Positions 1 to 59,589 of a stretch of 59,589 bases of DNA are shown in pieces. The number at the start of each line of letters is the position of its first letter. Position 1 is the stretch's first letter. The DNA comes from Candidatus Anderseniibacteriota bacterium (GTDB taxonomy: Bacteria; Patescibacteriota; JAUYIX01): NCBI GenBank assembly GCA_046350905.1, contig JAXLZN010000005.1, forward strand, positions 1 to 59,589. The letters are read 5' to 3'. Under the pieces are notes generated by a model. It did no database searches. It saw only the letters and a program-made list of their open reading frames with translations, and was not told where the DNA came from. The position numbers were made by a program, and so were the translations under genes.

Positions 1-2252
1 TCATCTGCGGTTGGCTTGTGCCGAGGCCGCTCTACGATCTGGTGGGCAAGCTCTTCGCGGTAGCGCGCCATGATCTGAATCGAGTAGTCGATTCCCAAAC
101 CTACCGCCAGCACTGCTACGGTCGCATTGAGCGGCGTGAGTTCGATCCCCAGGACTGGGAGGACTCCCATGCCGATAGCGGCCCCGAAGATAGTGGGCAG
201 CGAGGTAATCAGCCCGGTCACCAAGCTGCGGTACAGGATTGAGAGCAGCACAATAATGAAAACCCCGGTCACGATGCTGGCCACGGTGGCAGAGTTCATG
301 CTGTCGTTGAGAGTCAGGGAGAGTGCCAGGAACTCACCTGCAACCTGCACGTGGTAGTCAGGCAAAAAAGGAGCAGCGGTGGCCTCGAGCTCGCTGTACA
401 TCTCCTTGATGCGCTTGGAGTCGGAGAGCTTTGGCCAGAACTTGACGACGGTGGCGTCGTAGCGGGGCTGGCCCTCCTCCGGCTGTGGATTTTGGTGTAC
501 CAACCTACCGAATAGCTCACGCGCGGTGGTACCGAGCACCCGGTTCACTACCAGGTCGCTGCTCTTGACCTGGTCAAAGAATGCACTGCGGTCCGTGGGA
601 ATGCTCTCGGGCAAGAAGAGTCCCGTGAAGTACCGTAGCGACTCGACGTTGACCTTGCCCTGAATGTGCTCCACGTCTTGGAAGCTGTCGAGCTTGGCCT
701 CGAGCGCCTGGACCAGCTCGTCGGCGCGAGGGTTGAGGATGTCGCCGTGGATCACGACGTAGTGCGGTTCAAAGACCGAGAAGTGCTGCTGCTCAAACTG
801 GTACGCCCCGTAGGTCGGAAAGTCCCTGGCCATGTAGGTGGTGGGCCGGTGGTTGCGGTCGATGCGTGTGATCATGAAGCACGCTCCCGCAAGGAGCAGG
901 AGCGCGGTGACCGCTACGAGCACTCGCCGGCGGCGCAACCACCAGTAGACGCGCTGCCCCCAGTAGAACTCACGTTCGTGGCTGCCTCGACCCGCACCCT
1001 GTTCGGGCGTTGCTCTTACCGTGCTTGGGTGCTCACTCGCCCGGCGACCGTGCAGCACCAGGAGCGCCCCGCCGAGCAGGTAGGTGAGCACAAAAGCAGC
1101 CGCAATACCGAGCACGAGCAGGTACGTGTACTCTCGGATCGGCCGCAGGTTGGAGGTGACCATGTCGGCTACAAAGGCCGCTACGTTGATGAGGGTGGTC
1201 AGGGCAGCCGCCGCACCGGCGGTGACAAAGACGGTCCGCGCAGCTTCGCGGCGGGTGTGCTGCGAGGCTTCCTCACGGTAGCGTTCGCTCAGGTGGATGA
1301 GGTTATCAATGGTCTGGCCAAGCAAGAGCGGAATGGGAACAACTGCCAAGAACGTGAAGGTGCGTGACCAGGTCAACGAGGCAAGACCGTACGACCAGAC
1401 CAGCATTACACCCAAGACCAGCAGCGGCATCCAGACAAAGAACCAGCTCCGCGAGGCTCGCCAGAGCAGGAGAGCAAGTAGGGCAACCATGAGGGCCGTG
1501 ACGAGGAGGCTGTTGGTTTTTACGCGGTGGTCGGCTTCGTTGACGACCAAGCCGGCAGAGTAGAGCCGGACGGTGAGGTGCTGCTGCGCGCTACGGGCGT
1601 AATCTCGAATGGCAGCGAGCACCTTGGTGGTCGCGGCTTCGTCCATCGGCTCGCGCGGCACAATGGTAGCGCGCACCGCTGAGATCTTTGGGATGGCGAC
1701 CGGCGATGTTCCGAGCACCCCGGCGCCCAAGCTGTTGAAGTACCCAACGATCCCGAGCGTGTCGATGGCTTCGGGGTCCGAGAGACCCTTACGTGCAAAG
1801 CGCTCAAACTCGTAGGGGTCGGTTCGCCACAGGTCGTAGACCAGACGCTGGATCAGATCGGGGTCGCTGAGCGAACCCACGTGCAGCGCAGCACCGTTGC
1901 GACGAGTGCTCGAGAGGCGTCGGTTGAGCACGGTCGTCAGGCTCTCGACGTTCACCGGCCAGCGGCGTTGGATCTCTGTGAACAGCTGGTCCTGCTCGCG
2001 GATCAGTGCGGGGTCGAGTAGGCTGTACCCTTCGGGAGCCTGGACCGTCACGTGTACAGTCGCCGGGTCGGGCAGCTCCTGCGTGGCGTAGGTAAACGGC
2101 TCAATGTACTTGGGGTAGAACAGGTCGCTCGTCTTAGTAGCCACGTCGGTACGCACCACCAGCAACGCACCGAGTACCACAGTCAGGCTGAGGACGCCGG
2201 CGACAATCTGGCGCGGGTAGCGCTCGACCAGTGCAAACAGTCGCTCGAACAT
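1..2252 (-). CDS. MMPL/RND-family transporter, 3' end runs off the window
   Basis: Hand translation of large parts (absent from the ORF track, consistent with no in-frame stop inside the window): MFERLFALVERYP..., two TM bundles with LGQTIDNLIHLSERYREE and AVGLGIDYSIQIMARYREE motifs separated by large soluble loops. Start at 2252 chosen because TAGGAT lies 7 nt upstream; alternative ATG at 2261. Confidence 0.85.
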   Translation of the reverse strand, partial: MFERLFALVERYPRQIVAGVLSLTVVLGALLVVRTDVATKTSDLFYPKYIEPFTYATQELPDPATVHVTVQAPEGYSLLDPALIREQDQLFTEIQRRWPVNVESLTTVLNRRLSSTRRNGAALHVGSLSDPDLIQRLVYDLWRTDPYEFERFARKGLSDPEAIDTLGIVGYFNSLGAGVLGTSPVAIPKISAVRATIVPREPMDEAATTKVLAAIRDYARSAQQHLTVRLYSAGLVVNEADHRVKTNSLLVTALMVALLALLLWRASRSWFFVWMPLLVLGVMLVWSYGLASLTWSRTFTFLAVVPIPLLLGQTIDNLIHLSERYREEASQHTRREAARTVFVTAGAAAALTTLINVAAFVADMVTSNLRPIREYTYLLVLGIAAAFVLTYLLGGALLVLHGRRASEHPSTVRATPEQGAGRGSHEREFYWGQRVYWWLRRRRVLVAVTALLLLAGACFMITRIDRNHRPTTYMARDFPTYGAYQFEQQHFSVFEPHYVVIHGDILNPRADELVQALEAKLDSFQDVEHIQGKVNVESLRYFTGLFLPESIPTDRSAFFDQVKSSDLVVNRVLGTTARELFGRLVHQNPQPEEGQPRYDATVVKFWPKLSDSKRIKEMYSELEATAAPFLPDYHVQVAGEFLALSLTLNDSMNSATVASIVTGVFIIVLLSILYRSLVTGLITSLPTIFGAAIGMGVLPVLGIELTPLNATVAVLAVGLGIDYSIQIMARYREELAHQIVERPRHKPTAD

Positions 2253-2321
2253 CTCGGGCATCCTAGCAGACGAGGCACCGCACCCCAGTTGGCTGCGAGC
2301 GGCACCTGCCGCCTACACGAC

Positions 2322-3005
2322 CTACCCCTTGTAGGCGACCTTGACTGCCGGACCCATTGTCGAGGCCAGGGTCACAGACTTGATGTAGACGCTCTTGATC
2401 GTCTTGGGTTTGGCAGACTTGATCGCCTCGAGGGCCGCGTCTACGTTCTTGACCAGGTCCTCCAGGGCAAAGGACTTCTTGCCGACCGGCAGGTGCACGC
2501 TGCCGTACTCGTCGTTCTTGAAGTTGGCCTTGCCGGCCTTGATCGCCTTGACCATGCGCGTGACGTCGGGACCGACCGTCTCAGTCTTGGGGTTGGGCAT
2601 CAGGCCGCGCGGGCCGAGCACCTTGGCCACCCGTCCGAGCTTGGGCATCATGTCAGGGGTCGCGACCAGCACGTCAAAGGCAATCTTGCCCTTGGTGATC
2701 TCGTCGATGATGTCCTGGCCGCCGACTAGGTCGGCGCCAGCGGCCTTGGCTTCGGCCTTCTTGGCGTCGCTGACCACTGCCGCAACCTTGACGTCCTTGC
2801 CGGTACCGGCCGGGAGCGCGACCGAGCCGCGCACGGTCTGGTCAGACTGCTTGGCGTCGACGCCGAGCCGCACGTGCAGCTCGACCGTCGCGTCGAACTT
2901 TTCGTTGCTCTTGTCTTTTACAAAGGTGAGCGCGTCCTTGACCGCGACCGGCTCCTTGGGAGCGGCTGCCACGAGGGCTTTGTAGCGTTTGCTGGTGTGA
3001 GCCAT
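2322..3005 (-). CDS. rplA: 50S ribosomal protein L1, copy A (intact)
   Basis: 227 aa; KFDATVELHVRLGVD, ATPDMMPKLGRVAKVLGPRGLMPNPKT, STMGP motifs. Confidence 0.99.
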   Translation of the reverse strand: MAHTSKRYKALVAAAPKEPVAVKDALTFVKDKSNEKFDATVELHVRLGVDAKQSDQTVRGSVALPAGTGKDVKVAAVVSDAKKAEAKAAGADLVGGQDIIDEITKGKIAFDVLVATPDMMPKLGRVAKVLGPRGLMPNPKTETVGPDVTRMVKAIKAGKANFKNDEYGSVHLPVGKKSFALEDLVKNVDAALEAIKSAKPKTIKSVYIKSVTLASTMGPAVKVAYKG

Positions 3006-3015
3006 GACGTGCGAA

Positions 3016-3435
3016 CTACTTTACGTTGAGGCCCATGCTGCGGGCGGTGCCCTCGACGATCTTCATCGCGGCGTCGACGTCGTTGGCGTTGAGGTCCTTG
3101 AGCTTGAGCTCGGCGATCTTCTTGACGTCCGCCTTGGAGACCGTGCCGACCTTGGCCTTGTTGGGTTCGCCCGAACCCTTGGCAACCTTGGCAGCCTTCT
3201 TGAGCAGCTCGGCGGCCGGCGGCGTCTTGAGGACAAAGGTAAAGCTGCGGTCCTCAAAGATCGTCACCACCACGGGAATGATGTTGTTTTCGCTGCGAGT
3301 CTTGTCGTTGAACTGCTTGGTGAAGTCCGGCAGGTTGATGCCCTGGGGACCCAGCGAGGTCGCGACCGGCGGGGCAGGCGTGGCCTTCCCGGCGGGGAGC
3401 TGCAGCTTAACGATGGCTTTGATTTTCTTGGGCAT
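3016..3435 (-). CDS. rplK: 50S ribosomal protein L11, copy A (intact)
   Basis: 139 aa; [35 protein letters not shown] motifs; lies between nusG and rplA. Confidence 0.99.
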
Positions 3436-3471
3436 GGTGGTGGAGTGGGGCGAACGTCCGCTCTAGCTACC

Positions 3472-4017
3472 TTAAATTTTCTTAATCTGCAAGAAGTCGA
3501 GCTCGACTGGGGTCTCGCGGCCGAACATGTTGACCAGGACCTTGACCTGGCCCTTCTCTTCGTTGACCGAGGAAACCTTGCCGTCGAAGTCCTTGAACGG
3601 CCCGTCCTGGATCTTGACCGCATCGCCTGCCTTAACGTCGATCTTGTACTTGGGCTCGGCGACACCCATGCGCTTCTGGAGCTTTTCAACCTCTTCGCGT
3701 GCAACGGGGGTCGGGATCGTGCCGCTGCCCACAAAGCCGGTCACGCTCGGCGTGTTGCGCACGACGTACCAGGAGTCGTCCGTCACGATCATCTCGACCA
3801 GCACGTAGCCGGGAAAAATCTTTTCCTCGACCGTGACGCGCTTGCCGGCCTTAATTTTGATCTTCTTTTCCTTGGGGATCAGGATGCTGAAGATCTTGTC
3901 CTGCATGTCGAGCGACTCAATGCGCTGCTTGAGGTTGCGCGCAACGTTCTCTTCGTACCCCGAGTAGGTGTGGAGTACGTACCAGTTGCGTTCCTTCTTG
4001 CCGAGTTGGCGAGCCAT
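3472..4017 (-). CDS. nusG: Transcription termination/antitermination factor NusG, copy A (intact)
   Basis: 181 aa; [45 protein letters not shown]. Confidence 0.99.
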   Translation of the reverse strand: MARQLGKKERNWYVLHTYSGYEENVARNLKQRIESLDMQDKIFSILIPKEKKIKIKAGKRVTVEEKIFPGYVLVEMIVTDDSWYVVRNTPSVTGFVGSGTIPTPVAREEVEKLQKRMGVAEPKYKIDVKAGDAVKIQDGPFKDFDGKVSSVNEEKGQVKVLVNMFGRETPVELDFLQIKKI

Positions 4018-4124
4018 TGCGGGTGGATGCTGCGCGGAAATGCCGCGGTTCTAAAAAACCCCCGGCGGGGGCACGGCGGGACCATACTACAAGCCCGCCC
4101 GAGGTGCAAGGGGCGTAGGCGAAC

Positions 4125-4158
4125 AAAAGAAAGAGGGCCTGGATTGCTCCGGGCCCTC
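4125..4158 (-). terminator. Intrinsic terminator downstream of LysM gene A
   Basis: Minus strand GAGGGCCCGGA-GCAA-TCCAGGCCCTC followed by TTTCTTTT; near-identical copy at 11544-11576. Confidence 0.8.
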
Positions 4159-4199
4159 GATGGATGTGAACCGCGGCGGCGGTTCTCGTGTGTCGCTGG

Positions 4200-5255
4200 C
4201 TAGCTGCCGGCATCCTGCTCCGGCTCATCACGCTGGACGAACACTCCGTGGGTGACCTCGGCGAGCTCGGAGAGCTGCCGTGGATCACGCTTGGTCTCAC
4301 GTAGGTAGCTGACTACCACGGGCGGCATGCCCTCGGTCATGTGCTGCCAGCCCCGGCGCCACTCGCCCTGCTGCCGCGTGACCACCACGATGCCGGCTGG
4401 GTGTGGATCCGCCGCCCGCCAGATGGTGTCCATCACAACAAAGCGGTCGTTGTCGACCTCCTCACGGTCGACCACCCAGCGATCACCGCCGGTCCTGAAC
4501 GTGGTCCAGGTACCGTCGCCAAAGTACACAATGGCGCTGACGGTCTTGCCTGCTACGCGGACCGCCTGGGCAAACTGCCGGGCCGCCTCGGCGCACTCCG
4601 CGCAGTCGGGATCTTCGTCGACGACGATGGCAACCGTGTCGCCCTCGACGACCGTGAGCGCCTCGGCCACTGATGCAGGTGCATCGTCGGTAAGCGGCAG
4701 CTGGAGCGTCGCGCCGATGAGGTGTTCTTCCCCGGCGTCGAGCTGGCCAAAGTCGTAGCCCGCTTTCTGCGAGAGTCCTGCCATGCGTGCGACGTCGCGG
4801 CGATCCCAGCAGTCTTGCCGTAGCAACTGCTGGACCCAGTTACGCTCGACCTGGTCGAGTTTGTCCAAGGCCTGTTGGTAGCGCCGGTGCTGGCCGCGCC
4901 CCTCGTAGGCGTCTCGGACGACCTTTTCATTGGCCAGCAGCAGCTCAACGGGCGAGAGGCTGTACTGGGCCGCGATACCTTGCAACGTGTCACGGCTCTG
5001 CACGAGGTACGAAGCAGCTACGTGCACGACGTGCTCCTCTGCATCCGGCACGAGAGCGGTGACAGCCGGCGCTGGGGGTGCAGGCACTGGCGTTGCACTG
5101 GGCACGGGCGGCACGGTAGCCACCGGTGTCGGGGTAGGGATTGGGGTGGGCAACGATCCACCGTTCCATGCTTCAGGGTTGGAACGGCACCCCGCTAGAC
5201 CAACGAGAAAAAACGTGGCCGCGAGCAGCGCGGCGGAGAGGGTGCGTGGGTACAT
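4200..5255 (-). CDS. Lipoprotein with LysM-like domain and C-terminal alpha/beta (vWA-like?) domain, allele A
   Basis: 351 aa; lipobox LAG-C, Pro/Thr linker, SRDTLQGIAAQYSLSPVELLLAN LysM signature, VDEDPDCAEC segment after a hydrophobic strand. Confidence 0.7.
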   Translation of the reverse strand: MYPRTLSAALLAATFFLVGLAGCRSNPEAWNGGSLPTPIPTPTPVATVPPVPSATPVPAPPAPAVTALVPDAEEHVVHVAASYLVQSRDTLQGIAAQYSLSPVELLLANEKVVRDAYEGRGQHRRYQQALDKLDQVERNWVQQLLRQDCWDRRDVARMAGLSQKAGYDFGQLDAGEEHLIGATLQLPLTDDAPASVAEALTVVEGDTVAIVVDEDPDCAECAEAARQFAQAVRVAGKTVSAIVYFGDGTWTTFRTGGDRWVVDREEVDNDRFVVMDTIWRAADPHPAGIVVVTRQQGEWRRGWQHMTEGMPPVVVSYLRETKRDPRQLSELAEVTHGVFVQRDEPEQDAGS

Positions 5256-5352
5256 GAGGTGCTCTCTCTTTCTCCGGGCCGCGCCCGGGGTACAGGTTCG
5301 CTCCCGCGCGGTGCGCCTACAGCGCAGCTAGCTTGGGAATGAACAAGCCGTC

Positions 5353-5381
5353 GTCGTAGCACACGACGGCAGCCAGGTCAA
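5353..5381 (-). promoter_or_regulatory. Sigma70-type promoter of LysM gene A
   Basis: TTGACC-N17-TACGAC; same spacing in copy B (TTGACC-N17-TACCAC, 12796-12824). Confidence 0.6.
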
Positions 5382-5413
5382 GGTGCGCCGCGCGGCGCTT
5401 CTACCGTGTCACG

Positions 5414-5908
5414 CTACGGCGTTGCGTTTGTTGCGTTGCTCTGCGGCTGGTTGCGCGCTTCGTTGGTTGGCTTGGTCGAGTTGCTTGTGGTGTTGCTGCT
5501 GCTAGGCGTCACGATGATGGGCGATACAGCGATAATCTTGTGGTCGTTGCTGCGGTAGATGATCGCTTGGGTGGGGTAGACCAGGAGCGTGTCGCCGTTC
5601 TTGGCGTCCTTGTAAAACGTGGCGTTGGATTGCCGCAGCTTGTCTGCGTCGGTGATGGTCGCGACCGTCGGCTGCTCGCTCGGCAGTAGGATCAGCTTGC
5701 CCACATCGTTGATCATCTGCTGGCTAGCCTCTTGCGCCAGCTTGGTCTGCGCCTCCGGTTGCCGGAGCGAACGGTTGAGCCAGAACATGTACACCAATCC
5801 GGCCGCGAGCACGAGTACCGCGAGCCAGAGTGCAACGAGCATGCCGCGACCGCTCTTTTTTGGAGCAGGTGCCGGCACGGCCGTGGCGGTGGTCGTACGG
5901 TCAGTCAT
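5414..5908 (-). CDS. Single-TM hypothetical membrane protein
   Basis: ORF 5414..5914; ATG at 5908 preferred (TTGACT-N17-TACCGT ends 8 nt upstream); TM helix then VGKLILLPSEQPTVATITD...AIIYRS domain of a kind I associate with CPR genomes. Confidence 0.75.
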   Translation of the reverse strand: MTDRTTTATAVPAPAPKKSGRGMLVALWLAVLVLAAGLVYMFWLNRSLRQPEAQTKLAQEASQQMINDVGKLILLPSEQPTVATITDADKLRQSNATFYKDAKNGDTLLVYPTQAIIYRSNDHKIIAVSPIIVTPSSSNTTSNSTKPTNEARNQPQSNATNATP

Positions 5909-5962
5909 CTGCACCCACGGTACGCGCCGCGGCCGCGCCAGTCAACGCTAGTTGTGGACGGG

Positions 5963-8900
5963 CTAGTAGTACTCACACTTGCTGCCCGCCTTGGCAACGT
6001 TGCCACCAGCGACAGCGACCTCTGATGCGTCGCGCACGGTGACCGTACCGCTGGCAGAGGGCAGCACGTAGCCGCTGATCACGGCGAGGTTCGCTCCGGC
6101 GGCGGAGGTGGCGTTGGCCGCCCCCGGTGAATCGTAGGCTTGGACCATGGCGTTGCGCGTCGAGGTCGTGGCCGTCAGCGTGTACTCCGACTGGTACATC
6201 AGCGCCGTAGTTGCCGGACCGTTGATCGACCAGCGCGAGCCAGTCGTGGTTGCGTTGGTCGTAAAGTAGATCGTGCACTGGAAGCTCGTCAGCGTTCCCG
6301 AGGTCACCGGAAACGCCAGCCCGGTAACGTTAGCGTACGCCGTCGTGGCGTTGGTGACGTCCGCGCCGAGCGTGACGAGGGTACGCTCGATGCAGTTGGC
6401 CCAGGCCCCGTTTTCAAAGCAGCGGAACTTGCTGGTGCTCGCGCTGTAGTACATCTTGCCGTTGGAACCGGCAGGGTCGCCCGCATCTGATTTTACGTCC
6501 AAGCCGAGGAGGTCTGGCGTGGTCGAACCCGCTCCATCAACACCGAGCTGCAGCGTGGCGCTCGTGCCGCTGCCGGCCGGTTGCAGCGTGATGTTGCCGG
6601 TCACCGAGTCGATCGTCATGCCGCTGTTGCCCTCGAGCGTGAGCGTGCCGGCCGAGGTTTTCCAGGTTGCCCCGGCCGCGGAGGTGATCGTGAGCCCACC
6701 GGTCGTGGTGGACCAGGTCGAGGCCGCGCCACCCGTGAGCGTCAGGGCGCCACTGGAGGTGAACTGCGAAGCCGCCGTCGGGGTGAGGTTCACCGCACCC
6801 GCACCCGTCACGTTAAAGCTGCCGCTCGTCAGCGTGAACGCGATTGGCGTCGCACCGGCAGTGGTGATCGTCGCCCCGTTGTTGTACGCGGTTTGGAGCG
6901 TCGCAGCCCCGGTGGTGTCGCAGTCTTTCCACGCTCCCCCTTCAAAGCAGCGGAACTTACTGGTGCTCGCGCTGTAGTACATCTTGCCGTTGGCGCCCGC
7001 GGGATCACCAGCATCAGACTTGACGTCGAGGCCGAGCAGGTCGGGTGTAGTGGAGCCGGCTCCTCCCACACCGAGCTGGACGGTAGCCGTTGTGCTGCTC
7101 CCCGCCGGCTGCAGCGTCAGGTTGCCGGTGACCGTATTGAGGGTGAGACCACTGTTACCCTCGAGCGTGAGTAAACCCGCCGAAGTTTTCCAGGTTGAGG
7201 CTGCCCCACCGGTCAGGGTCAGCGCCGCCCCGGAGGTAAACTGCGAGGCGGCGGCGGGCGTCAGGTTGACCTCGCCGGCGCCCGACACGTTGAAGTTGCC
7301 GCTCGTGAGGGTAAAGGCGATGGGGTTTGCGGCGGCGGTCGTAATGGTCGCGCCGTTGTTGTAAGCACTCTGCAGCGTAGCCGCAGTTCCAACCTCGTCC
7401 GGGGCGCACTGCCAGTGGTCACCGGTCTCATCCCACTTGAGAATCTGCGTGTCAGCGCAGCCTTGCAGGAGCGCCACACCTGAGGCCAGCACCTCCAAGC
7501 CTGAGCCAGAGTTGGTGGTGCTCGAGAGTGCGTCGGCCGAGGGCGCGACGGTCAGGTCGATGCTGTCGGCGTTGACGACAATGCCGCCGTTGCTGGAGAC
7601 TACCGCGACGGTGGGGGCGGATCCCTCGCCAGAAGCATCACCGGTCAGACCTCCCCCCGCCGTGAGCGTAGCCACGTAGTCTCCCGTCGTCTCACCACCA
7701 AGCGCAACACAGCTGGAGCAGCCCAGGTCAGTTGCCGTGATGGTACCCGAGCCGGAGGTCGTGAGTGAACCACCCGTATCGACAACCAGCGCGCTGGTAT
7801 TGGAGCCAGCCGTGACTTGATCGAACCCCATCAGGCAGGTTGCCCCGCCGGAGATGCACACCGTGCCAGCCTCGTCTGGAAACGTGTAGGTTTTGTCGCC
7901 CGTGAGATCACCGACATCCAGCTGGCCGTAGAATGCGCCGCCCGCCGACTCGAGTACCCTGAGCTCGGAGGAGGCGTTGTTGAGCACCACATCAAACGCG
8001 CCACTCTGCACCCAGTCGGTGGTGAGGTTGCCGAGCGAGACGACGTTCCCCGGCGTTTGCAGTCCGCTCGCAAAGCTAAAGTCAACCGCTGCCGACAGCT
8101 GGACCCACTGGTCCGGTGTTAGGGCGGTCGAAAACACAAACGACACGTTGTGGTAAAAGGCGTTGACGTTTTGCACAAAGACCGCGTCGTTGTTTGCGGC
8201 TACCGTAAACGTGTAGCTGTAGGGTGGCACACCTGGATCCACTACCCCGAGGTTGTTCTTCTGTCCGGTCATCCCACCCGTGGGTGTGGTAGCTGACTTG
8301 AAGGCCACCCCAAACCGATCGCCTGGCACCATTGACTTGATTAAGACCCAGCTCCCAGATTGACACTGGACCAGGTCACCCACGGCAAAGCCTCCCCAGA
8401 CAGCGTTCACAAAGTACCCATCCAAGTTGTTACCGGGGGTGCAGGTCGGGTCTACGACCGCCTCGCCCACCACGTTGATGAGCTCAACGGGCTGCTGCCA
8501 GTTCAACCCAACGGCAAGGTTGTCGACGTAGGTCTTGACCGCGAGCTGCGTGGGGTACTCGGTATTGTTTGCGCCACCGCCGCCGAGGTCTACCGCCGCG
8601 TCCTTGTTGGCAACGTTTTCTGGCGTAAACCCGAGCGCCTCTTGCTTGCTCGTGGTGAGCTGCTGGAGCGCCGACTCTACGTCGTCCGTGACGTAGTACG
8701 TACCAGCATCCACAATCGGCACGTCCCCTGCCGAAACCTGCCCAGCACCGGTCCCAAAATCGATGTTGCTGTCGCCGACCACGCCGACTGCAATACCCGA
8801 TCCGTTGACGACAACGGTGCCGTCCGCGGCCAGGGCAGCCACATCGTCGCTGGTGATCTGCAGCCCGTCACCCACGTTAACGTGCAGAACGTCGGCGGTG

Positions 8901-9673
8901 GTGCCGAGTCCGTTGGTAGGTGAGTCGTTGATGTCGAGAATGGGATCAGTCGCGGTGCCAGAGTCGGAGAGGCCGCTGCCTGCCGTGACACTTGTTACGA
9001 CGCCGGTGGTGAGGGTCGTCCCGATCTCTTGGAGAGCGCCCTCGACTTCGGTGGAGGTGTAGAACGTCCCGACATCGGTGATAGGCAGGTCACTCGCTTC
9101 GACCTGGCCAGCACCGGTGCCAAAGCTGATGTTGGCGTCGCCGATGACACCAACGGCAATGCCGGCGGGGCTGACCGTGATGGTGCCGTCCGCTGCTACC
9201 GCTACGACGTTGTCGGCTGAGAGACCGAGACCGTCGCCAGCGTTGACGACGAGGGTTGGCACGTCTTCGGAGCCGATGTTGGCGACACCCTTGCCTGCAA
9301 TGAGGTGGATCACGTAGGGGCCGACCACGCCGGCGGGACCAGGAGCACCTGGCGTACCGGGAGTCCCAGCCGCTCCAATGGCACCCTTGGGGCCGACGGT
9401 ACCTTGGGGTCCCAGTGCACCGGTAATGGCCAGGGGCGGAGTGCTCACCTGCGACACTACGGACGTAGCCGAGCCGGTTTGCAGGAGCGCCACAACACCG
9501 TCGACCTGAGTCTGCAGACTGCCAACCCGACGCTCAGTCTGCGTGAGACGGATGAGCTGCCAGCTCAGGAGGCACGCCAGCAGGAGAAGCAACAGTGATA
9601 CCCAAACAGGACCCCCCCCAGAAGGGGGCGGGCGGTTCAGGCTGCGTGAGGTTTTGGCACCCGGGGAAGTCAT
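5963..9673 (-). CDS. 1236-aa surface/fibre protein with collagen-like stretch and internal repeats
   Basis: N-terminal TM, (Gly-X-Y)n GALGPQGTVGPKGAIGAAGTPGTPGAPGPAG, Gly/Thr/Ala-rich beta repeats; clean ORF. Confidence 0.85.
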   Translation of the reverse strand: MTSPGAKTSRSLNRPPPSGGGPVWVSLLLLLLACLLSWQLIRLTQTERRVGSLQTQVDGVVALLQTGSATSVVSQVSTPPLAITGALGPQGTVGPKGAIGAAGTPGTPGAPGPAGVVGPYVIHLIAGKGVANIGSEDVPTLVVNAGDGLGLSADNVVAVAADGTITVSPAGIAVGVIGDANISFGTGAGQVEASDLPITDVGTFYTSTEVEGALQEIGTTLTTGVVTSVTAGSGLSDSGTATDPILDINDSPTNGLGTTADVLHVNVGDGLQITSDDVAALAADGTVVVNGSGIAVGVVGDSNIDFGTGAGQVSAGDVPIVDAGTYYVTDDVESALQQLTTSKQEALGFTPENVANKDAAVDLGGGGANNTEYPTQLAVKTYVDNLAVGLNWQQPVELINVVGEAVVDPTCTPGNNLDGYFVNAVWGGFAVGDLVQCQSGSWVLIKSMVPGDRFGVAFKSATTPTGGMTGQKNNLGVVDPGVPPYSYTFTVAANNDAVFVQNVNAFYHNVSFVFSTALTPDQWVQLSAAVDFSFASGLQTPGNVVSLGNLTTDWVQSGAFDVVLNNASSELRVLESAGGAFYGQLDVGDLTGDKTYTFPDEAGTVCISGGATCLMGFDQVTAGSNTSALVVDTGGSLTTSGSGTITATDLGCSSCVALGGETTGDYVATLTAGGGLTGDASGEGSAPTVAVVSSNGGIVVNADSIDLTVAPSADALSSTTNSGSGLEVLASGVALLQGCADTQILKWDETGDHWQCAPDEVGTAATLQSAYNNGATITTAAANPIAFTLTSGNFNVSGAGEVNLTPAAASQFTSGAALTLTGGAASTWKTSAGLLTLEGNSGLTLNTVTGNLTLQPAGSSTTATVQLGVGGAGSTTPDLLGLDVKSDAGDPAGANGKMYYSASTSKFRCFEGGAWKDCDTTGAATLQTAYNNGATITTAGATPIAFTLTSGSFNVTGAGAVNLTPTAASQFTSSGALTLTGGAASTWSTTTGGLTITSAAGATWKTSAGTLTLEGNSGMTIDSVTGNITLQPAGSGTSATLQLGVDGAGSTTPDLLGLDVKSDAGDPAGSNGKMYYSASTSKFRCFENGAWANCIERTLVTLGADVTNATTAYANVTGLAFPVTSGTLTSFQCTIYFTTNATTTGSRWSINGPATTALMYQSEYTLTATTSTRNAMVQAYDSPGAANATSAAGANLAVISGYVLPSASGTVTVRDASEVAVAGGNVAKAGSKCEYY
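6390..7387 (-). repeat. Two tandem ~160-175 aa in-frame repeats in the 1236-aa protein
   Basis: Both begin ATLQxAYNNGATITTA and end PDLLGLDVKSDAGDPAGxNGKMYYSASTSKFRCFExGAW; the nucleotide differences I compared are mostly synonymous. Confidence 0.9.
8651..9253 (-). repeat. Two ~80-aa in-frame repeats in the 1236-aa protein
   Basis: VNxGDGL...AADGT...GIAVGVxGDxNIxFGTGAGQV...VExALQ occurs twice. Confidence 0.85.
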
Positions 9674-9758
9674 CTTGGAAGGGAGAATATCTTGCCAATA
9701 CTACACCACAAACGTCCCAGATTGCTAGGGCGATCAGGTCTCGATCTCTTGCCTACCG

Positions 9759-10441
9759 CTAGCCCTTGAAGGCGACTGCGACACCCGGGCCCATGGTCGA
9801 GGCCAGGGTCACCGACTTGATGTAGATTCCCTTGATCGTCTTGGGTTTGGCCGACTTGATCGCCTCAAGGGCGGCGTCGACGTTCTTGACCAGGTCTTCC
9901 AGCGCAAACGACTTTTTGCCGACCGGCAGGTGCACGCTGCCGTACTCGTCGTTCTTAAAGTTGGCCTTGCCGGCCTTGATCGCCTTGACCATGCGCGTGA
10001 CGTCGGGACCGACCGTCTCGGTCTTGGGGTTGGGCATCAGGCCGCGCGGGCCGAGCACCTTGGCCACCCGTCCGAGCTTGGGCATCATGTCAGGGGTCGC
10101 GACCAGCACGTCAAAGGCAATCTTGCCCTTGGTGATCTCGTCGATGATGCCCTGGCCGCCGACCAGGTCGGCGCCAGCGGCCTTGGCTTCGGCCTTCTTG
10201 TGTCGCTGACCACTGCCGCAACCTTGACGTCCTTGCCGGTACCGGCCGGGAGCGCGACCGAGCCGCGCACGGTCTGGTCAGACTGCTTCGGCGTCGTCGA
10301 CGCCGAGCCGCACGCAGCTCGACCGTCGCGTCGAACTTTTCGTTGCTCTTGTCTTTTACAAAGGTGAGCGCGTCCTTGACGCGACCGGCTCTTGGGAGCG
10401 GCTGCCACGAGGGCTTTGTAGCGTTTGCTGGTGTGAGCCAT
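9759..10441 (-). CDS. rplA: Ribosomal protein L1, copy B (frameshifted in 5' half; error or pseudogene)
   Basis: ORFs 10085..10441 and 9759..10109 give the N- and C-terminal parts; C-terminus KGIYIKSVTLASTMGPGVAVAFKG differs from copy A. Confidence 0.9.
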
Positions 10442-10451
10442 GACGTGCGAA

Positions 10452-10862
10452 CTACTTTACGTTGAGGGCTCATGCTGCGCGCGGTGCCCTCGACGATCTT
10501 CATCGCGGCGTCGACGTCGTTGGCGTTGAGGTCTCGAGCTTGAGCTCGGCGATCTTCTTGACGTCCGCCTTGGAGACCGTGCCGACCTTGGCCTTGTTGC
10601 TCCGCCTGAGCCTTGGCAACCTTGGCGGCCTTCTTGAGCAGCTCATGGCCGGCGGCGTCTTGAGGACAAAGGTAGCGTTGCGGTCCTCAAAGACCGTTCA
10701 CCACCACCGGGATGATGTTGCTTTCGCTGTGGGTCTGTCGTTGAACTGCTTGGTGAAGTCCGAAGATGCCCCCGGGGCCGAGCGAGGTCGCAACCGCGGG
10801 CAGGCGTGCGCCTTCCCGGCGGGGAGCTGCAGCTTAACGATGGCTTTGATCTTCTTGGGCAT
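10452..10862 (-). CDS. rplK: Ribosomal protein L11, copy B (multiple frameshifts)
   Basis: Nucleotide similarity to 3016..3435; ATG and TAG at equivalent positions. Confidence 0.88.
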
Positions 10863-10893
10863 GAGGGTGGAGGTGGGCGAACGTTCGCTCTAG

Positions 10894-11445
10894 CTACCTG
10901 GCCTTCTTAATCTGCAAGAAGTCGAGCTCGACCGGCGTCTCGCGGCCGAACATGTTGACCAGAACCTTGACCTGGCCCTTCTCTTCGTTGACTTCGAGGA
11001 GACCTTGCCGTCGTGGTGAAGTCCTTGAACGGCCCGTCCTGGATCTTAACCGCGTCGCCTGCCTTGACGTCGATCTTGTATTTCTTGGGGCTCGGCGACA
11101 CCCATGCGCTTCTGGAGCTAACCTCTTCGCGTGCGACGGGGGTCGGGATGGTGCCGCTACCGACAAAGCCGGTCACCGACGGGGTGTTGCGCACGACGTA
11201 CCAGGAGTCGTCGGTCACGATCATCTCGACCAGCACGTAGCCGGGGAAAATTTTCCTCGACCGTGACGCGCTTGCCGGCCTTAATTTTGATCTTCTTCTC
11301 CTTGGGAATCAGGGATGCTGAAGATCTTGTCCTGCATGTCGAGCGACTCAATGCGCTGCTTGAGGTTGCGCGCAATGCCTTCGTACCCCGAGTAGGTGTG
11401 GAGTACGTACCAGTTGCGTTCCTTCTTGCCGAGTTGGCGGGCCAT
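10894..11445 (-). CDS. nusG: NusG, copy B (multiple frameshifts)
   Basis: Fragments [28 protein letters not shown] and [25 protein letters not shown]; synonymous differences from copy A. Confidence 0.9.
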
Positions 11446-11543
11446 TGTGTGGATGTTGCGCGGAAATGCCGCGGTTCTAAAACTTCGGCGGCACGGCGGA
11501 CCATACTACAAGGCCGCCCGAGGTGCAAGGGGCGCTTTCGCGC

Positions 11544-11576
11544 AAAAGAAAGAGGGCCAGGATTGCTCCGGGCCTC
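11544..11576 (-). terminator. Intrinsic terminator downstream of LysM gene B
   Basis: GAGGCCCGGAGCAATCCTGGCCCTC then TTTCTTTT. Confidence 0.75.
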
Positions 11577-11615
11577 GTATGGATTGCGAACCGCCGCGGC
11601 GGTTCTCGTGGCTGG

Positions 11616-12697
11616 CTAGCCGCCGGACTGTTCGTCCGCTCCCGTGACGAACGTGCCGCGGGTGATGTCGGCCAGCTCGGAGAGCTGGCGGGGTTGGCGG
11701 TGCGTACCCTCGAGGTGGTGCACCACAACCGGCGGCAGGTTCTGCGCCATGTCGCGCCAGCCGCGACGCTGTCGTTGCCTGCGGTTCGTCCCACAAAGAC
11801 GATCCCTCCAGGCTTACGGTCCGCGGCCTCCCAGATGGCACCCATGGTGCCCTCCCGCTCGTAGTCATCCTCGTCGGCAACACGGTGCGTGACGTGCCAG
11901 GCTGCCTCAGAGGTGTCGTACGTGGTGAACTCCTCACCCGAAAAGTACACCACCGCGCTGACTGACTTCCCGGCCCGACGTGCGGCCTGGGCGTACATAC
12001 GCGCCGTTTGTGCACACTCCTCGCAACTCTGGTCGTCGTCGACGACCAGCACGAGGGTGTCCGCGGAGATCACCTCGAGCGCCTTGGTCACCTCCTCGCT
12101 CGCGTCCTCCCCATCCGGAAGCTGCAAGCTTAGGTTGCTGAGGCTGGCTTGCTCCGGCAGGAGCTGCTCGAGGTCGTAGCCCGCCTTGGCCGAGTACTGG
12201 GCCATACGGAGGCGGTCTCGTCGACTCCACATGTCCCGGTGCAGGAGGGTCTCCGCCCAGGAGCGCTCCGCATCATCGAGCTTGCCGAGCGCCGCGTCGA
12301 GCCGCTCCTTGAGCTCACGGTCGTGGTGCTCGTACGCTCTACGGACCGCACGTTCGTTGGCGAACAGTAGCTCGACCGCCGAGAGGCTGTACCCTTCTGC
12401 AATGCTCGTGAGGGTATCGCCTGGAGTTACGACGTGCTGCTTGGGCACGTGCACGACCGCGGAGTCGTCAGGCTCTGTCGTGCGGGATGCGGATTGGTCC
12501 GGTGTCGGCGGCGGCGCGGTTGGTTCGTCCGAAGCCGGAACCAGCGTTGGGGTGGTGGGTGCCGCAGCCGGAACAGGTGCGGTCGTCGTGGCGGGGGTTG
12601 GCTTCTGTCCCCCATCCCATGCGCCGCCTCCGCTGCAGGCGAGGGTCAGGAACAGCAGTGCCACCACTGGGGCGGCGGAGAACATCCGAGGTTTCAT
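11616..12697 (-). CDS. LysM-like lipoprotein, allele B (frameshift near 3' end)
   Basis: MKPRMFSAAPVVALLFLTLAC lipobox; TPGDTLTSIAEGYSLSAVELLFAN; VDDDQSCEEC; stop position inferred from alignment with allele A. Confidence 0.7.
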
Positions 12698-12840
12698 GAC
12701 AGTGCTCTCTACTTTCTCCGGGCCGCGCCCGGTGCGCAATTTGCCCCCGAGCTGTGCGACATGTTGCAGCTAGCTTGGGAATGAACGAAGACGCCGTGGT
12801 ACCACGGAAGAAGCCGTAGGTCAAGCCTAGCTAAAGCACC

Positions 12841-13098
12841 CTACGGGGTAGTCTTGGGCGCAGTGCTGGTCGTCGAGGTGGAGGTGGCGGGTACGCGCGT
12901 GAGCAGCTTGTCGAGGCCGCGCTGGGCGCCGTAGTCAACTACGCCGAGCACGATCGCAAAGACGAGCGAGACGAGGATCACCCGGATGGTGCCCTGGATG
13001 ACTTCCTGGCGCTTGGGCCAGGTTACCTTACCGAGCTCTTCGCGAACCTCGCGCAGGTAGCGGAAGGGGTTGAAGCGCTGCTGTTGATCGTTTGCCAC
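12841..13098 (-). CDS. secE: Preprotein translocase subunit SecE
   Basis: YLREVREELGKVTWPKRQEV motif plus one TM; GTG at 13098 lies 6 nt after TAGGCT. Confidence 0.95.
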   Translation of the reverse strand: MANDQQQRFNPFRYLREVREELGKVTWPKRQEVIQGTIRVILVSLVFAIVLGVVDYGAQRGLDKLLTRVPATSTSTTSTAPKTTP

Positions 13099-13133
13099 CC
13101 GCACAGCCTAGCGGTCCAGTTGGCACCAAGCAA

Positions 13134-13682
13134 CTAGGAGGGGTAACGCGCCTTGAGCTCGGTGGTGCGGAAGAGCACCGAGAGGTAGACCGAGACCACG
13201 AACGGCAGCACGACCGCAATCGCGCTGAAAATCGAGAGTCGGTCAACGAAGAGCAGCGCCAAGCCGTAGAAGCTCGCCAGGATCACGTCGTCGATCAAGA
13301 AAAAGTTGAGGAAGTGACGCTCAGCCTTGCCGGGCTTGTGCATGCGGCGATCGATCAGGTTGTCGAGGATGTCGAGCGCCAAGAACCCAACCAGCCAGCC
13401 GAGGTAGGCCCGCACGTCGTGCAGGTAGAAGATCGCCTGCGTCAGCGCAAAGAGTTCGAGCCCAAGAAAGATGAAGTCAACAAAGTAGTGCTTGGGAATC
13501 TGCTCGACCGTGCGGAACTCCCACCAGGTAAAAATCATGAAGAGCATGAGGTGGAAGAACAGGATCGCCAGCGGAACCTGCCCAAACCCTGGAAACTCCT
13601 GGAACAGGATGAACAGCGCGATGCCAAAGTAAACATCGATCGCGGTGTCGAGAAAGCGGAAGTACTTTGCTGAGACGGCCAT
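13134..13682 (-). CDS. Hypothetical polytopic membrane protein (182 aa)
   Basis: About six hydrophobic segments; GGAG RBS; family not recognised. Confidence 0.75.
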   Translation of the reverse strand: MAVSAKYFRFLDTAIDVYFGIALFILFQEFPGFGQVPLAILFFHLMLFMIFTWWEFRTVEQIPKHYFVDFIFLGLELFALTQAIFYLHDVRAYLGWLVGFLALDILDNLIDRRMHKPGKAERHFLNFFLIDDVILASFYGLALLFVDRLSIFSAIAVVLPFVVSVYLSVLFRTTELKARYPS

Positions 13683-13723
13683 GGCTCCTTTGGCGCTAGC
13701 GTACGCCGCCGCGCAGCGAACGG

Positions 13724-16455
<2,732 letters not shown>

Positions 16456-16466
16456 GCGCTGGTCCG

Positions 16467-18875
16467 TTACGAGCGAACCGCTACCTGCAGCTTGGCGAAA
16501 GCGCGGCGGTGATGCTGGTCCAGGCCTGGTCAACCTCTTTGCTCGTCGAGTTTTGTCGGGCGCTTGAGCACGACGTGGAAGCGTAGCCGCGCTCGCCATC
16601 TTCAGCTTGCCGCCGGTGTACTGGTCGAAGAGCTCGACGTCGCGCAGGAACGCCGGCAGCTGTCCGCACTGCGGCCACGACCTCCCCACCGCAACGTCCG
16701 AGCCCACGATGATCGAGAGGTCTCGCGTCACGGCTTGGTAGGACGAGATCGGGGCGTAGCGACGTTCGTTACGCGAGCTGCATGAGCGTGTCGAACTCCA
16801 AGTCGAGCACCACGACCCGGCGGTTGAGGCCGAGGCTTGCGAGGACCTTGGGGTGGACTCTCGCCGAGGTAGCCCACGTCGGTGTCCTCGACTGCGAGAG
16901 GCGGTGCGACCGGGGTGCAGCGCCGGATTGGCCGCAAAGGGTTTCTTGGTCAGGGTCGTGAGGTCGAGCCCAAAGTGGAAGAGCACCTGCTCGAGCGTCT
17001 GCGCGACTGCCGTCCACTCGGCTGAGCCGTCGCCGCGGTGCGTGCGTCGGTCGACGCGAGCACGGCGCAGAGCATGAGCGGCTCGACTGGAAAACGCGCT
17101 GCTTGGGTGAGCGTGAGGGGTGTTCGCCCCAGCTCAAAGAGGCGAGCGGCTTGCTGGGGCCTGGCCGCTGCGCGGAAAGGTTGCGGCGCACCACGTCGAG
17201 TACGTGTTGGGCACCAGGCTCGAGCGCAGGTAAGCCTGCTCGGGGGACATCGGGTTGGCGAGCGCAACGGGTCCGGCCGGATCAAAATCGAGCGACCTGA
17301 GCAGCGCCGCGCTCACAAAGGAGTAGGTCTCGACCTCGGTGTAGGCCGCCCCCTGCAGGAGGTTCTCGACCTTGCGCGCCCAGTGGCGGTCGGTCGCAAG
17401 GCTGCGGGATCATCGGCGCGGTCGGCAGCGTACGCGGAATTTTGCTGTAGCCGTAGATGCGGATGACCTCTTCGACCAGGTCGGCCGGGATGCTCACCGG
17501 CGCGGAACGACGGCGGCGTGACGAGCAGGTCGGCGCCAGACTCCTGCACGGTCATGCTCAAGCTCTGCAGGATGCGCACCTGCTCGCTCTTGTTGCCACC
17601 TCGACGCCGGTGAGCTTGGTGGTCAACGCCGGGTCGAACTGGATCGTTTGGCGCACGAGCGGTGCTGCGCAGATGCTCGGCGAGCTGGCCTTCACGGTCG
17701 CGTCGGCCAAGCCGACCTTGGGCAGCAGCTCAATCAGGCGGGCGAGCGCGACGGCGGTCAGGGTTGTAGTCGACGCCACGCTCGTAGCGTCCGCTCGCTT
17801 CGGTACGGAGCTTGAGACGCTGCGCGGTACGCCGGACGGAGCGCGGCTGAAAGTTCGCCGACTCGATCAAGGCACCAGAGGTCTGGGCGTTAATCTCGCT
17901 CGCCGCTCCCCCGATCACGCCGGCGACCGCGAGCACCTGCTGCTGGTCAGCGATGACGAGCGTCTCGGAGCTCAGCTCGCGCGTGGCGCCGTCGAGGCAG
18001 GCCAGGCGCTCGGCCGGCTTGGCGGTTCGCACAAAGATTTTGGAACCCGAGAGCTTGGTGCGGTCGAAGGCGTGCAGGGGCTGGCCGAGCTCGAGCATGA
18101 CGTAGTTGGTCAGGTCGACCAGGTTGTTGACGGGCCGGATGCCCAGCCGCTCGAGCCGGCTGGCCAGCCAAGCGGGCGAGGCCGCAATGCGCAGGTTGGA
18201 GAGAGCCACGCAGGAGTAGCGCGGGCAGAGGGTCGGGTCGAGCACGTTGGGTGCGTGCGGGTTGGCGGTCTTGCTGCCGGTAATCGCGTCAGCTCCGGGA
18301 CGGCCGTAGTTTTCGATCAGGAGCTGCTGGCCGCGGATGGCGGCCACGTCGCGGGCTACCCCCACGTGCGAGAGAAGGTAGCTCCGGTCCGCCAGTACCT
18401 TGAGGTCGAGCACGGCGTCGTCCATCCCGAGCAGCGTCTTGATGTCGGTCCCAACCTTGGCGTTATTATCCAGAATTAAGATGCCGTCGACCCCGCCGGT
18501 CATGCCAAGCTCCGCCGGTGAGCACAGCATCCCTTCGGACGCCTGGCCGCGGATGGTTCGTGCCTCGATCTTCATCTCCGGCAGCCTGGCCCCCAGCAGC
18601 GCGACCGGCACCTTCTGCCCGACGCGGATGTTGCGCGCACCGCAGACGATGTCGAGGATGTCTTCGCCGACCGAGACCTTGGTGAGCTGGAGCTTGGTCG
18701 ACTGCGGGTGCGGCTTGATGTCGAGAATCTCGCCCACCACCACCTTGTCGATGCCCTGGCCCTGCTGGGCAACCGTCTCGACCTCGGCAGCTTTCATGGT
18801 CAGCTCATCCGCCAACGTCTGCGGGGTGACGTCGAGCGGGACGAACTCCTTCAACCACTGGTAGCTAATTTTCAT
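16467..18875 (-). CDS. pheT: Phenylalanine-tRNA ligase beta subunit (many frameshifts in 3' half)
   Basis: [13 protein letters not shown]-fold [45 protein letters not shown], later [23 protein letters not shown] and ELFDQY fragments; follows pheS. Confidence 0.92.
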
Positions 18876-18888
18876 AGGTTCGCCACGG

Positions 18889-19968
18889 CTAGAACTGCTC
18901 CAAGAAGCGCAGGTCACCCGCCATGAGCAGGCGCACGTCGTCGATCCCAAACTTGAACATGGTGATGCGGTCGAGACCCATGCCGAACGCCCAGCCCTGC
19001 ACCTTGCGCGGGTCGTAGCCAGCATTTTTCAGCACGGTCGGGTGGACCATGCCGGCCCCGCCCGCCTCGAGCCAGCCGGTCTTGCTGCAGACGGAGCAGC
19101 CCGCACCGGTGCAGAAGACGCACGAGATGTCGAGTTCGACGCTCGGCTCGGTGAACGGAAAGTACGACGGCCGAAAGCGGGTTTTGAGCTTCTGCCCAAA
19201 GATCGCCTCGTAGAGAGCTTGGAGCGTGCCCTGCAGGTCCGCCATGGTGGTCTTGTCGTCGACCATGAACCCCTCGATCTGGTGAAAGTTGGTTTCGTGG
19301 GTGCGATCGGTCGCCTCGTAGCGGTAGACCCGGCCGATGTTGACTACGCGGATGGGTGGCGTGCGCTGTCGCATGACGCGTACCTGCATGTTGGAGGTGT
19401 GCGTGCGCAGCAGCAGCTGCCCAGGTTGCTCGCGCTCCGCCTCCTGCGGCGACCGCTTGAGCCAAAAGGTGGCCCACATGTCGCGCGCGGGGTGGTCGGG
19501 CGGGATGTTGAGCAGCTCAAAGTTGTTCTCGTCGTCGTCGATCTCTTGGCCGCGCACGACTTCAAAGCCCATCGAGCGGAAGACGTCTTCGACTTCGCGG
19601 CGAACCTGCTCGGTCGGGTGGAGGTGGCCGAGGGGTGCCGACACGACGGGAGCCGTCACGTCGATGGTCTCTTTGGCCACGTCGCCGGCGAGCTGCGTGG
19701 AGGTGAGCTCGGCTGCACGCGCGGCGATGGCGGCGTCGAGTTCAGCGCGCAGCGCGTTGAGCGCTGGGCCGACGGCACGCTTCTGCTCGTCGCTCAAATC
19801 TTTGAGGCTACGCAGGGCGAGCGTCACGCTCCCCTTACGGCCGAGGTAGGTGAGCCGGATTTTTTCGAGCGCAGCAACGTCGGCGGCGTCGGCAATTGCA
19901 ACCTTGGCTGCGCGCCCGAGGGCGGCCGCGTCGGCTACGCGCTCTTTTCTGGGAATCGGTGCTGCCAT
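18889..19968 (-). CDS. pheS: Phenylalanine-tRNA ligase alpha subunit
   Basis: HPARDM, LLRTHTS, FHQIEG, RPSYFPFTEPS, GWAFGMGLDR. Confidence 0.99.
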   Translation of the reverse strand: MAAPIPRKERVADAAALGRAAKVAIADAADVAALEKIRLTYLGRKGSVTLALRSLKDLSDEQKRAVGPALNALRAELDAAIAARAAELTSTQLAGDVAKETIDVTAPVVSAPLGHLHPTEQVRREVEDVFRSMGFEVVRGQEIDDDENNFELLNIPPDHPARDMWATFWLKRSPQEAEREQPGQLLLRTHTSNMQVRVMRQRTPPIRVVNIGRVYRYEATDRTHETNFHQIEGFMVDDKTTMADLQGTLQALYEAIFGQKLKTRFRPSYFPFTEPSVELDISCVFCTGAGCSVCSKTGWLEAGGAGMVHPTVLKNAGYDPRKVQGWAFGMGLDRITMFKFGIDDVRLLMAGDLRFLEQF

Positions 19969-20450
19969 GGTTGGGGTACGGCGGTGCCGTCGGTCACGGG
20001 GATGTGCTTAGGCTTAATGTCGCTGATCGCGCGCCGCGGATCGAGCGGCTTGGCGGCTGCGTCGTGCAAGCGTGTGGCGACGTCGTTGGCGTGGCTCTGA
20101 AAGGCCAATTCTACCAGGACGACGGCCACAACAAAGAGCACCGCGCTCCAGATGTTGAAGATGCGGAAGGCCTGCAGCAGGAGCGAACCCACCACCACGA
20201 CCCCGAGCAGCAAGCCTTGGCGGAAGGCCGTGCCGAGGTGGGCGTAGATGATTTCACGCCCTGAGCGCCACACCCGCGCCGTAAACCCGAGCAGGGTAAA
20301 GAGGCTGACCGTCAAAAAGTAGAGGCTGGCGGCTAGGATCGTCAGCCCGAGCCACCCTGCCGTGAGCGGGTTGAGGAAGAGCAGCACGACGGCGAGGGCG
20401 ACCGCCGATGTAGCTGCCGCAATGATCAATCCTGCAACGTAGCGGGCCAT
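19935..20450 (-). CDS. Four-TM hypothetical membrane protein
   Basis: Four hydrophobic helices; ATG at 20450 lies 8 nt after TAAGCT; overlaps the pheS start. Confidence 0.75.
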   Translation of the reverse strand: MARYVAGLIIAAATSAVALAVVLLFLNPLTAGWLGLTILAASLYFLTVSLFTLLGFTARVWRSGREIIYAHLGTAFRQGLLLGVVVVGSLLLQAFRIFNIWSAVLFVVAVVLVELAFQSHANDVATRLHDAAAKPLDPRRAISDIKPKHIPVTDGTAVPQPWQHRFPEKSA

Positions 20451-20548
20451 TGGCACCTAGCTTAGCGCGTTGCAGCCGTTACACGAAACTGCCATGCGGC
20501 CCCTGCATACTGCGCGGGCTGCAGCTTAACCCGTAACGCTCAAACACC

Positions 20549-20965
20549 ATGCTACCAGCGTTCGTCACGATCCCTGCCGTAGGCCTCGCCCTGGCCGGCA
20601 GCCTGCTCGGGGTAGGCGTCGCCGCGGCCCACAACGGCGCGAACATGCTGCACCACAAGCCCCCGCTCGTAGTCCGGCACATGCTCGAGCACCGCATGCA
20701 CGACCTGACCGATGAGCAGCGCGAGGCGCTCAAGGTCGCGATGGAGAAGTGCGACTACAGCGCCTGGAAGGCGGTCGTCGGGGACAAGCCGATCACGCAG
20801 AAGATCAACGAGGGCAACTTTGCCCGCTTCTGCGAGGCCACCAAGCTCCTGCGCGACCACAAGGTTAAGGAGGCGCGTGCGATCTTCAAGGAGCTCGGCA
20901 TCAAGCCGCCGCTGCCGTTCATGAAGCACATGAAGCACGGGCCCAAGCCCCACGGCCAGCACTAG
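20549..20965 (+). CDS. Secreted His-rich hypothetical protein (138 aa)
   Basis: Signal-like N-terminus, helical core KINEGNFARFCEA, His-rich tail; terminator follows. Confidence 0.7.
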   Translation: MLPAFVTIPAVGLALAGSLLGVGVAAAHNGANMLHHKPPLVVRHMLEHRMHDLTDEQREALKVAMEKCDYSAWKAVVGDKPITQKINEGNFARFCEATKLLRDHKVKEARAIFKELGIKPPLPFMKHMKHGPKPHGQH

Positions 20966-20971
20966 GCGAAC

Positions 20972-20998
20972 AGAGCAGCCCACGCGGCTGCTCTTTCG
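20972..20998. terminator. Hairpin terminator between convergent genes
   Basis: AGAGCAGCC-CACGC-GGCTGCTCT then TTCGTT. Confidence 0.75.
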
Positions 20999-23900
20999 TT
21001 ACACGAACCCGCTTGCCTGCCCCGCCTCGCAGATCTTGCGGAAGTCGCAGAACTTGCAGGAGAAGCTCGGGGTCGGCGCGTAGTCGCTGGCCACGATCGC
21101 CGCAATTTTTTCTTGCAGCGTCGACTCGAGCTCGGCGAGCTGGGCGGGGGTTCGCTCCGTGGTGATGGTCGTACCCTCGTCGAGGTAGTACCAGGTCAGC
21201 TTGCTGGCGGTCTTGCCGTAGACCTGGCGCGCGGCCAGCGCGTAGATAGCGAGCTGGTCGCTCTTCTTGAGCTTGTCCGGCTCTTTCAGTGAGCCCGTCT
21301 TGTAGTCGATGATCTCGAGCGTGCCGTCGGGCAGCTCGTCGGCGCGGTCCATCCGGCCGATCAGGCGGTAGGGGCCGAGCTTGAGGGTAAAGTCCTGCTC
21401 GATCCAGAGCGAGGGTTTGAGTGTAGCTCCGTTGGTGGTGTGGCCGCGGTAGTACCGCTCGAGCGCAGTTCGCGCCGCGGCCTTGCGGTCCTGCTCGTGC
21501 TTGTGCGAGGTGTACCACTCGTTGATCCAGTGCTCCTCGAGGAGCTGCAGCAGCCGGTCTTGCGTAGGAGCGGGTTGACCCGGCTTGATCTCGGCGTGAA
21601 ATGCCGCGAGCGCCGCGTGCAAGCTCTTGCCGTACGAGAACGCGGCCGATCCGAGCGACGGGATTTTGTAGAGGTGCGCAAACTTGTACTGCAGTGGACA
21701 CGTCTCGAACGCCACGAGCTGCGTGTAGCTGAAGCGCGAGGGTGGCTTGAGGACGGCGGTGGCGGCGCGGGTGGTGCGGCTGGCGGCGGCCGCTTGGGCT
21801 GCTTTGGCGGCGGCGAGGCGCTGCGGGAGCGAGACTTCTGGCGCTTCTACCGTGGTGATAGCGGCTTCCGTGATAAAGCGCGAGGGTTTGTGCTTGCGCA
21901 CGCCGCCCGAGTCGGCGCTGCTGGTCACGACCAGCTCGTCGCGCGCACGGGTGCAGGCCACGTAGAAGAGGCGGCGTTCTTCGGCGAGGTGGGCAGCGCG
22001 GTCGTCGAGCGGTGCGCCACTGGTACCGCCAGCACCCGGTAGCTCCGCACGATTTTCTGCGGCGACGAGCGCGGGCGGGAGCTCGATCGGTTCGCGCCGG
22101 GCCACGGCGGGAAAACGCTGCTCCACGCAGTCGACCAAGAACACGACTGGCCACTCTAGCCCCTTGGCGGCGTGCACCGTCGTGATGCGCACGGCGTCGG
22201 GGGTGGATTCGACGTCGGCCGGGGCGGGGTTTTCGCCGGCCTGCTGCATCAGCTCAAAAAACTTGAGGAACGCACGGGTGGATTTGTCTTCCGAATTTTG
22301 CTCGAACTGCAGCACGCGCTTAAAAAAGGTGTTGATGTTGAGCACACGCTCAGCGTCCTCAGCGTTGTCGGTCTGCGTCAGCCGCTGCAGTAGCTTGGTG
22401 TCCTCCACGTAGCGGAAGAGCACCTGGCCGACGGCCTTGCGCTGGGCCAGCTCGATGTGCGTTCGTAACGTGTCGAGCAGCTTGTCGGCGACCGCGCGTC
22501 CGTCGTCCGAGATCGCGACGTCCGCATCTTTGGCTGCCGCGCGAACGAGCACGTCGTAGAGCGTGGCGGTCTCCTTGCTGGCCAGGTGCTCGAGCGTGAC
22601 GAGGTCGAGCGGCGGCAGGCGGAACTCCTCCCCCGAGAGGACGCGGTGCAGCGAGACCGAGTCACGCGGGTCGACCACGACGCGTAGCCAGGCCAGCAGG
22701 TCGAGCACCTCGGGTCGCGCGTACAGTCCCCGCACCGCCACAAACTGGAACGGCACGCCCGCTGCGGCGAGCCCGGCGACAAAGGGTTCGGCCCCCGCGT
22801 TGCTGCGCACGAGGATGGCGAGGTCGGACCAGGCGTGGCCCGTGCCGTGCAGCTCCCCGACGCGGCGAACCACGTACGCCACCTCTTGCTCGCGCGTCGC
22901 CGCGCGGTAGTGGAGGGGTGCTGGTCCAGCCCCGCGCGCGGCCAGCAACTTTTTGTCGATGCCGAGCGCGACCTCGAGCCGTTCCGGATCGTTCTTGCGG
23001 ATGACGCTGTACGCCGCATCGAGGATCGCCTGGGTCGAGCGGAAGTTGACGCGCAAGCTGACCGCCGTGGCGTCTGGGTGGTCCTTGGTAAAGAGGCGAA
23101 CGTTGGCCACCGAGGCCCCCCGCCAGCGGTAGATCGCCTGGTCGTCGTCAGCTACGACCGTGAGGCTGGCCGGCTTTGCTGCACTGCCGCCGGTCGCCAG
23201 CAGCTGGATTAACTGGTACTGGGCAAAGTTTGTGTCTTGGAACTCGTCGACCAAGATCGCCTTGAGCTGGGCACGGTAGCGTGCCAGCACGCTCGGGCGT
23301 TTGCGCAAGAGCGTCAACGTCTTGGTAATCAAGTCCGCCACGTCGAGGTTGCCCGACTCGGCAAGCAGCTTTTCGTAGTGCGCAAACGCCCGAGCGACCT
23401 CCAGCAGACAGCGGGCTTCTTCAACTACGGCGTCACGCTCGACATCGCCAAGATCGCGTGCCTCTGCTGCGGCAACCTGCGTCTGCGCCCACGCTACGTA
23501 GTCGCGCGCTTGGACCGCCTCATCTTTTGCGCGCGAAAAGTGCTGCACCAGTGCGCCCACAAACTTGGCCGGGTTACCGAGCGGCCGGTAGAAGTCGAGC
23601 TCCAGATCATCGACGTGCTGCCGCACCAGCACGTGCTGGTCCGCCGGCGAGAGCACTTTAAAGTCCGGCGACAGCCCGATCGCCAGCGCGTTCTCGCGCA
23701 GGACGCGTTCGCCAAAGGCATGGAACGTCCCGACGGCCGGCGGCTCAAACCCAAACGGCAGCAGCTCGTCGAGCCGCCGCTCCAGCTCCTCCGCCGCCTT
23801 GTTAGAAAAGGTCACCGCGAGCACCTCGCGTCCCGCCAGCCCACCCTCGGTCATGAGCCAGGCCAGCCGGTGGGTGATGACCTTGGTCTTGCCAGTCCCC

Positions 23901-24052
23901 GCCCCCGCCACGATCAAGAGCGGTCCACCCGTGTGCGTGACCGCGCGCGCCTGCGCCGGGGTCAGCCCCTCGAGCAGCGAACCACGCGCAACCGTCGGTC
24001 GGGCGACGACCGGTACTTTGGGAATCGGCTTAACGCTCGACGTCGTCGCCAA
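20999..24052 (-). CDS. UvrD/PcrA-family helicase fused to C-terminal PD-(D/E)XK nuclease
   Basis: AGAGTGKT, VDEFQDTN, DDDQAIYRWRGA, TVHAAKGLEW, EERRLFYVACTRA; GRMDRAD...IIDYKTG; Cys set FETCP plus CKFCDFRKIC. Confidence 0.93.
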   Translation of the reverse strand: MATTSSVKPIPKVPVVARPTVARGSLLEGLTPAQARAVTHTGGPLLIVAGAGTGKTKVITHRLAWLMTEGGLAGREVLAVTFSNKAAEELERRLDELLPFGFEPPAVGTFHAFGERVLRENALAIGLSPDFKVLSPADQHVLVRQHVDDLELDFYRPLGNPAKFVGALVQHFSRAKDEAVQARDYVAWAQTQVAAAEARDLGDVERDAVVEEARCLLEVARAFAHYEKLLAESGNLDVADLITKTLTLLRKRPSVLARYRAQLKAILVDEFQDTNFAQYQLIQLLATGGSAAKPASLTVVADDDQAIYRWRGASVANVRLFTKDHPDATAVSLRVNFRSTQAILDAAYSVIRKNDPERLEVALGIDKKLLAARGAGPAPLHYRAATREQEVAYVVRRVGELHGTGHAWSDLAILVRSNAGAEPFVAGLAAAGVPFQFVAVRGLYARPEVLDLLAWLRVVVDPRDSVSLHRVLSGEEFRLPPLDLVTLEHLASKETATLYDVLVRAAAKDADVAISDDGRAVADKLLDTLRTHIELAQRKAVGQVLFRYVEDTKLLQRLTQTDNAEDAERVLNINTFFKRVLQFEQNSEDKSTRAFLKFFELMQQAGENPAPADVESTPDAVRITTVHAAKGLEWPVVFLVDCVEQRFPAVARREPIELPPALVAAENRAELPGAGGTSGAPLDDRAAHLAEERRLFYVACTRARDELVVTSSADSGGVRKHKPSRFITEAAITTVEAPEVSLPQRLAAAKAAQAAAASRTTRAATAVLKPPSRFSYTQLVAFETCPLQYKFAHLYKIPSLGSAAFSYGKSLHAALAAFHAEIKPGQPAPTQDRLLQLLEEHWINEWYTSHKHEQDRKAAARTALERYYRGHTTNGATLKPSLWIEQDFTLKLGPYRLIGRMDRADELPDGTLEIIDYKTGSLKEPDKLKKSDQLAIYALAARQVYGKTASKLTWYYLDEGTTITTERTPAQLAELESTLQEKIAAIVASDYAPTPSFSCKFCDFRKICEAGQASGFV

Positions 24053-25211
24053 CGGGCACCTCCAGCTCGAGCTGCACCTGTTCGCGCTGCACGGAGCGAA
24101 CCTCAGCCGGCAGAGCCGCGCGCGGTGTCGGCGCCTCGAGCAGGTCCGCTTGCTCGAGCTTGCCGGTCAGCCGTTCGAACTTGCCCGCCACCTTGTCGCT
24201 GGTGTTCTTGGCGTTGGTCACGTGCCGCGACAGAACATCAAAGGCCTCACCCACCTCGCGCGCGTCTTTCTGCACGGTTCGCAGCAGCTGGAGCACCTGC
24301 TTGGAGACCTCCTCCATGCGCGCGCCCTCGAGGCCGATCAGGACGACCTTGAGGAAGTAGTAGAAGGTGTTGGGCGAGACGAGGTAGACGCGCTGGGCGG
24401 CCGCGTGCTCGAGCAGCGTCTCGCTGCGCTGGACCACCTCGTAGTAGACCGCCTCGCTCGGCACGTACATGATCGCAAAGTCGACCGTGCCCTCGCCGGG
24501 CAGCACGTACTTGCTGGCGATCGCGTCGATGTGCTTTTTTACGTCGCGCTCAAACGTGCGGCGAACAGCCGGCTCCTCCTCGCGGCTGGCGTTCTGGAGC
24601 AGCCGAAAGTTTTCCATCGGAAACTTGGAGTCGATCGGGATGATGCCCTGCTTTGTCCTGACGATGGCGTCGACGACCTGCCCCTCGCGGAACTTAAACT
24701 GCATGGCAAAGTTGGCGCGCGGGAGGACCTGCTCGAGCAGCTCCTTGAGGATCGCCTCACCCACGTTGCCGCGCAGCTTGGGCGACTGGAAGACGTCGCG
24801 CAGGTTGGCGAGCTGCGCCGAAAACTCGGTGACCGAGCCAAGCCCCTTAGAGATGTCGCTGAAGAGCTTGGCGGCTTGCCCGAGCCGCGCGTCGACGGTG
24901 CGGTTGGTTTCGGCCAGGCGCGTCTGGAGCTGCTGCTGGTTGTCGCCGAGGGAGCGGGCCAGCTCGGTTCGCGTCCGCGCCAGCTCCTCCTGCGTGGTCC
25001 GCACCAGCTGCGTGACCTGCTGACCCTGCTGCTGAAGGGCTTGCTGGGTCGCGGCCTGGTTGGCGATGAGCGCCTGCTGGAGCTGGGGGTCGAGGCCGGT
25101 GGGCAGGATCGGCGTGGCAGGCCGGCGGCTGCGCACGAGCAGCACAGCCACGGCCGCACCGAGGCCGACCACGACCACCGACAGCATGGCGATGAGGACG
25201 CCGGTATCCAT
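24030..25211 (-). CDS. rmuC: DNA recombination protein RmuC
   Basis: N-terminal TM and coiled coil; KLRGNVGE, VDAIV, IPIDSKFP, DFAIMYVPSEAVY, VSPNT. Confidence 0.93.
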   Translation of the reverse strand: MDTGVLIAMLSVVVVGLGAAVAVLLVRSRRPATPILPTGLDPQLQQALIANQAATQQALQQQGQQVTQLVRTTQEELARTRTELARSLGDNQQQLQTRLAETNRTVDARLGQAAKLFSDISKGLGSVTEFSAQLANLRDVFQSPKLRGNVGEAILKELLEQVLPRANFAMQFKFREGQVVDAIVRTKQGIIPIDSKFPMENFRLLQNASREEEPAVRRTFERDVKKHIDAIASKYVLPGEGTVDFAIMYVPSEAVYYEVVQRSETLLEHAAAQRVYLVSPNTFYYFLKVVLIGLEGARMEEVSKQVLQLLRTVQKDAREVGEAFDVLSRHVTNAKNTSDKVAGKFERLTGKLEQADLLEAPTPRAALPAEVRSVQREQVQLELEVPVGDDVER

Positions 25212-25303
25212 AGGAAGAGAAGCCTACCACGGCCTCGAGATCAGCTTGCGTCGGCCCTGCTCCTTTGGTACAGTCCCGCGGTCCGCCAATCAATCGCAGC
25301 CGC

Positions 25304-25379
25304 GGCGGGGTAGCTCAGTTGGTAGAGCGTGGGACTCATAAGCCCAAGGTCCCGGGTTCGATCCCCGGCCCCGCTACCA
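25304..25379 (+). tRNA. tRNA-Met (CAT), elongator type
   Basis: 76-nt cloverleaf GGCGGGG...CCCCGCT-A-CCA, loop CTCATAA; an Ile2 identity cannot be strictly excluded. Confidence 0.9.
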
Positions 25380-25426
25380 GGGTCCGGACAGCCAGCTCAA
25401 GAGCACGCAAGCGGTCGCATCAATAT

Positions 25427-25501
<75 letters not shown>

Positions 25502-25948
25502 TGGGCGCGAACGAAGACGTCTCAGGGTGAGCCCCGAGATGTATTTGGTGTGACTTTCTTTTCAACAGGTGGACAAACTTGGAGGTGCCGCCGCGGGCGG
25601 CCCAAGGCTCTGTGGCGTACGCGCAAGCACGATCCACAGCCCGACCAAACTGCGTGAAATGCTGATCCACACGTTGCGGTGCACGGCGCGTAGATCAACA
25701 ATCGACAGACTGTGGGTAAGCAAGCTGTGCCAGTTCGACCAGCCAGCGAGAGCAAGCGTGTAGAAGCCGCGCTCTACAAGGGCTTTCTGAACACCGATTT
25801 TAGGCTCAAGCAGCTCGAACGCGAGCTCGGAGCAGCGCTGCGTCTATTTACGCGCGAGGTGGAAAAGATCCACCGGCGCTTAAACCGGAGTTAAGGTCGT
25901 CCTCGGCACACTCGGCGCACTAATAAGTAACCATCACCTGTAACAGCA

Positions 25949-26236
25949 ATGAACGATTCCGCCAGCACGTACGCCACGAGCGGAGAAGTAGAGCAGTTCG
26001 CCCGCTTTGCCAAGACAGGCTTTGACGAAGTCTCGGATAAACTGCATGAGCACGACCGAAGGTTCACAGGGGTTGAAAACCGCCTTGGCGGGATTGAGCG
26101 CCGCCTGGACGGGCACGATCGAAGGTTCGACGCGATTACAGACAGCCTTGATGAGATAAAACTGCTGCTCAAGCGCGTGGTTACGCGCAGAGAGCACGAA
26201 AGGCTCAAGAAGAAGGTGCTCGCCCTCGCGCGCTAG
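25949..26236 (+). CDS. Coiled-coil hypothetical protein (95 aa)
   Basis: Heptad-like repeats EHDRRFTGVENRLGGIERRLDGHDRRFDAI. Confidence 0.65.
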   Translation: MNDSASTYATSGEVEQFARFAKTGFDEVSDKLHEHDRRFTGVENRLGGIERRLDGHDRRFDAITDSLDEIKLLLKRVVTRREHERLKKKVLALAR

Positions 26237-29200
26237 TGGGTCAGCGCGGTCAGGTCGCTCCGCACCGTAGCGCTGATGCCGCCCGGCTGGGCCACCACGT
26301 ACACGACGTCGATGGTCTCGTGGTGCTGGGCCAGGTACTGCCGCGTGCCCGACGGGATCGACGTCTTGCGCACCAGAACCACGGGCCCCTGCAGCCGCGA
26401 GACAAAACCGCTGGCCAGCAGCGCCGTGTAGAGCGTGGGTGGGGTGACGCTCGCGCTGACGGTCGTGCTACCCGGAATACCGGCGGTGTCACCCCGGGCG
26501 ACCGCCAGCGTCCGCGGTTGTGTAAAGTGGGCCTCGAGCACCGCCAGGTTGGTTGCAAAGCGGTCCGCGCCGGCGGTGCGCGTCACGGTGAGCTGCGGGA
26601 ACTGCTGCTTGAGGTTGCTCTCAAACCCCGTCGTCAAGGCTTGCGGCCCACCCACCAGCTCCACGTCGGTGATGGTGCCGTGCGCGTGCAGGTAGTCGAC
26701 GATGGCCGGGTCGACCGCATCGGCGCCACGGGTCGAGATCAAGATGGGGTCTGCCACGTGGTCCTCAAACTGCGAGGCCACCGGAGCCATGCTGAGGGCG
26801 TCGACCAGCGAGCGATCGTCCGCCACGACGAGCTTGGTGGCCGGTTTTTCGTTGAACGCGTCCAACCCCTGGGCGAACAGCAGCGCCGTGGCACGGCGGG
26901 TCGCGCCGTTGAAGCGTTTAACGTTGGTGTAACCGTGCAGCTTGAGAGCGTCCTCGACCGCGCTCGAGACGGCCGCCGTGCCACCCGCGAGGACGACCGG
27001 CTTGCCCTTGTTGGGACCGAGCACCCGGTCGACCTCGTCCAGCACCTCGCGCGGCAGCGCCTTGGTCTTGACCAGCAGCACAGGTGAGTTAGACGCCACG
27101 TTGTAGGAGGTGCCGGTAAAGACGTCGACCGCCAGATCGTCACGAGCCACGACCACACCCGAGGCGGTTCCGTCGGTCGGAAAGTTCAGCTTGGAGAGCG
27201 AGATGGCTTGCTGTATGGCGTTCGCCCCACCCACTACCGTGACCTTGTCGCCGATGTCGTTGTCCTCGACCGTGGCGTAGACCGTATCGACGTGGACCCC
27301 CTGGTAGTTGGCGTCGGCGCTAGCCGCGGCAAAACTGATCGGCACGACCGTGGTGCTCTCGGCGACCTTGTCGTCGTTGGCGGTGCAGGTCACGTCCTGG
27401 TCGTGGTTCCAGTTGCCGGTTGTAAAGGTCAGCGTGGTAGTGCAGGCCAGCTGCGCAGTATCTGCCGTGGCCGCGATGGTCACGTTCGCGGTCGGCTGCG
27501 AGGTCAGGTGCACCGCGAGGCTGTCAGGCCCTCCCCTCCTTGACCAGGGTCGAACCGCTGCTCTCGGTCACCACCACGCCAGCCGAGTCGTTGTCGATTA
27601 CCGAAACGGCGATGGGCGAGGTGGTGGAGCCATTGTACTTGCTGTCGGCGCTCACGGCCGTAAAGTCCACCGCACCGTCGTGCACCCCCTCAGCGATATC
27701 ATCGTCGACCGCAAAGACCATGACCGCCTGCGGCGTGCTCCAGGTACCGGCCGTAAACTGCAGGGCCTGCGTGTCGGTGTCGATGACCTGGTCGTTGAAC
27801 GCCAGATCGACCTGCACGTCGGCAGTTGGCTGCGAGGTGAGCTGCAACGTAAACTGCGCACTCGAGCCGCCCTCTTCGACTGTTTCGCCGTCGTTAGTCA
27901 CGGTAAAGAGCGCGGCCGTATCGTTGTCACCTACCTGGACGTTGACGTCAGCGGTGACCGCCCCGTCGTAGAAGCTATCCGCGCTGGTGGTAGTAAACGA
28001 GAGCGGCGTCACGGTGGCATCCTCGGCCACATCATCGTTGACCGCAGCCAGGTCAACCTGCTGCGGCTGGTCCCAGTTGCCTGCGTTAAACTGGAGCGAA
28101 CCCGGGTTGGCCGTGAGCTGGCCTGCATCGGTACCCAGCGCAACGTCAACCTGCTGCGTGGGTTGGGACGTCAGCGCGACCGTGATGCTGTCGGTGGTGC
28201 TGCCCTCCACCACGTCGCTCGAGGCGTTGCTCTCCACGACCTGCAGCCCCGCCGCGTCGTTGTCGCCCACCTGGACGTTGACGTCACCCAGGCCAAAGCC
28301 GTCGTAGAACGGGTCCGCGCTCGTCACGAGGTGCGAGACAGTATCAGCGTGGGCACCTTCCGCTACGTCGTCGTCGACCGCTGTCACCGTCACGGTCTGG
28401 GGCACGTTCCAGGTGACGCCGGTAAAGGTGAGGGTGTTGGCAGAGGTTTGTACCTGTGCACTGTGCGAGAGCGCAACGTTGACGTCGGCGGTTGGCTGGC
28501 TGGTCAGCACGACCGTGTAGCTGTCCGTGGTGCTGCCTTCAACGACCGCGGTGACACCGTTGCTCTGCGTCAGCGTGATGTCTGCCGTGTCGTCGTCGGT
28601 CACCGCGACATCCACGTCAGGTAGCGATACCGCCGCGTAGAGCGGGTCGGCGCTGGTCACCGCCTGGTGAATCGGCTCCTGTAGCGGATTCTCTGCGATT
28701 TGGTTGTCTACGGCAGTCACAGTGACCGTCTGAGGCACGTTCCAGGTGCCCGCCGTAAAGGTCAGCGAACTGGGGTTGACCTGGATCTGCCCGCCGTTGG
28801 TCAGGTCAACCGTGACATCGGCTGTGGGCTGGCTGGTAAGCACGACCGTGTAGCTATCTGCAGCGCCTCCCTCCGTCACCGCGGTCGAACCACTGCTCTG
28901 ATCGACCGTGATCCCAGTAGTGTCGTTGTCGGTTACGTTGACAACCTTGTCGCCGATGGTCAGGACAGAGTACTTGGGATCGCTGCTTCCGACCGTGTGG
29001 GTAATGTGGACAGCCCGGTCGCCGTCGTCGACGGCGTTGTCGTTGACGTCGACGTTGACGAGCTGCGGCGTGTCCCAGTTGGCGGACGTAAACGTGAGAG
29101 CGCCACCTGGCAACGTAAGCTGCGAGGCGTCAGTGCCGAGCGTAACCGTGACGTCAGCGGTCGGCTGCGAGGTCAGCACAATGGAGTAGCTCGTGCTAGT

Positions 29201-31794
29201 TCCTTCGTTCGCCGTCAGGGCACCACTCGGTGTTAGGGTAAAGCCCGAGGTATCGTTGTCCTGAATCGTGAGCGTGTAGCTGTTGTTGGTACCTACAACA
29301 GCATCTGGCGACTGGAGCGCCATCCCGAGGGTGATGGTTTCATCGTCCTCGTCTACGTGGTCGTCGGTAATGGGTATTGAGGCCGATCCACTTACGTTGT
29401 TTGCTGTTATGGTGAGGCTACCTGGGAGCGTCAAGTCCTGACCATCGGTGGCGCTCCCGCCGCCGCTCTGCAGGTTAACGGTCAGGTCGGCACTGACCGT
29501 TGGAGTAATCACCCCAGTGAGGAGACCGAGCCAGCGCTCTCAGAAACAGTCGCAGAGGTTGGAGAAAAGTTAACCGAGGAGAGGTCGAACGCGCCGAGCC
29601 GTGGGTTGCCGTTGGTGCCGACGTTTGTGAAATCGCCTGCGATGTACAGCTTTGAATCCCAGACCTCCATGTCGATGAGCCCTGCGGCGCTGATATCCGG
29701 GTTCCAAGCCCCCACCATGGACGCACCTGAGTCGACGGTCGTGGTAACCACGGCGAGGCGGGGACGAGACAGGCCGTTGACGGTGGAGAGCGATCCGCTG
29801 CCGATGAACATCGTTGTACCCGTGAGCGCCATCGTCGTGAGCCCCGCAGGACTCAGGGTGGGGTTCCAGGCCGTGGCCATGTTGGAGTTGACAGCCGTGT
29901 CCAGCGCGGCTAGCCCGGTGCGGGCCGCACCACCAATCGAGGTAAAGGTGCCGCCCACGTAGAGAGTCGTCCCGCTCAAAATGATTCGGTTGATGCTGGC
30001 AGCAGCCGGCGCAATCGCCGGATCCCAGGCCGTCACCGCCCCAGTACTCTTGACCACTGCTGCCAAGCCGACGCGTGCCGTACCACCAACCGCCGTGACC
30101 GAAGAACCGCCGATGTAGATCGTGTCAGTCCCGACTGCTAGATCTTTGACCGGCTGGCCAGAGCTCGTCGTAACGTTTGGATCCCACGGCAAGAGGTTGC
30201 CGTTTGTCGCGTCGATTGCCATGGCGTGGTTACGAGTGTTATCTGCTACGTAGCACCCGCTGTAGCACGCCTCATCGTCGTAGAAAATGTGGCCCTGCGA
30301 GGTAAAGTAGCCTCCAGCGTACAGCGTGCTGCCGTCCAGCCTGAGCACGGTTGCGTTACCGTCGACGATCACCTGCCACACGCTGCCACCAGTTGTCGCG
30401 TCAATCGCAGTTATGGCCTGTGGGCTGGCGATGTACAGCGTGTTGCCCGAGCCCGCAATTGAGTATATGGGCGTAGCCACGTTCTGCGTAAATGGAAGCA
30501 GCGATTGCGTGGCAGGATCTACGGCGGCCACTCCGTTTCTCGCCTGCCCGTTCATGAGCGTAAAGCCGCCCCCGGCGATGACGTCGCTGCCTACTCTTGT
30601 TACAAATTTGGCAACGGAACCCGCACTCGGGTTCCACGCAGTAGCGTTGTTCGAGTTAACCGTTGTATCGAGAGCCGCCAGGTAGTGGCGGGTCTGTCCC
30701 CCAATGCTGGTAAACGCACCTGCGGCGTACAAGGTCGTCCCGTTCAACTCGATATCGCTGACCTCCAATCCTCCCGGGCTGGCATCCCAAGATAGTGTCG
30801 CCCCCGAGGTCGCGTCAAACCCCTTGAGGCCGGTGGTCCAGGCAAGGTAGGTGGTCGAACCACTCAGGATTACGTCGCGCGCACTGCCGATGCCAGCTGG
30901 CGCCCAGGCTTGCGTAGCGCCGGCTGGCTTACCGTAGGCTACGGCAAAGTTCCTGGGGGTCGTGAAGGCACCTACCACGTAGACCACGCTCGCACTCGAT
31001 ACGTCGAGCCCGTACACGTCGGCGTTGGGCGCCGTCGGTGTCCACGTCGCATCGTAGGTGCCCCCGCTCAGCGAAAAACGCACCAGCCGTGCTGCCGGAC
31101 CGGTAAAGTCCCCACCGACGTACAGGCTGGTACCGTCCGACTTGATGACCCGCACCTGCGTCCCACCAGTCAGGCTGTTGGCTGAGTTGAATGAGGTGGC
31201 GAGACCGGTGGACGCGCTCACCGCTCCCAAGAAACGCCGGCTCTGGCCGCCGATTGTCGTAAACTGGCCACCTACGTAGAGCGTCGTCCCGTCGAGCACC
31301 AGCGAGTTGACCTGGGCACTCGGGTTAGGGTTCCAGTTCGCATCAACCGTCCCGTCCGACAAAATGTGCGCCAGACGAGCTACCGCAACTCCGCCGATCG
31401 TCGAAAAGTTACCACCGGCGTACCACCCGCTGCTCCCGTCCGATACCAAGGTGAACACGCTGCTGCCCGATGGCACACCTGGCAAGGAGGCAGACAGTGC
31501 TGCGGTCGAGGGATCTAGCTTTGCCAAGCCACCTGCGTGCAGTCCGACGTTAGAAAAGGCACCTGTAAGGTACGTGACGCCGCCGATACTTTGGACATCG
31601 TAGACGATAGCGTCGGTGGTCAGGCTGCCGGCCGACAGCCCGTGCGCAAAACCCACCGGCTTGGGCAGGTAAAACTGGTAGACAAAGACCGTGCTCAGCA
31701 CGACCAACCCGATCGTGAGAACGACCAGCCAGGCTGCCGCCAGACGGTGGAAGGGGTGCCGGCGGGCGTGTGCGGTGTTCGCCCTCCGTGGCAC
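26233..31794 (-). CDS. ~1853-aa surface protein: TM, beta-propeller repeats, Calx-beta-like repeats, cell-wall-binding repeat 2 (CWB2); split by two single-base indels
   Basis: ORFs 29509..31794, 27524..29512 and 26233..27513 join by restoring one base near 29525 (SVSLTGVITP) and removing one G near 27535 (KEGGPDSLAVHL); GGxFTxIGG repeats, six LTSQPT repeats, GADRFATN-type CWB2 motifs. Confidence 0.85.
27400..29300 (-). repeat. Six ~110-aa Calx-beta/Ig-like repeats
   Basis: Recurrent (V/L)xLTSQPTADVxV...FTxxxWxxPQxVxVxAVDDxxAE...DND. Confidence 0.85.
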
Positions 31795-31796
31795 GG

Positions 31797-32634
31797 CTAC
31801 TTGGCTACGACAGAAACGACAAACTCAGTCGTGAGAAGTTTTCCCTGGTGCTTAAACTGCGCAAAGATTTTGTAGTTGCCCAGCTGCTCCATCTGCGCGT
31901 GGAAGATCACCTGGCCGGAGCTAGCGAGGTAGTCGATCGGGTGCGTATGAATAAAGTCGAGGGTGTTCTCGTGCAGGATGATGGCGTGGCCAAAGGCGCC
32001 CAGGTAGGGATCAAGACCGGTGATGGGCTTGCCGTCCTTGGTGAGTGCAAAGGTAAAGATCGCCTCATCGCCCACGTGCACCTGCGCTGGCTTTGAGACG
32101 AGGTCGACCTTGTAGCCATCCACAGCAAAGCTCGAGGAGGGTTTGAGCACGACGGTCGGCAGCTGGTCGCTACCGGCGACGACGTCCTGGATACTCGTCA
32201 CCTCGAGGCCGCTGTCACCGGAGGTAAAGTCGGCAAAGAAACGGTAGGGGCCCTCCGCAGGCAGCTGCAGCGAGATGGAGAACTCACCCGTCGCGGGGTC
32301 AAAGTCGGGGTGCACGTGCTGGAAGTACTGCAGGTCTTTGCGGACGATCATGCAGGTGCATCAGCCGTTCGTGCGCTAGCTGGTAGTTCTTAAAGGTAAC
32401 CCCGTTGGTGGTGACAACCGAGAACCGGTAGGTAAAGGGTGCGTTGACCGCAACGGGCTTGCTGATGTTCGACTCCACACAGAAGTACTGCACCCCCGAG
32501 TTGGGTCGCTGGTGCTGCAGGCCGCTCGGGCCACAGAACGTCCCGCCCCGTAGCAAAAAGTACAAGCCCACGCCGACACCCGCCGCGACGACGACCACGA
32601 GGCCCGCAATGAGCCACCTTTTTGGGAAGTGCAT
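31797..32634 (-). CDS. Membrane-anchored His-motif secreted protein, possibly metal-binding (one frameshift near 32350)
   Basis: ORFs 32299..32679 and 31797..32351 join as ...LMHLMIVRKDLQYFQHVHP...; later GHAIILH and IHTHP motifs. Confidence 0.7.
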
Positions 32635-32720
32635 GATGGGGGTAGTGTACCACGCTACAGCTCGCCAGGCAAGTCGCATTGCAGCGCCCCGGATCGGCTG
32701 CTAGACTCCCCCAACGTTGA

Positions 32721-32797
32721 GGGCCAGTAGCGTAGCGGTTCAACGCACCGCCTTGTCAAGGCGGGGATCGCGGGTTCGAATCCCGTCTGGCCCGCCA
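32721..32797 (+). tRNA. tRNA-Asp (GTC)
   Basis: 77-nt cloverleaf, anticodon arm CCGCC-TTGTCAA-GGCGG, CCA. Confidence 0.96.
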
Positions 32798-33378
32798 TGG
32801 AATTTCTTATGACCACGCACCATCCCCTGATCCGAGCTGCGCGAACCACCGCTGCTGTGCTGGCGGTGGCGGCTGTTGCGTGCGCGCTCCCAACGCGTGC
32901 GCACGAAGGGCAGCACATCAAGGACGTCTTTGCCTTTACGAGCCAGGAGGACAGCGACCGGCTGGTGCTCACCTTGACGCTCGACGACGCGGCTACGTTC
33001 GATGACCACGCCCTGTACGAGTTCAAGATCGACAGCAACGCCGACGGCGTCGAAGACAAGGTCGTGCAGGCCACGTTTGCCGGCAGCGGCCAGGACCAAA
33101 CCGTTACGATCCACGGACCTGCGGTGCCGGAGGTTACCGGCGGCCACGGCAAGGTCCTCCGGGGCGCAACCTTGAGCGGCAACGTCTCGCTGGCCGACAA
33201 CCCAGAGGTGCTGGCGCAGCCGGGCTACCCCGTGCGCGCGTTTGCGGGGTTGCGTGACGACCCCAGCGACAAAACTGGGCGCAACGTTTTGGCAATCGTA
33301 GTCGAAGTCCGCAAGGACGCCGTGGTCGCCGAAGGTGTCTCGACCGTCGACGTGTGGGCAACCATCAGCACGCCATGA
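32797..33378 (+). CDS. DUF4331-like secreted protein (short form)
   Basis: Signal peptide then IKDVFAF...RLVLTL...YEFKIDSNADG...RAFAGLRDDP...NVLAIVVEV. Start 32797 or 32809. Confidence 0.7.
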   Translation: MEFLMTTHHPLIRAARTTAAVLAVAAVACALPTRAHEGQHIKDVFAFTSQEDSDRLVLTLTLDDAATFDDHALYEFKIDSNADGVEDKVVQATFAGSGQDQTVTIHGPAVPEVTGGHGKVLRGATLSGNVSLADNPEVLAQPGYPVRAFAGLRDDPSDKTGRNVLAIVVEVRKDAVVAEGVSTVDVWATISTP

Positions 33379-33615
33379 AGCCACGCGCTTTTTCTGGACT
33401 GTCGTCGCGTTCGTAGCCGTGGCAATCGTCACCGTCGCATTTGTATTTTTCCGCAACCCCAGCACCACGTACACCGAGGTCAGCCGGAGCAGCACGTTGC
33501 GGTTCCCGAGCGGGCGTTCGCTCCCGGCCGCGCACGGACAACGACGCCACTGCTGGCGTGATCCTCCCCTACCTCGCCACGCCGCACGCACGCTAGCGGA
33601 CCGCCGGGCTCGGCG

Positions 33616-34239
33616 CTACTGCACCGAGAAGTTGAGCGTGTCTGACTCTTTGCCGCCGATCAAAACCTTGGCGGAGTAGTCGCCGACGTCGCCGGGGTTG
33701 GTCGCAAAGAAGTACGCCACGCTCTGCCCCTTGTCGACCTTGGTCGAGTAGTCCGAGAGCTTGCTCGAACCCTTGAACCACTCCACCCCTACCTCGGTAT
33801 CAGCGGGAATGTCCTCACGGAGGGTGATCACCACGTAGAAGCGGTCGTCCTTTTTGCTGAAGGTCGAGGTCTCGTCGACCGGGTGCGCCTGGTCGTCGAC
33901 GTTCTTGGCCAGGACTGCGTCCACAAAGTACGGGCTGGCGTTGGCAGCCTTCTCGGTTTGGTTGGTGACCTCGCTGGTGATGCTGTCGAGGTTGCTGGTC
34001 TGGTTGTTGACGGCCGTCTCGCTGGAGGCGTTCGTCACGTTGGCCGCGTTGGAGGTCGCATTCTCGTTGGACACGTTGGCGGTGTTTGTGTTGGTGCCCT
34101 GTTTGCCGTGGCCGACGTCGATCACGCCGAGCACCCACAGCACTGCGACCGCCAGCAGCATGGCGACGATGCCGACGAGCAGGCCGAGCCAAAAAGCTCT
34201 GCCGCGACCGGGAGTTTGCACGACGGTGAAGTCTGTCAC
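33616..34239 (-). CDS. Single-TM protein with Asn/Thr linker and C-terminal Ig-like domain (207 aa)
   Basis: Clean ORF; GTG lies 6 nt after TACCCT. Confidence 0.75.
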   Translation of the reverse strand: MTDFTVVQTPGRGRAFWLGLLVGIVAMLLAVAVLWVLGVIDVGHGKQGTNTNTANVSNENATSNAANVTNASSETAVNNQTSNLDSITSEVTNQTEKAANASPYFVDAVLAKNVDDQAHPVDETSTFSKKDDRFYVVITLREDIPADTEVGVEWFKGSSKLSDYSTKVDKGQSVAYFFATNPGDVGDYSAKVLIGGKESDTLNFSVQ

Positions 34240-34294
34240 GCCACCAGGGTACCATTCCTCGATTTTTTCGCGCTACGGGTGCATAGTTCCGCCC

Positions 34295-35368
34295 ATGCAC
34301 ACCAACACCTTGCTCGGACGCCTCTTTGGCGTCACCGCCGTAGTAGGTTCGCTCATCGTCGGCGTTGGCCCGCTGCCCGCCCTCGCCGGCAGCACGGACC
34401 AGCCGCTCACCCGTCTCTCGGGTACCGACGCCATCACCACGGCGGTTGCCATCAACCAGAACCAGTTCCCGGACGGGTCAGCTGACCACGTCGTGATCGC
34501 AACGATTATGGACTACGCGGACGCGCTGACCGCAACGGTCTTTGCGGCTCGTAAGAGTGCACCGATGTACCCGACTACGCCGCTGGGCTTGCGCGACTCG
34601 GTCAAGAACGACATTGCCCGCGTCCTCAAAGTCGACAGTGGTGACAAGGACGTCTTTGTCATCGGTGGGCGAACCGCGCTGCCCGACATCATCGAGACGC
34701 AGCTCAAGGCCCTCCGCAGCGACATCGACGTCGAGCGTATCGAAGCCCCCGACCGGGCTGCGACCGCTGCAGCGATCGCCCGTAAGATGGACACGATCGT
34801 TGGGCAGGGGCCCGACAACGCCTTTGTCCTCAACGGCTGGAACTACCCTGACGCTGGGGCGGCCGGCGCCATCGGCGGCAACAAGAAGATCTCGGCGACC
34901 AACTTCCCGATTCTGTTGACCCGTTCGCTCACGCTGCCGGCGCCGACGCTGCAGTACCTGCAGGACAACGCCGCGACGCTCGACAACGTTTACGTAGTTG
35001 GCGGCCCGCTCGGCGTGTCCGACGCGGTCTTCAACCAGATCAAGGCGATCGTGCCGGGCACGATCCGGCTCGCTGGCTTCAACCGCCTCTCGACCGCCAT
35101 CGCGGTTGACCGGCAGTTCCAGCCCGCCCCCGACAAGGTCTGCGTGGTGCGCGGCTACGACTTCCGCGACCTGCTCGTTGGCGGGGTGCACGCCGCGCTC
35201 AACGACTGCCCGCTCGTGCTGGTCCACCCACTCCTGCCGCCCAATCCGGACGTCGCGAGCTACCTGACCGCCAACGCTGCGACGATCAAGGGTGGCTTTG
35301 TGTACGGCGGCACGCTCTCAGTGCCGGACAACGTCAAGACCGCGATCGAGGACCTCTACATGATGTAG
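34295..35368 (+). CDS. Cell wall-binding repeat 2 (CWB2) protein
   Basis: Signal peptide; RLSGTDAITTAVAI, DYADALTA, RIEAPDRAATAAAIA, NYPDA, RLAGFNRLSTAIAV, DFRDLL: three CWB2 repeats. ATG at 34295 lies 7 nt after CATAGT. Confidence 0.85.
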   Translation: MHTNTLLGRLFGVTAVVGSLIVGVGPLPALAGSTDQPLTRLSGTDAITTAVAINQNQFPDGSADHVVIATIMDYADALTATVFAARKSAPMYPTTPLGLRDSVKNDIARVLKVDSGDKDVFVIGGRTALPDIIETQLKALRSDIDVERIEAPDRAATAAAIARKMDTIVGQGPDNAFVLNGWNYPDAGAAGAIGGNKKISATNFPILLTRSLTLPAPTLQYLQDNAATLDNVYVVGGPLGVSDAVFNQIKAIVPGTIRLAGFNRLSTAIAVDRQFQPAPDKVCVVRGYDFRDLLVGGVHAALNDCPLVLVHPLLPPNPDVASYLTANAATIKGGFVYGGTLSVPDNVKTAIEDLYMM

Positions 35369-35406
35369 CTGTAGCTGAGCGCTCTGGCGCGAATCAGGCT
35401 ACATAG

Positions 35407-35435
35407 AAAACGAGCCCTGGACGGGGCTCGTTTTT
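35407..35435. terminator. Bidirectional terminator
   Basis: AAAACGAGCCC-TGGAC-GGGGCTCGTTTTT between convergent genes. Confidence 0.8.
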
Positions 35436-36291
35436 ACTTCCAGGCGCAGGGCTTGGGGTTGTCGGGCTGGCCGTCGGGGGCTTTGAGCTTGCAGGTGTAG
35501 TCGTACGTATAGGTGGTCGAGGTGCCGCCGGACCGAACCACCACCTGTACGCCCTTCCCACGGTCAGTAAAGACGGGCTCCCCCGCCAACGTACCGTGCG
35601 CCACGAACGGCTTGTGGCTGCTTGGGTCGTGTGCGTTCCAGGGGTTCTCTTTTTGACCAGCCCGAAAGTTGTAGGTGTGCAGCTCGAGCGCCGTGCCGTG
35701 CCGTAGCACGACGAGCAGCGACTCTCCGAGCAGCCGCGCAAACGCCACATCGCCGTGGAGGCCTGCGCTGCCCGGCCCGAACTGCTTGTCCCACTGCGCC
35801 TGGCCGGCGTCGACCTTGAAGCCGAGTACCTCGACGCCCGACTCGCGTCCGCCGTGCTGCAGAACGACTGCTACGTTGCGTGCGGAGGTAGAAAACAGCA
35901 CCCGACTGATCGGGTCGCCCAGGTCCCCGTCGAGCGGGCGCGAGAGGTGTTCGCCGTTGACGCAGTCGTAGGTCTCGGCGGTGGTGCGCGTCTCGACCAA
36001 GGCCTGCTGTGCACCAAAAAAACCTTCGACGCGCGCGTCGGGGAGCGCTACCTCGTGCTGCTCGAGGTGCCCGTGCACTTTTCTCGTCACGCTGAAGGAG
36101 CGCTCCCCGAGGTGGTACGTGCAGCGCGCGCTACGGTCGGGTGTGGTTTGCCCGAGCCCCTCACGTCGGTCAAGCAGAAACTGCTGAAAGTCAAGCGTAC
36201 GACCCTGCGCGACGAGGTACCAGCCTAGGCCACCCGCCACGAGCAGGGTGGCAAGGCTGAGGAGTAGCGAGGTTTGCGCGGCGAGCTTCAT
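35434..36291 (-). CDS. Membrane-anchored hypothetical protein (285 aa)
   Basis: N-terminal TM, beta-rich domain; ATG lies 7 nt after TAGCCT. Confidence 0.7.
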   Translation of the reverse strand: MKLAAQTSLLLSLATLLVAGGLGWYLVAQGRTLDFQQFLLDRREGLGQTTPDRSARCTYHLGERSFSVTRKVHGHLEQHEVALPDARVEGFFGAQQALVETRTTAETYDCVNGEHLSRPLDGDLGDPISRVLFSTSARNVAVVLQHGGRESGVEVLGFKVDAGQAQWDKQFGPGSAGLHGDVAFARLLGESLLVVLRHGTALELHTYNFRAGQKENPWNAHDPSSHKPFVAHGTLAGEPVFTDRGKGVQVVVRSGGTSTTYTYDYTCKLKAPDGQPDNPKPCAWK

Positions 36292-36301
36292 CGCCCCGAG
36301 G

Positions 36302-36641
36302 CTACGCGGGCGTCAGCTGCTTGGCAACGCGGCAACGCAAAGTGTCGCGGGCGCCGGGGAAGATCCCAGGCGCCCTGCGGTCCGTAGTCCTACGAGACTG
36401 GGGCGGGTGGTACGAGCGACGGGGCTAGCGTCGGGCGAGTCCTACCATTTTTTCGCCCCGGACGTTGGGCGAACCCGTTGACTCGAATGTAGAGCTCGTT
36501 GAGACGTCCAGCTGCATCGAAGAGAACATCTGCGGTAGCTTTGGGGCCACCCTTGAGCCCATCCTTGAGCGCTGCTGCGATGCTCTCCGTTTCGCCGCTA
36601 ACCAGGTTTTGAAGGGTCTCCCACTCAGTTGGTCGTTCCAT
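36302..36641 (-). CDS. Hypothetical protein, probably frameshifted near 36400-36450
   Basis: GAGGAGG RBS before ATG 36641; an alternative frame continues GIFPGARDTLRCRVAKQLTPA to TAG at 36302-36304. Confidence 0.4.
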
Positions 36642-36913
36642 GCTGCCTCCTCACTAGGCTGCGGGCACGATCGCACGGGTGTGGGTGCAGTTCAAGTCCG
36701 TAAGAAACGCGTAAGCAAAAGCTCGCAGAGACTTTATCCGGCTCCGCGCAAGCTACCAGCACTCCTGCGTTCGTCCCGCCGTGGCATGCGGCCAGGGTGC
36801 GAACAGCACGGGGAAGTCACCGTCAACTCGTCCCTGGGTGTGGACGCCGCGCACGATCAGCGCGGGTCAGCCTGCGCCCAGGGCGGCGAGACGCTGCGGG
36901 AGCGAGAGGCTGG

Positions 36914-37633
36914 CTAGACGCCCGGCTCGCGAACGTCGATGTGCTTGATCTTGTCGCCCTGCTTGACGCGGTTGGCCACGTCGAGGCCGGAGAGCACCCG
37001 ACCAAACACCGTGTGACGGCCGTTGAGGTGCGGCTGGTCCTTGGTCGTGACAATGAAGAACTGCGAGCCGTTGGTGTTGGGCCCCGAGTTGGCCATGGCC
37101 AGCACGCCGACCGCCACCGGCTTGGACGGCAGGTTGGTGTCGTAGCGGTAGCCCTGCGCCTCGAGGTCCTTGATCTCAGCGTCGGAGAGCCCCTGCGCCG
37201 TTGGGTTGATCTCGTCGGCAAACTTGTAGCCCGGACCACCCTGCCCGTCGTTGCTCGGGTCGTCGTCCTTGGAGTTGGGGTCGCCTCCCTGAATCATAAA
37301 GTCTGCAATGACGCGGTGAAACGTTGTGCCGTCGTAGAAGTTCTGGCTGGCAAGCTTGATGAAGTTCTCGACCGTCTTGGGCGCGGCGGCGCGGTCAAGC
37401 TCAACCGTGATGTCGCCGGCGTCGGTGCTGATGACAGCGGTGGTCGCCTTCGAACGCGGGCGGGTTGGAGTCCACCTCACCAGCATTGAACACGTACAGC
37501 CGGAGCGCAAGCGCGCCGCCGAGCAGCAGCACGAGCGTGAGCGGTACGACGAACGCCGCCGCGTAGTGCGCTGTGCCTCGATTCCACCCGCGCGCCTGCG
37601 GCGCTCCTGCTTGGCTAGCCGTTCTCGTCCCAT
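36914..37633 (-). CDS. Cyclophilin-type peptidyl-prolyl isomerase with N-terminal TM (indels in 5' part)
   Basis: [57 protein letters not shown]. Confidence 0.93.
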
Positions 37634-37644
37634 GCTGGCGGATA

Positions 37645-39129
37645 CTACAGCGAGGGCTTGCGGGTGTGCCAGTCCGTCACCTGCTGGAAGGCGTGGCCCA
37701 CCTAAGAGCGTCTCCTCGTTGAGGTCCGCGGTCACGAGCTGCATCCTGATCGGCAGCGCCCGCAGCGGCGAACCCGCAGGGCAGCGACAGGGCCGGTACC
37801 CCGCCACGTTGATCGCCACGGTCATGACGTCGTTGAGGTACATGGCGAGCGGGTCCTGCTCTTTTTCGCCGATCTTGAAGGCCGGCGTCGGCGTGGTGGG
37901 CGTGACGAGGACGTCGACCTCCTTGAACGCTTCAAAAAGTCGCGGCGCACGAGCGTACGCACCTTGAGCGCCTTGCGGTAGTACTGGTCGTAGTAGCCCT
38001 CGAGAGCGCGTAGGTGCCGAGCATGATGCGGCGCGTGACTTCGTGCCCAAAACCCTGCGCGCGCGTGGTGCTGTACACCTCGGCGAGGGTTTTGCCGGCG
38101 CCAGCCTCACGCGCAACCGAGGCGCCGTAGCGGATTCCGTCGTAGCGTGCGAGATTCGCGCTGGCCTCGCATGGCAGCAGGACGTAGTAGGTCGGCAGGG
38201 CGTAGGGCGAGTGCGGGAGGGTCACGTCGGTGACGGTCGCACCCAGTTTTTTGAGCTCAGCCACACCCGCCCGCACGGCCGCATTGACCTCGGGATCGAG
38301 ACCTTCGCCAAAGTACTCGCGCGGGAGACCGATGCTGATGCCCTGCAGGGGCTTGCCGTCGGTCGGCTGGGCGAGCTGCTCGGCGTACCCTGGGGCGAAC
38401 TCGGTTGTGCAGGTGGCGTCGTTGGGATCGGCACCGGCGATGTGCTCGAGCAGGAGCGCCGCGTCTTCGACCGTCTTGGTGAGCGTGCCGACCACGTCGA
38501 GCGACGAGGCGAGCGCGAGCAAGCCGTAGCGCGAGACGCGGCCGTAAGTCGGCTTGAGGCCGACCGTGCCGGTCAGCCCGGCCGGCTGCCGCACCGAGCC
38601 ACCCGTGTCCGAACCGAGCGCAGCCGTGCACATGTCGGCCGCTACGGCCGCGGCGCTGCCGCCCGACGAGCCACCCGGTACGCGCGTGAGGTCCCAGGGT
38701 TCTTGGTGACCTGGAAGGCCGAGTGCTCCGTGGACGAACCCATCGCAAACTCGTCGAGGTTGGTCTTACCGACAAAGACGCAGCCAGCTGCGCGCAACGC
38801 GCGACCGCGGTGGCGTCGTAGGGCGAGACGTAGCCCTTGAGAATCTTGCTCGCCGCCGTCGTCTCGGTGCCGTGGACGTTGAAGTTGTCCTTGACCGCGA
38901 TCGGGATACCAGCCAGCGGCGAGAGCTTGTCGCCGGCGGCGCGGCGCGCATCAATGTCTTTTGCCTGGCGCCGCGCCGCCGCGTCGTCCGTGCCTGCAGC
39001 AGCGACGCGCGGTTCGACCGCGTGGCGTTGCGCGAGTACGTCCTCGAGCAGCTCGCTCGCAGAAAACGCCTTGTCGCGCATGCCGCGCGCGGCGTCGGTC
39101 AGGCTCAGGCTGGCGAGTCGGTTGGCCAC
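37645..39129 (-). CDS. gatA: Glu/Asp-tRNA amidotransferase subunit A (several frameshifts)
   Basis: [74 protein letters not shown]. Confidence 0.95.
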
Positions 39130-39146
39130 GGTCGTACACTCCTGGC

Positions 39147-39432
39147 CTACGAAAACGCCGGGCACCTTGAGCTCGCCGTCTTCGCGCGCAGGCGCGCCCG
39201 CAAAAAATCTTCGCGTTCGAGCCCCGGCCGAGGTGTGTCGGGCCGCAGGACGTTGGTCTCGACCCGTGACCTGGGCAGTCTCGGGCGTGTCGGCGGTGTC
39301 GACCTCCCCGAGCTGCGAAACAAACTCCAGAACCTTGGCGAGCTCCCGGGTAAAGCGCTCCTGCTCAGCCACTGACAGGTTGAGGCGGGCGAGCGCAGCC
39401 ACGTGCTGGACGTCTTTGCGGGTAATTGACAC
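39147..39432 (-). CDS. gatC: Amidotransferase subunit C (frameshifted)
   Basis: [15 protein letters not shown]...[10 protein letters not shown]...TAQVTG; directly upstream of gatA. Confidence 0.9.
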
Positions 39433-39613
39433 GGCGCCCATGCTACCACGCTTGACACGGCGACACTGCTGCGGCCACCTTCGCGGCGCCCCTCGGGCCG
39501 CTCGCGCAGTTCCCCCCTGCAACGAGCGCCTCCCCGACACGCGAGCAACGACCTAGCACCGAGGACCTCGTCCTCCCCTTCCCGGCCAGCGGGCTCACCC
39601 TCTCTGGCCGGCC

Positions 39614-40255
39614 TTACCGTTGCGCAGGCACGCTCGTGCCACGCGCGTGCCGTTCGCGCCGCTGGTGCACAAAAAAGCGCACGATCCAGGCCACGATGCC
39701 GAGCCCGATGACCACCGCGATTGCAATGTCGATGCCGTGGAAGCGCTCACGGATCACGTCGTAGTTCTGACCGAACTTGAGTCCGAGCCAGACAAAGAGC
39801 ACCGACCAGATAAATCCACCTGCGGTGGTGTAGGTAATGAAGCGCCCGAACGGCATGCGCGCGATCCCCGCCGGCAGCGAGATGAAGGTGCGCACCACCG
39901 GCACAAAGCGCGAGAAGAAGGCAATAGCCGCACCGAAGCGCGCAAAGAGCTTGTCGGCGAGCTCGAGGTCGCGGTGCGTGATAAAGACAAACCGACCGTA
40001 CCGTTGCACAAAGGGCCGGCCGCCGCGGTAGCCGAGCCAGTACGAGAACGCGGCCCCGAGCGAGTAGCCCAGCGTCCCGACGATCACCGCCGGCCAAAAC
40101 GCGAGCTGGCCAGTCGAGACGAGGTAGCCCGCAAAGGCGAGCGAGAGCTCCGACGGGATGGGGATGTTGGCCGCATCGGCCGCGAGCAGGACCGCCAACC
40201 CGACGTAGCCCGCCGACGAGATAAAGTTGACCAACGCAGCGAGGAGACTGTTCAT
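39614..40255 (-). CDS. DedA family membrane protein
   Basis: PIPSELSLAFAG, YWLGYRGG, FFSRFVPVVRTFISLPAG. Confidence 0.95.
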   Translation of the reverse strand: MNSLLAALVNFISSAGYVGLAVLLAADAANIPIPSELSLAFAGYLVSTGQLAFWPAVIVGTLGYSLGAAFSYWLGYRGGRPFVQRYGRFVFITHRDLELADKLFARFGAAIAFFSRFVPVVRTFISLPAGIARMPFGRFITYTTAGGFIWSVLFVWLGLKFGQNYDVIRERFHGIDIAIAVVIGLGIVAWIVRFFVHQRRERHARGTSVPAQR

Positions 40256-42321
40256 GACCCGAGGAGCTTACGGAACGCTGCCTCATCCAGCAACTTGATC
40301 CCCAGCTTTTCAGCCTTGCGCAGCTTGGAGCCGGGTTCCTCCCCCACCACGACGTAGTCGGTCTCAGCCGACACGCTGCTCGCCACGTGCCCGCCCCGGT
40401 CGAGGATTTTCTGCTTGGCTACCTCGCGCGAGTACCCGTCGAGCGTGCCCGTCAGCACAAACGTCTTGCCCGTGAGCTTGCTGCTCACGCGCTTGGGCAG
40501 CGTCACGGTCACACCCGCCTTTTCTAGCTTACGCAGCATGGAGCGAACGCCCTTGGACTTGAACCCCTCGTGCAGGCTCTGCGCCACCACGCTGCCGATG
40601 CCCTCGACCTTCTGCCAATCTTCGAGCGAGAGCGAGCCGAGCAGGTTGGCAACGTCGGCGAGCGATGGCTGGGCCGTACGTTCCTTGTGCCAGCGGTCAA
40701 CTACAAAGCGCGCCACATCAAACGCCGTCTCACCGCCGACGTGCCGGATGCCGAGGCCGTAGAGTAGCCGCGCCAGTTCGATCGTTTTTTTGGCCTGGAT
40801 AGCACCGAAGGCGCGCTTGGCTGCAATCGGGCCAAAGCCTGGCAAGCTCTCGAGGTCGCCGACCTCCAGCGCAAAGATGTCAGCCGCGTCGGTGATGAGC
40901 TCCGCATCAAACAGCTTGTCGACCAGCTTGGGCCCAACGTAGTAGATGTCGAACGCCACGATCATGTGGATGACCTTTTCGCGGTCGACCGCAAAGCAGG
41001 TCGGGTTGGCGCAGTAGTGTGCGGCCTCGCCTTCACGTCGTACCACCTTGCCGCCGCACATCGGGCAGGTCGTCGGCATGCGCCAGGGTTTGGCGCTGCG
41101 CGGCCGCAGCTTGGTCAGGACGCGCACAACCTCGGGGATGATGTCCCCCGCTTTGCGTAGGATGACCGTATCGCCGATACGCAGGTCGAGCCGTTTGACC
41201 TCGTCCTCGTTGTGCATCGCCGCGCGCGAGACCGTCGTGCCAGCGATTTTGACCGGGTCCATGATGGCGATCGGCGTGAGCGCACCGGTTCGTCCAATCG
41301 AGACCTCCACAGCGCGAACCACCGTCGTGGCCTCCTCCGCTGGGAACTTGTAGGCCTCAGCTCCGCGCGGTGCCTTACCCACCACCCCGAGCTCGCGGAA
41401 CGTGGCGAGGTCGCTAACCTGCACGACCGCACCGTCGGTCCAGTACTTCAGCTTTTTACGCTGCGAGTCCCACGTCGCTAAAAACTTCTCTACGTCAGCA
41501 AGTGAGCCGGCGGCTGTACTGTTGGGTTCGACCGGAAAGCCGAGCAGCTTGGCCGCTCCGTGGAGCTGCTCGTGCGTCTCGAGGCCGAGGTCGGTCAAAA
41601 TGTTGAATACAAAAATCGAGAGGTGCCGACTCGCCGTGATCGTGGGGTCGAGCTGCCGGATCGAACCCGCCGCCGTGTTGCGCGGGTTGGCGTAGGTCGG
41701 CTTGCCGAGCTTTTCCTGCTCGCGGTTGACGCGTTCAAACTCCTTAGTCGGAAAGTAGATCTCGCCCTGCACGTAGACGTCGCGCGGCAGCTTCTTCTTA
41801 AATTTTTTCTCGTACGCCGCGAGGTCCAGCTCGAGCGGAATCGCGTCGATGGTCTTGAGGTTGGCCGTCACGTCCTCGCCGATCGAACCATCGCCGCGGG
41901 TCGCCCCGCTCACAAACACGCCGTCGCGGTAGCGCAGCACGATGTCGATCCCGTCGATCTTGAGCTCGCAGAAGTACTCCGGTCGGCTCTTGGGCAGCAG
42001 CTTCTTGATGCGCTCCTCCCACTCGGCAAGGTCCTCACCTGAAAAAGCATCGTTGAGTGACAAGATTCGGGTGGGGTGGGCCACCTTGGTGAACTGCGGC
42101 AACGGCTTGCCCGCTACGCGCTGCGTCGGCGATGTGGCCGTGACCAGGTCAGGGTAGGCCTGCTCGAGATCAAAGAGCTCCTTCTTGAGCGAGTCGAGCG
42201 CTGCCTCCGACATGGTCGACCGGTCGAGCACGTGCACGTTGTAACGCTCCTGCGAGATCACCTCGCGGAGCTTCTTCACGCGCGCTGCGGCTTGTGTTTT
42301 GGGCGGAAATTTTGTCGCCAT
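40252..42321 (-). CDS. ligA: NAD-dependent DNA ligase
   Basis: ELKIDG, ATRGDG, NPRNTAAGSIRQ, Zn finger CPMCG...CANPTC, HhH, BRCT. Confidence 0.98.
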   Translation of the reverse strand: MATKFPPKTQAAARVKKLREVISQERYNVHVLDRSTMSEAALDSLKKELFDLEQAYPDLVTATSPTQRVAGKPLPQFTKVAHPTRILSLNDAFSGEDLAEWEERIKKLLPKSRPEYFCELKIDGIDIVLRYRDGVFVSGATRGDGSIGEDVTANLKTIDAIPLELDLAAYEKKFKKKLPRDVYVQGEIYFPTKEFERVNREQEKLGKPTYANPRNTAAGSIRQLDPTITASRHLSIFVFNILTDLGLETHEQLHGAAKLLGFPVEPNSTAAGSLADVEKFLATWDSQRKKLKYWTDGAVVQVSDLATFRELGVVGKAPRGAEAYKFPAEEATTVVRAVEVSIGRTGALTPIAIMDPVKIAGTTVSRAAMHNEDEVKRLDLRIGDTVILRKAGDIIPEVVRVLTKLRPRSAKPWRMPTTCPMCGGKVVRREGEAAHYCANPTCFAVDREKVIHMIVAFDIYYVGPKLVDKLFDAELITDAADIFALEVGDLESLPGFGPIAAKRAFGAIQAKKTIELARLLYGLGIRHVGGETAFDVARFVVDRWHKERTAQPSLADVANLLGSLSLEDWQKVEGIGSVVAQSLHEGFKSKGVRSMLRKLEKAGVTVTLPKRVSSKLTGKTFVLTGTLDGYSREVAKQKILDRGGHVASSVSAETDYVVVGEEPGSKLRKAEKLGIKLLDEAAFRKLLGS

Positions 42322-42361
42322 GTCCGACCGATCCTACCCGTACCGGGGCGAACGATCAATG

Positions 42362-43738
42362 CTACTCGACGACGTGAACGGTCGTGCCGACCGGCGTCCA
42401 GTCGTAGAGCCAGGCGGCTTGGTCGAGGGGTTCGTTGATGCAGCCGTGGCTCATGGGGTGGCCAAAGTTGTTGTGCCAGTAGGCGCCGTGCAGCGCGCGC
42501 TCGCCGTCAAAGTACATGCTGTCCGGCACGTGCGGCAGGTTGTAGCCCGGCCCCGCCATCGTGTGGTCTTTGATTTTGTTGTAGACGTGGAAGGTTCCCG
42601 GGTAGGTCGGGTAGGTCGAACCTGAAGAGATCAAGAAGCTGCGCACCAGCACGCCGTCATCCCAGGCGTACAGACGCTGCTCCGAGAGCACCACCACAAT
42701 CTCTTTGCCGGTGCTGGTGTAGGGCGCTGCGGCTGAGCCAATCTCTTTTCGCGGTGACGGCTGCGTGGTGACCGGCACGTCGATGCTCGTGGTTGGCATT
42801 GCTGCAACGATGAGGGAGGCAAGCGCCCTCCTTGCAGCAGTCTGATCGAGCACGGTGCCATCGTGTCCCTTGCTGATAACGTAGTCGGTGCCTGCTACGT
42901 AAACCGTCGCAGCAGCAGGCTGATCGACTTTTGACGCAATGTGCTTGACCGACGCATCGATGCCGGCTCCGTTGGCGGCAATTTGGTTGGCGTTGACCAC
43001 GAGCCACGTCCCGACCTCCGCCGGCTTGAGCGTGACGTGCTTGCTCCCCGCATTGATTGTGATCGGCGCCGCCAGCAGCTCTGCCACCTGCGCACGAACC
43101 GGTCCGAGCATGGCTGCGGTGACGCTCGGGGCGAGCGCGTTTTCCTGGAACGCGAGCGGGTCGGTGCGGAACTCAGCAACGTAGTTGACGAGCTGCGCCT
43201 GGATGAGCGAGTAGTCGAACCCAAACCCCGGCACCTCTCCCTGAATGGTGACCGTCCCACCGCGAATTATGATGCGTGCGTCCTGCGGTGGAGTGCGAGT
43301 CTGGGTTGTGAGTCGGGCAATAGCCTCATCAGCTACGACTCGGTCGATGGTCACAACTGCACGTACCGCGTGGGGCTGGAGCGATGCGACTGCGGCGCCG
43401 AACGGATTGCCACCCACGAACGTAAAAGTGCGTTCCTCCAGCCCTGCCAGGGTGCGGCCGTGGTCGATCGAGAGTCCCAGCTCCTTGAACGTGTGCTGGG
43501 TAACCTCTCCGTCGAACAGCAGTGTAATCGGGCGAGCTTCGTACTCGGTCAGGATGCTCTCTGCTCGCTGCTGAGCTTCGTGCTGTTGCAGTAGTCCGAG
43601 GTTGGCGTTACTGAGCGTGGTGTTAGGCAGGACACGTCCGTTTGCTACCGCGCCAAAGACGAGCAGACCGGCAAGCAGCACGCTCAGGGCTGCGCCGACG
43701 TACAACCAACCTACCCTCCAGCTCCTCTTCGTTTGCAT
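42362..43738 (-). CDS. L,D-transpeptidase (YkuD) with peptidoglycan-binding domains
   Basis: TM, central helical region, LHGAYWHNNFGHPMSHGCIN catalytic His/Cys motif. Start MQTK at 43738 lies downstream of TTGACA-N17-TAGAGT. Confidence 0.9.
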   Translation of the reverse strand: MQTKRSWRVGWLYVGAALSVLLAGLLVFGAVANGRVLPNTTLSNANLGLLQQHEAQQRAESILTEYEARPITLLFDGEVTQHTFKELGLSIDHGRTLAGLEERTFTFVGGNPFGAAVASLQPHAVRAVVTIDRVVADEAIARLTTQTRTPPQDARIIIRGGTVTIQGEVPGFGFDYSLIQAQLVNYVAEFRTDPLAFQENALAPSVTAAMLGPVRAQVAELLAAPITINAGSKHVTLKPAEVGTWLVVNANQIAANGAGIDASVKHIASKVDQPAAATVYVAGTDYVISKGHDGTVLDQTAARRALASLIVAAMPTTSIDVPVTTQPSPRKEIGSAAAPYTSTGKEIVVVLSEQRLYAWDDGVLVRSFLISSGSTYPTYPGTFHVYNKIKDHTMAGPGYNLPHVPDSMYFDGERALHGAYWHNNFGHPMSHGCINEPLDQAAWLYDWTPVGTTVHVVE

Positions 43739-43755
43739 GTTTGTGTAACAAGGCA

Positions 43756-43784
43756 ACTCTACCACACGGATTGACATTTGTCAA
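43756..43784 (-). promoter_or_regulatory. Sigma70 promoter for the L,D-transpeptidase gene
   Basis: TTGACA-N17-TAGAGT; the -35 is half of the inverted repeat TTGACA-TT-TGTCAA. Confidence 0.7.
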
Positions 43785-43814
43785 CCCTTGCGAGACGAAC
43801 CAGCAGCTCGTTCG

Positions 43815-44210
43815 CTACTTTTTTGGAGCTCCGCCGCCCTTGAGCACTAGCTCGATCTTGCTCACCACATCCGCGGGCGTGAAGTGCGCCTTGATGATGT
43901 AGTCAGCCGCGCCGAGCTTGAGCCCTTTGTCGACGTCGTCCTTCTGCGAAAGGTTGGTGAGCATCACGACCGGAATGTCTTTAGTCTCGGGGTCTGCCTT
44001 GAGGTCCTTGAGCACCTCAAAGCCGCTCTTCTTGGGGAGCACGATATCAAGCAGCACCACGTCGGGCTTGGCCTCCTTAATCAGCCGAACCGCGACGTCG
44101 CCATCCTCAGCGTGCGGCATTTCGTAGCCACCCAGCTCAAACTTGGTCCGGTACATGTCGGACAGAAAGAGGTCGTCCTCGACCAGAAAGATTTTTTTCT
44201 TGTCAGCCAT
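43815..44210 (-). CDS. Single-domain CheY-like response regulator
   Basis: FLVEDD, VLLDIVLPKKSG (phospho-Asp), MLTN, YIIK. Confidence 0.95.
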   Translation of the reverse strand: MADKKKIFLVEDDLFLSDMYRTKFELGGYEMPHAEDGDVAVRLIKEAKPDVVLLDIVLPKKSGFEVLKDLKADPETKDIPVVMLTNLSQKDDVDKGLKLGAADYIIKAHFTPADVVSKIELVLKGGGAPKK

Positions 44211-44234
44211 GGCGGAAGTGTACCACCGGCGGTG

Positions 44235-45212
44235 CTAGGGCGTCACGAGCAGGGCCAGCGCGTCGGCGAGCACCGGGAGGTGCGGCGCCAGGTAGGGCCT
44301 GACGTGCTCCGCCACGTGGGCGTGCGGCGGGAGCTGCCAGTCCTCTGGCACGAGGCCGAGCTGGTTAAAGACGAACTCGCGCAGCGGGGCGAGGCGGGTT
44401 CCCCCACCGACCAAGACGACACGGTCGACAAAGGCAGGACGTTCGGCCAGTACGCCCTGCAGGTCTGACCACCAGCGCTGCAGGTACTGCGCGACCACGT
44501 GCTGCGTCTCCGTCGGCCAACCGGCCGGGTCGCCGCTGAGCTGCCGCTTGTGCTGCTCGGCCTTGTCCTGGTCCCAGCCGTGCGCGAGGGCGAGCGCCGT
44601 GGTGAGGGCCTGGCCGCCGTACGGGAGGGTTCGCCGCTGGACGAGGTGGCCGCGATCGTAGAGGTACCAGCCGGAAGACTCCGCTCCCTGCTCGAGCACC
44701 GCGGTGCGGGGTGTCTTGGCAAAGGAGCGACCGAGCGCAGTGGGGGTGTGCGCCACGCCCGCGAGCTGCCGGCCGGCGGCATCGACGACGTCACGGTAGA
44801 ACTCGACCACCAGCTTGGGCACGGCGAGCGTGTCGTGGTGCTCGTGTCCTTCCGCGTCGGTGGTCGCGGTCATCGGCCAGGTACTGCAGGCTTGGGTGAG
44901 GTGGTACGCGAGGTTCGCGCGCCGGTGCGGGTGCGCGGCACGCACGATGAACGCGTCGGTTTCAGGGACGACCAAGAGGGTGTGCCGCGCCACCGCACCG
45001 GCGCGGTGCAGGAGCTCCGACAGCGTCCCGACCAGGTCGGCCTGGCCGTGGCGGTCGTGCAGGTACGGCATCACGCCAAAGGTTCTGACCACCGGGCCGA
45101 GCGGACCGTGCTCAACCTCGGCGAGCTTGAGGGTGTGCGCGCCAAAGTCGAGGGCGGCGACGGGTTCGGAGGCGGAGCGGCGCCCGGGTCGTGTGCGGCG
45201 GGAAGGCTTCAC
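44235..45212 (-). CDS. pilM: PilM-like actin-fold protein
   Basis: ALDFGAHTLKLAE, LEQGAESSGWYLY, PYGGQALT, VVLVGGGTRL. GTG 45212 (7 nt after CACAAT) or ATG 45221. Confidence 0.7.
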   Translation of the reverse strand: MKPSRRTRPGRRSASEPVAALDFGAHTLKLAEVEHGPLGPVVRTFGVMPYLHDRHGQADLVGTLSELLHRAGAVARHTLLVVPETDAFIVRAAHPHRRANLAYHLTQACSTWPMTATTDAEGHEHHDTLAVPKLVVEFYRDVVDAAGRQLAGVAHTPTALGRSFAKTPRTAVLEQGAESSGWYLYDRGHLVQRRTLPYGGQALTTALALAHGWDQDKAEQHKRQLSGDPAGWPTETQHVVAQYLQRWWSDLQGVLAERPAFVDRVVLVGGGTRLAPLREFVFNQLGLVPEDWQLPPHAHVAEHVRPYLAPHLPVLADALALLVTP

Positions 45213-45287
45213 GGCCAGCATTGTGCCACGGCTTGACGCCGTTCGCTCCAGAGGTACGCTGGGAGTACACCCGCTTAACGCACCCGC

Positions 45288-45857
45288 ATGATTATCCTTT
45301 GGATCCTCCTCGGCATCGTCGCGCTCGTGATCATCTTTGTGATCGCGGTCTTCAACGGCCTCGTCGGCCTGCGAAACCAGGTCAAAGAAGCCTGGAGCGG
45401 CATCGACGTCCAGCTCAAGCGCCGCTACAACCTCATCCCCAACGTGGTGGAGACGGTCAAGGGCTACGCCGCGCAAGAGAAGTCCGTCTTTGAGAACGTG
45501 ACCAAGGCTCGCGCCCAGGCGCTTGCGGCCCAGACCCCGGCTGAGCACGGCAAGGCCGAGAACATGCTGAGCGGCACGCTCAAGTCGCTCTTTGCGGTAG
45601 CCGAGGCCTACCCCGAGCTCAAGTCCAACCAGAACTTCTTGGACCTCCAGCGCGAACTGTCGCTGACCGAGGACAAGATCCAGGCCGCGCGGCGCTTCTA
45701 CAACGGCGTGGTTCGCGACTACAACACCAAGATTGAGGTGTTCCCGAACAACGTGATCGCTGGACCGTTCGGGTTTAAGAAAGAGGAATTCTTCCAGATC
45801 GAGGGCACACCTGAGCAAGTCGCCCAGGAGCGCGAGACGCCCCAGGTCAAGTTCTAG
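45288..45857 (+). CDS. lemA: LemA family protein
   Basis: AWSGIDVQLKRRYNLIPN, AEAYPELKSNQNF, ARRFYN, FPNN. Confidence 0.97.
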   Translation: MIILWILLGIVALVIIFVIAVFNGLVGLRNQVKEAWSGIDVQLKRRYNLIPNVVETVKGYAAQEKSVFENVTKARAQALAAQTPAEHGKAENMLSGTLKSLFAVAEAYPELKSNQNFLDLQRELSLTEDKIQAARRFYNGVVRDYNTKIEVFPNNVIAGPFGFKKEEFFQIEGTPEQVAQERETPQVKF

Positions 45858-45883
45858 GTCGCACGACAGCGTACAAGAAGATC

Positions 45884-45915
45884 GAGCAGCCCCACGCGCG
45901 AGGCTGCTCTTTCTT
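45884..45915 (+). terminator. Terminator after lemA
   Basis: GAGCAGCC-CCACGCGCGA-GGCTGCTC-TTTCTT. Confidence 0.75.
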
Positions 45916-45936
45916 ATCTCCGACGTAGCGAGTTTG

Positions 45937-46389
45937 CTACCGCTTGGTTGCCACGATTGGCTCCGCTGCACACACCTTGCGGACGACGTGCTCGAGGTAG
46001 GGGTGCACGATGCGCCAGCTAGACCTAGTCGTGACCTCGTGCCGAGGCATGCTGCGCTGTCTGCTGTTCAACCCCAGGTAGTCGAGGTAGGTCCCGTAGA
46101 GGTGCGTGGTCCCCTCCTTGATCGACATGCAGAGGAGCGGAACCATGGCGCACTGTTCGGGCGAAAAGATTTCTTCCCAACGATCCTCGTCGTCAGGCAA
46201 GTCATCAGGCACCGAGACGAACAGGTCGCCATCCCGGTAGATCTCGATCAGTGAGCCTACCTCCTCGAACGGCTGCCGGCACTGGAACTCGAGCACCTTC
46301 CGAAGATCTCCGAACCTGAGCGTCGTTGTCCCCACGTACAGACGCGGGTACGCGATTTGGTAGGTACAGGTAACCACCCTCAACCGCAT
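45937..46389 (-). CDS. Orphan hypothetical protein (150 aa)
   Basis: AAGGAGG RBS 6-7 nt before ATG; family not recognised. Confidence 0.6.
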   Translation of the reverse strand: MRLRVVTCTYQIAYPRLYVGTTTLRFGDLRKVLEFQCRQPFEEVGSLIEIYRDGDLFVSVPDDLPDDEDRWEEIFSPEQCAMVPLLCMSIKEGTTHLYGTYLDYLGLNSRQRSMPRHEVTTRSSWRIVHPYLEHVVRKVCAAEPIVATKR

Positions 46390-46430
46390 CCGTGCACCTC
46401 CTTGGTGTTCTGCCGGGTAGTCCGCGAACG

Positions 46431-46928
46431 TTACGCGGCAGGCGCGAGGTGGTCAAGCAGGTCGATCACCAGCTCGCTGTCGAACCCGCGGCTCAGGAGA
46501 AAACGCGCGAGCCGGTCGCGGCGCTTGCCGGCCGGCAACGTGGCGAGGTCGGAGTGGTGCAGCCGCAGCTCGAGCGCGCGCTGGGCGCAGCCCTGCTCAA
46601 CATTGCGGGTGAGAATGCTCGCAATCGCGCCGTCTATCAGCTCCGCCGGCAGCCCCTTGAGCAGCAGGCGCTGCTTGACAGCCCGTCGTCCGCTCGGGCG
46701 GTGCTCGACGTGCCAGCGCACGAGCTGCGCCGCCAGCGCGGCGTCGTCGAGGTGGTGTTCGCTCGTGAGGCGGTCGAGGGCCGCCGCTACCTCGTCGCTC
46801 GCAAAGCCCTTGGTGCGCAGCTTGTCGGTCAGCTCGCGCTGGCTGTGCGGCCGACGCAAGAGCATACGGGCAGCGGCGTCGTAGGCAGTCTTGTCCACGC
46901 GCTCATCTTGCCATAACCATTCCTTCAT
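46431..46928 (-). CDS. recX: Regulatory protein RecX
   Basis: LLRRPHSQRELTDKL, LDDAALA, LLLKGL, LARFLLSRGF three-helix repeats. Confidence 0.88.
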   Translation of the reverse strand: MKEWLWQDERVDKTAYDAAARMLLRRPHSQRELTDKLRTKGFASDEVAAALDRLTSEHHLDDAALAAQLVRWHVEHRPSGRRAVKQRLLLKGLPAELIDGAIASILTRNVEQGCAQRALELRLHHSDLATLPAGKRRDRLARFLLSRGFDSELVIDLLDHLAPAA

Positions 46929-46999
46929 TTTTACTTCACCTAGGCTGTGCCAGGGTAGACAGCGCTCCGCATAATCCGTAGAGTGCGCTCGCCATTCCA

Positions 47000-49463
<2,464 letters not shown>

Positions 49464-49467
49464 CGCC

Positions 49468-50226
49468 GTGCTCGCGAGCGCGGTTGCGCGGACCGCCGCG
49501 CATGCAGTGCTCGACTACCTCAGTCCTCCGACGTGCGTCAGCTGCCACGCGGCTGGCCGGTGGCTCTGCCGCGCGTGTGCATTTTCGTTGGGCGAGCGAC
49601 CGGCCCTCTCCTGTCCTGGGTGCGGCGCGCCAGCCGAGCACGGGCTCACGTGCGAGGTGTGCCGTGCGCTGGGTTCGCCCCTCGACCAGCTCGTCAGCGT
49701 CGTGGCGTACGAACGCCCTGTCCTGCACAAGCTGCTCTGGACGTTTAAGGAGAGCGGCAACCGCGAGGTGCTGCCGTACCTGACGCAGCGGCTGCAGACG
49801 GTCGCGACCGAGCACGTGCAGCTGGCACCCGAGGTGCGCGCCACGGCCGGTACTGCGCAGGCCGCGGTCGTTCCCGTGCCGGCGCTCCGCCGCCGCGTGC
49901 GCGAACGCGGCTTCAACCAGGCCGAGCTGCTAGCCGGCGCCGTGGCGCGTGGGCTCAAGCTGCCGTTACGGAGTGATGTACTCGCGCGCGTACGCTCGAG
50001 CAGTTCGCAGAAGACGCTTAATGTGCACGATCGGCGCACCGCACTCAAGGGTGCGTTTGCGGTCGCAACGACAGGCGCGGTCGGCATCAGTCCACTCCCC
50101 CGTCACGTCATCCTCGTCGACGACATCGCCACAACGCTCGCTACGCTCGAGACGTGTGCAGGTGTGCTCAAAAGAGCGGGGGTTCGCTCCGTCGTTGGCG
50201 TGGTGCTGGCGCACGCCCAACGTTGA
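49468..50226 (+). CDS. comF: ComF family protein (double zinc ribbon plus PRTase fold)
   Basis: CVSC...LC, CPGCG...CEVC, RGFNQAELLA, ILVDDIATT. Confidence 0.92.
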   Translation: MLASAVARTAAHAVLDYLSPPTCVSCHAAGRWLCRACAFSLGERPALSCPGCGAPAEHGLTCEVCRALGSPLDQLVSVVAYERPVLHKLLWTFKESGNREVLPYLTQRLQTVATEHVQLAPEVRATAGTAQAAVVPVPALRRRVRERGFNQAELLAGAVARGLKLPLRSDVLARVRSSSSQKTLNVHDRRTALKGAFAVATTGAVGISPLPRHVILVDDIATTLATLETCAGVLKRAGVRSVVGVVLAHAQR

Positions 50227-50268
50227 CTGGGGCGAGCCGGCCGACTACGCTCACGTCCAGCAAGCCAC

Positions 50269-50365
50269 GGTGAGGTACTCAAGAGGCTGAAGAGGCGGGT
50301 TTGCTAAACCTGTAGGGCGTGGTTTTCGCCGCGCCGCGAGGGTTCGAATCCCTCCCTCACCGCCA
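50269..50365 (+). tRNA. tRNA-Ser (GCT)
   Basis: Cloverleaf with long variable arm, loop TTGCTAA, G discriminator, CCA. Confidence 0.94.
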
Positions 50366-50400
50366 GGACACTCATATTTCACCACCTACCGATCACTGTT

Positions 50401-50994
50401 ATGCCCATGCGCAAGCTCGTTAAGCTCCTCGCCGCGTGGTTGCCGCTGGCCGTGGTCAGCACGCTGATCTACAGCGCGCTCTACGCGACCGTCCAGCAGG
50501 TCTACCGCACGAGCGCCAACGATCCGCAGGTGCAGATCGCGCGCGATATCACCGCGATCCTCGAAGCCGGCACCAGGCCTACCGACGTGCTCGGCAGCGG
50601 CAGCATCGACGTGGGCAAGAGCTTGTCGCCCTTTGTTGAGATCTACGACAACGACGGTAAGCTGGTCGGCTCAACCGGCAACCTTAACGGCCAAGACCCG
50701 TTCTTGCCGGACGGCGTGCTGGCCTTTACACGTTCACACGCGGAGGATCGCATCACCTGGGAGCCCCACGCCGGAGACCGCTTTGCAGCAGTCATTACGC
50801 GAACGGCAGACGAGAAGCCGCACTTTGTGGTGGTGGCACGTTCGCTCAAAGAGACTGAGGTGCGAACAGAACGGTTGCTCAAGGTTGTGGCGGCGGCTGA
50901 GCTCATCACGCTGGTTGCTGCCCTCATCGCTATCGCGATCTCGCGCTGGATCTTGCTGCGCTGGAAACGTTCTATGCCCAAGCAGCTCCCATGA
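50401..50994 (+). CDS. Two-TM protein with extracytoplasmic Cache/PAS-like domain and no kinase domain
   Basis: TM-loop-TM; SANDPQVQIA...SLSPFVEIYD...ITWEP...VVVARSL. Confidence 0.7.
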   Translation: MPMRKLVKLLAAWLPLAVVSTLIYSALYATVQQVYRTSANDPQVQIARDITAILEAGTRPTDVLGSGSIDVGKSLSPFVEIYDNDGKLVGSTGNLNGQDPFLPDGVLAFTRSHAEDRITWEPHAGDRFAAVITRTADEKPHFVVVARSLKETEVRTERLLKVVAAAELITLVAALIAIAISRWILLRWKRSMPKQLP

Positions 50995-51383
50995 AGGGCT
51001 TTGTCGGCAACATCGAGCAGCTGAGCGAACAGAACGCTAACTTTCGTCGAGTGCTGTACACCGCCAAGCACATGCAGCTCGTGGTCATGTCGATCCCACC
51101 TGGCGGCGACATCGGCGAAGAGGTGCACCAGCTCGACCAGTTTTTGCGCTTTGAGACGGGCAGCGGCGTGGCCGTGCTCGACGGTGTGGAGCACACGATC
51201 GGGGCGGGGTTTGCGGTGGTAGTTCCGGCTGGCACGCGTCACAACATCCGCAACACGGGTAGCGACGACCTCAAGCTCTACACCGTCTACGCACCCCCCA
51301 ACCACAAAGACGGCACGGTGCACAAGACCAAAGCGGACGCCGAGGCAGACGAAGAGCACTTCGACGGTAAGACAACGGAGTAG
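50991..51383 (+). CDS. Cupin domain protein
   Basis: GEEVHQLDQFLRFETG and VPAGTRHNIRN cupin motifs. Confidence 0.92.
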   Translation: MKGFVGNIEQLSEQNANFRRVLYTAKHMQLVVMSIPPGGDIGEEVHQLDQFLRFETGSGVAVLDGVEHTIGAGFAVVVPAGTRHNIRNTGSDDLKLYTVYAPPNHKDGTVHKTKADAEADEEHFDGKTTE

Positions 51384-51388
51384 GCGAC

Positions 51389-51691
51389 ATGGGCAAGCTC
51401 GTTCGTGACAATCTGCCAGGAATCGCGCGTGCGGAGGGCAAGACCTACAACGTCACCGTGGCCAACGACGCCGAGTACGCGGCAGCACTGCGTAAAAAGC
51501 TGATCGAAGAAGCACACGAGTACGTCTCGGCGCCTGAACCGATGGAGCTGGCTGATATCGCGGAGGTGCTGCGTGCGCTGGCCAAGCAGCACAACCTGAC
51601 CTGGGAGCAGATTGAGGAGCTGCGGATCAAGAAAGCCACCGAGCGCGGCGCCTTTGAGAAACGCCTGATCTGGGACGGGAAGAAGAGCTAG
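51389..51691 (+). CDS. MazG-like nucleoside triphosphate pyrophosphohydrolase
   Basis: KLVRD, KKLIEEAHEY, ELADIAEV, KATERGAF. Confidence 0.88.
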   Translation: MGKLVRDNLPGIARAEGKTYNVTVANDAEYAAALRKKLIEEAHEYVSAPEPMELADIAEVLRALAKQHNLTWEQIEELRIKKATERGAFEKRLIWDGKKS

Positions 51692-52710
51692 CGCTGCAGT
51701 AGCTCCGCGTAGATCTTTTTGAGGATCCCACCGACGACACGCAGGTCGTTGGCTTCTGCTGTTTTGCGTGCCTCGCGCCCGAGCCGCTCACGGAGCGCTG
51801 GATCGGCAACCAATCGGGCCACGAGCGGCCCAAAGTCTTCTTCGCGCTTGGCGATCAAGCAGTTCTTCTCGTGCTGAAGCCAGCCACGGTAGGCCGGTAG
51901 GTCGCGAACTACGATCGGCAAGCCGAGCGAAGCCGCTTCCAAAATCGCGATCCCCTGGTTCTCCTCGTGCGACGGAAACAGAAAGATGTCCATGGCTGAG
52001 AGCCAGTCCAGCACCACGTCGACGTAGCCCGGAAAGCGTAGGTTAGATCCCGGACCTGACTCCGGAACCTTGGGGTAGTTGGCTTTGGCAAAGGCCGCGC
52101 CGCACCAGACGTACAGTTCGTCCGGCCGCTGCTCCGCAACGTGCACGAACGTGTCCACGCCCTTGCGCGGCACCACCAGCCCAACCGTACCAACCATGAG
52201 CTGCTCGGGTCGCAGCTTGAGGTGGGCACGCACCCGCGTTCGCCCCGTGTCGGTTCGGACGAGCGTGTCGGTATCGACGCCGTTGGTCACCACCCGTGCA
52301 CGCTCGGGCCGGATGCCGTACTGGGTGATCATCAGCTCGCGCGTGTAGGCCGAGGGGCAGCACAGGATGTCGGCCGAGCCGTAGACGCGCTTGAGGTACC
52401 AGCGCCAGATGCCCACGACGTACTTCACAAACTTAAAGACGCCGATCGAGTCCTCGGCGGTCGAGTGCGCGTACATCACGACCTTGCGGCCGCGCCGGTG
52501 CGCCAGCCACATCAAGAACGCCGACCAGGGCCACCCTACGTTGAGCTGCAGGATGTCCGCGCTGGTGTCGGGTCCCTCGTGGAACGGCACGCCCACCTTG
52601 CGCAGCGCCGCGACTTGGTGCTTGTAGCCCGCCGGCAGGCCGCTGCCCTTGCCCTTGAACAGCCACCCGTCGGCGAACTGGAACCACTCAAAGTAGAGCG
52701 CGAGCTTCAT
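51688..52710 (-). CDS. GT4 glycosyltransferase
   Basis: VVPRKGVDTF, FPSHEENQGIAILEA; ATG 52710 lies 7 nt after TAGGCT. Confidence 0.93.
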   Translation of the reverse strand: MKLALYFEWFQFADGWLFKGKGSGLPAGYKHQVAALRKVGVPFHEGPDTSADILQLNVGWPWSAFLMWLAHRRGRKVVMYAHSTAEDSIGVFKFVKYVVGIWRWYLKRVYGSADILCCPSAYTRELMITQYGIRPERARVVTNGVDTDTLVRTDTGRTRVRAHLKLRPEQLMVGTVGLVVPRKGVDTFVHVAEQRPDELYVWCGAAFAKANYPKVPESGPGSNLRFPGYVDVVLDWLSAMDIFLFPSHEENQGIAILEAASLGLPIVVRDLPAYRGWLQHEKNCLIAKREEDFGPLVARLVADPALRERLGREARKTAEANDLRVVGGILKKIYAELLQR

Positions 52711-52725
52711 GCCCAACAGCCTAGC

Positions 52726-53889
52726 CTAGGGCAGCAGCTTTTCGTACAGGGCGAGCAGGTCAGCCCCGACCGACTCGATCGTGTAGCGCTGGGCGTTGGC
52801 GCGCGCCCCCTCGGCGAGCTTGCCCCGCAAGGTCGCGTCACCGAGCAGCTCGAGCAAGGTCGCAGAAAACGCCGCCACGTCGCCGGTCTTGATCACCCGC
52901 CCGCTCACCCCGTCTGTCACGATTTCCGGCATTCCGCGTTCAGCAAACACCACGCCCGGCAAACCCGCAGCCTGCGCTTCGATCACCGAGACCGGCTGGT
53001 TCTCTGTCAGGCTCGTAGACGCAAAGACGTCAGAAGCGCCAACGGCGCGCACCAGATCGTCGCCGGTGAGCCGGCCCAAGAACAGCACCTGCTGCTCGAG
53101 GCCGGCACGTTTTACCGAGGCTTCGAGCTCAGCTCGCACCGGTCCATCGCCACCGATGAGGAGGCGGGCCTCAGGTAGCGCTCGCAGGACAGGTTCCGCC
53201 GCCTCGAGCAGCACCGGCAAGTTTTTCTCGTAGCTCACCCGACCAAAGTACAGCAGGGTCGGGCCGGTCAGCTTGAGCGCGGTTCGCCCCGCGTCACGCA
53301 AGCTGGGGGCTCGAGCAAAGCGCGCCACATCCACCGGGTTACGCAGCAGCTCGACCGGCACCGTCACGCCGCTCGTACGCAGATCATCCACCATGGCTTT
53401 CGACGGCGCCGTCACCAAATCGCAGCGGTTGTAAAAAGCAGAGACTACCTTACGCGCCATGGTGTTGGCCCCCGGCACGTCGAGCTTAACGTGCCCCATG
53501 TAGTCCTGAATAAACGTGTGGTGCGTGCCGACCAGCGGCACCTCAAACGTCTTGGCCAGTGCGACGCCTTCCCACCCGATCCCAAACGGCGTCTGGACGT
53601 GGATCAGGTTGGGGCGCGACTTGAGCGCCCAGCGCACGCTCTTGAGCACAGTCGGCAACGCTACGCGCATCTCTTTGTAGGTCGGCAGCTCCGCCGACGC
53701 GTAGCGAACCACGCGGTAGCCATCCGCTCTTGCCTGCGCATCTGCCTCGGCGCCGCCGTCTGGCGAGGTCACGGTCGCCACGGTCACCTCGTGGCCACGC
53801 CGCGCCAGCTCGCGCGCCAGGTTGGTAACCACGGTCGCCACCCCGTTGAGCTGGGGCGCGTAGGTATCGGTAAACAGCGCGACGTGCAT
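52726..53889 (-). CDS. GT4 glycosyltransferase, diacylglycerol glucosyltransferase-like
   Basis: FTDTYAPQLNGVAT, VGTHHT, FGRVSYEKN, SLTENQPVSVIEA. Confidence 0.9.
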   Translation of the reverse strand: MHVALFTDTYAPQLNGVATVVTNLARELARRGHEVTVATVTSPDGGAEADAQARADGYRVVRYASAELPTYKEMRVALPTVLKSVRWALKSRPNLIHVQTPFGIGWEGVALAKTFEVPLVGTHHTFIQDYMGHVKLDVPGANTMARKVVSAFYNRCDLVTAPSKAMVDDLRTSGVTVPVELLRNPVDVARFARAPSLRDAGRTALKLTGPTLLYFGRVSYEKNLPVLLEAAEPVLRALPEARLLIGGDGPVRAELEASVKRAGLEQQVLFLGRLTGDDLVRAVGASDVFASTSLTENQPVSVIEAQAAGLPGVVFAERGMPEIVTDGVSGRVIKTGDVAAFSATLLELLGDATLRGKLAEGARANAQRYTIESVGADLLALYEKLLP

Positions 53890-53902
53890 GACGCCGGTAA
53901 GC

Positions 53903-54751
53903 CTAGCGCGCGACGTGGGGCAGCGCACCCTCGCGTTCGAGGACGCGCACGAGCAGGTCGCCGTGGTGGGAGACGAGGTAGTGGCCGGCTTGCGGCACGC
54001 TCACCGCGTTGGCCTGCGCGTGGGTCAGTTCGCGCACCATCTCGCGTGCCTCGCGGCCGGTAAAGAGCGGGTCACCTTTGCCGCGCAAGATCAGCACCGG
54101 TGCGGTGATGCGCTCAAGCCCGCGCACGTGCAACCCAATGTACGTGATCATCAGCCGCAGGTTGACGTCGACCGGCATGCTCTGCAGCCCCTCAAACACC
54201 GAGCCCCAGTAGCTCTTGATCTTGACCAGATCGATGTGCTTGTAGCGCTTGCGTCGATCGAACTTGAGCACGTACGTCAGCCCGCGCGCCGGCCACTGCA
54301 GCAGCCAGCTGAGCCACCCCAGACCCCAGTACCACATCGGGTTGCGGTGGTTGGCTGCAACCAGGACGAACTCGCGGAAGTACCCGGGGTGCGCGAGCTC
54401 GTGCTGGAGCGCGATCGTGCCGCCAGCGGAGTAGCCGAGGACGATGACCGGTCGCGCGGGGGTGACGCCGACTTCGCCGAGCAGCGCGTGCACGTCTTCA
54501 ACGAACTCACGCAGCTCGTAGTCCCGCATGGTGCGGTGCTTGTCCGACAAGCCGTGGCCGCGCAGGTCGGGCACGATCGTCGAGTACCCGCGCGCGTTGA
54601 GTAGCGCGACGAGGGGCTCAAAGACGGTGTAGTTCCCGGCCCAGCCGTGCAGCAGCAGCACGGTGGGCGCGTTCGCTCCAGTTGCGGTGACCCTGTAGTG
54701 CAGCCGGTAGCTCCCGCGCGTGTAGTAGTGGTCTTCTGCCTTAGGCTGCAT
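53903..54751 (-). CDS. Alpha/beta hydrolase
   Basis: LLLHGW, PDLRGHGLS, nucleophile GYSAG, acid GDP, His in AGHY. Confidence 0.92.
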   Translation of the reverse strand: MQPKAEDHYYTRGSYRLHYRVTATGANAPTVLLLHGWAGNYTVFEPLVALLNARGYSTIVPDLRGHGLSDKHRTMRDYELREFVEDVHALLGEVGVTPARPVIVLGYSAGGTIALQHELAHPGYFREFVLVAANHRNPMWYWGLGWLSWLLQWPARGLTYVLKFDRRKRYKHIDLVKIKSYWGSVFEGLQSMPVDVNLRLMITYIGLHVRGLERITAPVLILRGKGDPLFTGREAREMVRELTHAQANAVSVPQAGHYLVSHHGDLLVRVLEREGALPHVAR

Positions 54752-54777
54752 GGCGCACAGACTAGCAGCTGAGCAAA

Positions 54778-55875
54778 GTGACGAACAGTGGTATGCTTGA
54801 GCTGGTTATGGAAAGATCTGTTTTCCCGCCAGGTAGGCAAGCTGACTTCCTTGCGTCGTGCATAGGCGTAGATACTAACGTGGCCCTGTTTGCACAGAGA
54901 CTTGGTGTCCATCCGCGGACGTTGAGCGATTGGCGTCGGGAGAAAAGCAGGGTCCCCAAAGACAAGCTTACGGAGATAGCGCGGCAAGCCGGTATTCACA
55001 TCCCGGAGTACGTAACGTACGTCGATGCCTTTGCGCATACATCTAGAGCTGGCAAACTCGGAGGTTCGGCCGTACTCAAGAAGTATGGAAGAGTTCCAGT
55101 CGACCCGTTGGCAAGGCTACAGAGTTGGCAAAAGTGGTGGGAAAAAACTGGCAGGCACAAGCAGTGGTCCTACAGTGAGGCTAAGCAAGTCATTTTACCA
55201 AAGCGAGACGTACGGTTGGCGGAATTCATTGGCATCATGCTTGGTGATGGCGGCGTAACTAGACACCAGATCACCATCACCCTAAATCGTGTAACGGATG
55301 CCAACTACGTTACATATGTGCGCAATCTACTAGTTGGACTCTTTGGCCTTCAGGTATGCTCATACGAAGGAAAGCACGATCTCGCAGTACGGTTGTATCT
55401 TTCGAGCGTACGGGTCGTTACCTTCTGTAAACAGAACGAGCTTTTCGTGGGTAACAAAGTTAAAAACAGGGCAGGTGCTCCGCATTGGGTCACACGCTCC
55501 ATGAGGTATTCGATGTGGTGTCTGAGAGGCATGATCGACACTGACGGATGTTTTTTTGTTGAACGGCACAAAATTGGTGGGCGTATTTACGAGTATCCAC
55601 GTATGCACCTCGTCAGTGCGAGTCCACGTTTACGATCTTTTGCGCTGCAAACACTCCGTAGGCTAGGCTTCCACCCACGGCAGCGAGAACGACACATCAC
55701 GCTAGAGGACCCTCAAGAAGTCGTTCGCTACCTACGCATCGTAGGTTCATCAAATTTGAAGCACCTTGCTCGTTCGCTGGAGGGGTGGCGGAGCCCGGTT
55801 GATCGCACGACTCTTGAAAAGTCGCAGACCCGCAAGGGTCTCGTGGGTTCGAATCCCACCCCCTCCGCCATGTGA
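54778..55875 (+). CDS. Double-motif LAGLIDADG endonuclease-like protein with N-terminal HTH
   Basis: LAEFIGIMLGDG and CLRGMIDTDG motifs; HPRTLSDWRREK HTH; lower GC (a sampled 60-nt line was 50% vs 63% in the flank). Start may be ATG 54793 or 54808. Confidence 0.85.
   Translation: MTNSGMLELVMERSVFPPGRQADFLASCIGVDTNVALFAQRLGVHPRTLSDWRREKSRVPKDKLTEIARQAGIHIPEYVTYVDAFAHTSRAGKLGGSAVLKKYGRVPVDPLARLQSWQKWWEKTGRHKQWSYSEAKQVILPKRDVRLAEFIGIMLGDGGVTRHQITITLNRVTDANYVTYVRNLLVGLFGLQVCSYEGKHDLAVRLYLSSVRVVTFCKQNELFVGNKVKNRAGAPHWVTRSMRYSMWCLRGMIDTDGCFFVERHKIGGRIYEYPRMHLVSASPRLRSFALQTLRRLGFHPRQRERHITLEDPQEVVRYLRIVGSSNLKHLARSLEGWRSPVDRTTLEKSQTRKGLVGSNPTPSAM
55779..55870 (+). tRNA. tRNA-Ser (TGA), embedded in the 3' end of the LAGLIDADG ORF
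   Basis: GGAGGGG...CCCCTCC-G-CCA, CGACT-CTTGAAA-AGTCG, long variable arm. Confidence 0.94.
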
Positions 55876-55890
55876 GCTACGATGAGCCCA

Positions 55891-56265
55891 ATGGCCGGCA
55901 AGAAACCAGCTAAGCTTGCGAGTGTGAGCGCCTACATCGCCGCGGCTCCCGCGCAGGCACGACCCATGCTCAGGCAGCTGCGCGCACTCACCAGAGCGGC
56001 CGCGCCCAGAGCCGCCGAAGGAATCAGCTACCGGATACCCTACTACAGCTACCATGGACGGCTGGTGTACTTCGGGGCATTCAGCAACCACTGCAGCCTG
56101 TTTGTTGCTAGCGGGTCTACCCTGCGAGCATTTGCACGTGAGCTTAGAGGCTACAAGATTTCTACCGGTACGCTGCAGTTTCCGTTCGGCACCAAGCTCC
56201 CGGGTGCGCTCATCAAGAAGCTCGTCAAAGCCCGCGTCAAAGAGAACGAGCGGCGCGTAGGCTGA
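55891..56265 (+). CDS. DUF1801 (YdhG-like) protein
   Basis: VSAYIAAAP, EGISYRIPYY, FSNHCSLF, GTLQFP; ATG 55891 lies 7 nt after TACGAT. Confidence 0.88.
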   Translation: MAGKKPAKLASVSAYIAAAPAQARPMLRQLRALTRAAAPRAAEGISYRIPYYSYHGRLVYFGAFSNHCSLFVASGSTLRAFARELRGYKISTGTLQFPFGTKLPGALIKKLVKARVKENERRVG

Positions 56266-56268
56266 CGA

Positions 56269-56297
56269 TTGACAGGAGCGTCAGATCCTGCTACAGA
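56269..56297 (+). promoter_or_regulatory. Sigma70-type promoter
   Basis: TTGACA-N17-TACAGA with TG at the extended -10 position. Confidence 0.6.
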
Positions 56298-56330
56298 AGA
56301 GGCAGGATTGTTCCCTCAGAAAGGAGAGAC

Positions 56331-56627
56331 ATGAAGGCACGCTGGACGCCAATCAAGCGGGCTGCCCGACGCGACTACCTCGCCTTTGGTGAGGTACGCC
56401 GGCAGATTGCGGCGCAGTCGGTGGGCAGGCTCGTGCGCATCACGCAATGCAAGAACCCTATCCACCCCCGGCACCACTACCCGGCACTCGACTGCCCGAT
56501 CCGCGCCAAGGGCCTCCTCCTCAAGATCGAGGCAACCAAGGAGTTTGCGGACGGGCAGCGCTACCTCGTCCACGTGGAGGATCGCGAACTCTGGCTCAGG
56601 GAGGGCGAGTTTACAGAAGCGGGATGA
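56331..56627 (+). CDS. Orphan hypothetical protein (98 aa)
   Basis: AAGGAGAG RBS, own promoter and downstream hairpin. Confidence 0.6.
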   Translation: MKARWTPIKRAARRDYLAFGEVRRQIAAQSVGRLVRITQCKNPIHPRHHYPALDCPIRAKGLLLKIEATKEFADGQRYLVHVEDRELWLREGEFTEAG

Positions 56628-56657
56628 CGACGTTTCGTCACCCGCTTCGTCATTTTT
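56619..56657 (+). terminator. Probable terminator
   Basis: GCGGG-ATGACGA-CGTT-TCGTCA-CCCGC followed by TTCGTCATTTTT. Confidence 0.55.
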
Positions 56658-56690
56658 AGGAGTCGTGCGCCAAGCTGCTACACTGCCGGC

Positions 56691-57314
56691 ATGGCGATTC
56701 TTGGCTTTGGCCGCAAAAAAGAAACCCCGCCGCCTCCGCCCGAAGAAGGCCGCGCCAACCTGGCTAAGCAGCTCCGCGTCGGCACCCCGCGCCCTGCTGC
56801 GTCGGCACCCCAGGTCGCTCCCATCGCACCCGTGCAGCCCGCGGACGACGGCTCCCCCATCTACCAGTTCCAAACCACCATCCAGCGTGACGTACGTCGC
56901 GGACGGGGCTGGTACGTTGGCTGGTCGCTCTTCTTTGCAGCCGCAATCGGCGTCAACATCTGGCTGCACCAGTACCTCGGCGCCGTGGCGCTCACCCTGC
57001 TCGTCGTACTCCTCTTCGTCTCGGCCACGCAGCGGCCCAAGCCGATCACCGTGAGCCTCTACGCCAGCGGCCTGACTATCGGCAAGCAGCGCTACCCCTG
57101 GCACGAGTTCGTCAACTTTTGGATCCTGAGCGAACCGCCTGAGCTCAACCGCCTCTTCCTCAAACGACGGACGCGGGTGCTCAGCGAGCTGGCGATTGAG
57201 CTCGGAGACGAGCAGCCCTTGAAGATTCGCGACCTGCTGCTACCATGGCTGCCCGAAGATCCTACACGCGAGGAGAGCAGGGTCGACTTCATGACCCGCA
57301 GCCTCAAGCTCTAG
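56691..57314 (+). CDS. Two-TM hypothetical protein with C-terminal PH-like domain
   Basis: TM pair then GLTIGKQRYPWHEFVNFWI; ATG lies 6 nt after TACACT. Confidence 0.75.
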   Translation: MAILGFGRKKETPPPPPEEGRANLAKQLRVGTPRPAASAPQVAPIAPVQPADDGSPIYQFQTTIQRDVRRGRGWYVGWSLFFAAAIGVNIWLHQYLGAVALTLLVVLLFVSATQRPKPITVSLYASGLTIGKQRYPWHEFVNFWILSEPPELNRLFLKRRTRVLSELAIELGDEQPLKIRDLLLPWLPEDPTREESRVDFMTRSLKL

Positions 57315-57325
57315 GTTCACGGCAC

Positions 57326-57401
57326 GTGCCCGTAGCTCAGTGGATAGAGCATCAGCTTGCGGAGCTGGGGGTCGCAGGTTCGAATCCTGCCGGGCACACC
57401 A
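57326..57401 (+). tRNA. tRNA-Arg (GCG)
   Basis: 76-nt cloverleaf, anticodon arm TCAGC-TTGCGGA-GCTGG, CCA. Confidence 0.93.
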
Positions 57402-59458
57402 GGGGTCTCACGACCCCCGTACTAGCGCTGCGCGGAGTTGGTCCCGCTGCAGCGGCTGATTTACGCGCGCTCGAGGTCAAGAGCGCGGGCGACCTGCTCG
57501 AGCTGCTCCCGACCCGCCACGACACGTACGGTCCCGCCGTGCCGCTCGCGACCGTACGTCCTGACGAGACCGTGCTCGTGCGCGCACGGCTGACGTCGCT
57601 GTCGTCCCGCCGGAGCTTTCGCCGTCGTTTGACCGTGCAGGAGGGGCTGCTGTCAGACGAGAGCGCGAGCCTGGCGGTGACGTGGTTCAACCAGCCCTGG
57701 CTGGCGCAGCTGCGTGGGCAAGAGCTGGTGGTGCGCGGCCAGGTGCGAACGTACCGCGGCACGCCCACGCTGGTGAGTCCTGAGGTCGTACGCGACCCGG
57801 TCGTGCTGTCAGGTGGCCAGGCGCTCGTGCCGGTCTACCCCCTGTCGGGCCGGCTGACCCAGCGTCAGGTTCGCGGCTGGGTGCGGCAGGCGCTGCCGCT
57901 GCTGCGGCGTGAGCGTGAGGTGCTGCCGCCAGACGTGGTCGAGCGCCACCGGCTGCTCGACCGTGCCGCGGCGCTGCTCCAGCTGCACGTTCCGTCCACG
58001 CCTGCAGCGCTCGCCGAGGCGCGTCGACGGATGACCTTTGAGGAGCTGCTGACCCTCTCGCTCTTTGTCCTGCGCGAACGTCTCCAGCTCCAGCACGTCG
58101 CGGCCACGCCCATCCCGATTGATCGCGACCTGCTACGGCGCTTCGTTGCGTCGTTGCCGTTTACCTTGACCCAAGCGCAGCGCACGGCGGCGTGGCAGAT
58201 CGTGCAGGACCTCGCCAAGCCCCACCCCATGAACCGTTTGCTCGAAGGCGACGTCGGCTCTGGCAAAACTGTCGTAGCAGCAATGGCGCTCCTGTCCGCC
58301 GCGGCGGCTGGCGGGCAAGCGGTGCTGCTGGCACCGACCGTGGTGCTAGCCCGGCAGCACGCCGCGACCGTGCGCAAGCTGCTCGCACCGTTTGGCATTC
58401 CAGTCGGCCTGTGGGCTGGACCGACCCACGAGGACGGCGCGGGGAGAGTCGTTACCCGTGCAGCGCTGCTCCGCCAGCTCGCCGACGGACGGCTGCCAGT
58501 GCTCATCGCCACGCACGGCGTGCTGCAGCCGTCAGTCAAGTTTCGTCGGCTACTCCTCTTTGCCGTGGACGAGCAGCACCGCTTTGGCGTGGAGCAGCGG
58601 CGCGCGCTCAAGGCCAAGTCGGTAGTGTCCGGGCAGCTCCCCCACCTCCTCTCGATGACGGCGACCCCGATTCCGCGCTCGTTAGCCCTGACGCTGTACG
58701 GCGATCTCGACCTGTCAGTGCTCGATGAAAAACCGGCAGGCCGGCCGGCGATTGCTACGCGGGTCGTGACCTCGCGTGGGATCAAGAAAGCGCTCGAGCA
58801 CGTGCGGGCGCGCGCCGCCACGGGTGAGCAGAGCTTTGTGATGTACCCGCTCATCGAGGCCAGCGAGGAGGTGGCGGCGCGCGCCGTCCTCGCCGAGCTA
58901 CCTGAGCTCAAACGTTCGCTCAAGGGGCTGCGGGTCGGCGTGCTGCACGGCAAGCTACCCGAGGACGACAAGCTCGCCGTTATGCAGCAGTTCCGCGCGC
59001 ACGAGCTCGACGTGCTCGCGGCTACGCCGGTCATCGAGGTCGGCATCGACATCCCCAACGCTACGACCATGCTCGTGATGAGCGCGGAACGCTTTGGCTT
59101 GGCACAGCTCCACCAGCTGCGCGGCCGCATCGGACGCGGCACCGAGGCCTCGACCTGCCTGCTCTGCCCCGACATCGCGACCCCCGCGACGCGCAAGCGA
59201 CTCGATCTGATGGTTCGCTCCAACGATGGGTTTGCTCTGGCCGAGGCTGACCTCGAGCTACGTGGTCCGGGCGAGCTCTTCGGCACCCGCCAGCACGGTC
59301 AGGTGCGCTTTAAGTACGCCACGGTCTTTGATGCCCGCACGCTCGCGGCTGCCAAGGACGAGGCCGCCCGTCTCCTGACACAGGATCGAACCCTGCAGTC
59401 TTGGCCGCTCCTCCGCGCGGCCGTGGGCAAGGTCGCGACTCAGCTCCACCTGGAGTAA
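57401..59458 (+). CDS. recG: ATP-dependent DNA helicase RecG (start codon uncertain)
   Basis: LRGVGP N-terminus, LPFTLTQAQ, MNRLLEGDVGSGKT, VDEQHRF, MTATPIPRSL, ERFGLAQLHQLRGRIGRG, LRGPGE. Confidence 0.96.
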   Translation, partial: RGLTTPVLALRGVGPAAAADLRALEVKSAGDLLELLPTRHDTYGPAVPLATVRPDETVLVRARLTSLSSRRSFRRRLTVQEGLLSDESASLAVTWFNQPWLAQLRGQELVVRGQVRTYRGTPTLVSPEVVRDPVVLSGGQALVPVYPLSGRLTQRQVRGWVRQALPLLRREREVLPPDVVERHRLLDRAAALLQLHVPSTPAALAEARRRMTFEELLTLSLFVLRERLQLQHVAATPIPIDRDLLRRFVASLPFTLTQAQRTAAWQIVQDLAKPHPMNRLLEGDVGSGKTVVAAMALLSAAAAGGQAVLLAPTVVLARQHAATVRKLLAPFGIPVGLWAGPTHEDGAGRVVTRAALLRQLADGRLPVLIATHGVLQPSVKFRRLLLFAVDEQHRFGVEQRRALKAKSVVSGQLPHLLSMTATPIPRSLALTLYGDLDLSVLDEKPAGRPAIATRVVTSRGIKKALEHVRARAATGEQSFVMYPLIEASEEVAARAVLAELPELKRSLKGLRVGVLHGKLPEDDKLAVMQQFRAHELDVLAATPVIEVGIDIPNATTMLVMSAERFGLAQLHQLRGRIGRGTEASTCLLCPDIATPATRKRLDLMVRSNDGFALAEADLELRGPGELFGTRQHGQVRFKYATVFDARTLAAAKDEAARLLTQDRTLQSWPLLRAAVGKVATQLHLE

Positions 59459-59482
59459 CCTTAACGGGCGATTAGCTTAGGC

Positions 59483-59511
59483 TTGACAGATCTGCCGTTG
59501 TGTGGCAGACT
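59483..59511 (+). promoter_or_regulatory. Sigma70-type promoter for a feature beyond the right edge
   Basis: TTGACA-N17-CAGACT with TG at the extended -10 position; purine-rich AGGAGAGGAGG downstream. Confidence 0.55.
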
Positions 59512-59589
59512 CTCGCATTCGGCTTTGGGGAGTTCCTTCCATCAACGAGGAGAGGAGGTTCGGTCGCGGTAACTTCGGAAGAACAACTC

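Follow-up and report, generated by a model that had tools for sequence, protein, structure and literature searches.

The window, the whole 59,589-nucleotide stretch analysed here, carries two diverged copies (A and B) of a LysM-nusG-rplK-rplA unit, 2.3 kb from the contig end. We favour, with a probability of about 0.58, a real insertion-duplication that arose by recombination with DNA from a sister lineage. That both copies lie in one genome is probable but unproven; we infer that they are linked, where the second allele came from, how it recombined and whether the repeats later recombined with loss of the DNA between them.

Using blastn and a repeat search, positions 2311-4277 were aligned with 9751-11687 at 90.9% identity (1992 columns, 102 mismatches and 54 gap openings), and the leader and promoter of copy A (5230-5362) were matched by blastn to those of copy B (12672-12805) at 78%. 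An earlier note on this DNA had described two direct repeats of ~3.06 kb; the repeat itself was confirmed, but high similarity extends over only ~2.0 kb. The boundaries that it gave to each unit could be located in both copies, a minus-strand TTGACC at the upstream end (5381-5376 in A, 12824-12819 in B) and the rplA stop at the other (2322 in A, 9759 in B). Inspection of open reading frames and domains likewise bore out its description of a spacer with only two genes, encoding a 1236-aa fibre protein and a 166-aa membrane protein within 4.4 kb, and of a secE gene (12841-13104) upstream of copy B only. Direct repeats of a chromosomal segment thus flank the added DNA, and the order in the window is L-O(B)-F-O(A)-R, as against a native L-O-R, where L and R are the left and right flanks, O is the LysM-nusG-rplK-rplA unit and F is the fibre and membrane-protein module.

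Table 1. Features of the duplicated locus and its flanks, in window coordinates.
Feature	Position	Strand	Evidence or description
MMPL-family transporter gene, truncated at contig end; right flank R	3..2261	-	Pfam MMPL, E 9e-26; 70% identical to the MMPL gene after rplA in L098 and L099
rplA copy A, intact, 227 aa	2322..3005	-	Pfam Ribosomal_L1, E 3e-59
rplK copy A, intact, 139 aa	3016..3435	-	Pfam Ribosomal_L11 and L11_N
nusG copy A, intact, 181 aa	3472..4017	-	Pfam NusG and KOW; 97.8% identical to L100 NusG
Terminator-like hairpin between LysM-A and nusG-A	4058..4072	-	Hairpin prediction; B equivalent 11483-11492 lost to a pair of 3-nt deletions within base runs
LysM lipoprotein-like gene, allele A, 351 aa	4200..5255	-	Weak Pfam LysM match; 47% identical to corrected allele B
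Leader and promoter-like region, copy A, TTGACC box to LysM-A start; upstream end of unit A	5256..5381	-	78% identical to 12698-12824; hairpin 5347-5370
166-aa single-pass membrane protein, partner of fibre gene	5414..5914	-	Shares 40% identity with the 157-aa protein paired with the G002 fibre gene
1236-aa fibre-like surface protein	5963..9673	-	N-terminal membrane anchor, collagen-like Gly-X-Y run (residues 85-120), internal repeats (repeat family D2)
Junction J1, rplA-B stop to fibre start; only junction without counterpart in relatives	9674..9758	-	First ~60 nt weakly like the rplA-to-MMPL spacer
rplA copy B, last 440 nt clean, remainder frameshifted	9759..10441	-	Clean end 85.6-94.4% identical to A; remainder 99.3% in substitutions
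Indel-ridden tract of copy B	10200..11760	.	32 indel events and one LysM-B frameshift
rplK copy B, disrupted by numerous indels	10452..10862	-	Alignment to A
nusG copy B, broken by ~10 indels	10899..11445	-	Sense codons changed relative to A: 18 synonymous, 0 non-synonymous
LysM gene, allele B, ~359 aa once one frameshift near 11726-11762 is bridged	11616..12697	-	Collinear with LysM-A
Leader and promoter-like region, copy B; upstream end of unit B	12698..12824	-	Hairpin 12794-12807
Left flank L: secE 12841-13104, 182-aa membrane protein 13134-13682, gyrB-like 691-aa gene 13724-15799	12841..15799	-	Pfam SecE

The locus was single-copy in 40/40 related genomes and in 80/80 metagenome loci, in agreement with the claim that nusG, rplK and rplA are normally single-copy. 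None of these 120 related loci has the nusG-rplK-rplA block in duplicate, which counts against the preferred reading. L100 reads gyrB-secE-nusG-rplK-rplA, L098 and L099 read nusG-rplK-rplA-MMPL, and the order gyrB-secE-nusG is conserved in ~60 of the 80 metagenome loci; the nearest relatives have one copy of the locus, in the order gyrB-secE-nusG-rplK-rplA-MMPL. Since relatives have an uninterrupted single-copy locus, the window reads as a gain of ~7.4 kb, and the extra DNA compared with the nearest relatives is accounted for by a second operon copy together with the fibre pair. Exact-protein look-ups with the fibre protein and the RplA of copy A found no other assembly that carries them, and a protein search with the latter returned nothing closer than 81% besides the window's own fragment. 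These searches thus brought up no independent assembly of the species, which counts against the preferred reading. LysM-A has a C-terminal domain similar to the gene that precedes nusG in L018.

Copies A and B are 85.6-99.3% identical, depending on the segment. Within rplA, identity drops sharply from 99.3% to 94.4% and then to 85.6%, with outgroups equidistant in every segment. No indel interrupts the final 440 nt of rplA-B (9759-10199), which run unbroken into J1 and the fibre gene, as had been claimed for the copy-B-specific 3' end. The LysM alleles, said in the earlier note to be strongly diverged, are collinear with 47% protein identity. Its further claim that the core genes differ mainly at synonymous sites was upheld by a codon comparison, in which 41 of 52 changed codons were synonymous, as against 23% expected by chance (p = 5e-17), including 18/18 in nusG, one of them an AGC-to-TCG serine switch. 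At the sites of difference, four outgroups side with A and with B about equally (~50:50 in every segment); this polarisation was aimed at a donor/recipient mosaic and pinpoints no crossover. Because the changes are mostly synonymous and the outgroups side equally with both copies, copy B is a real allele under selection.

As written, copy B nevertheless has no intact nusG, rplK or rplA. These three genes contain 32 indel events, all between 10200 and 11498 (~1.3 kb), and a further frameshift in LysM-B at ~11726-11762 brings the total to 33. Single-base indels fall in base runs in 15 of 18 cases (background 48%), and only 5/32 events preserve the frame, being multiples of three. Elsewhere in the assembly, contig C21, with intact ORFs, duplicates C2:4858-10022, where the same genes scatter over several frames, and C24 and C12 are likewise twins that are identical but for indels. 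A genome-wide GC-phase scan for frame changes in noisy tracts, too coarse for this purpose, did not flag copy B. Given the base-run bias, the few frame-preserving events, the near absence of non-synonymous change and the same pattern elsewhere in the assembly, long-read or consensus errors left uncorrected are the most likely source of the indels, and copy B is probably intact in the cell. For the alternative, in which the indels are biological and copy B is a decaying pseudo-operon within a real duplication, it speaks that every B gene as written is frameshifted and that the cell could manage with the one intact copy (A). Neutral decay, however, would place substitutions at all codon positions, whereas nusG-B combines ~10 indels with 18 synonymous and 0 non-synonymous differences. 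Moreover, the indels occur in short base runs and only where B is almost the same as A, and unrelated redundant pieces of the assembly show a similar pattern. This makes the pseudo-operon extremely unlikely, and on the codon test (41/52 synonymous; nusG 18/18) we reject it.

Turning to the spacer, the fibre protein had no sequence match in the PDB, one weak PHROG match of unknown function and sub-threshold Pfam collagen matches only. Of 21 Patescibacteria loci, 13 have a homologue of the 166-aa protein after a fibre-type gene, and paralogues of this protein were found on contigs C11 and C4. The fibre and small-membrane-protein module is widespread in Patescibacteria, with paralogues in the same genome, and in a related genus a copy sits upstream of nusG. 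The GC content of the spacer (61-64%, compared with 64% for the contig) matches its surroundings, so the module does not look obviously foreign. We therefore do not follow the earlier note in treating it as the special cargo of an island: with its genomic paralogues and unremarkable GC, it is an ordinary two-gene Patescibacteria module. The description of the locus as integrase-free stands, as domain and PHROG searches found no recombinase domain in either spacer gene. No tRNA lies within 12 kb, and each repeat is an entire operon rather than a short att site; with neither a recombinase in the spacer, nor a tRNA at that distance, nor short att repeats, an integrase-borne island or integrative element was rejected. 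A search of positions 1-16000 against Rfam returned no known RNA family above threshold.

The sequence at J1 gave a marginal alignment with the rplA-MMPL spacers of copy A and of relatives (p 0.05-0.08), and no similarity to the secE-LysM spacer or to J2. Since this homology is only marginal, the breakpoint proposed at J1 is weak.

The bin demonstrably mixes two populations that are ~92-97% identical, as several of its contigs are redundant with others at this level (C23/C1, C18/C3 and C20/C4), and the divergence of A from B is in the same range (85.6-99.3% versus 92-97%). The presence of a sister population whose divergence matches that of A and B supports the preferred reading. The same data could reflect a chimeric assembly, in which the alleles and fibre module of two co-binned populations, with one copy each, were strung together into a false, heterotype duplication, with copy B filled from low-depth noisy reads. 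Such a chimera would be in keeping with the 92-97% redundancy and clean/noisy twins of the bin, with an A-B divergence in the bin's range, with the location of the structure at a contig end and with the single copy in every relative; false (heterotype) duplication of diverged haplotypes is, in addition, a documented error of genome assemblies (Ko et al. 2022, Genome Biol 23:205, PMC9516828). The contig-end position, and the false redundancy and two populations in the assembly, count against the preferred reading. The novel junctions (9674-9758 and 5382-5413), however, join unique to unique sequence, contain no Ns and include no duplicated piece of secE or MMPL, and nowhere in the bin do secE, gyrB, MMPL or the fibre pair recur, even in part. 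Because the clean end of rplA-B runs unbroken into J1, the fibre gene, the gene for the 166-aa protein, LysM-A and copy A, and the bin lacks second partial copies, a false join would have to fall between two unique sequences. Graph-based assemblers change strain inside shared sequence, not between unique sequences, so a switch would be expected there and not at points of the J1 and J2 type. Only the fibre module could hide it, and the module would then have to lie on one side of the operon in one strain and on the other side in the other; one duplication is the more economical history. We thus regard a chimera as possible but doubtful.

Identity between the copies peaks in the middle (99.3% in the 5' part of rplA) and falls to 85.6% at the rplA end and to 47% in the LysM protein, as might be expected of an old in-genome duplication whose centre was homogenised by gene conversion, with no recent input from another strain. 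Contig C7 offers a second within-contig case, tandem paralogues with a 729-bp nearly identical core. Yet the duplication is absent from relatives, even from those with 97.8% identical NusG; the leader (78%) is closer between the copies than the LysM body, making the gradient non-monotonic; and the A-B divergence is the same as for the co-occurring sister population. Such an origin seems improbable.

Under an insertion-duplication, a chromosome with the order gyrB-secE-[LysM-nusG-rplK-rplA]-MMPL would have gained a 7.4-kb segment comprising the fibre and membrane-protein module and a second, allelic LysM-nusG-rplK-rplA unit. In some of the population at least, the two copies would most likely share a single DNA molecule, and the second allele most likely came from the co-occurring sister lineage through the cell's own homologous recombination, with no integrase involved. 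The donor may have been linear, with homology on one side and one illegitimate join at 9674-9758, or it may have been a circularised fragment that entered by a single crossover. Indels would have arisen where copy B was too similar to copy A for polishing. Direct repeats so long and so alike should be unstable, which counts against this reading. The circular intermediate, the specifically Campbell-type geometry, the excision and the surface-antigen switching put forward in the earlier note are conjectural. In a more speculative version, which we think has little chance of being right, the operon-length repeats of essential genes would act as the permanent homology arms of a recombinase-free surface-variation cassette. 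RecA-mediated exchange, with taken-up sister DNA or between the repeats, would reversibly add or drop the fibre/adhesin module and swap the allele of the fast-evolving LysM lipoprotein; being essential genes, the arms could never be lost.

If the two copies are truly linked, an essential nusG/L11/L1 block is doubled in a genome of ~1 Mb, a rare natural case that would have arisen without any mobile-element enzyme and would show how host-dependent, probably DNA-scavenging CPR cells gain adhesin modules and alternative alleles of cell-wall-binding lipoproteins from sister strains. If they are not, the public record contains a spurious extra set of three universal marker genes and three spurious pseudogenes; contamination estimates and phylogenies based on marker genes are then affected, and the case serves as a useful warning.

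Among known systems, tufA and tufB of enterobacteria are duplicated translation genes homogenised by gene conversion, which are old, widely conserved and far apart. The locus described here shares with them two copies of an essential translation gene with a near-identical central tract and diverged edges, but none of the relatives examined has its duplication, which forms a direct repeat only 4.4 kb apart. With heterotype duplications it shares two diverged versions of one locus, one of them poorer in quality, in an assembly that mixes two strains; it differs in that its junctions lack gaps, Ns and duplicated flanks, and in the 4.4-kb unique spacer between its copies. Homology-facilitated illegitimate recombination (HFIR) involves linear DNA in naturally transformable bacteria, while a Campbell-type event is the single crossover of a circle. 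HFIR is named in the literature, for instance in PMC3410848. The homology segment here is, unlike in typical cases of either kind, a complete essential transcription unit of ~3 kb; only J1 looks illegitimate, with a weakly defined breakpoint. As in these insertion-duplications, the added DNA lies between direct repeats of the chromosomal homology segment, there is no integrase or att site, relatives have the uninterrupted single-copy locus and the two repeat copies are different alleles.

Repeat detection, blastn and gene content confirmed the duplicated operon described in the earlier note: two direct copies, A and B, each comprising a LysM-type gene, nusG, rplK and rplA, enclose only two genes, which encode a 1236-aa fibre-like protein and a 166-aa membrane protein (mem166). 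The window is an entire contig of a metagenome-assembled genome of 795 kb in 28 contigs (78% complete, 2.5% contamination), and every window gene discussed here lies on the minus strand. In copy A, rplA, rplK and nusG are all intact and accompanied by a LysM-type gene of 351 aa. The LysM alleles of A and B are collinear and only 47% identical. As previously claimed, secE lies upstream of B and not of A.

Coordinates of the repeat units, the enclosed module and associated features in the window
Feature	Position	Strand	Remark
Unit start, copy A	5381-5376	-	TTGACC
Unit start, copy B	12824-12819	-	TTGACC
Unit end, copy A	2322	-	rplA stop
Unit end, copy B	9759	-	rplA stop
First matching block	2311-4277 vs 9751-11687		90.9% identity, 1992 columns, 102 mismatches, 54 gap openings
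Second matching block	5230-5362 vs 12672-12805		78%
Clean end of rplA-B	9759-10199	-	final 440 nt
Core-gene indels, copy B	10200-11498	-	all 32 events
LysM-B frameshift	11726-11762	-	close to gene end
Fibre-mem166 module	5414-9673	-	two genes
Internal repeat of fibre gene	6392-6691 vs 6920-7219	-	300 nt, direct, 76-79% identical, spacing 528 nt
Junction J1	9674-9758		rplA-B stop to fibre start
Junction J2	5382-5413		
LysM leader hairpin, A	5347-5370	-	
LysM leader hairpin, B	12794-12807	-	

The operon is present in one copy in 40 related genomes and in 80 of 80 metagenome loci retrieved with NusG, most of them ordered gyrB-secE-nusG-rplK(-rplA), in agreement with the claim that these genes are normally single. 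The nearest relatives, reached through RplA (78-81% identical), have the orders gyrB-secE-nusG-rplK-rplA (metagenome locus L100) and nusG-rplK-rplA-MMPL followed by a gene for a giant protein (L098 and L099), which shows that the left context of B (gyrB, secE) and the right context of A (MMPL) are each native. In the window the order is left flank-operon B-fibre pair-operon A-right flank, against left flank-operon-right flank in relatives, with 7.4 kb extra. The step from rplA to MMPL is shared with the nearest relatives; in more distant family members gatB follows rplA and the genes upstream of nusG vary. Neither gatB nor miaA, located 3' of rplA in those more distant members, was found in any part of the bin.

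When codons adjoining indels were excluded, sense-codon differences between A and B amounted to 18 synonymous and no non-synonymous changes in nusG (including an AGC-to-TCG serine switch), 8 and 5 in rplK, and 15 and 6 in rplA. Pooled, 41 of 52 are synonymous, against 23% expected under random change (p = 5e-17), which bears out the earlier description of the core genes. At the differing sites, four outgroups (L098, L099, L100 and L018) share the base of A about as often as that of B, implying that the B-specific bases are inherited variants rather than errors, and that A and B are sister alleles. The substitutions are thus genuine and bear the mark of selection.

As written, copy B encodes none of the NusG, RplK and RplA proteins, owing to its 32 core-gene indels, and LysM-B carries one additional frameshift. 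The repeat and the indel-free, copy-B-specific end of rplA are as the earlier note had them, and most of LysM-B is also clean, but the damage to copy B had been understated. The indels resemble errors of the consensus: single-base events fall in base runs in 15 of 18 cases (background 48%), only 5 of the 32 events keep the frame, deletions number 22 against 10 insertions, and loss of constraint is not otherwise evident in the sequence carrying them. The assembly shows the same pattern in other places: contig C21 differs from its duplicate in C2 (4858-10022) by 89 mismatches and 65 indel events, with an interior where mismatches are mostly few and indels steady, and with ORFs intact in C21 while the same genes run over several frames in C2; C12:14379-16848 and C24 repeat this clean/noisy pattern. 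We conclude that the frameshifts of copy B are assembly noise, arising where similarity to A was too high for correction. Gene decay of copy B was rejected on the synonymous bias, the base-run indels and the like pattern elsewhere. Small contigs wholly duplicating the interior of large ones comprise these two pairs and C25/C10:5834-7569, with one twin clean and the other riddled with indels, which makes the duplicated marker genes of the bin, and certain apparent pseudogenes, products of assembly.

We put the probability that A and B are truly linked on one molecule at roughly 60%. The clean end of rplA-B continues unbroken into unique sequence (J1, fibre gene, mem166, LysM-A leader) and from there into copy A, and neither novel junction falls in shared sequence. 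A chimeric assembly of two strains is a distinctly less probable explanation, though one with some grounds, since the bin mixes two populations that are 92-97% identical (C23/C1, C18/C3, C20/C4), a range in which the divergence of A from B also lies (85.6-99.3% identical by segment), since false redundancy is present in the assembly, and since the duplication lies only 2.3 kb from the contig end. Against it, besides the position of the junctions, no Ns are present, and secE, gyrB, MMPL and the fibre pair have no further fragment in any part of the bin. The fibre module is the one place where a change of strain could be concealed, and the module would then have to lie on one side of the operon in one strain and on the other side in the other, a less economical history than one duplication. 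At C7:11550-13500, two adjoining paralogues (pilin-like N-terminus plus lytic transglycosylase domain) have a 729-bp core of 98.6% identity and a common apparent frameshift in the transglycosylase domain, with two further single-base deletions in the second copy. Real tandem paralogues of the same assembly can thus also be identical in their core except for a few indels, which counts for linkage. Protein look-ups found no other assembly of the species.

The spacer module has a GC content like that of its surroundings, domain searches found no recombinase within it and no tRNA was found near it, consistent with the integrase-free structure claimed before. Many Patescibacteria lineages have a two-gene module in which a large fibre-type gene precedes one for a small, single-pass mem166-family membrane protein, as at 13 of 21 Patescibacteria loci; a pair of this type lies 3.5 kb 5' of nusG in a related genus (G002), and mem166 paralogues occur on C11 and C4 of the window's own genome. 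At the protein level, the internal repeat of the fibre gene appears as a repeated module of about 176 residues. On C11 (7789-10591), a paralogous gene for a collagen-like fibre is split across at least three reading frames, reflecting either further assembly noise or a true pseudogene; parts of C1 resemble C11 at only 75-77% identity, and C11 may therefore come from another organism.

Directly 5' of nusG in metagenome locus L018 (164-1243) is a gene with the C-terminal domain of LysM-A at 26% identity and without the LysM motif, while NusG is 91% identical, indicating that the upstream gene evolves very fast. The LysM gene, too, is a resident of this site that evolves fast. The leader hairpins of the two copies, in the same place, differ in sequence (GCCGTCGT...ACGACGGC vs CCGTGG..CCACGG) and are followed in both by the identical block TTCATTCCCAAGCTAGCTGC; the kept hairpin and common block suggest a putative conserved leader structure.

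If the duplication is real, it probably derives from DNA of a sister lineage that entered by the host's homologous recombination, as suggested by the divergence of the alleles, the great difference between those of LysM and the existence of a sister population. The route may have relied on homology at one side only, with one illegitimate join at J1, or, equally, it may have been the single crossover with a circularised fragment proposed in the earlier note, whose interpretation is partly supported by the two true alleles, the lack of an integrase and the empty site in relatives. The first ~60 nt of J1 bear a weak likeness to the rplA-MMPL spacer (p about 0.05). Over the 5' two-thirds of rplA, A and B are nearly identical (99.3%), and this tract could be the region of exchange or the product of later gene conversion. 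As the repeat structure predicts, recombination between the copies would delete the fibre pair and reduce the operon to a single hybrid copy; the use of such recombination for antigen switching is a proposal of the earlier note. Insertion-duplication by homologous recombination is an already known kind of event, and the doubling of nusG-rplK-rplA in a CPR genome, if real, would be unusual rather than categorically new.

Follow-up and report, generated by a model that had tools for sequence, protein, structure and literature searches.

Homing endonuclease genes stay harmless inside self-splicing introns or inteins or, in phages, between genes. Integrative elements, phages and ICEs alike, insert at the 3' ends of tRNA genes (the att sites) and restore the gene with a tRNA end that they carry. 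WhiA is a domesticated LAGLIDADG plus HTH transcription factor whose catalytic residues have been lost; its HTH is C-terminal, and it is universally conserved in its clades. Free-standing homing endonucleases of T-even phages carry out intron-less homing, and one of them, SegB, lies in the tRNA gene cluster of T4 (PMC2988022; SegB also PMC13096335). In CPR rRNA genes, LAGLIDADG endonucleases have been described from insertion sequences and from introns, in a paper that never mentions tRNA (PMC11270868).

The stretch of DNA analysed here (the window; 59,589 nt, from a Candidatus Anderseniibacteriota metagenome-assembled genome, 78% complete in 28 contigs) holds a member of a LAGLIDADG family that resembles each of these systems in part. 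As with T4 SegB, the endonuclease gene lies between genes and adjoins a tRNA gene, not within an intron or intein; spread is presumed to occur by cutting of the endonuclease-less allele with co-conversion of the flanks, and sequence differences are presumed to shield the linked allele. Unlike the T4 Seg and Mob enzymes, which are GIY-YIG or HNH proteins, the enzyme is a LAGLIDADG protein with an N-terminal HTH, and unlike the T-even systems it is chromosomal in cellular Patescibacteria; no phage homologues of the endonuclease were found, and a phage vector is therefore unsupported. The family also differs from SegB in that it is tied to one tRNA species, with separate lineages for different isoacceptors, and in that its ORF is joined to a 5' stub of tRNA origin and in many cases runs into the tRNA. 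With the CPR rRNA-gene elements it shares phylum-level hosts and a conserved structural-RNA gene as presumed target, and with the archaeal rRNA-intron enzyme I-Tsp061I (2DCH) a monomeric double-motif fold; those elements, however, split the RNA gene and are cut out of its transcript, whereas here the tRNA is uninterrupted with the endonuclease gene in front of it, and the enzyme has an extra HTH domain. As in tRNA-integrating elements, an essential tRNA gene appears to serve as the conserved landing site, with a duplicated piece of tRNA that keeps the gene functional and a stub of the old gene left; those elements use tyrosine or serine recombinases at the tRNA 3' end, whereas here the nuclease involved is a homing endonuclease, the duplication is of the tRNA 5' end, and the nuclease gene appears to have adopted the stub as its promoter and start codon. 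WhiA (PDB 8DY9), one of the fold matches, likewise combines a LAGLIDADG scaffold with an HTH, but the present family keeps both acidic residues, has an N-terminal HTH and is patchy in its distribution.

The endonuclease gene and its tRNA

The main features are as follows.

54778..55875, + strand: HTH plus double-LAGLIDADG ORF as listed, 365 aa, GTG start
54793..55875, + strand: the HTH-LAGLIDADG homing endonuclease ORF from its likely start (ORF listing, Pfam, homologue alignment)
54835..54990, + strand: N-terminal helix-turn-helix domain, four modelled helices, residues 10-61
55216..55254, + strand: LAGLIDADG motif 1, LAEFIGIMLGDGG (LGDGG, acidic residue retained)
55519..55551, + strand: LAGLIDADG motif 2, CLRGMIDTDGC (IDTDG, acidic residue retained)
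55779..55870, + strand: tRNA-Ser(UGA), uninterrupted, CCA encoded (ARAGORN; Rfam RF00005, 52.6 bits against a cut-off of 29)
55873..55875, + strand: TGA stop reached by the ORF, 2 bases after the CCA end of the tRNA

In-frame ATG codons occur at 54793 and 54808; ATG 54793 is the likely start, given the match of its MLELV to the family's MAELV, and GTG 54778 and ATG 54808 are alternatives. The endonuclease frame runs for 323 codons without interruption, and the homologous part of the protein ends at 55776; the codons from 55777 onward, the final 32 of the ORF, are tRNA sequence. Only 6 nt separate the stop from the next gene (DUF1801, 55882-56265).

The protein matches Pfam LAGLIDADG_3 (PF14528; E 1.7e-10, 41.5 bits against a cut-off of 22.5) and, below cut-off, HTH_3 (E 8.8e-4); PF01381 is precomputed for several homologues, and the recognition-helix region, RTLSDWRRE, is at 54880-54942. 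G146 D147 G148 of motif 1 and D244 T245 D246 G247 of motif 2 are invariant in 31 sequences, and every family-invariant residue, the catalytic ones included, is present in the window's copy. An AlphaFold2 model (mean pLDDT 90.2) predicts the pseudo-dimeric alpha-beta-beta-alpha-beta-beta-alpha fold; its best PDB match by Foldseek is I-Tsp061I (2DCH; E 8.7e-12, TM 0.73), also the top match by sequence, followed by I-AniI, I-DmoI and I-OnuI. The gene is intact and under purifying selection: against L003, the closest relative, dN/dS is 0.11, with dS saturated. Its composition is atypical, with a GC of 0.51 and GC3 of 0.52 against 0.66 and 0.81-0.89 in neighbouring genes, and the GC3 gap is repeated in L003. 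Together with the identity between the window and L003, 57% for the endonuclease against 70-73% for neighbouring genes, this points to a foreign or selfish gene.

The tRNA is the sole UGA isoacceptor found in the assembly. It is contiguous by both ARAGORN and Rfam and no Rfam intron family occurs in the window, so that an intron was rejected; nor does the ORF listing contain a host protein frame around the ORF, which is thus neither intron- nor intein-encoded. A repeat search of 53800-56600 returned no copy of the tRNA sequence and no terminal repeats around the ORF. The original prediction, made from the window alone, had described an ORF reading in frame through a whole, intact and intron-less tRNA-Ser(TGA) gene to a stop at the third nucleotide after CCA, both LAGLIDADG motifs with their acidic residues, an N-terminal HTH, and a GC below that of the flanks; the ORF listing, tRNA searches, domain matches and model bear out this description.

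Linkage to tRNA-Ser genes across the family

Immediately downstream of about 90 distinct Patescibacteria homologues is a tRNA-Ser gene (UGA, GCU, CGA or GGA); in 86 distinct full-length homologues for which downstream sequence is available, a tRNA-Ser on the same strand comes next after the ORF. More than 560 loci are reported overall. Adjacency to tRNA-Ser is far more than chance would give, since the whole family shows it. The proposal of a free-standing LAGLIDADG gene, neither intron- nor intein-borne, tied to tRNA-Ser is supported. Shorter relatives adjoin tRNA-Ser(GGA/UGA), tRNA-Tyr and tRNA-Gln. The anticodon of the linked tRNA clusters on the protein tree, requiring 10 changes as compared with 26.8 when labels were shuffled (0 of 200 shuffles were as low). 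Members are mostly annotated as hypothetical. No description of the endonuclease-tRNA-Ser arrangement was found in the literature; a large HTH-LAGLIDADG family locked to tRNA-Ser in the ultra-small CPR/Patescibacteria is apparently undescribed.

The linked tRNAs usually have non-canonical D-arms. A canonical D-arm is present in 2 of 20 endonuclease-linked and 24 of 30 endonuclease-free tRNA-Ser(UGA) genes (Fisher 1.3e-6, a value that ignores kinship); within genus g2, the endonuclease-free G001 has a canonical D-arm, whereas the linked tRNAs of G004 and G005 are non-canonical.

Resemblance to tRNA extends to the start of the ORF. In most of the family, a -10 box is followed immediately by a degenerate copy of about the first 26 nt of a tRNA-Ser, within which the ORF starts; nearly all ORFs open as TGnTAtAAT-GGAGrt-ATG-GCT-GAr-TCG-TTT-AAA. 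Base frequencies at positions 1-17 of the ORF starts mirror those of tRNA-Ser; mean identity to tRNA positions 1-26 is 11.1/26, compared with 7.4/26 for other ATG-anchored 26-mers, and p is at or below 0.05 at 45 of 86 loci. Renewed duplication or concerted evolution of the stub was considered and rejected, identity to a locus's own tRNA (11.13) being no higher than to those of other loci (11.31; permutation 334/5000). Since the stub is no closer to its own tRNA, it is an old feature of the family, not a scar renewed at each homing event.

In the window, two features correspond to this region.

54752..54792, + strand: divergent intergenic spacer, 41 nt, between the abhydrolase start (54751, - strand) and the ORF
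54787..54812, + strand: putative degenerate relic of the tRNA-Ser-like 5' stub with the ancestral start (GGT ATG CTT GAG CTG GTT ATG)

The spacer must hold the promoter or promoters, and relatives have a strong TGnTATAAT box at the equivalent place; a promoter and terminator scan of 54600-56400 in the window returned nothing, with no sigma-70 consensus. We infer the window's stub from the family, by comparison with L018 (ggagtaATGCTTGAGAAGGTT), L003 and the consensus GGAGrtATGGCTGArTCG, in which ATG 54793 matches the family start at tRNA positions 7-9; scored against a tRNA 5' matrix, the window's stub does poorly (rank 358). TATGCT (54792-54797) could double as a -10 box for ATG 54808. The window and L003 alike have a degenerate tRNA-like start and a degenerate -10 box, and because the stub is badly degraded and no consensus promoter was found, the window's copy could be poorly expressed.

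Distribution, empty site and a proposed homing cassette

Matches to the endonuclease were found in 7 of 61 relatives and in 37 of 401 genomes of the phylum, inteins included; a full-length copy is present in about 3% of sampled Patescibacteria genomes. In family f1, G000, G004 and G005 carry the gene, whereas G001, G002 and G003 lack it at the equivalent tRNA, so that genus g2 itself contains genomes without (G001) and with (G004, G005) the gene. The empty site that had been sought among relatives was found in G003, where abhydrolase, 73 nt of spacer and tRNA-Ser(tga) follow one another in synteny with the window; in G002, a PD-(D/E)XK endonuclease gene occupies the equivalent tRNA instead. 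The four copies of f1 form one clade on the protein tree, a monophyly that long-standing vertical descent followed by losses would explain equally well. When filled and empty loci were compared within g2 (G001 against G004 and G005), the tRNA alone aligned and the flanks were not syntenic. Neither of two pattern scans of metagenomes, which sought near-identical strains and further members of the window's subclade, gave a match, nor did an exact-protein look-up, and no near-identical pair of strains with and without the gene, of the kind that would mark a recent event, was found.

In one subfamily (G296 and G031), a truncated resident tRNA-Ser(GGA) lies beside the cassette, and the linked tRNA differs greatly from the intact one in G057, an endonuclease-free genome of the same genus as G296; both points are indirect evidence that the endonuclease-less allele may be cut and its flanks co-converted. 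G057 and G296 were rejected as a simple empty-site pair, the resident tRNA being in opposite orientation; the pair serves the broken-tRNA argument only.

We think it likely that the locus is an intact, intron-less HTH-LAGLIDADG homing cassette, one that inserts itself at tRNA-Ser genes and brings with it a substitute for the tRNA or for its 5' part. Such a cassette would consist, in order, of a promoter, a degenerate tRNA-Ser 5' copy that gives the start codon, the endonuclease ORF and a complete tRNA-Ser. The enzyme would cut ordinary tRNA-Ser alleles between the D-arm and the anticodon arm, and repair from the cassette-bearing allele would copy the endonuclease gene together with the tRNA, or its 5' part, with a variant D-arm that is presumably resistant to cutting; the essential tRNA would never be lost, an intron would be unnecessary, and RNase P would free the tRNA from any read-through transcript if the two genes are co-transcribed. 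In the window, the cassette would sit at the only tRNA-Ser(UGA) gene, with an ORF that has no stop of its own, and its enzyme may still be active. Because family ORFs start in a copy of tRNA positions 1-26, a broken resident tRNA adjoins one subfamily and the linked D-arms are variant, the cassette appears to bring a replacement. The same three observations move the presumed target: the original prediction had placed it at the tRNA 5' boundary, but it is probably inside the tRNA, from D-arm to anticodon arm.

Read-through of the tRNA and competing readings

55794..55802, + strand: D-loop stretch CCCGGTTGA, with a TGA (55800-55802) out of frame with the ORF

The D-loop of the window's tRNA is 2 nt longer than in endonuclease-free relatives and 1 nt shorter than in L003 (CCTTGGTTGA; 57% identical endonuclease, same synteny), which uses the D-loop TGA as its stop. 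With the window's loop 1 nt shorter, this TGA falls out of frame and translation runs past CCA. Relatives stop at D-loop TAG, TAA or TGA codons or upstream of the tRNA; stop-to-tRNA distances in the family span -96 to +39 nt with two outliers (+178, +269), and the window is the extreme. The read-through is not beyond chance, because stop codons occur in just one of the three frames of the tRNA and two are stop-free; another listed ORF (57245..59458) likewise crosses a tRNA-Arg (57326-57401) in this 64% GC genome. Complete read-through is an incidental 1-nt frame accident peculiar to the window, and the 32 tRNA-encoded residues are its by-product; the borrowing of the tRNA for a stop, which had been proposed, is not a special feature. 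A functional tRNA-encoded C-terminal tail was also rejected, since homologues end before the tRNA or within its first 5-17 codons and their tails are unrelated.

We nevertheless weighed the possibility, following the original proposal, that the stopless ORF is an adaptive coupling, in which RNase P cleavage yields a non-stop mRNA that is cleared by tmRNA, and tRNA maturation thereby throttles the nuclease. A survey of overlaps, which had been suggested at the outset, found the stop inside the mature tRNA in 17 of 20 members of the UGA type and in all 3 of the CGA type; the genome has both tmRNA (100 bits) and RNase P RNA (160 bits), which makes a non-stop mRNA after RNase P cleavage plausible, and homing endonucleases need low expression. 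The overlap occurs, however, in only 8 of 61 GCU-type members; the other 53 and both GGA-type members stop before the tRNA, so the family does not need the feature and a non-stop mRNA is not a family-wide design. GCU-type loci also show a second -10-like box between the ORF stop and the tRNA, and co-transcription is therefore not obligatory, while the window's stop lies beyond the tRNA solely through the 1-nt D-loop difference. We regard this coupling as doubtful.

It is rather unlikely that the gene is instead a decaying relic, inactive or immobile and drifting in this lineage, with its lost start, promoter and stop as early signs. The degenerate tRNA-like start and -10 box in the window and L003, the negative promoter scan and the missing proper stop would agree with decay, as would the faster divergence of the endonuclease from L003 (57% identity against 70-73% for neighbouring genes); against it are the unbroken 323-codon frame, the full set of invariant and catalytic residues, the dN/dS of 0.11 (dS saturated) and the confidently folded model.

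Improbable, too, is an assembly or consensus error in which one base missing from the D-loop CCC run (55794-55796) hides the usual TGA. One extra base would restore agc-ccn-ggt-tga, as in L003, and the genome is an incomplete, fragmented MAG; but short-read assemblies are not prone to errors in runs of 3 bases, the tRNAs of this family vary naturally in D-loop length, and the window's tRNA scores normally with Rfam.

Least credible, and very unlikely, is a domesticated, vertically inherited WhiA-like DNA-binding protein that regulates or assists expression of the adjacent tRNA-Ser and is no longer a mobile nuclease: strong purifying selection, the added HTH, the strictly conserved position beside one gene class, the monophyletic f1 copies and WhiA at rank 10 of the fold matches point that way, but both catalytic acidic residues, which WhiA lacks, are invariant, the gene is neither fixed nor free of empty sites (a full-length copy in about 3% of sampled genomes, presence and absence within family and genus, a syntenic empty site), its GC3 is far from that of host genes, and a broken resident tRNA adjoins the GGA-type cassette.

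The homing cassette remains our preferred reading. Here, in cellular genomes, an entire family keeps to a single class of essential gene, and it appears to carry a replacement tRNA or 5' part while co-opting the promoter and first bases of the old tRNA for its own expression. Should this mechanism hold, the cassettes would be a natural cleave-and-rescue drive on tRNA genes and would account for odd tRNA-Ser variants and tRNA fragments in CPR genomes; they would bear on tRNA annotation and gene calling, as ORFs run into tRNAs, and would offer new long-target nucleases with predictable tRNA-gene targets. A wider proposal, possible though short of probable, is a phylum-wide guild of 'home-and-rescue' gene-drive tRNA cassettes, each a LAGLIDADG gene plus a cleavage-resistant tRNA or 5' module, that would overwrite resident tRNA-Ser genes (tRNA-Tyr or tRNA-Gln in relatives), draw their promoter and leaderless start codon from the remnant of the destroyed tRNA, and depend on RNase P, not on splicing, for release of the tRNA. 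If this is true, the 5' side of tRNA genes would join introns and inteins as a third place where homing endonuclease genes can sit with no effect on phenotype, and such cassettes could drive the unusual diversity of tRNA-Ser D-arms in the phylum.

The window ORF and its tRNA

The locus comprises the following features of the window.
54778..55875, + strand: LAGLIDADG ORF in the ORF listing, 365 aa from a GTG start
54793 and 54808, + strand: in-frame ATGs of this ORF, read from the sequence
55779..55870, + strand: uninterrupted tRNA-Ser(tga) with encoded CCA (ARAGORN and Rfam, 52.6 bits vs a cut-off of 29)
55873-55875, + strand: TGA stop of the ORF, read from the sequence

As originally predicted, the ORF is in frame through the whole of an intact tRNA-Ser(TGA) and is lower in GC than its flanks (0.48-0.55 vs 0.62-0.70); from the position of the tRNA, its sequence makes up the last 32 codons. 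GC3 is 0.52 in the ORF, 0.89 in the abhydrolase gene and 0.81 in the glycosyltransferase gene. The genome assembly, from a Patescibacteria-type organism, is 795 kb long, 64% GC and 78% complete, and this is its sole tRNA-Ser(UGA) gene. Loci from sister genera (L096, L099, L009, L011) have 41-51% GC, a large compositional shift inside one family between the window genome and G002-G005. An unusually long tRNA-Ser(gct) (97 nt, 50269-50365) lies 5.4 kb upstream; in genus g2 of the same family (L011), tRNA-Ser(gct), endonuclease gene and tRNA-Ser(tga) follow one another directly, which indicates that the glycosyltransferase/abhydrolase block separates them in the window's lineage only.

The protein looks functional, judging from its sequence and predicted fold. 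Pfam detected LAGLIDADG_3 (E 1.7e-10) and a weak HTH_3, and all 21 of 21 invariant family positions are kept, both catalytic acidic residues among them. Comparison with L003, the locus of the closest relative, gave pN 0.30, pS 0.74 (saturated) and a dN/dS of about 0.11 (Nei-Gojobori). In the AlphaFold2 model (mean pLDDT 90.2), the first ~60 residues are predicted to form a helix-turn-helix bundle; the C-terminal 200 residues best matched I-Tsp061I (2DCH; Foldseek E 8.7e-12, TM 0.73; profile E 6e-9), followed by VMA-intein endonuclease domains, I-AniI, I-DmoI and I-OnuI.

Alignments to the homologues cover just about 88-90% of the 365 aa, ending where the tRNA starts. At L003, which has glycosyltransferase and abhydrolase neighbours as in the window, the sequence reads ...agc ctt ggt TGA and the ORF ends at the D-loop TGA of the tRNA; the window D-loop is one base shorter (cccggttga vs ccttggttga), so that its TGA falls out of frame. 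Stops occur in one of three frames of the window tRNA (TGA at positions 22 and 37), and the ORF occupies one of the two stop-free frames. The ORF really spans the tRNA, but the complete read-through, the headline of the original prediction, is by comparison with L003 an incidental 1-nt frame accident; read-throughs come cheaply in this stop-poor genome. Metagenome pattern scans and an exact-protein look-up found no near-identical contig to the locus. A second listed ORF (57245..59458, + strand, 737 aa, helicase-like) starts upstream of tRNA-Arg(gcg) (57326-57401) and spans it, almost certainly because its start is called too far upstream in a GC-rich genome with few stops; it makes a useful control for the ease with which ORFs cross tRNAs here.

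A family locked to tRNA-Ser, with a tRNA-derived start

A protein search returned 123 homologues of about 325-350 aa and 30-57% identity; those with a named source came from the Patescibacteria group plus two Omnitrophota, and their annotations were hypothetical, HTH-domain or LAGLIDADG protein. Scanning one genome per species gave at least 560 loci. The ORF and nearest tRNA were located in every fetched locus, and all 86 distinct full-length members for which downstream sequence was available have a tRNA-Ser as the next same-strand feature (61 GCU, 20 UGA, 3 CGA, 2 GGA), its start lying from -96 (the window, the extreme) to +39 nt from the stop, with two outliers. Among these members, the ORF overlaps the tRNA in 17/20 of the UGA type, most often at -14, where the stop codon is T13-A14-G/A15 of the D-loop, and in just 8/61 of the GCU type. 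On a 90-protein tree the linked anticodon was strongly clustered (10 changes vs 26.8 when shuffled; none of 200 shuffles as low), with 19 of 20 UGA-type rows in one well-supported clade, indicating that lineages are target-specific with occasional isoacceptor switches.

Shorter LAGLIDADG-only relatives (200-270 aa) likewise precede tRNA-Ser(GGA/UGA), tRNA-Tyr(GUA) and tRNA-Gln(CUG).
L013/L124 (G001), L126 (G255), L014/L131, L127, L128, L130: LAGLIDADG-only relatives 5' of tRNA-Tyr(GUA) or tRNA-Gln(CUG)
These tRNA-Tyr and tRNA-Gln relatives (about 200-276 aa) matched the family profile at E 1e-23 to 1e-53; relative to the tRNA start, their stops lie at -38 to +14 nt.

Nearly all members have an extended -10 box upstream, followed at once by GGAGrt ATG GCT GAr TCG TTT AAA. 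This matches the tRNA-Ser 5' end (GGAGAGG TG GCT GAG TGG TTT AAA GC), with the start codon at tRNA positions 7-9; base frequencies in this degenerate copy, or stub, and in tRNA-Ser are nearly identical position by position across 17 nt. Mean identity of ORF -6..+20 to tRNA positions 1-26 was 11.1/26, compared with 7.4/26 for the other 26-mers anchored on an ATG at these loci (p<=0.05 at 45/86 loci, p<=0.01 at 29/86). Compared with tRNAs of other loci, the stub matched its own tRNA no more closely, pointing to an old family feature. Since the -10 box abuts the stub, transcription would begin at the ATG or just ahead of it, and the mRNA is probably leaderless or nearly so.

The stub is degraded in the window and L003, and a scan of 54600-56400 detected no consensus promoter in the window. 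The window's GGT ATG CTT GAG CTG GTT ATG (54790-54810) still aligns with ggagta ATG CTT GAG AAG GTT of comparison locus L018, and the ORF start with the family N-terminus MAELV; on these alignments ATG 54793 is the likely start. At L003 (2986-3006) the ancestral ATG now begins a mini-ORF of 6 codons (MLESYI); its TGA and the main ATG overlap as ATGA, which looks like translational coupling left from a degraded tRNA-like start.

Empty sites, a broken tRNA and atypical D-arms

The distribution is patchy: matches were found in 7 of 61 relatives and in 37 of 401 genomes of the phylum, inteins counted, about a dozen being full-length. Within the window's family the homing endonuclease gene (HEG) is present at tRNA-Ser(UGA) in G000 (the window genome), G004 and G005, and missing there from G001 (same genus as G004 and G005), G002 and G003. 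The empty site sought among relatives was found in G003, where glycosyltransferase and abhydrolase genes are followed by 73 nt and tRNA-Ser(UGA). In HEG-free G002 the HEG's spot is held by another gene, 33 nt upstream of the tRNA and divergent from it, which suggests that a second nuclease family uses this flank.
L096 (G002:C55) 1096-1467, - strand: PD-(D/E)XK endonuclease gene, 123 aa, Pfam PDDEXK_5 E 1.3e-15

The HEG has a GC3 of 0.52 in the window and 0.585 at L003, with neighbours above 0.8 at both; identity is 57% between the two endonucleases and 70-73% between the neighbouring proteins. Long co-residence would explain these values less well than a persistent AT bias or arrivals that were separate or later.

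In the GGA subfamily (G296 and G031), a remnant of tRNA-Ser(GGA) (about positions 38-90) lies directly upstream of the HEG.
L117 (G296) reverse-complement coordinates 1367-1416, and the equivalent in L118 (G031), opposite strand to the HEG: truncated 3' half of tRNA-Ser(GGA)
The remnant matches the intact tRNA-Ser(GGA) of G057 (L147 2618-2707), a genome that lacks the HEG and shares its genus with G296; the HEG-linked tRNA is very different from the G057 type, and 97.8% identical between G296 and G031. The cassette of stub, HEG and tRNA thus appears to have arrived with its own tRNA and broken the resident one. Flank identities (83%/73% for G296-G057, 66-70% for G296-G031) indicate that HEG presence does not track relatedness. 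A 243-aa ORF adjoining the G296 and G031 HEGs reads through the remnant.

The tRNA that follows the HEG is complete and often atypical. A canonical D-arm (TG NNN GAG NGG) occurs in 2 of 20 HEG-linked vs 24 of 30 HEG-free tRNA-Ser(UGA) genes, the latter collected across the phylum with a search pattern blind to the D-arm (Fisher 1.3e-6, a value that ignores phylogeny). In genus g2 a canonical D-arm is present in the free allele of G001 but in neither linked allele (G004, G005). A D-loop enlarged by 2-3 nt is common to the window and L003.

Proposed mechanism and relation to known systems

The enzyme would cut ordinary tRNA-Ser genes between D-arm and anticodon arm, since the stub extends to about position 26 and the GGA remnant starts at about 38. 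When the break is repaired from an allele with the cassette, the HEG would be copied together with a resistant tRNA or its 5' part, and RNase P would release the tRNA from transcripts that read through. In members whose stop is within or past the tRNA, this cleavage possibly leaves a non-stop HEG mRNA, and both tmRNA and RNase P RNA are present in the window genome; most GCU-type members, however, stop before the tRNA, so such coupling cannot be a general design. In the 30 nt before tRNA-Ser(GCU), GCU-type loci carry a second -10-like box 8-12 nt from the tRNA (TAGGAT, TATAGT or TATAAT, often with TG upstream; e.g. L020, L021, L029, L061, L092, L116), often containing the endonuclease stop codon; with this box in the ORF end, these tRNAs may keep their own promoter.

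The expectation of a free-standing homing element without an intron was borne out by the uninterrupted tRNA (ARAGORN, Rfam). The window gene is a variant of the free-standing homing endonuclease; the intron and intein classes are excluded, as their defining feature was tested for and not found. Among known systems, the nearest are the free-standing endonucleases of T-even phages, which home without introns, SegB of the T4 tRNA cluster above all (PMC2988022, PMC13096335), and the LAGLIDADG genes carried by insertion sequences of CPR rRNA genes (PMC11270868), a report that does not mention tRNA. Full-text searching of the literature gave no account of LAGLIDADG genes beside tRNA genes in CPR bacteria.

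An intact LAGLIDADG gene is locked to tRNA-Ser and fused to a tRNA-derived promoter and start, and is patchily distributed, with empty sites and, in one subfamily, a broken resident tRNA. We consider it probable that the window element represents a widespread, apparently undescribed class of tRNA-locked homing cassettes.
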